Source: Candidatus Saccharimonadota bacterium (GTDB lineage: Bacteria > Patescibacteriota > Microgenomatia > UBA1406 > GWC2-37-13). Taken from it: 32,000 nucleotides of DNA. Within the stretch, counting starts at the first letter, position 1. Every line of letters begins with the position of its first letter. The DNA is taken from contig MGBH01000001.1 in NCBI GenBank assembly GCA_001790095.1, forward strand, positions 90,001 through 122,000. The letters run 5' to 3'. Of this stretch, positions 1-32,000 are shown in pieces. Position numbers and translations under genes: made by a program. The notes under the pieces are model-generated. The model made no database searches and was not told where the DNA came from. It saw nothing but the letters and a program-made list of their open reading frames with translations.

Positions 1-545
1 AGAAGAAAAAATACGTAGAGTTTATCACTGCAGTGCTTTCAGTACCCGTGATGCTTACGGTTATTATCATCAATCTTTCCAATCTTAATCAACAGAAAAG
101 TGCGACCAACAAAGCGGCCAATGACAAAACTACACCGATTCAAGTGATTATCACTGAAGGAAAGCAGGGAGAAAGAAAAGAAGTTCCAATAGATGTACCA
201 ACCACTACATCAGTTCCGTGTACAAGGGAGGTGGGACCAGTCTCTATACTTTCTCCACGTGAAAATGAAGTAGTAGTTCGGGATCCGGTATGTATAACCA
301 TATCAACACAATCAAGCTATTGTTCTGTCATATGGTCTTATCGTCTGGATGACGGTGATTGGTCTGATTTTACGGACAAGAATATTTGCCTACATAATCT
401 GTCAAACGGCAATAAAACGATCCAGTTAAAGATCAAAAGTGCTTTGTCAAACGATGAAGTTACTCTTCAACGATCATTTATTTATCAGGGAAACAACGAG
501 CCTACTTTTGAGCCAAGTCCTGCTACATCCTCAGCTAATTTATAA
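1..545 (+). CDS. Membrane-anchored hypothetical protein, probably 5'-truncated by the window edge
   Basis: The frame is open from nt 3 (KKKYVEF followed by the hydrophobic helix ITAVLSVPVMLTVIIINL). The tracked ORF starts at GTG 33, and ATG 51 is also in frame. Beta-rich, Cys-containing ectodomain with an S/T/P-rich tail. No family recognised. Confidence 0.45.
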   Translation, partial: KKKYVEFITAVLSVPVMLTVIIINLSNLNQQKSATNKAANDKTTPIQVIITEGKQGERKEVPIDVPTTTSVPCTREVGPVSILSPRENEVVVRDPVCITISTQSSYCSVIWSYRLDDGDWSDFTDKNICLHNLSNGNKTIQLKIKSALSNDEVTLQRSFIYQGNNEPTFEPSPATSSANL

Positions 546-583
546 TACTTTTTTATTCTTTAGTACAATTAATGTATTAAACT

Positions 584-1141
584 ATGACTCCTCACAAATG
601 GAAATTGCTTTCAAAAAAAGACATCTCACCTCATAAATGGTTTCCAATAGAGATGAGAACGTATAGCTTGCCGAATGGAAATATATTGGATGACTTTAGT
701 GTAACGACATTGGCTGATGTATCAATGATAGTGCCTGTCACAAAAGAAAAGAAAGTTGTTTTAGTAAATCAGTATAAGCCTGGTGTTGACGAGGTTGTTC
801 TAGAATTTCCTGCCGGACGGATGGAGCCTCACCATAAAGATTTTCTTGAGTTGGCAAAGCACGAGTTGGAGGAAGAGATAGGTATAAAAGTAAAGACGAA
901 TCAATTAAAACATTTTGCAACACTGAGTGGTTTTACTACTAAAGGTTCAGAAAGAGTATGGTTTTATTTCGCAAAGGATTTGGAATTTAATTCAAAGCAA
1001 AATTTGGACTCAAACGAAGAAATAGAAATTGTTCTATTAAACTTTGAGGAGATGGATGAGTATATCTATAATGGTAAAATTTGGACCTCGCAAACGATAG
1101 CTGGATGGATGCTAGCAAAGAAACGTTTTCTTCTGTTGTAA
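584..1141 (+). CDS. NUDIX hydrolase (ADP-ribose pyrophosphatase-like)
   Basis: Nudix-box-like segment GRMEPHHKDFLELAKHELEEEIGI, slightly degenerate. Length and layout resemble NudF/ADPRase-type proteins. Confidence 0.7.
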   Translation: MTPHKWKLLSKKDISPHKWFPIEMRTYSLPNGNILDDFSVTTLADVSMIVPVTKEKKVVLVNQYKPGVDEVVLEFPAGRMEPHHKDFLELAKHELEEEIGIKVKTNQLKHFATLSGFTTKGSERVWFYFAKDLEFNSKQNLDSNEEIEIVLLNFEEMDEYIYNGKIWTSQTIAGWMLAKKRFLLL

Positions 1142-1155
1142 AACTCATAGGGGAG

Positions 1156-1164
1156 TGGTATAAT
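1156..1164 (+). promoter_or_regulatory. Extended -10 promoter box TGgTATAAT, putative promoter of the DEAD-box helicase with a ~120-nt leader
   Basis: TGGTATAAT at 1156-1164 lies in the 147-bp gap upstream of ATG 1289. A small hairpin AAGAGC-tttgc-GCTCTT lies at about 1240-1256 in the leader. Confidence 0.4.
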
Positions 1165-1288
1165 ATAAGTCAAGTAAGTTCTGCTTATTTTGTACTTTCC
1201 AATAGTACTTTTAAGTTCTTCTTAATCTCATATTTTTTGAAGAGCTTTGCGCTCTTACTTCTTTTATCATTTATTTCATGTATTTTGT

Positions 1289-2473
1289 ATGTATACCAAT
1301 CACAGATCTCATTCACGTTTTAATAATAGACCTTCTCGTCAAAGGTCAGGATTCCGATTTAGAAAATCTGCTCCTTCAGTCCAGGACTACATAGCTCGTT
1401 CCTCAGTAAAAACAAGTAGCGTAAAAGAAGTAGTAGCTCAGGAAGTACGATTTGATACTTTAAATCTACCCCCCTCACTTCAAAGAGCGATTACAAATCA
1501 TGATTATAAGGTTTTAACCCCAATTCAGGCTGTAGGAATACCTGCCATACGGGAAGGAAAAGATATAATAGGCATCGCAAATACCGGAACAGGTAAAACC
1601 GCTGCTTTTTTGATACCTCTTGTTGAGAAAATAATGAAAAATCCCTCATACAGAGCTCTTATAATTACTCCAACGCGTGAGCTTGCTCTTCAGATACTTG
1701 AAGAATTAAGGAAATTTTCTCAGAGTTTACCTATTTATAACACTTTGTGCATTGGACAGATGCCTATATACAATCAGATTAGGCAGTTGCAACGTAGACC
1801 GCACGTAGTAGTGGGTACTCCCGGAAGACTTAAAGACCTTATCAATCGTAAGGTACTTCAACTTAATCAGTTTAATATGATTGTATTGGATGAAGCAGAT
1901 CAGATGCTTGATATGGGATTTATACATGACATCAAATATATTATTTCTTTTCTTCCTCCAACTCGTCAATCGCTGTTTTTTTCAGCTACCATATCGACAG
2001 ACGTCAACATGCTTATAAAGTCGTTTGTCAAAAATCCTGTGACCATTTCGGTAAAAAAACAAGAGACAGTAGACATAAGACAAAACGTCGTTCGTGTGGA
2101 AAGAGGATCTTCAAAGCTTGGTACTTTGTCAACATTGCTCAAAAAGGAAGAGTATAAAAAAGTTCTTGTGTTTGGTAGAACCAAGCGAGGAGTTGATAGG
2201 ATTTCAAAAGAACTATATAGTCTAGGTTTTAAAGTTACTGCCATCCATGGAGATAGAACTCAATATCAACGCCAACAAGCAATACGGATGTTTAAAGAGA
2301 ATCACGTTAGCATCATGATAGCTACTGATGTAGCTGCTCGTGGTATAGATATCGCAAATATTTCGCACGTTGTGAACTTTGACGTACCTGAGACGTATGA
2401 AGACTATATTCATCGCATTGGTCGTACAGGAAGAGCAAATACTATTGGGACAGCTGTTACTCTTGTAGAGTAG
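1289..2473 (+). CDS. DEAD-box ATP-dependent RNA helicase (minimal core with an Arg-rich N-terminal tail)
   Basis: Q motif (LTPIQ), motif I ANTGTGKTAAF, Ia PTRELA, II VLDEAD, III SAT, VI HRIGRTGRA. ATG 1289 is preferred over the tracked TTG 1247. The protein ends about 15 aa after motif VI. Confidence 0.9.
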   Translation: MYTNHRSHSRFNNRPSRQRSGFRFRKSAPSVQDYIARSSVKTSSVKEVVAQEVRFDTLNLPPSLQRAITNHDYKVLTPIQAVGIPAIREGKDIIGIANTGTGKTAAFLIPLVEKIMKNPSYRALIITPTRELALQILEELRKFSQSLPIYNTLCIGQMPIYNQIRQLQRRPHVVVGTPGRLKDLINRKVLQLNQFNMIVLDEADQMLDMGFIHDIKYIISFLPPTRQSLFFSATISTDVNMLIKSFVKNPVTISVKKQETVDIRQNVVRVERGSSKLGTLSTLLKKEEYKKVLVFGRTKRGVDRISKELYSLGFKVTAIHGDRTQYQRQQAIRMFKENHVSIMIATDVAARGIDIANISHVVNFDVPETYEDYIHRIGRTGRANTIGTAVTLVE

Positions 2474-2482
2474 ATATCTCTT

Positions 2483-2734
2483 TTATTTTTTCATCTTCCG
2501 AGCCCGTAAAGTAGCTTTTCTGTCAACCGCTCGCTGCTCGCTTTTTCTTTTCAAGGCAGCATATTTATCTGTTCGTCTTTTGTTATCTTCCACTACCTGT
2601 TTTTGGCATGCTGGATTTGGGCAAATCATATCTGTATTGATGATGGTTGAGTTGTCCAATTTTTCTTTCCATATCCTAGATACGATTCGTTCTGTGCCGC
2701 AACGGGTACATGGATTACTGTATTTTTTTTTCAT
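2483..2734 (-). CDS. Small zinc-ribbon protein with a basic C-terminal tail (hypothetical)
   Basis: CTRC...CPNPAC four-Cys ribbon followed by a Lys/Arg-rich helix (KRRTDKYAALKRKSEQRAVDRKATLRARKMKK). Co-directional with the RRM gene. Confidence 0.5.
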   Translation of the reverse strand: MKKKYSNPCTRCGTERIVSRIWKEKLDNSTIINTDMICPNPACQKQVVEDNKRRTDKYAALKRKSEQRAVDRKATLRARKMKK

Positions 2735-2755
2735 ATATATAAATAATTCACTTAT

Positions 2756-2782
2756 CCGTGCCTGGTATGTGCCCAGGCACGG
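2756..2782 (-). terminator. GC-rich perfect hairpin between the RRM gene and the Zn-ribbon gene (terminator/attenuator candidate)
   Basis: CCGTGCCTGG (2756-2765) and CCAGGCACGG (2773-2782) form a 10-bp perfect stem with the 7-nt loop TATGTGC. There is no clean U-tract on the minus strand. Confidence 0.4.
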
Positions 2783-2800
2783 TCTTTATAAGTGCTAAGC

Positions 2801-3097
2801 TTAATAGCTTCTTCTGTTGTTATCTTTTCTGTAGCCGCCGGTTCTTTCTTCTCTTGGTTTGGCCATATTGACCACGATTGTTCTTCCTTCAATTTCTTTT
2901 CCATGCATTTCAAGCGCTTTTTGTGCATCTTCTTCTTTCACAAAAGTTACAAATCCAAAGCCTTTTGATCTTCCTGTATCACGGTCGTTGATGACGATCG
3001 CTTCAGATATCTCTCCGTATTGAGCAAATAATTCCTTAAGAGAGTCATTTGTTATTGACCAAGGTAGACTTCCAATAAATAGTTTGTTTTTTTCCAT
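2801..3097 (-). CDS. RRM-type (RNP-1/RNP-2) RNA-binding protein
   Basis: RNP-2 LFIGSL, RNP-1 KGFGFVTF, Gly/Arg-rich tail. A strong SD GGGGGTG lies 7 nt upstream of ATG 3097, so this start is preferred over the tracked 3118. Confidence 0.88.
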   Translation of the reverse strand: MEKNKLFIGSLPWSITNDSLKELFAQYGEISEAIVINDRDTGRSKGFGFVTFVKEEDAQKALEMHGKEIEGRTIVVNMAKPREERTGGYRKDNNRRSY

Positions 3098-3448
3098 ATT
3101 TTTACACCCCCTTTCCATGTAGGAATAAATATTTTGAATATATGTCGGGTTTGATATAAACTGAATTTTGATATAAGCAGCTTAATGGTGAGTTTATATG
3201 TAGGATATTAAGGATATTATACCAGATTTATTGATAAAAAATCAGTGGATAGAATGAAACTTACTATTTTCTTGTTCTAGTAAGCTTTGTCTTTCTCTTT
3301 AACTTTCTTATAGCCCCATGCATTTTCTTCCCATAGCGGACTTTCACTTTTTTCATGATGATATACTAATAAGTAATACCTAACACTAACAGGTCATACT
3401 CTCAATAGCAACGGCAATAAACTTTCATTTTTTTGATACACTTTATCT

Positions 3449-4132
3449 ATGAAATTTGTACTTGTTGATATAGATGAGACCATGATTTCCGTCCCAAAAG
3501 GCATAAATGCAGCATCTTCAGCAGTTATGTTTGAAAGGGTTTTTGGAGTTTCTGCCCATGAGGAACTAATAGACAATGTAGGCAAAACAGAACAAGGAAT
3601 TATTAAAGAAGTTTTACATAAAGTTGGTGTTGAGATAATAACTATTCCTCAGAAAGCTTATAAGGTATGGGGTGAAGTGACGGATCAGATGCTAAAAACG
3701 AACCCTGTTCGTATATTGCCCGGTATGCTTGAGTTTTTAGATGCATTAAAAAATAATAAAGAGATCTGTCTGACTCTTTTGACCGGTAATTCTCCATGGA
3801 GAGCTGAGGCTAAACTCCAATCAGCCCATTTTGACAGCTATTTCAAAGATCCGGATACAAAAGTACTAAGTGGTGTCTTTGGAGATATGACAGCTAAGAG
3901 AGATGAATTATTTGATTTGATTAAGCAAAAAGCTCAACCGAACGATACTTTTGTCATAGTGGATGATTCTCTCATCGGTGCAAAGATGGCTAAGAAGCAT
4001 GGGGCTCATATGATCATGGTTGCAACAGGTAAAGCAACGGGTGAGGAGTTAAGAGCTTATACTCCAAACGTATTTCCTGATTTTGGAGAAGAAAGATGGA
4101 AGAGCGCTGTTTCTCTTATAGAAAGGTTGTGA
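3449..4132 (+). CDS. HAD-superfamily hydrolase/phosphatase
   Basis: Motif I VLVDIDETM (DxDxT), motif II LLTGNS, motif IV-like VDDS. Confidence 0.7.
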   Translation: MKFVLVDIDETMISVPKGINAASSAVMFERVFGVSAHEELIDNVGKTEQGIIKEVLHKVGVEIITIPQKAYKVWGEVTDQMLKTNPVRILPGMLEFLDALKNNKEICLTLLTGNSPWRAEAKLQSAHFDSYFKDPDTKVLSGVFGDMTAKRDELFDLIKQKAQPNDTFVIVDDSLIGAKMAKKHGAHMIMVATGKATGEELRAYTPNVFPDFGEERWKSAVSLIERL

Positions 4133-4138
4133 TATAAT
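4130..4138 (+). promoter_or_regulatory. Extended -10 box TGaTATAAT, 9 nt upstream of ATG 4148 (leaderless/short-leader promoter candidate for the cyclophilin gene)
   Basis: TGATATAAT overlaps the TGA stop of the HAD gene. No SD lies between the box and the ATG. Confidence 0.4.
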
Positions 4139-4147
4139 TTTTTTAAT

Positions 4148-4759
4148 ATGAAAAGCGAACAAATTATGGCACTAATTGCCATCTTATTATTTGTATTATT
4201 TATAGCATTTATGGTTACAAAAAAACAAGACAATGGAAAAAAGACCGAAACAAAAGAGAAATCTCAGTTGAGTATCGATACCAATAAAACATATACTGCG
4301 GTCATGAAGACTACAGAAGGCGTGATCAAGATTGAGTTTAATGCAAAACAAACCCCGATAACAGTCAATAATTTTGTTACCTTAGCGAAAAAAAAGTTTT
4401 ACAACAATACGGTTTTCCACCGAGCGATCAAGGGATTTATGATCCAGGGGGGTGATCCAAAGGGAGATGGTACGGGGGGACCAGGATATAGATTTGATGA
4501 TGAGAAATTTGAAGGCGAGTATACAAGAGGTACTATCGCTATGGCCAATGCCGGACCCAATACCAATGGGAGTCAGTTTTTCATCATGCATAAAGACTAC
4601 CCGCTTCCCAAAAATTACGTCATATTTGGTCGAGTAGTTGAAGGGCTTGATGTGGTAGACAAGATCGCTGAGACTCCGGTTGTGGATAACGGGATGGGTG
4701 AACAATCCAAGCCTGTATCGCAGGTTGTGATCAAGACGGTTGAGATCGTGGTCAAGTAG
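4148..4759 (+). CDS. Peptidyl-prolyl cis-trans isomerase, cyclophilin type, with an N-terminal membrane anchor
   Basis: FHRAIKGFMIQGGDP and GTIAMANAGPNTNGSQFFI cyclophilin signatures. N-terminal helix IMALIAILLFVLFIAFMV. Confidence 0.9.
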   Translation: MKSEQIMALIAILLFVLFIAFMVTKKQDNGKKTETKEKSQLSIDTNKTYTAVMKTTEGVIKIEFNAKQTPITVNNFVTLAKKKFYNNTVFHRAIKGFMIQGGDPKGDGTGGPGYRFDDEKFEGEYTRGTIAMANAGPNTNGSQFFIMHKDYPLPKNYVIFGRVVEGLDVVDKIAETPVVDNGMGEQSKPVSQVVIKTVEIVVK

Positions 4760-4762
4760 GCT

Positions 4763-4796
4763 CCTTCATGAGATCTTCATGGATTATTAGTATAAT
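4763..4796 (+). promoter_or_regulatory. Direct-repeat operator CCTTCATGAGATCTTCATG plus TATAAT (putative autoregulated promoter of the two-component operon)
   Basis: CTTCATG occurs at 4764-4770 and 4775-4781 (11-bp period), then 9 nt, then TATAAT at 4791-4796. It is 16/19 identical to the site at 6485-6503. Confidence 0.5.
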
Positions 4797-4803
4797 AGGA
4801 GGC

Positions 4804-5487
4804 ATGAGGATCCTATTAGTTGAGGATGAAAAGAGGCTTTCGCACTATATAAAAAAAGGACTTGTTGAAGAAGGTTTTGCAGTAGATCAAGCTTACGATG
4901 GAGAAGAGGGTCTATATTTTGCCAAAGAAGAAACATATGACATCATCATACTTGACGTCATGCTTCCAAAACTAAGTGGGGTTGAGGTCTGCAAGCGTTT
5001 TCGAGGCTTCAAAAAGACAACTCCTATCCTTATGCTTACCGCCCGAAGCGAAACTGAAGACAAAATATTGGGACTTGAGTCAGGAGCAGATGACTATCTG
5101 ACAAAACCCTTCGTATTTGCTGAGCTTAAAGCACGTATCAATGCACTGCTTCGCAGAAGCTATCGCCAAGTTTCAAACATACTAACGATAAGAGATCTGG
5201 AGATAGATCCAACAAAACATTCGGTAAAAAGAGACAAAAAAGATATTAAATTAACCCCAAAGGAATTTGCGATCCTGGAACTTCTTATGCGAAGAAAATA
5301 TGAAGTAGTAACTCGAACACAGGTAATTGAACATGTCTGGGACTATAATTTTGACAGTCTTTCAAACGTTGTTGATGTATTCATAGGGACACTAAGAAAA
5401 AAAATCGATAGGGGACATAAGACAAAACTTATCCATACACTACATGGTGTCGGTTATATGATTTCTGACAAAACGCCAAAAGTATGA
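4804..5487 (+). CDS. OmpR/PhoB-family response regulator (CopR/CusR-like by context)
   Basis: Receiver domain MRILLVEDE...ILDVMLP...LTA...K, and a winged-helix output domain (LTPKEFAILELL...HTLHGVGY). AGGAGG lies just upstream of ATG 4804, which is preferred over the tracked 4768. Confidence 0.9.
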   Translation: MRILLVEDEKRLSHYIKKGLVEEGFAVDQAYDGEEGLYFAKEETYDIIILDVMLPKLSGVEVCKRFRGFKKTTPILMLTARSETEDKILGLESGADDYLTKPFVFAELKARINALLRRSYRQVSNILTIRDLEIDPTKHSVKRDKKDIKLTPKEFAILELLMRRKYEVVTRTQVIEHVWDYNFDSLSNVVDVFIGTLRKKIDRGHKTKLIHTLHGVGYMISDKTPKV

Positions 5488-6482
5488 GACATGTCTTTCA
5501 AACGCTTCGATTTAAGCTTCTCTTTTGGTACTTGTTGAGTCTTGTGATTCTGGGTGTATTTATTATTTTGACCATTCATATCCTGCAATATAAATATAGT
5601 GTTCAGCTTATAATTGGTTTATTCATCTTACTTGCCATAATCGGTTTTGTAGTCGTATATAAAATAACTCAGACCATAACATTTCTTTCTTTTCAAATGA
5701 GACAGATCTCAAGTAAAAACTTGGATAAAAAAATAACTTCTATTAAAGGAAACGATGAAATAGGACAACTGGCAAACTCTTTTAATGGATTGCTTGATCG
5801 ATTAGATAAAGCATTTAAAAGAGAGCGTCAGTTTATTGCTGATGTCGCACATGAGATGAAGACTCCTATTGCTACTCTTCGAAGCAGCTTTGAAGTTACC
5901 CTGCGAAAAGAAAGAACAAATGAAGAATACAAAAAGATGATCAAAGATTCGATTATTGAGACTGACAGATTAACCACAACTCTTAAAGATATTTTAGATT
6001 TGGCATGGAGTGAAGTGCCTAACGAAAAACTAAGGGAGTATTTTAACCTGTCCCAACTTATGAGCGAACTATCAGAGATAGCGCAAAAATTAGCGATGAA
6101 AAAAAACATAACAGTATCATCGAATGTCAAATCTCAGATAACGATAAAGGGGTTCCGCGAACGTTTAGGAAGAGCCTTGCTTAATATAATTGATAACGCA
6201 ATAAAATATACCCCTTCCAATGGGAGAATATACATTGCATTGATTAAAGAACAGAATAATGCACTTATCACCATAGAAGATAATGGTCAAGGGATTGAAA
6301 GCAAAGAATTAGACCATATTTTTGACCGGTTTTATCGAGGCTCCAAAGCTGAAAAGACATTTGGTGCTGGATTAGGTCTGGCTATTGCAAAAGCCACAAT
6401 AAAGATGCATAAAGGAGTAATACAAGTACAAAGCAGGCCCAAGATTGGTACAACTTTTTCAATAGCTATCCCGCTCTCTTGA
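5484..6482 (+). CDS. Sensor histidine kinase of the intramembrane-sensing type (2 TM with a ~7-aa loop, HAMP, HisKA, HATPase_c)
   Basis: H-box FIADVAHEMKTPI, N-box LLNIIDNAIKYT, G-boxes EDNGQGI and GAGLGLAI. ATGA overlap with the regulator gene. Confidence 0.9.
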   Translation: MRHVFQTLRFKLLFWYLLSLVILGVFIILTIHILQYKYSVQLIIGLFILLAIIGFVVVYKITQTITFLSFQMRQISSKNLDKKITSIKGNDEIGQLANSFNGLLDRLDKAFKRERQFIADVAHEMKTPIATLRSSFEVTLRKERTNEEYKKMIKDSIIETDRLTTTLKDILDLAWSEVPNEKLREYFNLSQLMSELSEIAQKLAMKKNITVSSNVKSQITIKGFRERLGRALLNIIDNAIKYTPSNGRIYIALIKEQNNALITIEDNGQGIESKELDHIFDRFYRGSKAEKTFGAGLGLAIAKATIKMHKGVIQVQSRPKIGTTFSIAIPLS

Positions 6483-6484
6483 GA

Positions 6485-6519
6485 CCTTCATAATATCTTC
6501 ATACTCTGTCTGTTATGAT
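6485..6519 (+). promoter_or_regulatory. Direct-repeat operator CCTTCATAATATCTTCATA plus extended -10 TGtTATGAT (putative regulator-dependent promoter of the metal operon)
   Basis: CTTCATA occurs at 6486-6492 and 6497-6503 (11-bp period), then 10 nt, then TATGAT at 6514-6519 preceded by TGt. Confidence 0.5.
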
Positions 6520-6549
6520 GGTACTGATTATCAATTTGATAAAACAAAG

Positions 6550-8367
6550 ATGAACAAAACCACTGTAAATATTAAAGGTATGCACTGCCGATCGTGCGAA
6601 ATCTTAGTTGAAGATGAGCTTCTGAAAGTTGAAGGAGTAAAAAAGGCAGTTGTAAATGAAAAAGAAGGGATGGCATACGTATACTATGAAGGCAATATTG
6701 ATCATGGAAAAGTTAAACAAGCGGTGTGTGATGCGGGATATGAAATAGGAATAAAAGAAAAAGCCCCTCTTTTTTCAAAACGAATGCAAGATTACAAAGA
6801 ACTAGGATTTGCGTTTCTTGTGATAATAATTCTTTATCTCATTGGAAAAGAACTCGGTATATTTAATCTTGCCATTAAATCAGGCAGTAACTATAGCAGT
6901 TTGCCAGTTGTATTTTTAGTTGGTCTTACTGCAGGAGTTTCAACCTGTATGGCTTTAGTTGGGGGGTTGGTGCTTGCTGCTTCAGCTCGTTTTGTAGAGA
7001 AACATCCGCAGTCTTCAACTCTCCAAAAATTTAAACCACATTTGTTTTTTAATTTAGGTCGGATTATATCTTTTTTTGTTTTTGGTTGGATCATTGGATA
7101 TGCTGGATCATTATTTCAACTGTCATCAACGACATTAGGGTTATTGACAATTGCAGTGGGTGGGATCATGGTCTTGCTGGGTTTGCAGCTGACCGAAATA
7201 TTCCCACGTCTCAATGGATTAAATTTCACGTTACCCAAAGGGATATCACGAGCTTTTGGAATACGGGAACAGACACAAAAAGAATATAGTCATGCAAATT
7301 CCTTCATGATGGGAACGATGACATTTTTCTTACCATGTGGGTTTACCCAGGCGATGCAACTTTTTGCCATAAGTAGCGGTAATCCTATGGTGGGAGCTTT
7401 AACCATGGGTGTATTTGCCCTTGGGACTGCTCCGGGGCTTTTGGGGATTGGAGGACTGACATCTATCATCAAGGGAGCTTTTGCAAAACCTTTTTTTAAA
7501 TTTGCAGGGCTTGTGGTTATATTCATGGCACTCTTTAATATTTCAAACGGGTTAAATCTTGCGGGGGTTAATGTTAGCGCATTTTTAGATCAAAACTCAG
7601 TTGCCCTTACTCAAACCGATCCCAATGTGACTATGGAAAACGGGGTTCAGATCGTACGTATGACTCAAAAATCAAACGGTTATTTACCCAATTCATTTAT
7701 TATAAAAAAAGGGATTCCAGTTAAATGGATTGTTACATCAGAGGATGCATTTAGTTGTGCAGCGAGTATCGTATCATCTAAACTCAATATCCGCAAAAAT
7801 CTTGAAGCAGGAGAAAACATCATAGAATTTATACCTACTGAAACAGGTAGCATTCGTTTTACATGCAGTATGGGGATGTATAGCGGATCATTCAATGTCA
7901 TAGATGAAACAGATAAGCAAAGCAGTAAAACCCAGATAGATTCACAGACGCAAGCAGCAGATATTGACTTTACCAAGCCAATCAGTGCTTGTAGTGCAAG
8001 TGGGGGTGGGTGCGGATGCGGGCAAAAACCGCAAAGACAGGCAGCATTGGATGCAGATGAAACACCACCTGTTGCAGCAGAACAAAAGGATTCAGTCCAA
8101 GTTCTCAAAGCAACTTATTCGGTGACAGAGGATGTTAGGCCAAATAAATTCACCGTGAAATCAGGAGTCCCGGTACGGTTTGAAATTGATGCAAAAGAAG
8201 ATGGACAGGGGTGTATGGGAAGCATCATGATTCCTGGACTTGACAATAATCCACAGGGATTTGAAAAAGGGAAAATAACCATATTATCATTTACTCCAAC
8301 CAAGGCAGGTACTTATACTATAACTTGTGCGATGGGGGTGCCAAGAGGATTAATAGCCGTAAACTAA
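6550..8367 (+). CDS. Fusion membrane protein: N-terminal HMA domain, 7-TM DsbD_2/UreH-like core, two C-terminal cupredoxin-like (COG4633-type) domains
   Basis: HMA GMHCRSCE (aa 1-66). About 7 TM helices (aa 85-335) with intramembrane STCMA and LPCGF. Domain 1 is aa ~364-450 (FSCAAS...FTCSMGMY). A Cys cluster CSASGGGCGCG lies at aa 481-491. Domain 2 is aa ~515-605 (GCMGSIM...ITCAMGV). Confidence 0.75.
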   Translation: MNKTTVNIKGMHCRSCEILVEDELLKVEGVKKAVVNEKEGMAYVYYEGNIDHGKVKQAVCDAGYEIGIKEKAPLFSKRMQDYKELGFAFLVIIILYLIGKELGIFNLAIKSGSNYSSLPVVFLVGLTAGVSTCMALVGGLVLAASARFVEKHPQSSTLQKFKPHLFFNLGRIISFFVFGWIIGYAGSLFQLSSTTLGLLTIAVGGIMVLLGLQLTEIFPRLNGLNFTLPKGISRAFGIREQTQKEYSHANSFMMGTMTFFLPCGFTQAMQLFAISSGNPMVGALTMGVFALGTAPGLLGIGGLTSIIKGAFAKPFFKFAGLVVIFMALFNISNGLNLAGVNVSAFLDQNSVALTQTDPNVTMENGVQIVRMTQKSNGYLPNSFIIKKGIPVKWIVTSEDAFSCAASIVSSKLNIRKNLEAGENIIEFIPTETGSIRFTCSMGMYSGSFNVIDETDKQSSKTQIDSQTQAADIDFTKPISACSASGGGCGCGQKPQRQAALDADETPPVAAEQKDSVQVLKATYSVTEDVRPNKFTVKSGVPVRFEIDAKEDGQGCMGSIMIPGLDNNPQGFEKGKITILSFTPTKAGTYTITCAMGVPRGLIAVN

Positions 8368-8420
8368 TTGTTATAAATTTAAGGGGACGACGAGTAGTTT
8401 TATAAATTATTTAAAATGAT

Positions 8421-8627
8421 ATGGTACAAACAATCAGGATACAATTATCGGGTTTAACATGCACATCGTGCGAGAAGGTGATTGCAAAAAAACTGCAAAC
8501 GATTGACGGAGTACAGGAAGTACATGTGTCGGTGTTAAACGGCTTAACTTTAATCACTGCCTCAAGACCCATTACAAAAGATGAAGTGACTAAAGTATTA
8601 CAAGGAACTCATTATAAAGTTAATTAA
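8421..8627 (+). CDS. copZ: Copper chaperone (single HMA domain)
   Basis: 68 aa, GLTCTSCE metal-binding motif, ferredoxin-like HMA length. Lies immediately upstream of the P1B-ATPase gene. Confidence 0.85.
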
Positions 8628-8647
8628 GAATTTATAAACAAAAAATC

Positions 8648-11548
8648 ATGAAAAAGCACGTATTTTTTACCGTTTCCGGAATGCATTGTTCATCATGTGA
8701 ACTATTAACAAAAGATGAACTCTCCACGTTACCCGGTGTGAGCGAAGTGGGTATTGATCATAAATCCGGTAAAGGAGTGCTTATACTTGATGAGGAAAAA
8801 AATTCAGAAAACGACGTCATTAAAGCCATCATAAAAGCAGGATATACGGCAACTATTGAAAGAAGTGAGAATATGATATTCAAAAAGAATGACGATATTG
8901 AAATAATAAAAAAAACTGCAAAAGCAAAGGAACCATTACGGGTTATGTTTGAATCACGTATTACTGCCGATGGCCAGATGGTTGAAAAAGAAGATGGAAA
9001 GATGCAGTTTGAAGGAAAAGTAGAAAACAAGAAAAAAGCTGAGTTTGTCATTCCAAAAGGTCATGAGCAAGAAACCGACAAGTATATACATGGAATCATG
9101 AAATCTCAGAATTTTATGAGACTCATAAGCGAAAAAGATGAGATAGAACATAAAGAGGTGGTCAATAATCAATCTTTACGCAAAGAACCAAACACTCAAA
9201 AGCGTATCTTTCTTTCTCTTTCCGGTATGCATTGTACATCTTGCGCATTGATTATTGAAAAGTCTTTGAGTAAGGTACAAGGTGTAAAGGAGGCTCATGT
9301 AAATTTTGCGGCTGAAAAAGCGTCAATTATTTACGACGAATCATCCGTAAAAACAGACGTTTTGGTTGATACTGTTAAAAAAACGGGGTACTCTGCAACA
9401 ATTCTTGATGAAAAAGATACCGAGTTTGAATCCAAAAAAAGAAACAAGGAGATGAAAAATTTGTTTAACAAATTTGCAGTAAGTCTTTTCTTGAGTTTTC
9501 CAATGTTGTATTTTATGCTTTTTGACTTTTTTCCTTGGTTTCCTGGGGCAAAATTATTACTTCCGCTTGTAGGCATTATTTCACTTATATTAAGTACTCC
9601 GGTCCAATTCATAATTGGTAAAGGATTTTATAAGGGTGCATGGGCTGCACTGCGAATGAAAACCTTTAACATGGATTCTCTTATTGCAATTGGGACGACG
9701 GTTGCATATTTTTACAGTCTGGTTAATTTTATTTTATATTACGTAAATACAAAATCGTTGATAGGTATGAGTGGCGAAAAAATACCTGAGCTTTATTTTG
9801 AAACTGCAGCGTTTCTTATAACCTTTGTTATATTGGGGAAATGGCTTGAAGCGCAGGCAAAGGGAAGGACATCTGATGCGATCAAAAAGTTGATGGGCCT
9901 TCAGGCAAAAACAGCACGCGTTCTTCGAAATGGTGAAACGTTGGATATTCCAATCGAAGAAGTCGTCCACAATGATGTTATATTAGTGCGCCCGGGTGAA
10001 AAAGTGCCGGTTGATGGAGTAATTATTAAAGGTTCCTCTGCGGTTGATGAATCTATGATAACAGGTGAAAGTTTACCTGTTGAAAAACAGATTAATGATA
10101 TGGTGGTTGGTGGGACTATGAATAAGGTCGGAAGCTTTGAGTTCAAAACAACGAGGATAGGGTCGGAGACTACGCTTTCACAGATTATTCGTTTGGTTGA
10201 AGAGGCTCAAGGATCCAAAGCTCCTATCCAGGATTTTGCGGATAAGATATCTGCATATTTTGTTCCGGCTGTCATTGGAATTGCTGTATTAACATTTGTG
10301 ATTTGGTATTTAGTGCTTGGAGCCTCGCTTTCTTTTTCATTGATGGCCTTTACTGCAGTTATCGTTATTGCATGTCCGTGTGCTTTGGGACTTGCGACAC
10401 CAACCGCCATTATGGTGGGTACGGGTAAAGGCGCAGAGTACGGAATGCTCATTAAAGGAGGGGAACCTCTCGAGGGAGCATGCAAAATCAATACGATTGT
10501 CTTTGATAAAACAGGAACACTCACAAAAGGAAAGCCGACAGTTACCGATATTATTTCCTTTAAAGAAATGGATGAAGATGAAGTTCTGACAATTGCTGCA
10601 TCACTTGAAAAACAATCTGAGCATCCATTAGCCGAGGCAATTTATACCTATGCACAGGAGGAAGGGCTTGGCTTAAGTACAGTTGAAGCATTTAAGGCTG
10701 TTCCGGGACATGGAGTACAGGGAAAGACAGATGGTGCGGAGTATTATTTTGGGAATAGAAAATTAATGGAACGGGAAGCTGGACTGTCTGTTGAAAAAAT
10801 AAACCGTAAGATGAGTCGATTGGAGGAGCAAGGAAAAACAGTTATGATTCTCTCAAATAAAACTGAAATATTAGGGATTATCGGAGTTGCCGACACCGTC
10901 AAGGAAACTTCAAAAGAGGCAGTTGAGAAGCTCAAAAAACTAGGCATTGAAGTATATATGATAACGGGAGATAACGTAAAAACTGCAAGAGCAATCGCTT
11001 CACAGGTTGGTATTACCAATGTGCTGGCCGAAGTTCTTCCTGAAGATAAGGCACAAAATGTCAAGAGACTACAAGATAAGGGTAAAAAGGTTGCTATGGT
11101 TGGGGACGGTATTAATGATGCGCCAGCATTAGCACAGGCAGATCTTGGAATCGCTATGGGGTCAGGTACTGACGTGGCTATGGAGGCGGGAGGTATTGTC
11201 ATCATTAAAAACGATCTTCGCGATGTAGCTAATGCCATCGATCTTTCTAAAACCACGATGAATAAGATTAAGCAAAACATGTTTTTTGCTTTGTTTTATA
11301 ACGTCATGGGTATACCTGTTGCAGCACGTATGTTTGCAGGTATAGGATTGGTCTTGAAGCCAGAGCTTGCCGGACTTGCCATGGCCCTAAGCTCAATATC
11401 TGTGGTTAGCAACTCGCTTTTACTAAGAGGATACAAGCCCGGTAAAAGGAATATTCTTTCCACCATAGCGCCGATTATCATGATCTTACTGTTCTCATTT
11501 ATTTTCTTTGAGTTTGCAAAATTTAGTTCAGGGGCAATGAAGAGATAA
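8648..11548 (+). CDS. copA: Copper-translocating P1B-type ATPase with two N-terminal HMA domains
   Basis: GMHCSSCE and [11 protein letters not shown] motifs, TGES, CPC in a TM helix, DKTGTLT phosphorylation site, HP motif (SEHPLA), GDGINDAP hinge. Confidence 0.95.
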
Positions 11549-11551
11549 TCT

Positions 11552-11560
11552 TGCTATAAT
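11552..11560 (+). promoter_or_regulatory. Extended -10 box TGcTATAAT, 8 nt upstream of ATG 11569 (leaderless promoter candidate)
   Basis: The 20-bp gap after copA contains only this box and no SD. Confidence 0.4.
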
Positions 11561-11568
11561 AAATCAGT

Positions 11569-12051
11569 ATGATACGTAACATTGTTGTTACTCTTGAATG
11601 CTTTGTAAAAAAAGGTAATAAATATCTACTCCTTCACCGTAACAAAACTAAACGAATTATGCCTGATATATGGATGGCGCCAGGCGGACATCGTGAGTTC
11701 AATGAAGGGCTTTTTGCTTGTGCTAGGCGTGAGGTTGAAGAAGAGACAGGATTAAAAATAAAAAATCTCCGGATCAAAGCGGTCGGGAATGCATATGTCA
11801 AAGATATTGACCAGGAATTCTATTTTCATATGTTGGTAGCTGACTACGAGGGGGGAGTTTTGAAGACACATGATGAAGATGGAACATTTGAGTGGCTTAC
11901 TGGGGAGCAAATCATGAAGCTTAACAAACTTCTTCCTGAATTGAAAGAAATATTGCCACATGTCTTGTCTGACAGTAAAGATATTATCTCTTATCAAGCG
12001 GCATATGAAAAAGGGACACAGATGAGTTTTTTTGAGATAGAAAGACCTTAA
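11569..12051 (+). CDS. NUDIX hydrolase
   Basis: Canonical Nudix box GHREFNEGLFACARREVEEETGL (Gx5Ex7REUxEExGU). Confidence 0.8.
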   Translation: MIRNIVVTLECFVKKGNKYLLLHRNKTKRIMPDIWMAPGGHREFNEGLFACARREVEEETGLKIKNLRIKAVGNAYVKDIDQEFYFHMLVADYEGGVLKTHDEDGTFEWLTGEQIMKLNKLLPELKEILPHVLSDSKDIISYQAAYEKGTQMSFFEIERP

Positions 12052-13118
12052 CCTACAAACTCTCTCATATTTTCATCATTTAAAACAAATGAAGTACCTT
12101 GGCCAGAGACTATTTTATAGGCGATTTTGCGTACAATAGTTTCGATTTCCCTCTCTAGACTGCGAATGCCAGGTTCAAACCCAAGAGGTCGTACCATCTT
12201 TGCCCAGACCGTATCTTCGATCTTAAGCTGTTCATTTGTCAAACCTGATTCTTTCATAAAACGGGGTAGTACAAAACGTTTTCCGATCTCAATCTTGTCC
12301 TGATCGTTGTATGATGGCATCTGGATGAGCTCAAGACGGTCCATGACTGCTGTAGCGATACTATTTGTGTTGTTGGCTGTTGCAACGAAAAGACATTGTG
12401 AAAGATCAAAGGGATAATCGATAAAATAATCAGTGTAAGCTGCGTTTTGTCCTGGATCAAGAAGTTCGATGAGGACGCCCATAATTGAGGAACGAGATTC
12501 CGGTGTGCATCGGTCAAGTTCATCAAGAAGGATGACGGGATTTTTTGTCCCTGCACGTCGTAATGCTTTCATGACCATACCTGGTTCGGACTCTGGCGAT
12601 GTTTTTGATTGTCCGCGTAGATCAACCGCAGAAGAAAGTCCTCCAAAAGGTATTCTGACGAGTTTTCTTCCCATGGATTCTGCAATCGACTTGGCAAACG
12701 TTGTTTTACCAGTGCCTGCTAGACCGACAAAAAACAGATTTGGGGCGTGGAGAGTGCCGGTTGGGGCTCTTTGTTTTTGGAGAGCTAGTACTGATAGGTA
12801 TTCGAGGACTCTTCTTTTAATGGGTTCAAGCCCGTAGTGGTTTTGGTCTAAAAACACTTTTGCTTTATTTATATCAAGTATATCTTCTGTCTTTTTTTCC
12901 CAGGGAAGGTTGGTGATCCAATCGATGTATTTTGCCGTAATGTCAAGTTGAGTGAGACTTCCCCCGTATTTTAAGGTCAAATTAATACGCTCAATTTGTT
13001 GTAATGCTTTATCATGAAGATTAGCAGGCAACACGGCTGACTGCAACTGTACCTTCAGCTTTTCAATTTCTGACAGGCTGTTTTGAGGGCTTGTTTGGTT
13101 AGCAGACAAATTATCCAC
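12048..13118 (-). CDS. LonA-like AAA+ ATPase module lacking both the N-terminal substrate domain and the protease domain
   Basis: Collinear with the LonA coiled-coil plus AAA+ region: DQNHYGLEPIKRRVLEYLSV, Walker A GLAGTGKT, Walker B VILLDELD, PGIRSLEREIETIVRKIA. It stops where the Ser-Lys protease domain should start. GTG start. 4-bp convergent overlap with the NUDIX gene. Confidence 0.8.
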   Translation of the reverse strand: MDNLSANQTSPQNSLSEIEKLKVQLQSAVLPANLHDKALQQIERINLTLKYGGSLTQLDITAKYIDWITNLPWEKKTEDILDINKAKVFLDQNHYGLEPIKRRVLEYLSVLALQKQRAPTGTLHAPNLFFVGLAGTGKTTFAKSIAESMGRKLVRIPFGGLSSAVDLRGQSKTSPESEPGMVMKALRRAGTKNPVILLDELDRCTPESRSSIMGVLIELLDPGQNAAYTDYFIDYPFDLSQCLFVATANNTNSIATAVMDRLELIQMPSYNDQDKIEIGKRFVLPRFMKESGLTNEQLKIEDTVWAKMVRPLGFEPGIRSLEREIETIVRKIAYKIVSGQGTSFVLNDENMREFVG

Positions 13119-13147
13119 TTGACAAAATGAAATTTTTTTTATAAATT
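13119..13147 (+). promoter_or_regulatory. Putative sigma-70-type promoter of groES-groEL
   Basis: TTGACA at 13119-13124, then a 15-17 nt A/T spacer, then TATAAAT (13140-13146). No CIRCE inverted repeat is seen. Confidence 0.35.
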
Positions 13148-13198
13148 TAGATCCATTACATTATTCATTTATTTTACAAGTTTTTTAACAATAAATCT

Positions 13199-13507
13199 AT
13201 GTCAAAGCAAAAAGGTAATACAATCAAACCCCTTTTTGATTATGTTTTAATCAAACCTCTTCTTGCCGAGGAAGTTACTCCATCCGGCATCGTGCTCCCA
13301 GATTCTGTTAAAGAAAAACCTCAGATGGGGCAGGTAATGGCAATTGGTCCAGGCGCGCATAATACTGATGGCAAACTTATGCCTATGTTTGTGAAGGTTG
13401 GACAAAAGGTTATGTATAAAAAATGGGGAGGAAACGAAATAAAAGTTGGTCATGAAGAGTGGCTTTTGGTTGAACAAAAAGACGTCATGGCAGTTGTAGA
13501 AAATTAA
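13199..13507 (+). CDS. groES: Co-chaperonin GroES
   Basis: IKPLFDYVLIKP...GIVLPDS...GQVMAIGPG, typical Cpn10. Lies directly upstream of groEL. Confidence 0.95.
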   Translation: MSKQKGNTIKPLFDYVLIKPLLAEEVTPSGIVLPDSVKEKPQMGQVMAIGPGAHNTDGKLMPMFVKVGQKVMYKKWGGNEIKVGHEEWLLVEQKDVMAVVEN

Positions 13508-15193
<1,686 letters not shown>

Positions 15194-15220
15194 AAGATCA
15201 TTTTCCTTTAAAAATAAAAG

Positions 15221-15246
15221 CCCCTCCGAATCCGGAGGGGTTTTTT
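15221..15246 (+). terminator. Rho-independent terminator after groEL (A-tract upstream, so possibly bidirectional)
   Basis: CCCCTCCG-aatc-CGGAGGGG forms an 8-bp GC stem (15221-15240) followed by TTTTTT (15241-15246) and preceded by AAAATAAAAG. Confidence 0.85.
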
Positions 15247-15379
15247 ATTTCTTACTTTCATCAAGAAGGCCAAGTCCGAGCATAGGAAGAAGAAACAAGT
15301 CCAAAAAAGAAGAGATAATCTCGGTTATAAAAGTACCCATGTCTTCAGCTTCTTTTTCCATAGGTATGAGTATATTTTA

Positions 15380-16663
15380 TCAAACAAAGGGAAACTTTGC
15401 ATAAACTGCTTTTTCTCCTAGTTCACGCTCAATCCTCATGAGCTGATTATATTTGGCATTGCGTTCAGACCTGGCTGGTGCACCTGTTTTGATCTGTCCT
15501 GTGCCAAGAGCAACCACAAAATCGGCGATAAATGCATCTTCAGTCTCTCCACTTCTATGTGAGACGACCGAAGTCATCCCATTTTGACGGGCCATAAGGA
15601 TTGCATCTACTGTCTCACTGATGGTGCCAATTTGGTTTAGTTTAATCAAGATTGAGTTGGTTGTTTTTTCCTTTATCCCTCTCTCAAGTCGTTTTACGTT
15701 GGTTACATACAGATCGTCTCCCACAATCTGGGTTTTATGTTGAGAAATCTCTGTATATTTTTTAAATCCATCCCAATCATCTTCAGCAAAAATATCTTCC
15801 ATGGAGATGATCGGGTATTTTGAAGCAAGATTGCGGAAAAAGTCTGCAAGCTCATCGCTTGTTACGGTCTTTGCTTCTTTATTCAGTACATATTTGCCCT
15901 CTTTATAAAACTCAGTTGCAGCCGGATCAATCCCAAAACAAATATCCTTCCCCAATATATAGCCGGCTTTTACTACTGCATCACCCATGAGTTGGAACGG
16001 TTCTTCGTTGCTTCCAAAGTTTGGTGCAAAACCACCCTCATCTCCGACCGCGATTGAATATCCTTTTGATTTGAGAAGTTTTTTAAGCTGTGTATATACC
16101 TCTGCATTCATTCGTACAGCCTCAACTACAGATGGGGCGCCTATCGGAAACAACATATATTCTTGTATATCAGTTGACCAATTGCCATGCTTGCCTCCAT
16201 TCATAACGTTCATTTCGGGGATTGGCATAGTAAATATTCCTTTATGATCAGGATTAAATTTTGACAGGTATTGATAAAGGGGTTTTTTTTCAGATTGAGC
16301 CTGTGCTTTTGCAGCGCTAAGAGAGACAGATAAAATCGCGTTTGCTCCAAGACTTGCTTTATTCTCAGTTCCGTCAAGCTCTATCATGGTGTTGTCTAGC
16401 TTTCTTTGGTCAAAAGCATCAAGTCCGACAACCGCTTTGTTTATCTGTTCATTTACATTTGAAACAGCTTTAAGTACTCCCCCTCCGCCATAACGGGCTT
16501 TATCACCGTCTCGAAGCTCAACTGCCTCATATTTACCCGTTGAAGCGCCAGATGGTACTGCGGCCCAGCCTGTTGATCCATCTTCAAGTATAGTGACACA
16601 TTCAATAGTTGGGTTACTTCTGCTATCTAATATCTCACTTGCACGTACTGATTTAATCTTCAT
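15380..16663 (-). CDS. eno: Enolase (phosphopyruvate hydratase)
   Basis: ILDSRSNPTIE, VSHRSGETED and NQLMRIE signatures over the full 427-aa length. Confidence 0.97.
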   Translation of the reverse strand: MKIKSVRASEILDSRSNPTIECVTILEDGSTGWAAVPSGASTGKYEAVELRDGDKARYGGGGVLKAVSNVNEQINKAVVGLDAFDQRKLDNTMIELDGTENKASLGANAILSVSLSAAKAQAQSEKKPLYQYLSKFNPDHKGIFTMPIPEMNVMNGGKHGNWSTDIQEYMLFPIGAPSVVEAVRMNAEVYTQLKKLLKSKGYSIAVGDEGGFAPNFGSNEEPFQLMGDAVVKAGYILGKDICFGIDPAATEFYKEGKYVLNKEAKTVTSDELADFFRNLASKYPIISMEDIFAEDDWDGFKKYTEISQHKTQIVGDDLYVTNVKRLERGIKEKTTNSILIKLNQIGTISETVDAILMARQNGMTSVVSHRSGETEDAFIADFVVALGTGQIKTGAPARSERNAKYNQLMRIERELGEKAVYAKFPFV

Positions 16664-16717
16664 AGTTTATAGTACTAATAATTATTAATTCAATTACATG
16701 ATATCAAAAGAAAATCA

Positions 16718-17173
16718 TTATGTATATTTGTCAAAATATTTTTTGTATTTTTTTAAGACATATGTAAGTCCGCTATGTAATGGTTGAGGAAGAGAAGAAA
16801 GCTTAAACCATCTAATTTCTGCTATCTTTTCGGGATCGTTGTTTTTTACCTCTTCCGGTTTGACAAGGATAATAAATGGAGTTGCAATCCAATGAGTGTT
16901 TTTATCATTGTGTTTTCGAAGAAGAGTATAGGAGGGAAGCTGTTCTTGGATGATGCCAGTACAGCCTAATTCTTCCCTCAACTCTTTCAATACATTTTTC
17001 TCTAAAGTAAGTCCGTATTCGAGCTTGCCCCCTCCATTATCCCACACTCCGATTTCATCTCTGCATTTGTTACTTCGTTTATGGAGTACAAAATTTCCCT
17101 CCCCATCATGACAATAAAAAGCTGTAGTTATTCCAACATAGTCATATCCTGCTTTCATAGGTAATTCAATCAT
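16718..17173 (-). CDS. NUDIX hydrolase, translationally coupled to the radical SAM gene
   Basis: Nudix box GGGKLEYGLTLEKNVLKELREELG, with the first Glu replaced by Leu and Arg by Lys. Its ATG shares one nucleotide with the upstream TAA stop (TAATG). ATG 17158 is an alternative start. Confidence 0.75.
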   Translation of the reverse strand: MIELPMKAGYDYVGITTAFYCHDGEGNFVLHKRSNKCRDEIGVWDNGGGKLEYGLTLEKNVLKELREELGCTGIIQEQLPSYTLLRKHNDKNTHWIATPFIILVKPEEVKNNDPEKIAEIRWFKLSSLPQPLHSGLTYVLKKYKKYFDKYT

Positions 17174-18534
17174 TAGGAAAATTTAAATATCTTAAAATCA
17201 CGGATTCTTTTCAAAGCAAACGAAATCTGCGAAATTTTAAAATATCGCATAAGCATAAAAATTTGTTTTGGACGGAAGAAAAATTCACGAAATGCCAATG
17301 ATTGAGCATTACTTAATGTTTTTTTATCGATAGTTGGGGGAAGCCAGGAAACTTCGTGAAATGAATCGATATGCCAGTTTACTTTTTTATCAAATCTCAA
17401 TTCTGACCAAAGCGCTGAACCGGGGATAATATCAAGAAGGAGAAATTGAGCTTTATCAAGCGGAACACTTTTTGCAAAATTAATGGTTTCACGGATGGTA
17501 TCTTTAGTTTCACCGGGAAGCCCAAAAATAAAGAATCCCTGAGTAATCAGACCGACTTTATGCGCCATCATAATAGCTTTTCTTATAGTGTCGAGATTTT
17601 CATGTTTTAATATATTTTTTAAAATTACATCATTGCCAGATTCAATACCGAATGCAACAGAATAACAACCTGCTTTCTTCATGAGTTTTAACAGTTTCAT
17701 GTCTACCTTGTCAGCTCGTATACCGTTTGGCGTACACCAGGCAACTCGTATTTTATTTTTTATAATTCCTTTACATACAGCTTCAGCATGATCACGCTTG
17801 AGAGTAAAATTATCATCCTCAAAATGTATTTCCTTTACTCCGAGCGTATTGACTAAATATGTAATTTCTTGGATCACTTCTTGAGGGTCTCTAAACCGCA
17901 GCCGCCTTTTCCATAGATGAGGTGAAGCACAGAATTTACACTCATATGGACAGCCACGCGTTGTCATGATAGGGGCAACGGGAAAGTTGCTGACAATACC
18001 TCCATGGGGCGCTTTTTTGTAAGTGCGGGGATCAATCTGAGTCCAGTCCGGTATGGGAAGAGAAGATAAATCTTTGATAAACGGGGCAAAGACAGGTTTT
18101 TTATTAAAAGCGCTTATTAACCCATCAAATCGTATATCTTTTTTCTTTTTTCCTTCTTTTATATTCTTTATCAACTTAAAAAGTGTTTCTTCACCTTCTC
18201 CAATCACCACATAATCAGCTTTGCTTTCTTTTAGTGTCAAGATTGGGAGAGTTGAGGCGTGTGGGCCGCCAATGACCACAATTTTTCCTGCTTTTTTTAA
18301 TCTTTTTGCCAAATCAACTGCCTCTAAAAAATAATAAGAAAGTACAGAGATCCCAATGACGTCTACATGTCTTGATCTTTTTACAATCTCTTTGTTGCTT
18401 AGATCCAGATTTAGTCCATCGATGATCTCACACTCAACTCCCTTATTTTTCAGGTATGAAGATAAGTATCCCATACCTAGAGGAGGAGTGATGAGATGAG
18501 TTTTATAGCGGGGTCGTGTAATGACGACTTTCAT
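17173..18534 (-). CDS. B12-binding-domain radical SAM enzyme (class B)
   Basis: N-terminal cobalamin-binding Rossmann-like region (VIGISVLS...VVIGGPHAS...DYVVIGEGE), then RGCPYECKFCAS (CxxxCxxC). ATG 18534 (MKVVITRP) is preferred because a TGgTAAAAT box abuts the tracked ATG 18549. Confidence 0.85.
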   Translation of the reverse strand: MKVVITRPRYKTHLITPPLGMGYLSSYLKNKGVECEIIDGLNLDLSNKEIVKRSRHVDVIGISVLSYYFLEAVDLAKRLKKAGKIVVIGGPHASTLPILTLKESKADYVVIGEGEETLFKLIKNIKEGKKKKDIRFDGLISAFNKKPVFAPFIKDLSSLPIPDWTQIDPRTYKKAPHGGIVSNFPVAPIMTTRGCPYECKFCASPHLWKRRLRFRDPQEVIQEITYLVNTLGVKEIHFEDDNFTLKRDHAEAVCKGIIKNKIRVAWCTPNGIRADKVDMKLLKLMKKAGCYSVAFGIESGNDVILKNILKHENLDTIRKAIMMAHKVGLITQGFFIFGLPGETKDTIRETINFAKSVPLDKAQFLLLDIIPGSALWSELRFDKKVNWHIDSFHEVSWLPPTIDKKTLSNAQSLAFREFFFRPKQIFMLMRYFKISQISFALKRIRDFKIFKFS

Positions 18535-18549
18535 AGGTAAAGTGATCAT

Positions 18550-18558
18550 ATTTTACCA
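18550..18558 (-). promoter_or_regulatory. Extended -10 box TGgTAAAAT for the radical SAM operon
   Basis: The reverse complement of 18550-18558 is TGGTAAAAT. It lies in a 43-bp divergent gap and would give a leader of about 9 nt to ATG 18534. Confidence 0.35.
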
Positions 18559-18576
18559 GAACATATCTTTTTAAGA

Positions 18577-18585
18577 TGTTACAAT
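18577..18585 (+). promoter_or_regulatory. Extended -10 box TGtTACAAT, 7 nt upstream of ATG 18593 (leaderless promoter candidate)
   Basis: TGTTACAAT at 18577-18585 with no SD before the ATG. Confidence 0.4.
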
Positions 18586-18592
18586 TATTTGT

Positions 18593-19075
18593 ATGATTAC
18601 CTGTTTTTTTGAAAACAACAACAAAGCTTTTTTAAGACACGTGACAGTAAATGCGATCGTAGTCAAGGACACACAGATCCTTCTTGGCAAAAGAGGAACA
18701 CTAAAAGGCAAGCCCATATTGGAGTCAGGTAAATGGGGGCTTTTGGGAGGATTTTTAGGAAGAGATGAGAGTTTGATCGATGCTGTAAAGAGAGAAGTGA
18801 TGGAAGAAAGCGGTTGGGAGATAGAAAATATGATTCTATTGAGAATAAATGACTGCCCTAATAGGCCAAAAGAAGATCGTCAAAATGTAGATATTATTTT
18901 TATTGCAAATGCTGTTAGGCAGATAAGTACTTCTGACGAAGAGGTGAAAGAACTTCAATGGTTTGATTTAGACAAACTTCCGATCGGAGATATGATCGCT
19001 TTTGACCATGGAGATGCAATTAATTACTATCTGCAATATCTTAAACAGAAGATAAACATTCCAATCTTAGGATAA
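18593..19075 (+). CDS. NUDIX hydrolase
   Basis: Canonical Nudix box GFLGRDESLIDAVKREVMEESGW. Confidence 0.8.
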   Translation: MITCFFENNNKAFLRHVTVNAIVVKDTQILLGKRGTLKGKPILESGKWGLLGGFLGRDESLIDAVKREVMEESGWEIENMILLRINDCPNRPKEDRQNVDIIFIANAVRQISTSDEEVKELQWFDLDKLPIGDMIAFDHGDAINYYLQYLKQKINIPILG

Positions 19076-19081
19076 ATTTTC

Positions 19082-19912
19082 TTAAATACTGAAAGAAAAC
19101 ATTAAAGGTAGGTGATCTGAGACGTTTGAATCAATTACATGAAAGTTGAGTATATTTATACTCGGACTTACATATATATAATCAACCACATTGCGATCCA
19201 GATGATGGTGTTCATTAGATGATGGCCTGGTTGTTTTTATTTTATAGTGGTCAACCAGACTTACAAAGTTATCATTCAGAATTTTCATGGAATCAGTGTG
19301 GGGAAATAGATTAAAATCTCCACATATGATAGATGGATAAGAAACATCTCTCGCAAGTTTTTTTATCTTTTGACAAGCATTTTGAGTGATGGGAGTCCCT
19401 TGCTTATCCCGTGACCAAATGCCGTGATAGTTGAGGATTCGTATTTTCTTTGATGATGAGATTTCAAGATCTACCACCTGGACAGCCTTTGGATCTTCCT
19501 TTGGCCACGAAGCCCAGTCAGTGATATAGGAAAAATTACCTTGGACAAACACATTTTGTCCCTTAATGATCTTGTATTTACTCTTTATATAATTACCAAA
19601 CTCGATAAATCCGTTAAAGCGGATATCAAAATTTTGCCTGCCATGAAAATCCTTTTTTTTGAAGTCCTGTATCGTTGTATTTGGTGCATAAAAAGAAAAA
19701 GGTAGTTTGCTTGTTGCTTTATTTATAGTATCTATTGAGATGTAATCTTTGAGAGAGCTGTATTGAACTTTTTTGGTCACTTCTTGCAGACAGACTATAT
19801 CGGGTTTTTCCTTTTTAAGGAAATTCTTTATCTTGTCATTATTAGTTTCAAAAAGTGCTACATTTAGCGAGATAAGTTTGATCTTAAACATATCTCTTTT
19901 ATCTTTTTTCAT
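19082..19912 (-). CDS. Endonuclease/exonuclease/phosphatase (EEP) family protein
   Basis: N-terminal LISLNV...PDIVCLQEV, C-terminal GDFN and SDHLP motifs typical of the EEP fold. Confidence 0.7.
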   Translation of the reverse strand: MKKDKRDMFKIKLISLNVALFETNNDKIKNFLKKEKPDIVCLQEVTKKVQYSSLKDYISIDTINKATSKLPFSFYAPNTTIQDFKKKDFHGRQNFDIRFNGFIEFGNYIKSKYKIIKGQNVFVQGNFSYITDWASWPKEDPKAVQVVDLEISSSKKIRILNYHGIWSRDKQGTPITQNACQKIKKLARDVSYPSIICGDFNLFPHTDSMKILNDNFVSLVDHYKIKTTRPSSNEHHHLDRNVVDYIYVSPSINILNFHVIDSNVSDHLPLMFSFSI

Positions 19913-19919
19913 ACCTATT

Positions 19920-19928
19920 AGTATATCA
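19920..19928 (-). promoter_or_regulatory. Extended -10 box TGaTATACT, 7 nt upstream of ATG 19912 (leaderless promoter candidate)
   Basis: The reverse complement of 19920-19928 is TGATATACT, followed by AATAGGT and then ATG. Confidence 0.4.
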
Positions 19929-19955
19929 AACAGGTTGGATATGGTTTTATTCCTC

Positions 19956-19989
19956 TTGACATTTTACATAGTCTATATTAGACTTACAT
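19956..19989 (+). promoter_or_regulatory. Putative PadR promoter with an embedded palindromic operator
   Basis: TTGACA at 19956-19961, a 17-nt spacer, then TAGACT at 19979-19984. The perfect 6-3-6 palindrome AGTCTA-tat-TAGACT (19970-19984) is flanked by direct TACAT repeats (19965-19969 and 19985-19989). Confidence 0.4.
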
Positions 19990-20011
19990 ATAGTAAGAAT
20001 TACTTTATATT

Positions 20012-20353
20012 ATGAGAAAAAACTGCTCAATGGCCGTATTGGAAAACTTTTTTGAACCATGTGTTTTGTACCTATTAATGAAGAAAACAGGCTATGGATA
20101 CGATATACAAAAACAAATAAAGAAGCATTGCAATTGTGAGGTTAATATCGGCAATCTGTACCGTTCCTTGTCCCGTATGCAGCATCAAGGATATATAACA
20201 CGAGAAGGGGCAAAAAGCGAGATAGGTCCTAAAAGGTATAGCTACACCATTACAGATCAAGGAAAAGCATATCTTGCCGAATGGATTGAGGCATTAAAAA
20301 TGCAAAACAAGATTATCAGTTTACTTATTAAAAATTACCAAAAAAACATATGA
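20012..20353 (+). CDS. PadR-family transcriptional regulator (Cys-rich)
   Basis: Winged-helix signature PCVLYLLMKKTGYGYDIQKQI...GNLYRSLSRMQHQGYI...YTITDQGKAYL. Four Cys residues, including HCNC. Confidence 0.8.
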   Translation: MRKNCSMAVLENFFEPCVLYLLMKKTGYGYDIQKQIKKHCNCEVNIGNLYRSLSRMQHQGYITREGAKSEIGPKRYSYTITDQGKAYLAEWIEALKMQNKIISLLIKNYQKNI

Positions 20354-20583
20354 AAAAAGTAAAAGTATTTTCTACCCCCACATGTCCTTATTGCCACATG
20401 GCAAAAGACTATTTAAAAGAGAAAAGGATAGAGTTTGAAGATATTGACGTTTCACAAGACCGCTCTCAGGCCATGCAGATGGTCCAAAAATCAGGCGAGA
20501 TGGGAGTTCCGCAACTTTGGATAAACGATGAAGTGGTGATCGGTTTTAACAAACCAGTCATTGATCAACTGCTGGGACTATAA
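20350..20583 (+). CDS. Glutaredoxin-like/NrdH-like small thioredoxin-fold protein
   Basis: 77 aa, CPYC active site after beta-1 (VKVFSTPTCPYCHMAK), GVPQLWI cis-Pro region. ATGA overlap with padR. Confidence 0.85.
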   Translation: MKKVKVFSTPTCPYCHMAKDYLKEKRIEFEDIDVSQDRSQAMQMVQKSGEMGVPQLWINDEVVIGFNKPVIDQLLGL

Positions 20584-20602
20584 ATGTCGCTACTGATTTT
20601 GA

Positions 20603-20785
20603 TCAATAATTTATGGATTGAAAACCTCTCATGGTTAATTCGTCGATAGATAGAGCAAAACAATCATTACAGCCGTTTATCCAATGGCTTCTGTAGAGTA
20701 TTTCTGTTTTCTTTGAAGAGATAATATCCCGTTTGCAAAATGGACAATTGTATTGTGGTTGTATTTTCGGTAAACGTTTCTTCAT
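20603..20785 (-). CDS. Small hypothetical four-Cys (zinc-ribbon-like) protein
   Basis: CPFC...CNDC pairs. ATG 20785 (MKKRLPK) is preferred over the tracked 20812. No family recognised. Confidence 0.3.
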   Translation of the reverse strand: MKKRLPKIQPQYNCPFCKRDIISSKKTEILYRSHWINGCNDCFALSIDELTMRGFQSINY

Positions 20786-21024
20786 GAGAGTATTTAGTAT
20801 ACTCTTATACACGAGAATATGGGGAGTGAAACAAACGCAATCTTTTTTCTTTAAGATTTTAATTGGCGATGGATGCTATCAACAAGAACATTTTTAGAAT
20901 CTTTCCCAGAAAGATATTCTTTTGAGAGCTTTCTTACGTGTTCATATCTTCGCTTTCTCATCTCCTGTACCAGGAGTGGGTGTTGATGGAGCGATATCTC
21001 ATGAAGGTAAGCTATACTTAGAGG

Positions 21025-21723
21025 ATGTTTCAGAACAATTTGTCATCGATCTATTCGTTTATTCAAAAAAGGTTTACCATTTCATGTATGGGATTACATC
21101 ATATAAACAAGAACCAGAATTATATCTTTGTTATGAATCATCAGAGTATTATGGATATTCCCATTGCCTTTTCATTGCTTCTACCTCTCATCAATCGTCC
21201 TCTGCATCTATGTATGAGTCATCGATTCTATGATTTTTTTTGGTGGTTAACTTTGCCACTTGGCGCAATACGTATCCACATGGATTACGGAGGGGCAAAA
21301 GAACAAGCCTATAATAATAGACAACTATTAAAAGGAGTGAAGAGACTACGTGAAGGAAATAATGTTCTTATTTATCCTGAAGGAAACATCTATGGAGGAA
21401 AAGAGGGAGTTATTTTAAGGGGGAAAACGGGTGCGGTGCGTATGGCAATACAAGCAAAAAAAACCATGATTCCAATCGGAATTAGGGGGAGTAATAAGGC
21501 CTATCCCTTTTTACTCACCACATATAATCCATTCGTTACGAAAAAAATCCCATCGATTCATGTTTGTATCGGGAAAGAAATCAATTTGGAAAAGTACTAT
21601 CAAATGGATCTACACTCATACACGCAAAAAAACCGGATGATTATTCGCGACCTTACGGATAAACTTATGAAAGATCTTTCAGTATTAAGTGGATTACCTT
21701 CGTTTTCCGCTCATACTTCATAA
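21025..21723 (+). CDS. 1-acyl-sn-glycerol-3-phosphate acyltransferase-like (PlsC family)
   Basis: Motif I NHQSIMD (HX4D), motif III YPEGN, motif IV IPIGI. An in-frame stop at 21019 limits the N-terminus, so there is no N-terminal TM helix. Confidence 0.75.
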   Translation: MFQNNLSSIYSFIQKRFTISCMGLHHINKNQNYIFVMNHQSIMDIPIAFSLLLPLINRPLHLCMSHRFYDFFWWLTLPLGAIRIHMDYGGAKEQAYNNRQLLKGVKRLREGNNVLIYPEGNIYGGKEGVILRGKTGAVRMAIQAKKTMIPIGIRGSNKAYPFLLTTYNPFVTKKIPSIHVCIGKEINLEKYYQMDLHSYTQKNRMIIRDLTDKLMKDLSVLSGLPSFSAHTS

Positions 21724-21745
21724 TTTTTGTTATATCATAATTTTT

Positions 21746-21777
21746 TTGTAATATTCTACTTTCTTCTCTGTATTAAT
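21746..21777 (+). promoter_or_regulatory. Bipartite motif TTGTAATA-N13-TCTGTATTAAT, copy A, upstream of the secreted-protein gene
   Basis: The two blocks and the 13-nt spacing are identical to copy B at 22224-22255. Confidence 0.45.
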
Positions 21778-21801
21778 TAGTATGAAAGGAGGTGAAAATA
21801 T

Positions 21802-22173
21802 ATGAACACAAAAAAAATAATATTAGGTTTTTCAGCACTCGCATTAACGGCAATTGTTGGAACAATAGTTGCTGGATCTGCTTACGCATATCAAGGTGAC
21901 TATACCAAAAAAGGTCCTAACTATTCTCAAGAACGTCATGAGGCTATGGAAAAAGCATTTGAAAAAAATGACTATAATGCTTGGAAGAATCTCATGCAGG
22001 GAAAAGGAAGAGTAACTCAGGTTGTCACCAAAGACAACTTTGCTAAGTTTGCTCAAGCTCATAAATTAGGTTTAGAAGGTAAAACCAATGAAGCAAACAA
22101 GATTAGAACTGAATTAGGTTTAGGACTGCGCAATGGTTCAGGTCAGAGACAAGGAATGGGATTGTGCAGATAA
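21802..22173 (+). CDS. Small secreted alpha-helical protein (hypothetical), first gene of the ECF sigma module
   Basis: Strong SD AAGGAGGTG. Signal peptide ending AYA|YQ. Helical Lys/Glu-rich body and a Gly-rich tail LGLGLRNGSGQRQGMG. Confidence 0.6.
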   Translation: MNTKKIILGFSALALTAIVGTIVAGSAYAYQGDYTKKGPNYSQERHEAMEKAFEKNDYNAWKNLMQGKGRVTQVVTKDNFAKFAQAHKLGLEGKTNEANKIRTELGLGLRNGSGQRQGMGLCR

Positions 22174-22181
22174 TAATACAT

Positions 22182-22222
22182 AATACCTCCTCATATGTAA
22201 TTGATACAATAGAGGAGGTATT
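22182..22222 (+). terminator. 11-bp perfect hairpin between the secreted-protein gene and the sigma gene (terminator/attenuator candidate)
   Basis: AATACCTCCTC (22182-22192) pairs with GAGGAGGTATT (22212-22222) around a 19-nt loop. Only a weak T-rich tract (TGTTGT) follows. Confidence 0.45.
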
Positions 22223-22223
22223 G

Positions 22224-22255
22224 TTGTAATAAATTGGAAAGCTATCTGTATTAAT
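22224..22255 (+). promoter_or_regulatory. Bipartite motif TTGTAATA-N13-TCTGTATTAAT, copy B, ending 3 nt before the sigma-factor ATG
   Basis: Same blocks and spacing as copy A. There is no SD before ATG 22259. Confidence 0.45.
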
Positions 22256-22258
22256 AAT

Positions 22259-22816
22259 ATGAGGCAGACTGACAAATTAACTGATGAAGTCCTGGTAAAG
22301 GAAATTTTATCTGGTAAAAAAGAACTATTTCATCATTTAGTTACTCGGTATGAAGTAAAGTTAAGGCGATATATTTTGACAGTAACTAATCGGAAAGATG
22401 AAGTCGATGACATTTTACAAACAGTGTTTCTTAAAACATATAAAAATTTGCCGACCTTTAACAAAAGATTGAAGTTTTCAAGTTGGATATATCGGATTAC
22501 ACATAATGAAAGTGTAAATCTTATTGGTAGCAGTTTTATTCAGAAGTTTATTTCGTTACCAGAATGGTTTGATATAGGCAGCAGAGATAATGTTGAGGAA
22601 AAAATAGATGATGAGCAGATGAAGAAGAAGCTGAAAGGGTGTATTGAGCAATTAAGTATGAAATATAAAGAACCTCTTGTTCTTTTTTATTATGAAGAGA
22701 AGACCTATGAGGAAATAAGTGATATCTTACGCATTCCTCTATCGAATGTAGGTGTGTTAATCCACAGAGGACGGTCACAAGTTAAAAAAATATGTTATGA
22801 AAAAAACAATCGCTGA
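22259..22816 (+). CDS. ECF-type (group 4) sigma-70 family RNA polymerase sigma factor
   Basis: Region 2 (DILQTVFLKTYKNL...SWIYRITHNESVNL) and region 4 HTH (TYEEISDILRIPLSNVGVLIHRGRSQV) in 185 aa. Confidence 0.85.
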   Translation: MRQTDKLTDEVLVKEILSGKKELFHHLVTRYEVKLRRYILTVTNRKDEVDDILQTVFLKTYKNLPTFNKRLKFSSWIYRITHNESVNLIGSSFIQKFISLPEWFDIGSRDNVEEKIDDEQMKKKLKGCIEQLSMKYKEPLVLFYYEEKTYEEISDILRIPLSNVGVLIHRGRSQVKKICYEKNNR

Positions 22817-23534
22817 CATAATCACAGACAAGATAAAAAAAGGAGATATAACCATGAGATCGAAGTTTTCAATATGGGCTGAAAAGCTCGGATTAAATGG
22901 AGTTATGATGATGCTCATAGGATTTCTTATTATTATTGCAGGCTTTATTTTTTATTGGATAAAAAGCAATAATGACTTACTATTTAGTGGGTATGGACGA
23001 TATGGATTATTTTCTTTTGTCCAATCGTTTCCTTATACTCTTTCCATCATATTTATCGCTTTATTTCTATTTTTAATCACTATATTCAGAAAGTTTGATT
23101 TTTCTTATAAAAAGCCTTTTTTGATGATTCTTATCTTTATTCTGGTTGGAGCACTAGTTATGGGGTGGGTATCTACCAAACAATCAATTGGACAAAGATT
23201 TTATCAACAAAAAGGAAGAATGCTTCATATGGGGGAGATGAATAATACAAATACAGTATCAGGTATTGTGACCTTAATAAATCAAAGTATTGTTACAATC
23301 AGAGATGAAAATAACAAACAAATTATTATTCAAACAGGTTCTACAACACATTTTCCGTTCGGTAAACCGATGGTAAATGATCTTATACGTTCAGTTGGCT
23401 ATTGGAACGGAACTGTTTTTCATGCGATTGGTATCCGCACGTTTGATGACACAGATCCTTCAACTCTTGGGCCTGGTATGATGAGAGGCGGTGGCCAAGG
23501 TCGCGGCAGAAATTCCTCCATATCCAATGAGTAG
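22797..23534 (+). CDS. Membrane protein, putative anti-sigma/sigma-partner (3 TM plus an extracytoplasmic beta-rich domain)
   Basis: 20-nt overlap with the sigma gene. Three hydrophobic helices. The C-terminal domain (GIVTLINQSIVTIRDENNKQIIIQTGSTTHF...) resembles DUF5666-type beta domains. Gly/Arg tail LGPGMMRGGGQGRGRN. No ZAS HxxxCxxC motif. Confidence 0.5.
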   Translation: MKKTIADIITDKIKKGDITMRSKFSIWAEKLGLNGVMMMLIGFLIIIAGFIFYWIKSNNDLLFSGYGRYGLFSFVQSFPYTLSIIFIALFLFLITIFRKFDFSYKKPFLMILIFILVGALVMGWVSTKQSIGQRFYQQKGRMLHMGEMNNTNTVSGIVTLINQSIVTIRDENNKQIIIQTGSTTHFPFGKPMVNDLIRSVGYWNGTVFHAIGIRTFDDTDPSTLGPGMMRGGGQGRGRNSSISNE

Positions 23535-24101
23535 ACATCCGACTATGATGTTTAATGTCTGAATTAAGACTACTGGAATAGTTCCTTTTATTAAAGAAAA
23601 TAAAACAACAGTTGTTCCCATAAATATAAACGTTGCAAGACCTGTCGAAAAACCAAAGATTAGTAATTCTTTTTTTGTGTAGTTATATTCAATAGTTTTT
23701 GTGGCAAATAAACTAGTCCACATCATGATAGTAAGGGGACTTGAAAGAGTAAGAAAAAAGACTGTAATAAAGCTTGAGAAGATATCGGTAGAATGTATAA
23801 CCGTTTTAGTAGACATATTAACATCCGCTGCTCCTTTAATTATGAGTAGTCCAAAGATGATAAGTACGATTGAACTGATGAGACCAAACACTTTTTTCAC
23901 TTTTTTATGTTCTAGCAATTTACCGACACCGAAGATCGCAAGTGTGATGTAGACATAGTCAGCCAGGGTGACTCCGAGGACTCCAGCAAAGCCATCGAGT
24001 ATAGTTCTTTGGAGCGACAAATTAACAATAAAAAAGAAAACTGGCCCTATGGCAAGTTGAAGAAATAATCCCGTAGTTAAGCCATTTTTAAAAACTTTCA
24101 T
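23460..24101 (-). CDS. LysE/RhtB-family amino-acid exporter
   Basis: About 6 TM helices in 213 aa. N-terminal LQLAIGPVFFFIV...GVLGVTLADYVYI matches the LysE-type signature. Confidence 0.7.
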   Translation of the reverse strand: MKVFKNGLTTGLFLQLAIGPVFFFIVNLSLQRTILDGFAGVLGVTLADYVYITLAIFGVGKLLEHKKVKKVFGLISSIVLIIFGLLIIKGAADVNMSTKTVIHSTDIFSSFITVFFLTLSSPLTIMMWTSLFATKTIEYNYTKKELLIFGFSTGLATFIFMGTTVVLFSLIKGTIPVVLIQTLNIIVGCLLIGYGGISAATLATASHHTRPKS

Positions 24102-24107
24102 AATAAA

Positions 24108-24116
24108 ATTATATCA
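24108..24116 (-). promoter_or_regulatory. Extended -10 box TGaTATAAT, 6 nt upstream of ATG 24101 (leaderless promoter candidate)
   Basis: The reverse complement of 24108-24116 is TGATATAAT, followed by TTTATT and then ATG. Confidence 0.45.
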
Positions 24117-24146
24117 AAGCAGAATTTCCTTTATAGAAAATATTAC

Positions 24147-24155
24147 TGATATAAT
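24147..24155 (+). promoter_or_regulatory. Extended -10 box TGaTATAAT, 6 nt upstream of ATG 24162 (leaderless promoter candidate)
   Basis: TGATATAAT, then GAGCTT, then ATG. It sits back-to-back with the box at 24108-24116 in a 60-bp divergent gap. Confidence 0.45.
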
Positions 24156-24161
24156 GAGCTT

Positions 24162-24590
24162 ATGGATGATTTTAAACTGGTTTCAATAGATGATGAACCC
24201 TCAATAGAAGATAAAAAAATTATGAGAGAAGGGATGCTTGCTTACCATACAAGTCAGGGTCATGTGAGGAATCAAGAATTTTTCTCTGTGTTGATTAAAG
24301 ACAAAGAAGCAAATACTAAGGGAGTTGTGGCAGTTTCATTTCTTTGGAATGGTATGCATATCCACACTTTATGGATCGATGAATCAATCAGGGGTAAGGG
24401 TTGGGGAAGGAAGCTTATGAGCATAGTTGAAGAAGAAGCAAAAAAAAGAAACTGCAATCTTGCCTACACGGATACTTATTCATGGCAAGCCCCTGAGTTT
24501 TATGAGAAATTAGGATACAGCCTTTATGCTAAACTGGATGATTTTCCAAAGGGTTGTTCTTTAAGCTACTTTAAAAAGGACCTGCAATGA
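24162..24590 (+). CDS. GNAT-family N-acetyltransferase
   Basis: Acetyl-CoA motif A IRGKGWGRKLM, 142 aa. Confidence 0.8.
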   Translation: MDDFKLVSIDDEPSIEDKKIMREGMLAYHTSQGHVRNQEFFSVLIKDKEANTKGVVAVSFLWNGMHIHTLWIDESIRGKGWGRKLMSIVEEEAKKRNCNLAYTDTYSWQAPEFYEKLGYSLYAKLDDFPKGCSLSYFKKDLQ

Positions 24591-24608
24591 TTTGGCGAAA
24601 ACAAGATA

Positions 24609-24614
24609 TATAAT
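24609..24614 (+). promoter_or_regulatory. TATAAT box 6 nt upstream of ATG 24621 (leaderless promoter candidate)
   Basis: TATAAT, then AGTAAT, then ATG, within a 30-bp gap with no SD. Confidence 0.35.
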
Positions 24615-24620
24615 AGTAAT

Positions 24621-25214
24621 ATGAACATTACTTCTATTATTTTTGATGGAAGCGGAGTTATTACTGATGAGCAACCCCGAAAAACTGCCAGAATGTGGAG
24701 TGAAAAATATAATATTCCATACAATGACATTTGGCAAACTGTCTATAAGGACAATTACAATCTTGCGCGTGACGGTATACTAGATGCTAAAGAGTATTAC
24801 AAAAAAAGCGTTAATACATTAGGAGTGAAGATAAGTTATGAAGAATTTGTCCATGATTATATTGCAGATTGTGCAGTCCGTCCGGAGATGATAACCATAC
24901 TTCAAGCGCTTTCTAAGAAGGTACCTCTTTATCTCTTCTCAAATCAGACAGAGATAAACACTATTTATCTTCGCCCGCTTCTTGAACAATATTTCAAACA
25001 CATCATTTTTTCTAATGAAGTCAGAATGCACAAACCTGACAAAAACATATACGAACTGCTTTTAAAACATATAGGAACAAACAAAGAAAGCGCACTTTAT
25101 ATTGACGATAGAAGCGAACAACTTGAAGCTGCAAAAAAATATGGGATATCAACCTACCTTTTTTTATCAGTATCTAAGTTGAAAGATCATTTGTCCAAAC
25201 GATCTCTTCTTTAA
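24621..25214 (+). CDS. HAD-superfamily hydrolase with a variant motif I (DGSGV)
   Basis: IIFDGSGVITD, LFSNQ, K...YIDDRSEQ. The second Asp of DxDxT is Ser. Confidence 0.65.
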   Translation: MNITSIIFDGSGVITDEQPRKTARMWSEKYNIPYNDIWQTVYKDNYNLARDGILDAKEYYKKSVNTLGVKISYEEFVHDYIADCAVRPEMITILQALSKKVPLYLFSNQTEINTIYLRPLLEQYFKHIIFSNEVRMHKPDKNIYELLLKHIGTNKESALYIDDRSEQLEAAKKYGISTYLFLSVSKLKDHLSKRSLL

Positions 25215-25220
25215 ATGTAT

Positions 25221-26192
25221 CTACAGTAAACTATTTTTCATATGTCTCCAATAGAGAAAATTCCCGATACTACCAATTATCACAACACCAATAGAGATAA
25301 ATAGCAATATCTTTGATGTTGAATTATCTGCTGCGGAAGCTTGCGTTGAGATAGGGGGTGAAGTTGGTTGAATATCTTGTAATTGGATTGAGATGTCTTT
25401 CAAAGTGCTTGTAGGCGTAACGTTATCTTGGCTTTTGGTGGGTGAAGTTATTTCTATTGTGGGTGTTTGCGTTAGTGTTGGAGTATAAGTAAAAGTCTCA
25501 CCAGCTGTTGCAGAGATTTCATTTGAAAAACTTCCGGAAGTACAACCATTGACCGCTTGGATCGCAAAATAATATCTTTTTCCCGGCGACAACGAACCAA
25601 CAGTATATGAAGAAGCACCTTGTTCACCCACATTTGGATTTCCATATATATATTGTCCAGAAGTTAGACCATATGATAGGAGATAGCGGGTTACAGGATT
25701 TGCTGCAGGCGTCCATGTCAACGTTATTTGAGTTTGGCCATTTGAAGTCGCCGATGTGAGGCGCGGAGTGCTTCCTGGAGCTGAGTCGTAACAACCCGAG
25801 GATGTAAAAGTAATTTGTCCCAAATTATAAAACGTTACATTTGAAGTCTTATCAGTAACATTTAAGTTGTCTGTTTGACTTTTTGTTGATTTTATTGAAA
25901 AAAGCGCATGACCACTTCCGTCGGTAGTACCTGATATTGTGGTAATTGTGGCTCCACTGTTGCTTGAATCCTCAAGCGCGACTAAGTTGCCGACGATTGG
26001 ATTACCAGAGCTGTCTTGAAGGGTTACGGTGATGATAGCTGTTGTTTGTCCATCGGCAGGTACAAAGGAGCTTACACTCAAACTTGAGTGACTGCGATCA
26101 GGTACATTACTGGCGTATATGAAAAAAGGAAAAAAAATAAAAGAAAACAAAAAAAGGCAGAAAATGATCACAAAGTTTCCTTTATAAGGCAT
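25221..26192 (-). CDS. Cell-surface protein: signal peptide, Big_1-like Ig domain, fibronectin type III domain, Thr/Pro linker, C-terminal TM anchor
   Basis: AIITVTLQDSSGNPIVGNLV (Big-like), ITLTWTPAANPVTRYLLSYG...YYFAIQAVN (FN3), TPTLTQTPTIEITSPT linker, ILLFISIGVVIIGSIGNFLYW followed by RHMK. Confidence 0.7.
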   Translation of the reverse strand: MPYKGNFVIIFCLFLFSFIFFPFFIYASNVPDRSHSSLSVSSFVPADGQTTAIITVTLQDSSGNPIVGNLVALEDSSNSGATITTISGTTDGSGHALFSIKSTKSQTDNLNVTDKTSNVTFYNLGQITFTSSGCYDSAPGSTPRLTSATSNGQTQITLTWTPAANPVTRYLLSYGLTSGQYIYGNPNVGEQGASSYTVGSLSPGKRYYFAIQAVNGCTSGSFSNEISATAGETFTYTPTLTQTPTIEITSPTKSQDNVTPTSTLKDISIQLQDIQPTSPPISTQASAADNSTSKILLFISIGVVIIGSIGNFLYWRHMKNSLL

Positions 26193-26197
26193 ACTTG

Positions 26198-26203
26198 ATT
26201 ATA
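26198..26203 (-). promoter_or_regulatory. TATAAT box 5 nt upstream of ATG 26192 (leaderless promoter candidate)
   Basis: The reverse complement reads TATAAT, CAAGT, then ATG. Confidence 0.35.
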
Positions 26204-26240
26204 TAATAAACTAGCAAGTCAAGAGTAATGGAGGACTCAT

Positions 26241-26249
26241 TGTTATAAT
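26241..26249 (+). promoter_or_regulatory. Extended -10 box TGtTATAAT, 6 nt upstream of ATG 26256 (leaderless promoter candidate)
   Basis: TGTTATAAT, then AATCGT, then ATG. Confidence 0.45.
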
Positions 26250-26255
26250 AATCGT

Positions 26256-26921
26256 ATGTTAGATGTAATAGTGTTCATACTACTTTTTCTTATAATCGTG
26301 AACTGGTTTCAGTTGATGAGCTTTTCCAACTTAGTTGTGGGTAAAAAGATTAAAACAAGCTCTATAAAGGATGAGTGGATACATAACAAGGTAAAGAAAA
26401 AAACAGGATTAACACTTATTGACATAACCTTATTCCATGATAAGAAGATGTATGGAATGATGGCGGGATTACCTTTCTGGCCAAAAATGATTTTATCAAC
26501 GGGATTATATGAATCTTTTAATAAAGATGAGCTTGAGTGGGTTGTACTTCATGAAGCTTTTCACTGTGTTTTATGGCATAATCTACAGTCATTTATTATT
26601 GAAATGGTTATCCTGTTTCTAGGAATTTATTTCGTAAAAACAGAGCATATTGGTTTGCTTTCAATCATCTTTTTAGCAATTATTTTAGGCGTTATTTGTA
26701 TTCAAATAATCAGATGGACTACAGAATATATAGCTGATAAATACGCAATTGAAAAAATGACAAATCCAAAGGGAGTAATAACTGCTCAGGATAAATTTCG
26801 TATAAATTATAAAGATAATTTTTTGAATAGCGAAAAAAGCATATTTAGGATGCTCTTTCATTGGAACATAACTTTTTCACAGCGGATACAAATAGCCAAT
26901 AAAAGAATAAATAGTAAGTAA
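26256..26921 (+). CDS. Integral-membrane HExxH zinc metalloprotease-like protein (M48/M56-like)
   Basis: VVLHEAFHCVLWH (HExxH) between TM helices. About 4 TM helices. Confidence 0.5.
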   Translation: MLDVIVFILLFLIIVNWFQLMSFSNLVVGKKIKTSSIKDEWIHNKVKKKTGLTLIDITLFHDKKMYGMMAGLPFWPKMILSTGLYESFNKDELEWVVLHEAFHCVLWHNLQSFIIEMVILFLGIYFVKTEHIGLLSIIFLAIILGVICIQIIRWTTEYIADKYAIEKMTNPKGVITAQDKFRINYKDNFLNSEKSIFRMLFHWNITFSQRIQIANKRINSK

Positions 26922-26929
26922 AAACCTAT

Positions 26930-26938
26930 TGATATAAT
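26930..26938 (+). promoter_or_regulatory. Extended -10 box TGaTATAAT, 6 nt upstream of ATG 26945 (leaderless promoter candidate)
   Basis: TGATATAAT, then TTAATT, then ATG, within a 23-bp gap. Confidence 0.45.
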
Positions 26939-26944
26939 TTAATT

Positions 26945-27610
26945 ATGATTAAGCTTATTATCTTTGATTGGGATGATGTTTTGACTCTTAATGCAAAAGA
27001 GGGCTATTATAACTGTTATAGAAAAACGATCAATGAACTTGGTGTATATCTGGATGAAAAAGAATTAGATAAAAGAATAAAAAAAAGATGGGGTCAACCA
27101 TACAGGGAAGAGATAAAGGAGATATTAAAGGAACGCCCCGAATTAGTGAATAAAGCTTGTGCACTTTATCAACAGCACAAATTTGGACCGACGTATCTTG
27201 ACAAAGTAAAAGAAGTACCTGGAATAGACTCTCTCTTAAAAAAGTTAAGTAAAGAATATTTGCTAGCTGTGGCAACGGCCAATCAACCAAAAATTCTACA
27301 AAAAATATATGAGAAATTTTCTATTCCAAAAGTGTTTTGCCAAATAGTTACGGCGTATGATGAAGATGTTCCTCCAGAAAAGACCAAACCACACCCTCAT
27401 ATGCTAGAGTTAATTTTAAATAAACAAAAAATAAAAAGTAGTGAAGCTTTGTTTGTGGGTGATGCGGAGAATGATGTGTTGATGGCAAAAAATGCGGGTA
27501 TTGAACCAGTCGTTGTTCTAACTGGTCATCTTTCTAAAGAGCAAGCAGACAAGCTAGGAGTAAAGTACGTTCTTCCAGACGTAACAAAACTTGAAGAAAT
27601 TCTTTTCTAA
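26945..27610 (+). CDS. HAD-superfamily phosphatase (phosphoglycolate phosphatase-like)
   Basis: IIFDWDDVL (DxDxV), VATAN, KPHP, VGDAENDVLMAKNAG. Confidence 0.8.
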   Translation: MIKLIIFDWDDVLTLNAKEGYYNCYRKTINELGVYLDEKELDKRIKKRWGQPYREEIKEILKERPELVNKACALYQQHKFGPTYLDKVKEVPGIDSLLKKLSKEYLLAVATANQPKILQKIYEKFSIPKVFCQIVTAYDEDVPPEKTKPHPHMLELILNKQKIKSSEALFVGDAENDVLMAKNAGIEPVVVLTGHLSKEQADKLGVKYVLPDVTKLEEILF

Positions 27611-27622
27611 CTCTATTTTATG

Positions 27623-28423
27623 TTATTTTAATAAATATCCTCCATCGACAACTATCTGACTCCCAGTCATATATGATGACATATCAGAGGCAAGAAATAA
27701 CACTACTTTTCCAATGTCATCAGGTGTTCCCATCCTTCCCATGGCAACATCCATCTTTGGTGGTTCGGGGTTTCTTTCTACCACTACTTCCTTTCCTCCT
27801 GATTGCATGACAGCAACACCATGTGTCATCACTCCACCCGGGGCAACTGCATTAACCCATATATTATGTTTTGCAAGTTCAAGTGCGACGTTCTTTGAAA
27901 ATCCCCAGACACCGTGTTTGGAAGCATCATAATGTGCCAGACCAGCCATAGAAGGATGAATAGCATCAATTGAGGTCACATTAATAATCTTACCTCCTTT
28001 ACCCTGTTTGATCATTTGCTCTGAGACAAATTTTACGGTAAAAAATACTCCCCTCAAATTAGTTGCAATGACTTTATCAAAATCATCGATTTTCATATCT
28101 TTAAGTAATGTAAAAGGGAAGATTCCAGCATTATTTACTAAAACATCAATAGATTCAAATCGCTTAATTGTTTCCTGTAATAGATTCCTTACATCTTCTT
28201 CATTAGCTACATCTGTTTTAACAGCCAACACTTTATATCCTTTTTGTGTGAGCTCATCAGCAGCTTTTTGTGCTTCGTCAATGTTTCGGCTGGCAATAAC
28301 TACATTCGCTCCAGCCTCTGCAAGCCGGTTACTTATTCCAAATCCAATTCCGACAGATCCCCCCGTAACAACTGCAGTTTTTCCTGTTAAATCAAGTAAT
28401 TTATTATTTGATAAAATTTCCAT
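27623..28423 (-). CDS. Short-chain dehydrogenase/reductase (FabG/glucose 1-dehydrogenase-like)
   Basis: TGGSVGIGFG cofactor motif, NNAG, catalytic YDASKHG. Confidence 0.9.
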   Translation of the reverse strand: MEILSNNKLLDLTGKTAVVTGGSVGIGFGISNRLAEAGANVVIASRNIDEAQKAADELTQKGYKVLAVKTDVANEEDVRNLLQETIKRFESIDVLVNNAGIFPFTLLKDMKIDDFDKVIATNLRGVFFTVKFVSEQMIKQGKGGKIINVTSIDAIHPSMAGLAHYDASKHGVWGFSKNVALELAKHNIWVNAVAPGGVMTHGVAVMQSGGKEVVVERNPEPPKMDVAMGRMGTPDDIGKVVLFLASDMSSYMTGSQIVVDGGYLLK

Positions 28424-28538
28424 AGTTAAATTAAATTATTAAAGCCAACTTTAATAGTAATGGATAGTGATATTTATTGCAACGAATGTAAATTCACTAT
28501 GATACATTACTAAATTCATTTATAACTGTCGTTTTTTA

Positions 28539-29468
28539 TCACTTAGTAAGTAGGGCAATTGCTTTTTCTGCTGCAGTCCAATATTTGATGTTGCCGAGCA
28601 TTTTTTGTTGATACCAGTATTCAAACCCCCAAAAGAATACCCCGTCAATTTCCCAGTCTGATATCCATTCCGCATTAATCATCACTTGTTGAGGAGAACA
28701 ACTGTCAGGTATGGTCCATGGTTCAGCTTGTAGTTCACTGATCCAGACCTTTTTTCCTTTTTTTGTGATTGCTTTAATTACTTCTTGTATGTGTATATCG
28801 GAGTCACGTGGTCCCTGCATAATCAATTTTCCCAGTATGTTTTTATTAGGTACTTTGGGATACAAATCAAGTCCTACTATATCTGCTAAGTTAGTAACTT
28901 TATCATAGTAGTTTCTCTTACTTAGTTCATTTCCCCAAAGATTAATCATGATTGGTCGATCTGAATCAATATCTTTCACTAATACTACTTCTTTTTCTAA
29001 TAACTCTGAATCGATTCTCCACCAATGGGGACCGCTTGGGTCCAGTGGTTCATTTTCAATTTGCCAATATTTGATTTGGGGATAGTTTTTGAAATGAATT
29101 ATGGTAGCCTTTATAAAAGAAAAAAGAGCGGTATTGAACATATCATTTTCAAAAACAAAGGAATTATTTTTGAGTTTTATTGAACTGACAATCCAGGAAG
29201 GTATATAATATTCTGGATATCGGGGTGCTTTTATTCCGACCGTCATCGTGATTGTGATTCCTAACTTTCCACAAGCATCAACTAACGAATCTATTTCAGA
29301 GAAATCATATATGCCAGGAGTTTTTTCCATATTTGCCCAATAACAACCCAATCGAATATGTTTTAAACCAAGCTGTGAATATTGCTCTAAGGCATTATTA
29401 AACGCAAAGTCAAGATGTAACAAATGAGGATGACTAAAGGATGCCCCAACAACTTTACTTTTTTTCAT
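28539..29468 (-). CDS. Clan GH-A (beta/alpha)8 glycoside hydrolase, cytoplasmic
   Basis: WANMEKTPGIYDFSEID, as in GH42/GH5-type enzymes. WQIENEP (acid/base Glu) and WISELQAEPW (nucleophile Glu). No signal peptide. Confidence 0.6.
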   Translation of the reverse strand: MKKSKVVGASFSHPHLLHLDFAFNNALEQYSQLGLKHIRLGCYWANMEKTPGIYDFSEIDSLVDACGKLGITITMTVGIKAPRYPEYYIPSWIVSSIKLKNNSFVFENDMFNTALFSFIKATIIHFKNYPQIKYWQIENEPLDPSGPHWWRIDSELLEKEVVLVKDIDSDRPIMINLWGNELSKRNYYDKVTNLADIVGLDLYPKVPNKNILGKLIMQGPRDSDIHIQEVIKAITKKGKKVWISELQAEPWTIPDSCSPQQVMINAEWISDWEIDGVFFWGFEYWYQQKMLGNIKYWTAAEKAIALLTK

Positions 29469-29613
29469 AAAATATTCTCAATTAGAATAAATGTTATCAT
29501 TCTATCGTGATGATGTTTAAATTTTTATGTTCAAATTTAGTATGATAATTAATTTTACTCCAATGTCTATATCTTAGGCGGCAGTTATTATATACTAAGG
29601 GAAGAACGGATTT

Positions 29614-30012
29614 ATGAATAATTCTTATAATTGGTATTCAACGCTCATTAAACCATTATGGTCTCCTCCAAGTTGGCTTTTTGGTCCCGTATGGACTTTC
29701 CTTTATATTTTAATCGTCATTTCTTTTGTAAAAGTATTTATTATGGGTTGGAAAAAAGAGATTGCTTTTCTTGTCGTTTTACCTTTTATTCTTAATCTTA
29801 TTTTTAATTTTGCTTTTACTCCTTTGCAGTTTGGGTTAAAGAATAATTTATTAGCAGCAATTGATATCCTTCTGGTCTTAGGAACTCTTATTTGGTTGAT
29901 GGTTGCTATTTATCCTCATGCTAAGTGGATAGCATATATTCAAATTCCTTATTTACTCTGGGTTTCATTTGCAACTGTTTTACAATTAACAATTACCTAT
30001 TTAAATAGATAA
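29614..30012 (+). CDS. tspO: TspO/MBR-family protein, N-terminally short (4 TM)
   Basis: WYSTLIKPLWSPPSWLFGPVWTFLYILI matches the TspO loop1/TM2 signature. An in-frame stop at 29596 rules out a longer N-terminus. Confidence 0.8.
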   Translation: MNNSYNWYSTLIKPLWSPPSWLFGPVWTFLYILIVISFVKVFIMGWKKEIAFLVVLPFILNLIFNFAFTPLQFGLKNNLLAAIDILLVLGTLIWLMVAIYPHAKWIAYIQIPYLLWVSFATVLQLTITYLNR

Positions 30013-30013
30013 T

Positions 30014-30412
30014 ATGTTTATAAAACTTTATCTTATTGCTCTACCTGTATTTTTTGGAATCGATATGGTTTGGCTGACTTTGGTTGCCAAGAATTTTTAT
30101 ACTAAAAAAATTGGATATTTGATGGCCAAAAATCCAAATCTCTTTGCCGCTTTCATTTTTTACCTTATTTTTATTGCTGGACTTGTCATTTTTGTCATAT
30201 CTCCGGCTTTGGAAAAAAAGATGTGGTTATCAGCCTTACTTAATGGTGCTTTTTTTGGTCTTGTTACCTACGCGACATACGATCTCACTAATTTAGCAAC
30301 GATAAAGGACTGGCCGGTTTTGGTAACAGTTATTGACTTGCTGTGGGGGATGTTTTTATCGGCAAGCGTTTCAGTTATTAGCTACCTCATTGCTACTAAA
30401 ATTGGTTTATGA
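30014..30412 (+). CDS. DUF2177-family membrane protein
   Basis: FGIDMVWLTLVAKNFY and TYATYDLTNLATIKDWP match my recollection of DUF2177. Its ATG is 1 nt after the tspO stop. Confidence 0.7.
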   Translation: MFIKLYLIALPVFFGIDMVWLTLVAKNFYTKKIGYLMAKNPNLFAAFIFYLIFIAGLVIFVISPALEKKMWLSALLNGAFFGLVTYATYDLTNLATIKDWPVLVTVIDLLWGMFLSASVSVISYLIATKIGL

Positions 30413-30440
30413 GCTATTACTTGAGTCTTTCGATAAAACT

Positions 30441-30788
30441 TTAATCCTTCTTGTCTAAAGAGTTAAAACAAAGACAATTCTTTTGTTTTAAAATATCAAC
30501 CTGTTCATTTGGAGTATTTATTAAAACGTCTTGTTTTTTATTACCTGTTGCTTGGTGCACCGACAAATCACTTTTGTGATTATATCCCCTTCCGATAATC
30601 TCTTTTACAAGTAGTTCGTGACGAATATAGAGAGCTTTTAATTTTCCAACCCAGCGCATGGTCTCAGGATGCTTTGAGTATCCTTTCTTCTTTTTTGTTA
30701 TAACCGTCCAAACAGCGTGTAATTCACGGTGTTCGCCAAGTAAATGTTGATGACACAAAAGCGAGGGCGATATGTCCCAAATTCTCAT
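30441..30788 (-). CDS. Pyrimidine-dimer DNA glycosylase (T4 endonuclease V/DenV-like)
   Basis: MRIWDISPSLLCHQHLLGEHRELHAVW aligns with the T4 DenV segment LADQHLMAEYRELPRVF, including the catalytic Glu. Confidence 0.72.
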   Translation of the reverse strand: MRIWDISPSLLCHQHLLGEHRELHAVWTVITKKKKGYSKHPETMRWVGKLKALYIRHELLVKEIIGRGYNHKSDLSVHQATGNKKQDVLINTPNEQVDILKQKNCLCFNSLDKKD

Positions 30789-30831
30789 AAAGAAAAGTAT
30801 TTAATTAATTAACAATCAATTTGTCTCTATA

Positions 30832-32000
30832 TTATTCATATCTCAAAGCATCGATTGGATTTAAGCTCGCCGCTTTGTGAGCAGGATACCAACCGAAGAA
30901 AATACCGATGCTTACTGTAGTAAAGAATGAGAGAACATAGCTCCACCAGACAAGTACTACTGATACTTCTAAATTATTTAGCAAGAAATATACTCCAAAA
31001 GAGAGAATGCATCCAATGAGAAATCCAACAAGACTTAATATAAATGCTTCAAATAAGAATTGAAATAATATATATTCAGATTGTGCTCCAATTGCTTTTC
31101 GGATACCAATCTCCTTAGTTCTTTCGGTAACAGTAACATACATAATATTCATTATTCCGATTCCACCAACAAGTAAAACAACAATTCCAACCGATGCAAG
31201 TAGAACCGACATAGTACGTGATGAATTTACGGCTGCAGATACTGTTGTTCCCATATCTCGAACTCGAAAGTCATCATTCATTCCAGGTTTAAGTTTATGC
31301 GTTTCACGGAGTGACTTTGATATTTCATCAACTGCCTGGCTGATAAGTTTTACATCTTTAGCTTGTGCATTCATGTTAAATCGTCCATTGATACCTAGAA
31401 CATATCGATATGTCGAGGAATAGGGAGTAAAGATACTATCATCAATCGTTGTTGGTCCTACAGATCCACCTTTATATTCAAGAAGTCCTATTACCTCAAA
31501 TTCTTTTTTCCCCACCGTGATAGTTTTACCAATTACATCAGCATTTCTGTTGCCAAATAATTCTTCTGCAACAATGGCTCCAATTACCGCCACTTTTTCG
31601 TGGGTGTCATTCTCTTCTTCAGTGAAAAACCTTCCCTTAGTAAGCTTGAGACTTGCAAGTTGTTGAATATTTGGAGTTGTTCCAAGAACCGACAAGTTAC
31701 TTGATTGTCCATCATATTGAATTTGGACTCTTCCCGACAATTGAGGAATTGCTGTTTCAATAGAGGGAAGTTGTTTAATTGGTTCAACATCAGTATAACT
31801 TAATTTTGAAGCTGCTCCATCCACAGTCGAAGGCGCGTTTATAAGAATGGTCGTAACGCTCATACTTGAGTATTGTTGTTCAATATTCTTTTTTGCTCCT
31901 TCACCAAGAGCTACGACTATAATGATAGTAAGTGAGCCAATAATAATACCAAGAGTGGTAAGGAACGAACGCATAGGATTTGCCATTAATGCATTCCAAG
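30832..32000 (-). CDS. MacB/FtsX-type ABC transporter permease, 5' end beyond the window
   Basis: The frame stays open upstream of the tracked ATG 31986 (..WNALMANPMRSFLTTLGIIIG, typical MacB TM1). Large periplasmic domain and a C-terminal FtsX 3-TM bundle (EIGIRKAIGA). Confidence 0.85.
   Translation of the reverse strand, partial: WNALMANPMRSFLTTLGIIIGSLTIIIVVALGEGAKKNIEQQYSSMSVTTILINAPSTVDGAASKLSYTDVEPIKQLPSIETAIPQLSGRVQIQYDGQSSNLSVLGTTPNIQQLASLKLTKGRFFTEEENDTHEKVAVIGAIVAEELFGNRNADVIGKTITVGKKEFEVIGLLEYKGGSVGPTTIDDSIFTPYSSTYRYVLGINGRFNMNAQAKDVKLISQAVDEISKSLRETHKLKPGMNDDFRVRDMGTTVSAAVNSSRTMSVLLASVGIVVLLVGGIGIMNIMYVTVTERTKEIGIRKAIGAQSEYILFQFLFEAFILSLVGFLIGCILSFGVYFLLNNLEVSVVLVWWSYVLSFFTTVSIGIFFGWYPAHKAASLNPIDALRYE

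Follow-up and report, generated by a model that had tools for sequence, protein, structure and literature searches.

A TCTTCAT direct-repeat box before a two-component operon and a copper operon of Patescibacteria: a candidate operator for a CopR/CusR-like regulator

Introduction

CopR of Corynebacterium glutamicum, a characterised homologue of the regulator discussed here, binds TGAAGATTTgaTGAAGATTT (reverse complement AAATCTTCAtcAAATCTTCA), as established by EMSA and mutagenesis (PMC3140484). The copper box of the proteobacterial regulators CusR, CopR, PcoR and AgrR is an inverted repeat of 6-4-6 structure, ATKACA-N4-TGTMAT, and these proteins are type II activators with positive autoregulation (PMC7380067). 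PhoB and PhoP bind as tandem head-to-tail dimers to 7-bp direct repeats separated by a 4-bp spacer (PMC4415409; PMC4832192). A secondary source attributes two direct repeats to the Synechocystis copM promoter.

CPR/Patescibacteria keep only about five two-component systems (PMC7137472). These bacteria do not grow in pure culture, and their cis-regulatory sites are nearly undescribed. Here we analysed a 32-kb stretch of patescibacterial DNA, named the window below, in which copper genes lie directly 3' of two-component genes, a linkage kept in relatives. Both promoters of this locus carry the same direct-repeat box. We propose, at a probability of about 0.8, that the boxes are operators of a CopR/CusR-like regulator that would activate both promoters in the class II manner upon a metal signal.

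Results

Gene content of the locus and description of the boxes

The relevant features of the window are as follows.

4763-4781, + strand: box A, CCTTCATGAGATCTTCATG, in the 44-nt gap leading from the cyclophilin gene to the regulator gene
4791-4796, + strand: promoter A -10 hexamer, TATAAT, 10 nt past box A, with 7 nt left to the regulator ATG
4804-5487, + strand: OmpR/PhoB-family response regulator, 227 aa (Pfam Response_reg and Trans_reg_C)
5484-6482, + strand: histidine kinase, 332 aa (Pfam HAMP, HisKA and HATPase_c)
6474-6480, + strand: candidate third half-site, CTCTCTT, in phase and 11 bp 5' of box B (repeat search)
6485-6503, + strand: box B, CCTTCATAATATCTTCATA, beginning 3 nt past the kinase stop codon
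6514-6519, + strand: promoter B -10 hexamer, TATGAT, 11 nt past box B
6550-8367, + strand: HMA (CRSC)-DsbD_2 membrane domain-cupredoxin fusion, first gene of the metal operon
8421-8627, + strand: CopZ-type metallochaperone (CTSC), from domain and motif search
8648-11548, + strand: CopA, P1B-type Cu(I) ATPase (TIGR01511, copper-translocating P-type ATPase, 652.7 bits; cut-off 397)

The regulator consists of a receiver domain (PF00072, E = 1.2e-28) and a winged-helix output domain (PF00486, E = 2.5e-26). Its best NCBIfam model is TIGR01387 (cztR_silR_copR), with a score of 271.0 bits that falls marginally under the cut-off of 279.2, and several of its orthologs carry the JGI name 'heavy metal response regulator'. 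An upstream ATG at 4768, inside box A, was rejected as its start; the true start is the ATG at 4804, and the orthologs begin with MRIL or MKIL. The kinase gene starts within an overlap with the regulator stop codon (ATGA). At the N-terminus of its product, a loop of about 8 residues connects two transmembrane helices; neither a periplasmic sensor domain nor a recognisable metal-sensing domain is present. Against TIGR01386 (cztS_silS_copS) the kinase scores 232.3 bits, well under the cut-off of 292.55, and aligns with model positions 168-457 only. His32, which lies at the outer end of helix 1, does not vary among 11 orthologs. CopA has two N-terminal HMA domains with CxxC, a CPC motif (residue 576) and a DKTGT motif (residue 620). 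The genes agree with those described in a first-pass annotation of this DNA, and domain searches identify them as a REC and winged-helix regulator, a HAMP-HisKA-HATPase kinase, the HMA-DsbD_2-cupredoxin fusion, CopZ and CopA of the CPC type.

Each box is made of two TCTTCAT-type half-sites in direct orientation with an 11-bp period. The core of box A is CTTCATGAGATCTTCAT (4764-4780) and that of box B CTTCATAATATCTTCAT (6486-6502). The same annotation had given the coordinates and sequences of both sites, their 16/19 identity, the half-site period, and the downstream elements (9 nt, then TATAAT at 4791-4796 for site A; 10 nt, then TATGAT at 6514-6519, within TGTTATGAT at 6511-6519, for site B), and every one of these values was recovered from the window sequence. 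It had also noted by eye the lack of any further paired CTTCAT, and an exact search for CTTCAT-N5-CTTCAT on both strands of the 32 kb indeed found sites A and B alone, both intergenic and on the coding strand.

The conserved unit covers 18 bp, tCTTCAT-AAww-TCTTCAT, that is a 7-bp repeat with a 4-bp A/T spacer; the spacer of box A is atypical in being G-rich (GAGA). A degenerate third half-site may precede box B at 6474-6480, where 4/7 positions match, which could be chance. The 5' flank of box A, GGCTCCTTCAT, is similar to GACTCCTTCAT, found at the box of the DUF1573 operon in one related locus (L176). The flanks of boxes A and B are unrelated to each other, which rules out that the pair arose from a segmental duplication or belongs to a mobile repeat. 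A search of the window against Rfam found no known RNA family; an RNA element is in any case an unlikely reading of a box that sits upstream of the -10 hexamer. No intrinsic terminator was predicted in the cyclophilin/regulator and kinase/HMA gaps, and transcription may read through both.

Geometry of the promoters

We measured the distance between the box and the -10 region in the window and in related loci. A TAnnnT hexamer was present exactly 11 nt 3' of the box in 19/22 measured cases, or 20/23 when the box of L184, read by eye, is included; the L164 box at position 8685 has none at this distance. The hexamer at the -35 position matched TTGACA in 0-2/6 bases, and neither half-site stood 16-18 nt from the -10 hexamer, the distance expected of a -35 hexamer. 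The half-sites had initially been placed at the -35 position of both promoters. They do overlap it, but an exact replacement did not hold up, as the box straddles -35, spanning about -41 to -24 relative to the predicted starts. The further suggestion of a head-to-tail OmpR/PhoB-family dimer acting as a class II activator agrees with the 11-nt phasing to the -10, the missing -35 consensus and the direct repeats; as far as sequence tells, the geometry is Pho-box-like.

At promoter A, transcription is predicted to start at 4803/4804 and should yield a leaderless mRNA, while the start predicted for promoter B, around 6526, would leave a 24-nt leader. In 9/12 loci a TATAAT or TACAAT precedes the regulator ATG by 6-7 nt, and in L181 by 9 nt. 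A single nucleotide separates the AGGAGG at 4797-4802 from the regulator ATG, and relatives do not keep this AGGAGG. A literature search on leaderless mRNAs in CPR found nothing relevant.

Since it covers about -41 to -24 of the core promoter, the box could also be a site of repression, with the same regulator occluding RNA polymerase and both promoters being derepressed under metal stress; MtrA and CzcR are cited as OmpR-family repressors acting at such positions (PMC7380067). We consider this improbable on three grounds. First, the box promoters show no -35 consensus, yet a box-less regulator promoter of the same clade, that of L169, has a canonical TTGACA-17-TACAAT; lacking a -35 consensus, box promoters are expected to be weak without an activator. 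Second, the rigid phasing to the -10 fits activation of the Pho-box type. Third, C. glutamicum CopR, the homologue that has been characterised, activates transcription (PMC3140484).

Distribution of the box in related loci

The comparison set comprised 13 non-redundant loci, the window included, whose regulators are 70-86% identical to that of the window. Altogether, 23 boxes were found (2 in the window and 21 in relatives), 18 of them exact, with the consensus tCTTCAT-AAww-TCTTCATr. All 23 are intergenic or touch just a gene end, except that one covers a called 40-aa ORF. The motif therefore recurs in orthologous loci, the absence of which had been named as an outcome that would count against an operator: it precedes the HMA-DsbD_2-cupredoxin gene in 8/8 loci having that gene, and a DUF1573-DsbD-like operon in 8/8 loci. 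P-type ATPases, a small cupredoxin, thioredoxin/DsbA and CsoR are further targets, so that boxes stand upstream of copper-linked operons or of genes recurrent in these loci. No box was found in about 150 kb of unrelated genes flanking the related loci. When ten box promoter regions were aligned, each running from where the preceding gene ends up to the start codon 3' of the box, only the box, the T-A pair of the -10 region and the start codon were conserved. Box B aligns with boxes of 9 other loci.

The position of box A is less typical, since among the 13 loci only the window has a box immediately before the regulator gene. In 7 relatives, the regulator gene belongs to a longer operon that begins further upstream and is preceded by a box. 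No box was found upstream of the regulator gene in L169, L172, L174 and L184, and the nearest box in L181 points away from it. The sequences thus indicate that autoregulation is not a conserved property, and that its direct form, as in the window, is unusual. Of the autoregulated regulon first proposed for this locus, the copper-operon part is backed by the loci compared (8/8), and the direct box before the regulator gene is confined to the window.

We also scanned genome and metagenome contigs with the window regulator. The listed protein matches were paralogs, with at most 56% identity, and 160 of their loci formed a 1.75-Mb background. The box was rare within 160 bp upstream of paralogous regulators (80 examined); the motif is therefore a trait of the sub-clade rather than of the whole family. 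In two high-GC paralogous loci, L021 and L137, CTTCA-N6-CTTCA lies upstream of the regulator gene, at -40 and -55, and is repeated just 3' of the kinase gene; the second of these boxes in L021 lies upstream of genes for a PepSY protein and a multicopper oxidase. Relative to the window regulator, the high-GC regulators associated with the same repeat (L021, L137, L073 and L143) show 44-50% identity.

CsoR operators are G/C-rich inverted repeats. The question of whether CsoR, or some other factor, is the true ligand of the box, the neighbouring two-component genes being there by mere synteny, is raised by a CsoR-family gene directly 3' of a box in L182 and by remnants of such genes in L180 and L178. 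This reading seems to us even less probable than repression. The tandem direct repeat differs from the CsoR operator type, and its 11-bp period is typical of sites for OmpR/PhoB winged-helix dimers. The window has two boxes, yet tblastn with the relatives' proteins found in it no CsoR, DUF1573, DsbD-like, DUF5676, DUF2933 or DsbA, and no small cupredoxin, YtkA, multicopper oxidase or YkuD, CopA being the sole gene of the relatives' module that was matched. The CTTCA repeat, moreover, flanks regulator-kinase pairs in distant high-GC phyla, and C. glutamicum CopR has been proven to bind it (PMC3140484). Very probably, then, judging from these patterns, the box is the binding site of the adjacent regulator.

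Chance expectation

With a degenerate 19-mer and up to 3 mismatches, the 32-kb window gave 2 matches against 0.05 expected. We then scored the window with a weight matrix trained on boxes of other genomes only: box B reached 24.3 bits and box A 16.4 bits, the next best position being at 11.3. In shuffled windows, the same matrix gave a mean maximum of 9.6, with a largest value of 18.6 reached in 1/50 of them, above box A. Judged alone, box A is the weaker of the two sites (16.4 bits, a G-rich spacer, a 10-nt spacing); the pair in the window is not a product of chance. In a further weight-matrix scan, real boxes scored at least 19 bits and the best non-box position 13.7. Across 12 of the non-redundant loci (181.6 kb), 17 exact boxes were counted against 0.05 expected in Markov simulations, and the thirteenth locus adds one further exact box; all 17 are intergenic and on the regulator's strand. 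An accidental match, or a generic AT-rich promoter feature (UP-like or the -35 element of an alternative sigma factor) serving no dedicated regulator, is invited by the 37% G+C of the genome and by the one shuffled window that outscored box A, but it is very improbable and largely refuted by the count of exact boxes in orthologous loci, their restriction to copper-linked or locus-associated promoters, the lack of a box at other window promoters that are leaderless or have TATAAT, and the absence of half-sites 16-18 nt from the -10.

Discussion

Proposed mechanism

Activation by the adjacent regulator would proceed as follows. A metal signal, most likely Cu(I) and possibly Ag(I), would lead the membrane kinase, which has no sensor domain, to phosphorylate the regulator. 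A head-to-tail dimer of the regulator would then bind the two TCTTCAT half-sites, 11 bp apart, in two promoters (about -41 to -24) that have a good -10 hexamer and no -35 hexamer, and the bound dimer would recruit RNA polymerase in the class II manner. Promoter B would drive the HMA-DsbD_2-cupredoxin, copZ and copA genes, so that the copper genes would be under control of the regulator, as read from the boxes. The leaderless mRNA of the regulator-kinase operon would arise from promoter A, amounting to positive autoregulation. From sequence we infer the binding protein, whether it activates or represses, the metal that acts as inducer, and where transcription starts.

A broader reading is tentative, and we think it rather unlikely to hold in full: in Roizmanbacteria and relatives (CPR/Patescibacteria), the boxes might define an envelope copper stimulon, in which the kinase, lacking an extracytoplasmic sensor domain, senses copper in the membrane or via small box-controlled membrane proteins, and the regulator is made from a conserved leaderless promoter. 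The box-controlled candidates for such sensing are the DUF5676, DUF2933, DUF1573 and DsbD-like proteins and the HMA-DsbD_2-cupredoxin fusion. If true, membrane sensing and leaderless expression would form a logic distinct from that of the periplasmic sensors CusS/CopS, and the compact stimulon would give several DUF families their first functional assignments.

Independently of these details, the box is a sharply defined 18-bp operator candidate with a strict promoter geometry. The putative regulon would link DUF1573, DsbD-like, DUF5676 and DUF2933 proteins and the HMA-DsbD_2-cupredoxin fusion to copper handling. The proposed gene switch is well supported but of an ordinary kind, and the general picture of two-component metal regulation is unchanged by these boxes.

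Comparison with known systems

The proteobacterial regulators CusR, CopR, PcoR and AgrR are heavy-metal members of the OmpR family, and among NCBIfam families theirs fits the window regulator best. The DNA site is another matter: matches to their copper box in the window are at chance level (10 against 9.15 expected, at up to 2 mismatches), and none was found in the two promoters (4760-4803 and 6483-6549). Kinases of the CusS type have a periplasmic sensor domain, whereas the window kinase lacks positions 1-167 of the TIGR01386 model.

In its architecture, the box resembles the Pho box. According to Makino and co-workers and Blanco and co-workers, the Pho box reportedly lies about 10-11 nt 5' of the -10 and replaces a missing -35. 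In E. coli, a head-to-tail PhoB dimer sits on two direct 7-bp repeats with a 4-bp A/T-rich spacer between them (PMC4415409), an arrangement that the sequence predicts here too. The half-sites, CTGTCAT in the E. coli Pho box and TCTTCAT here, share their last four bases, TCAT. PhoB, however, responds to phosphate starvation and governs another regulon, and for the window regulator the heavy-metal model gives the better score, 271 bits as against 212 bits for the PhoB model.

The CopRS system of C. glutamicum likewise pairs an OmpR-family regulator with its cognate kinase beside copper-resistance genes, has the regulator's own operon among its targets (as would apply here), and has few sites per genome (here, 2 in 32 kb). 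It differs in layout: one site, located between divergent operons, serves both of them, at -266 to -285 from one mapped start, whereas each promoter of the window has its own box at -41 to -24. The targets are a multicopper oxidase and CopB in C. glutamicum, and the HMA-DsbD_2-cupredoxin, CopZ and CopA proteins here. CopS is an extracytoplasmic copper sensor according to its authors (PMC3140484), while the window kinase exposes a loop of only about 8 residues outside the membrane. The half-site flanks also differ, AAATCTTCA in C. glutamicum against tCTTCAT and an A/T spacer here. The C. glutamicum CopR box, TGAAGATTT-N2-TGAAGATTT, has the same CTTCA core (on its reverse complement) and the same 11-bp period as the boxes described here (PMC3140484), and in both cases the direct repeat is perfect or nearly so. 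Box A departs from it by 5 mismatches (manual count), and box B agrees with it at 15/18 specified bases, being the sole match in the window at up to 3 mismatches, where 0.25 is expected by chance. These boxes are evidence that distant phyla share the CTTCA direct repeat known from actinobacterial CopR.

Two tandem-repeat boxes in the copper locus

The first-pass annotation had described two copies of a CTTCAT tandem repeat, box A in front of the regulator-kinase operon and box B in front of the metal operon, as the operators of an autoregulated copper regulon. Upon re-reading of the sequence, the coordinates and sequences of both proved exact, and its gene calls were confirmed by Pfam and NCBIfam.

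Genes and boxes of the locus (window positions)
4148-4759, + strand: cyclophilin gene (Pfam/NCBIfam)
4763-4781, + strand: box A, CCTTCATGAGATCTTCATG; then 9 nt, then TATAAT (4791-4796)
4804-5487, + strand: OmpR-type response regulator, receiver and Trans_reg_C domains (Pfam/NCBIfam)
5484-6482, + strand: HAMP-HisKA-HATPase kinase, start overlapping the regulator stop codon
6474-6480: CTCTCTT, possible degenerate third half-site, in phase, 11 bp upstream of box B
6485-6503, + strand: box B, CCTTCATAATATCTTCATA; then 10 nt, then TATGAT (6514-6519)
6550-8367, + strand: HMA (CRSC)-DsbD_2-cupredoxin fusion protein (Pfam/NCBIfam)
8421-8627, + strand: CopZ (CTSC) (Pfam/NCBIfam)
8648-11548, + strand: CopA-type ATPase with two CxxC domains, CPC and DKTGT (TIGR01511, 652.7 bits, cut-off 397)
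11555-11571: TATAAT and, 8 nt further, the ATG of a NUDIX gene following copA

The two boxes are identical at 16 of 19 positions, and their CTTCAT half-sites start 11 bp apart, as first described. No other pair had been seen by eye, and a search for exact CTTCAT-N5-CTTCAT on both strands of the 32 kb returned these 2 positions only; a degenerate 19-mer with up to 3 mismatches gave the same 2 matches, against 0.05 expected. The flanks of the two sites bear no relation to each other; what they have in common is therefore a short motif, and neither segmental duplication nor a mobile element accounts for it. The CTCTCTT upstream of box B matches 4 of 7 half-site positions and may be due to chance. 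Neither Rfam families (Rfam search) nor terminators (terminator prediction) were found in the two gaps holding the boxes.

All orthologs of the regulator begin with MRIL or MKIL, and their alignment sets its start at ATG 4804, rejecting the upstream ATG 4768 used by some gene callers (239-aa form P0002). ATG 4768 falls within box A, so that the longer call hides promoter and box in a “coding” region. The best NCBIfam match of the regulator is the heavy-metal regulator model, 8 bits below its cut-off; the kinase matches the heavy-metal kinase model below cut-off and at positions 168-457 only. Its N-terminus (window 5484-5700) comprises no more than two transmembrane helices with about 8 residues of loop between them, and the kinase is devoid of a periplasmic sensor domain. 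Metal sensing could be intramembrane or involve an accessory protein. Across 11 aligned orthologs W15/Y16 and His32 do not vary, His32 lying where the first helix has its outer end.

Conservation of the box among relatives

Many relatives of the regulator were found at 70-89% identity, the named ones belonging to Candidatus Roizmanbacteria, Microgenomates or Patescibacteria, which places the window in a CPR bacterium; two scans of contig collections gave distant paralogs only, among the matches listed. The genomic surroundings of twelve orthologous regulators (loci with L numbers) were examined together with the window (37% G+C), making thirteen non-redundant loci. The motif was present in the orthologous loci: twelve of the thirteen, taken for simulation (181.6 kb), contained 17 exact CTTCAT-N5-CTTCAT boxes, against 0.05 expected from first-order Markov simulations, and all 17 were on the strand of the regulator. 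The thirteenth locus, outside the simulation, added one exact box. Five further boxes had one or two core mismatches, and a sixth non-exact one was found in L181 by a weight-matrix scan. Every box was intergenic or overlapped no more than a gene end, apart from one that coincides with a called ORF of 40 aa.

A matrix derived from 23 sites gave at least 19 bits to every real box; over all loci the best other position, within the regulator coding sequence, reached 13.7. A matrix built without the window sites gave 24.3 bits to box B, 16.4 to box A and 11.3 to the next window position. The consensus, tCTTCAT-AAww-TCTTCATr, repeats a 7-bp unit in direct orientation, with 4 bp of A/T between the copies. 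Ten promoter regions with a box were aligned, each running from where the preceding gene ends to the start codon of the next gene; conservation was confined to the box, this start codon and a T-A pair in the -10 region. The box-type positions of L181 (1476 on the - strand, 3225, 5563 and 7559) may reflect a lineage-specific shift of the motif.

Genes behind the boxes

The metal operon had been proposed as a regulon member, and a box precedes it in 8 of the 8 loci that carry it (L164, L172, L174, L176, L178, L181, L184 and the window), always with the fusion gene first, then copZ and copA. The fusion protein has an N-terminal HMA domain (CxxC), a DsbD_2 membrane domain, cupredoxin-like domains (two such stretches matched by Pfam in the window) and Cys-rich linkers. 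Equally constant (8/8) is the box before an operon for DUF1573, a membrane protein of DsbD-like type, an unknown ~315-aa protein and, in some loci, DUF5676 (L161, positions 4388-6988, L164, L170, L176, L178, L180, L181 and L182). Other genes behind boxes are DUF2933 with a P-type ATPase, thioredoxin/DsbA, a small cupredoxin and CsoR; in L181, a YkuD gene and CopA itself are also among them. The ~150 kb of flanking housekeeping genes yielded no box. The putative regulon has some value for CPR biology and for the annotation of the DUF proteins in it.

The CsoR-family repressor gene lies directly behind a box (L182 4432-4717; also L180 4448 and L178 4489), so the two-component system would control a second, cytoplasmic copper sensor in those genomes. 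In L182 this gene starts with GTG, 6 nt downstream of TAAAAT; the L178 reading frame looks degraded.

Direct autoregulation is predicted for the window, where a box lies at the regulator gene itself; autoregulation varies among lineages, and the window alone has this arrangement. In seven relatives the box precedes the DUF1573 operon, which runs into the regulator-kinase genes; in four (L169, L172, L174, L184) the regulator lacks an upstream box. L181 has this operon after the kinase gene, and its nearest box is oriented toward the divergent YkuD gene. The DUF1573 module, DUF2933, small cupredoxin, thioredoxin/DsbA and CsoR genes were not found in the window. The absence of the DUF1573 module, the upstream cyclophilin gene shared with L164 and L176, and the flank of box A (GGCTCCTTCAT), which resembles that of the L176 DUF1573-operon box (GACTCCTTCAT), suggest that the window locus may be a deletion derivative.

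Promoter geometry and predicted leaderless transcripts

The geometry predicted for an OmpR/PhoB-type class II site was recovered: the best TAnnnT hexamer starts exactly 11 nt after the box in 19 of the 22 boxes measured (10 nt at window site A), and at the canonical -35 position only 0-2 of 6 bases agree with TTGACA. Beyond these 22, the L184 box has TATTAT at 11 nt, as read by eye. The box had been said to occupy the -35 position; with the -10 hexamer taken as -12 to -7, it extends from about -41 to -24 and straddles this position. By contrast, the box-less regulator promoter of L169 is a textbook TTGACA-17-TACAAT. From the missing -35 element and the rigidly phased tandem repeat, we infer a class II activator site at the box.

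Repression by the same regulator is possible but improbable, given that the promoters lack a -35 element and that the known precedent is an activator. Nor is another regulator, such as CsoR, likely: the window has boxes and CsoR was not found there, and winged-helix dimers suit direct repeats whose period is 11 bp. The counts rule out chance or a generic promoter element, as does the fact that other promoters are without the box. The observation of the paired boxes is confirmed, and their interpretation as the regulator's operator is supported by evidence that is wholly computational and unusually clean.

TATAAT or TACAAT lies 6-7 nt before the regulator ATG in 9 of 12 loci (9 nt in L181), and conservation does not extend to the intervening bases, among them the window AGGAGG, which ends just 1 nt short of the ATG. 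The transcript from promoter A should therefore be leaderless. Ten window ORFs of at least 90 codons have TA[TCA]AAT 5-9 nt upstream of their start codon, where the hexamer peaks sharply relative to other offsets (starts at 4148, 4804, 11569, 18593, 24162, 24621, 26256 and 26945, + strand; 26192 and 24101, - strand), so that this Roizmanbacteria-like genome seems to make frequent use of leaderless mRNAs. A literature search found no report of leaderless transcripts in CPR bacteria. Given its own TATAAT, the NUDIX gene is probably a separate leaderless unit outside the copper operon.

Comparison with known systems

In proteobacterial CusR/CopR/AgrR regulators the copper box is an inverted repeat (PMC7380067), distinct from the CTTCA direct repeat described here, and it occurs in the window at chance level only. 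With Pho-box promoters, window-type promoters share the missing -35 element and the rigidly phased tandem repeat. The Pho box sits 10 bp upstream of the -10 hexamer. PhoB binds it as head-to-tail dimers, on a 7-bp repeat (core CTGTCAT) with a 4-bp spacer (PMC4415409, PMC4832192).

A proven system with a similar box is that of Corynebacterium glutamicum CopR, which binds TGAAGATTTgaTGAAGATTT (EMSA, mutagenesis) and activates a divergent copper operon as well as its own (PMC3140484). Read as its reverse complement, AAATCTTCAtcAAATCTTCA, this site has the CTTCA core and 11-bp period of the window boxes, and with up to 3 mismatches allowed the CopR pattern matches the window at box B alone. Loci of distant paralogs (1.75 Mb) contained only 11 exact CTTCA-N6-CTTCA sites, of which 8 lie either no more than ~115 bp ahead of the regulator gene or immediately behind the kinase gene.

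Exact CTTCA-N6-CTTCA sites in high-GC paralog loci (-40 to -113 relative to the regulator gene, or behind the kinase gene)
L021 (Actinomycetota MAG): 7961 and 10028, at -40 and +2027
L137 (metagenome contig): 1484 and 3593, at -55 and +2054
L073 (Streptomyces sp.): 7941, - strand
L131 (metagenome contig): 1023, - strand
L143 (metagenome contig): 981

The regulators of L021, L137, L073 and L143 are 44-50% identical to that of the window (aligned set; L131 is outside it). L021 and L137 reproduce the two-box layout of the window, with a second box just after the kinase gene, in L021 before a PepSY protein and a multicopper oxidase. Together with the match to the proven CopR core, the boxes at distant regulator-kinase pairs suggest that the CTTCA repeat is the recognition element of a CopR-like sub-clade present in several phyla. 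OmpR-family metal-responsive regulons with a tandem-repeat operator are a known type of system, of which this one is, judged from its sequence, a new and well-defined member.

Follow-up and report, generated by a model that had tools for sequence, protein, structure and literature searches.

The window analysed here comprises 32,000 nt of an uncultivated CPR bacterium, listed as Candidatus Saccharimonadota bacterium and placed by GTDB in Bacteria; Patescibacteriota; Microgenomatia; UBA1406; GWC2-37-13 (GCA_001790095.1, contig MGBH01000001.1, positions 90,001–122,000, forward strand). On the plus strand of this window, five genes follow one another closely. An OmpR/PhoB-type response regulator with Response_reg and Trans_reg_C domains (4804–5487) and a CusS/CopS-like histidine kinase with HAMP, HisKA and HATPase_c domains but without an extracytoplasmic sensor domain (5484–6482) precede a gene that starts with ATG and encodes a fusion protein of 605 aa (6550–8367). 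Behind it lie the genes of a CopZ-like HMA metallochaperone of 68 aa with the motif LTCTSC, recognised by domain profile matches (8421–8627), and of a CopA-type P1B-1 Cu(I)-exporting ATPase (8648–11548). The ATPase scores 652.7 bits against TIGR01511 (cut-off 397), has two N-terminal HMA stretches and shows the CPC motif within ACPCALG in its translation. The fusion protein consists, in this order, of an HMA domain, an extra transmembrane (TM) helix, a 6-TM DsbD_2 core, a first cupredoxin domain, a Cys-rich linker and a second cupredoxin domain. It is an uncharacterised variant assembled from known parts, and we found no study of the combination of DsbD_2 with a CupA-like cupredoxin in the literature.

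The operator and promoter of the fusion-copZ-copA unit occupy positions 6486–6519. A regulator-type operator in front of the fusion gene had been proposed in a preliminary description of this DNA, and it is real: a CTTCATA-N4-CTTCATA repeat with an 11-bp period (CTTCATAatatCTTCATA, 6486–6503) is followed by the extended -10 element TGTTATGAT (6511–6519). Sequence inspection revealed a second operator-like direct repeat, CTTCATGagatCTTCATG at 4764–4781, that is followed by TATAAT at 4791–4796 (whole element 4764–4796). Its layout is identical to that of the box before the fusion gene, and autoregulation of the two-component system is therefore implied. The open reading frame of the response regulator was listed from 4768; tblastn alignments with homologues begin at query residues 12–13, and since homologues align from Met13 the start is likely at 4804. 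A Shine-Dalgarno sequence AGGAGG with ATG is visible just before this likely start, downstream of the second repeat copy. Most of the loci L001–L030, as well as L040 and L046, keep the operator box ahead of their orthologue of the fusion gene, and it stands there even where another gene intervenes between box and kinase. Among the 55 loci having enough upstream sequence, a copper-type two-component system lies upstream in 17 and a CsoR with the Cu(I) signature C-x24-H-x3-C in 12; it is in other CPR classes that the gene stands behind this cytoplasmic sensor. Judged by its sequence context, the fusion gene belongs to copper-type regulons, governed by a two-component system or, in other CPR classes, by CsoR. 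A missing conserved link to metal genes had been named beforehand as grounds for giving up the original interpretation, and the link turned out to be strong: a CopA-type ATPase follows in 62 of 63 loci.

As described earlier, the kinase has no sensing loop. Two adjacent TM helices are only about 7 residues apart, the mini-loop H-I-L-Q-Y-K-Y-S is strictly conserved as HIxQYKYS, and the protein has no Cys. It reaches 232.3 bits against TIGR01386 (CusS/CopS; cut-off 292.55) and matches only model positions 168–457, which falls short of the full-length model. For this arrangement the preliminary description had suggested a co-sensor. In this lineage, the fusion protein would then report external or trans-membrane copper to the loop-less kinase via helix-helix contacts within the membrane, comparable to Bce-type transporters and BceS-type kinases. 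A kinase that lacks both loop and Cys and keeps a strictly conserved mini-loop would suit such a role. It would also fit that the fusion gene neighbours the kinase and is under the operator of this same system, and that the tandem cupredoxin form is present in every one of the 17 loci with a linked two-component system. The loop-less kinase and the operator linkage thus stood up to scrutiny, but as a general function the idea is weak. Our survey located sensor-less kinases only in the window and seven related loci, all of one subclade, whereas in other related loci with the same protein and the same operator a loop of some 120 aa separates the two TM helices of the kinase. Moreover, the family also occurs together with CsoR, with MerR-type regulators or without a nearby kinase, and in unfused form in other phyla, and shared ancestry alone may explain why tandem forms and two-component systems go together. 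Because sensor-less kinases are confined to one subclade, little speaks for co-sensing and we consider it improbable.

The three-part architecture that had been read from the letters alone was recovered by Pfam, with all domains above their gathering scores: HMA at residues 5–65 (E = 3e-10), DsbD_2 at residues 121–328 (E = 2.5e-31) and Cupredoxin_1 in two stretches (E = 1.7e-16). The motifs GMHCRSCE, STCMA, LPCGF, FSCAAS, TCSMGM, CSASGGGCGCG, GCMGS and TCAMG are all present as quoted, while two spacers require slight correction, with 31 instead of 34 residues between FSCAAS and TCSMGM and 33 instead of 36 between GCMGS and TCAMG. The expected odd number of about seven TM helices agrees with hydropathy, which gives six strong peaks and a weaker stretch at 251–274, and with an AlphaFold2 model (pLDDT 88, pTM 0.72) that has helices at residues 79–102, 118–151, 162–188, 193–215, 248–276, 279–306 and 312–337. 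It is also in line with the positive-inside rule: the predicted inside loops of the window protein contain 17 Lys and Arg residues versus 1 outside, the family means are 14.7 and 1.9, and every one of 149 sequences has the excess on the inside. The HMA fold stands at the very N-terminus, with no signal peptide before it. Together with the seven TM helices and the charge distribution, this supports a topology with the HMA domain inside and the cupredoxin domains outside, and topology prediction therefore places the two kinds of domain on opposite faces of the membrane, as the preliminary description had argued from the odd helix count. One copper-chaperone domain is predicted inside the cell and two outside, with a conserved Cys pair in the membrane between them. 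Six Cys are at least 98% conserved among about 150 diverse relatives, namely the CxxC pair of the HMA domain, a pair in cupredoxin domain 1 and one apiece in the two kinked TM helices. In detail, comparison of 132–149 relatives with approximately 30–60% identity to the query gave 100% for C13, C16, C133, C263 and C403, 98% for C439, 97% for M441 and 81% for M443.

At the inner end, the HMA domain (residues 4–65, 6559–6744) is defined by Pfam, by the model fold and by conservation. It scores 40.7 bits against PF00403 (cut-off 24.8), and its metal-binding loop GMHCRSC (C13, C16) sits on a ferredoxin-like fold with the beta-alpha-beta-beta-alpha order (strand 2–9, helix 14–25, strands 30–36 and 41–46, helix 52–61 in the model). 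Both Cys are invariant among diverse relatives that possess the domain. At the outer end, cupredoxin domain 1 (residues 360–451, 7627–7902) was identified by phmmer, Foldseek and conservation. The opinion that no single-domain relative had been characterised was wrong, as domain 1 is clearly homologous to CupA of S. pneumoniae, a characterised Cu(I) chaperone (PMC7558416). With phmmer it matches CupA (PDB 2mry/4f2e) at E = 1e-9 and the CopA metal-binding domain (4f2f) at E = 1.6e-8, and Foldseek aligns it to 4f2e with a TM-score of 0.89 (rmsd 1.9 Å) and to 4f2f with a TM-score of 0.85 (rmsd 1.3 Å). Its ligands C403 (FSCAAS), C439, M441 and M443 (TCSMGM), 81–100% conserved, all align with the Cys...Cys-x-Met-x-Met set of CupA, that is, with the S1 bis-thiolate and the S2 Met site. 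CupA binds Cu(I) at the bis-thiolate S1 and the Met-rich S2 and delivers it to CopA (PMC7558416, section 4.2).

Domain 2 (residues 511–605, 8080–8364) corresponds to the second Cupredoxin_1 stretch of Pfam, forms a beta-sandwich in the model and carries C555 and M556 (GCMGS) as well as C593 and M595 (TCAMG), the second Met being replaced by Val597. The two domains share 34% identity (E = 3e-14), and by this sequence comparison domain 2 is an internal duplicate, i.e. a paralogue, of domain 1. Filamin matches to domain 2 were weak and were set aside as generic beta-sandwich similarity in a paralogue of domain 1. The linker between the domains (7903–8079) is disordered, with residues 461–491 below pLDDT 50, and contains the cluster C481-x6-C488-G-C490 (7990–8019) within CSASGGGCGCG (residues 481–491, 7990–8022). 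This cluster is 94–97% conserved in close relatives, and C488 and C490 are 84–86% conserved among diverse relatives having residues there. That Cys...Cys-x-Met takes the place of His ligands holds for both cupredoxin domains, as the His residues of the fusion protein are found only at positions 12, 52, 152, 164 and 248. A role as type-1 blue-copper electron-transfer protein was ruled out because the His...Cys...His...Met ligands are missing. The fusion protein shares with CupA and the metal-binding domain of CopA a homologous cupredoxin fold with, in domain 1, the same ligand set, and with CupA also the tethering to the membrane and a gene adjoining copA in a copper-regulated operon. However, CupA has a single N-terminal TM anchor and resides at the cytoplasmic face (PMC7558416), whereas here seven TM helices precede the domains and these are predicted to lie outside. 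In further contrast to CupA, there are two copies of the domain with a Cys-rich linker between them, and the second copy is devoid of the second Met. The CopA of the window carries ordinary HMA domains, not a cupredoxin domain as in S. pneumoniae CopA.

Between the two ends, the TM region (residues 79–337, 6784–7560; defined by Pfam, hydropathy, the model and the positive-inside rule) consists of TM1 as an extra helix and of TM2–TM7 as the 6-TM DsbD_2 core. The core scores 109.6 bits against PF13386 (cut-off 24.9), covering model positions 2–198 of 199, and all 64 relatives tested match this profile as well. In the model, TM2 is kinked at C133 (STCMA; codon 6946–6948) and TM5 at C263 (LPCGF; codon 7336–7338). 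These helices are core TM1 and core TM4, respectively, and both Cys are 100% conserved. Further conserved membrane residues are R171 (invariant), M207 (92%) and M286 (86%) in 132–149 relatives. A comparison of seven sequences showed a basic residue at R171 and M286 in all seven and M207 in five, the basic residue being Lys in five of the six non-CPR homologues. The database label of the family, 'sulfite exporter TauE/SafE', is misleading. A role as sulfite/TauE exporter was rejected since the Pfam matches of the window protein and 64 relatives include no TauE-family profile and the genomic context is copper. Some databases label the DsbD_2 domain of homologues 'UreH domain'; identity with the UreH family is assumed here from the name.

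The DsbD/CcdA/ScsB proteins (TC 5.A.1; of the Pfam clan that includes DsbD_2) resemble the fusion protein in their 6-TM core of 3+3 repeats, in one essential-looking Cys each in core TM1 and TM4 at helix breaks, in a fused extracytoplasmic Cys-containing domain of the beta-sandwich type and in their link to copper tolerance (PMC4608589). They differ in that the window protein matches DsbD_2 only and not DsbD_TM (PF02683), the latter being matched by one of 64 relatives at 5e-6, and in both partners of the core: an HMA metal-binding domain instead of thioredoxin on the cytoplasmic side, and a Cu(I) chaperone fold instead of a thioredoxin fold outside. A profile search of the PDB with the core found no solved DsbD or CcdA chain, and Foldseek of the TM core against the PDB returned no similar solved structure (best match E = 0.12). 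The redox Cys of DsbD and CcdA are located in core TM1 and TM4 at helix breaks. The main rival explanation for the fusion protein builds on this, that is, a DsbD/CcdA-like electron conduit, in which the Cys pair would carry reducing equivalents outward and keep the CupA-like Cys2 sites and the CxC linker reduced. Once reduced, the outer sites could bind and hold Cu(I) coming either from CopA or from outside the cell, and copper would never cross the protein. The DsbD_2 core, the single DsbD_TM match and the two invariant Cys at the breaks of core TM1 and TM4 would be expected of such a conduit, and so would a plausible need of outer-face thiol copper sites for reductant; in addition, the DsbD family is described as two-electron carriers with roles in copper resistance (PMC4608589). 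On the other hand, the conserved Met207, Met286 and basic membrane residue are unnecessary for disulfide exchange, and electron transfer leaves no role for the invariant HMA domain; each phylum examined has this domain either in the fusion or as a gene directly downstream.

The last point is illustrated by the distribution of the family, which extends from CPR bacteria to Actinobacteria (including Mycobacteroides abscessus and Streptomyces), Chloroflexi, Deinococcus and some Firmicutes. The family has an unfused form in Actinobacteria, Deinococcus and Chloroflexi: a 6-TM DsbD_2 plus CupA-like protein is accompanied by a separate HMA gene. This gene encodes a signal-less protein of 72–85 aa and lies immediately downstream, even without an adjacent ATPase. 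As Rosetta-stone evidence, its constant position directly after the unfused protein marks the HMA domain as the partner of the membrane protein. Of six annotated non-CPR loci, five (actinobacterial) have separate genes for canonical CcdA and/or TlpA-type reductases in the same islands; peroxiredoxin genes are also encoded beside some unfused homologues. The presence of such separate genes next to the homologues speaks against the electron conduit and suggests that the DsbD_2 core does a job other than supplying reductant. Overall, we regard electron transfer as possible but unlikely. Comparable in domain organisation are COG2836-type proteins with HMA and DsbD_2, in part with DUF2318, which have been predicted in the CsoR regulon of gut Firmicutes (PMC4938975). 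There, too, HMA is fused to DsbD_2, copper regulation is predicted and the gene is sometimes part of the copA operon; the extracytoplasmic module, however, is DUF2318 and not a CupA-like cupredoxin, and the function is likewise only predicted (PMC4938975).

In Tsukamurella merA lies downstream of the unfused homologue with its HMA gene, and in Deinococcus this pair is found near merB and a MerR-family regulator gene. The mer system moves its metal through a thiol relay of MerP, MerT and N-terminal MerA. The fusion protein could accordingly be read as an importer: the outer CupA-like domains would pick up Cu(I), Ag(I) or Hg(II), which would travel via the Cys pair and the HMA domain to CopZ/CopA or, in other phyla, to MerA, either to clear the cell surface or to feed the cytoplasmic detoxification machinery. 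The station layout mirrors the Mer relay, the HMA domain scores against MerP and MerTP models, and on sequence context the adjacency of merA or merB in these two loci would fit import better than export. Still, we judge import improbable. No MerT model matches the TM core: searches with MerT and MerTP models gave no match in residues 75–345, and the MerTP and MerP models match the HMA domain only (residues 2–70). The CPR partner is a Cu(I) exporter, the regulators are of copper type (CsoR, CusS/CopS-type two-component system), and importing copper under copper stress in order to pump it out again would be futile. What MerT/MerP (MerTP) and the fusion protein have in common is the logic of an ATP-free ligand-exchange relay from an HMA CxxC, a membrane Cys and a further Cys site, and the location of some unfused homologues beside merA or merB. 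They differ in TM sequence, which shows no homology, in the position of the HMA domain, which is inside and not outside in the fusion protein, and in the copper context of CopA, CopZ and CsoR or CopRS-type regulators. The resemblance is one of analogy and not of family membership.

Our preferred reading is a Cu(I) relay of three thiolate stations in cooperation with CopZ/CopA, and we put it forward tentatively, at somewhat less than even confidence; it gives more definite form to the trans-membrane metal relay of the preliminary description, which remains plausible. The fusion protein would be a copper-stress-induced inner-membrane partner of CopZ and CopA. The CxxC site of the cytoplasmic HMA domain would serve as the first station, C133 and C263, placed where two discontinuous helices break in the centre of the 6-TM DsbD_2 (LysE-superfamily) core, as the second, and the CupA-type Cys2Met2 Cu(I) site at the outer face as the third, which in the window lineage would be extended by the flexible C-x6-CxC arm and the duplicated CupA-like domain. 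Ligand exchange would take Cu(I), or a different thiophilic ion (Ag(I), for example), from the HMA domain via the membrane Cys pair to the outer cupredoxin domain or domains, which could act as acceptor and buffer at the surface. Such a protein would provide an ATP-independent route for export or hand-off, parallel and accessory to CopA. The proposal draws on the domains, their topology, the conservation of every Cys station, the homology to CupA, the membership in copper-type regulons and the linkage to CopA. We infer that the membrane Cys pair binds metal instead of cycling as a disulfide, and that copper is the metal and outward the direction; the latter fits copper induction and the export bias of metal carriers of the LysE superfamily. 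Several considerations count against the relay, among them the adjacency to merA or merB in two loci and the Foldseek search of the TM core, which yielded no solved structure as a guide to mechanism. DsbD and CcdA, the nearest characterised relatives of the TM core, use such a Cys pair in core TM1/TM4 to move electrons and not metal, and a passive relay from inside to outside requires an affinity or sink gradient or proton coupling. With regard to metal transport by related folds, the LysE superfamily includes the metal exporters CadD, NicO/RcnA and MntP, roles of the DsbD family in mercury and copper resistance have been reported (PMC4608589), and certain members of the UreH transporter family transport Ni (PMC2667541).

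In the current picture, bacteria export copper with P1B ATPases and with cytoplasmic chaperones that are soluble or tethered, to which diderms add RND pumps and periplasmic acceptors. The family described here would add a component that spans both membrane faces and carries copper-chaperone domains at each end. CPR bacteria have very small genomes and therefore tend to retain only needed genes, and in them the pairing with CopA is near-obligatory. Given the predicted topology, a CupA-type site would be placed outside the cell for the first time. A more far-reaching idea, which we consider rather doubtful, is that a DsbD-fold protein has been repurposed from disulfide to Cu(I) transfer, with the same TM Cys pair holding the ion as a bis-thiolate after delivery by the HMA domain and before its unloading to the outer CupA-like domains, and that in the Roizmanbacteria-like subclade its state is also read by the sensor-less kinase. 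If true, Cu(I) transporters would gain a new class that needs no ATP, ranging from CPR bacteria to Actinobacteria, Chloroflexi, Deinococcus and some Firmicutes. As the unfused form occurs in cultivable Actinobacteria, the family is directly testable, and it bears on whether the DsbD fold carries metals as well as electrons.

We show that ORF 6550..8367 (+) of the window encodes a CopA-linked membrane protein of a copper regulon, with conserved thiol stations at three places: on the inner side of the membrane, within it and on the outer side. The translated product of 605 aa combines an HMA domain (residues 5-65, E 3e-10), a DsbD_2 domain (121-328, E 2.5e-31) and two stretches of Cupredoxin_1 (E 1.7e-16), all above the Pfam thresholds. 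It contains every motif quoted in the preliminary description, which gave slightly different spacer lengths. On the same strand, the genes for an OmpR-type response regulator and a CusS/CopS-like histidine kinase precede the fusion gene, and those for a CopZ-like HMA protein of 68 aa and a CopA-type P1B-1 ATPase follow (8648-11548, 966 aa; TIGR01511, 652.7 bits). This copper run is flanked by housekeeping genes for a cyclophilin, a Nudix hydrolase, a Lon-like AAA+ protein, GroEL and enolase. A 356-aa ORF with a GTG start at 12048-13118 (-) has AAA and Lon-lid domains without the Lon protease domain. It could represent a Lon that is truncated or split, or a protein of the Lon-like AAA+ kind.

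The C-terminal domains had been described as lacking any relative with an established function, which is incorrect, since the homologous CupA is characterised. CupA is a membrane-anchored protein of cupredoxin fold that is needed for copper resistance and passes Cu(I) to CopA; its binuclear Cu(I) site consists of a bis-thiolate high-affinity site S1 and a Met-rich site S2 (PMC7558416; PMC13460109). Domain 1 matches S. pneumoniae CupA (E 1e-9) and the metal-binding domain of CopA (E 1.6e-8) in phmmer; FSC aligns with the first ligand Cys and TCSMGM with the C-x-M-x-M motif. A Foldseek search with the model yielded TM-scores of 0.89 (rmsd 1.9 A) against the CupA structure 4f2e and 0.85 (rmsd 1.3 A) against 4f2f, the metal-binding domain of CopA. 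Domain 1 is duplicated internally as domain 2 (34% identity, E 3e-14), which retains both Cys and the first Met, the second Met being replaced by Val. Type-1 copper centres were rejected for both cupredoxin domains because neither contains His.

The proposal that HMA and cupredoxin domains lie on opposite faces of the membrane agrees with the predictions. The hydropathy profile shows six strong peaks and a seventh, weaker one (251-274). Seven long helices (79-102, 118-151, 162-188, 193-215, 248-276, 279-306 and 312-337) are present in the AlphaFold2 model (149 sequences in the alignment; mean pLDDT 88, pTM 0.72), in which C133 and C263 mark the exact kink positions of the second and fifth helices and linker residues 461-491 are disordered. 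Predicted inside loops contain 17 Lys and Arg residues versus 1 outside; the family means are 14.7 and 1.9, and inside exceeds outside in 149 of 149 members. The N-terminus has no signal peptide and enters the HMA fold directly. In other phyla, homologues devoid of the HMA domain are also missing the first helix and begin at the 6-TM core, followed by an Arg-rich first loop. The extra helix therefore serves to place the HMA domain at the cytoplasmic face, with the N and C termini of the core facing out. An HMA domain inside and cupredoxins outside are thus well supported by prediction.

The family comprises thousands of proteins: 4350 at E <= 1e-5 in a word-indexed search, 1102 at E <= 1e-30 in a representative library clustered at 50% identity, and at least 460 encoding stretches in a one-genome-per-species GTDB collection. 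The closest relatives (up to 80% identity) occur in Candidatus Roizmanbacteria and other Microgenomates, farther ones in WWE3, Moranbacteria, Peregrinibacteria, Gracilibacteria, Saccharibacteria, Paceibacterota and Doudnabacteria; databases label them 'sulfite exporter TauE/SafE family protein' or hypothetical. Across 132-149 diverse members, C13 and C16 of the HMA CxxC, C133 in S-x-C-x-A-x-x-G-G, C263 in F-F-x-P-C-G-F-T-Q, R171, C403, C439 and M441 are invariant or nearly so, and M207, M286 and M443 are 81-92% conserved. Fetched loci divide into 34 with a single cupredoxin domain (~450 aa) and 37 with the tandem form (~600 aa), to which a well-conserved C-x6-CxC linker cluster is restricted. 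Five orthologues (L027, L043, L071, L074 and L076) each have two in-frame stops when read with translation table 11, which may reflect an alternative genetic code or frameshifts; UGA recoding is known in Gracilibacteria-type lineages.

Linkage to metal genes, which the preliminary description had set as a test, is conserved in related loci. In 62 of the 63 loci where the gene is complete and more than 1.5 kb follows it, a CopA-type ATPase gene starts within 1.5 kb downstream on the same strand; a small HMA gene lies in between in 31 of these 62. CopA of the window carries a Lys/Glu-rich insert of ~115 residues (about 70-185) separating its two HMA domains. The CopA homologues of several single-cupredoxin loci align only from residue ~185, which suggests that they have one HMA domain.

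Regulation differs by clade. Among 55 loci whose upstream sequence exceeds 3 kb, a regulator-kinase pair precedes the gene in 17, all of the tandem form, and a gene for a CsoR-family repressor (PF02583) lies directly upstream in 12, 11 of them of the single-domain form. Most of these repressors (88-110 aa) show the Cu(I)-type C-x24-H-x3-C pattern. CsoR replaces the two-component system in Saccharibacteria, Peribacteria, Gracilibacteria and Paceibacterota-type loci (L047, L060, L063, L064, L071, L072, L075, L077, L041, L044 and L050). The operator reported before the fusion gene could be traced to a direct repeat, CTTCATA-N4-CTTCATA, followed ~10 nt later by an extended -10 (6486-6519). The repeat, with CTTAATA variants, recurs in most of L001-L030 as well as in L040 and L046, and is kept even where another ATPase gene parts the fusion gene from the kinase; the fusion-copZ-copA unit is therefore one target of the two-component system. 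A second operator-like repeat, CTTCATGagatCTTCATG (CTTCATG-N4-CTTCATG), with TATAAT lies upstream of the response regulator (4764-4796), so that the two-component system is probably autoregulated. It is followed by AGGAGG directly upstream of ATG 4804 (4764-4803), and the regulator probably starts there, at Met13, rather than at 4768. In many related loci, a second P1B-type ATPase is encoded between kinase and fusion gene (L001 5062-7053; L006 5659-7602; L014-L020 about 5950-7920), which is absent from the window; it is ~45% identical to CopA residues 270-927 and lacks N-terminal HMA domains.

The kinase of the window (5484-6482, 332 aa, no Cys) indeed has no sensing loop: ~7 residues join its two TM helices, and the CusS/CopS model matches only from model position 168 onward. 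By analogy to Bce-type modules, the fusion protein might act as a co-sensor for such kinases in the subclade that has them, a reading of lower probability. Apart from the window, sensor-less kinases were confined to seven related loci (L001, L005, L006, L008, L009, L010 and L046). The other 14 complete upstream kinases have 446-500 aa and ~120 residues between the TM helices, except that of L030 (384 aa); all 14 accompany the same fusion protein, in most cases with the operator before its gene. Loss of the sensor domain is therefore lineage-specific and the fusion protein much older and more widespread, which weakens co-sensing as a general function. In seven of the eight sensor-less kinases the TM1-TM2 turn H-I-(L/Y)-Q-Y-K-Y-S (kinase residues 30-40) is strictly conserved; no other element is a candidate for external or interfacial sensing.

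Plasmid and chromid records, searched at the protein level, contain the same module outside the CPR in Tsukamurella, Mycolicibacterium, Streptomyces, Deinococcus and Candidatus Chlorohelix, and a fused version in the Firmicute Acetoanaerobium. The unfused protein (335-426 aa) combines a 6-TM core, in which the TM Cys motifs recur, with a single CupA-like domain that ends in C-x-M-G-M. It is directly followed by a separate HMA gene (72-85 aa, no signal peptide), with a 4-nt overlap in Streptomyces. The pair is kept in Deinococcus and Chlorohelix, where no ATPase adjoins; elsewhere a P1B ATPase and a MerR-type regulator do. This pairing is classical Rosetta-stone evidence that the membrane protein has the HMA domain as its functional partner. 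With the Tsukamurella protein as query, a further search showed the unfused form to be widespread in Actinobacteria, e.g. Mycobacteroides abscessus, Nocardia, Amycolatopsis and Lentzea, labelled solely 'TauE/SafE' or 'UreH domain-containing'. On a Tsukamurella plasmid (L081), merA and a multicopper oxidase gene follow the pair, and merB and a MerR-family regulator gene lie near it on a Deinococcus plasmid (L082); in some hosts, Hg(II) may be among the metals that the family handles. Three Streptomyces plasmids (L084, L087, L088) encode, on one strand and in this order, CcdA, a ~135-aa hypothetical protein, the DsbD_2-cupredoxin protein and the HMA protein. Nearby are a divergent cluster of CcdA, peroxiredoxin and glutaredoxin/glutathione S-transferase-like genes, which in L088 includes TlpA, and a BlaI/CopY-family regulator with an M56 peptidase.

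The layout of the thiol stations also fits an electron conduit of DsbD type, which would keep the outer Cys in reduced form. We tentatively prefer a relay handing Cu(I) by ligand exchange through the membrane Cys pair, because a conduit leaves the invariant HMA partner unexplained, canonical CcdA and/or TlpA-type reductases or peroxiredoxins are encoded separately beside unfused homologues in five actinobacterial loci, and the membrane region has conserved Met207, Met286 and a basic residue. Such a relay would be analogous in logic to MerP/MerT. Its C-x6-CxC arm resembles the CXC tails of eukaryotic copper chaperones, and this flexible arm and domain 2 could thus provide extra capacity or a hand-over arm at the surface. 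Transfer would be outward, as copper sensors co-induce the fusion gene and CopA and the LysE-superfamily metal carriers, analogous in fold (PMC4608589), are mostly exporters; metal import is possible at lower probability. Among UreH-family transporters, certain members move Ni (PMC2667541); 'UreH domain' is also the name that some databases give to the DsbD_2 domain, the same family being assumed from the name only.

Each part belongs to a known family, and domain databases already show the architecture; our literature searches found no experimental or descriptive study of it. The nearest mention concerns predicted CsoR-regulon members of gut Firmicutes, which share HMA and DsbD_2 but carry DUF2318 (PMC4938975). 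The fusion protein could be an uncharacterised, widespread copper-export accessory, a role that we propose with some reserve. In conclusion, a CupA-type site is predicted outside the cell and the DsbD-type core may carry metal, a question that cultivable Actinobacteria with unfused homologues make directly testable.
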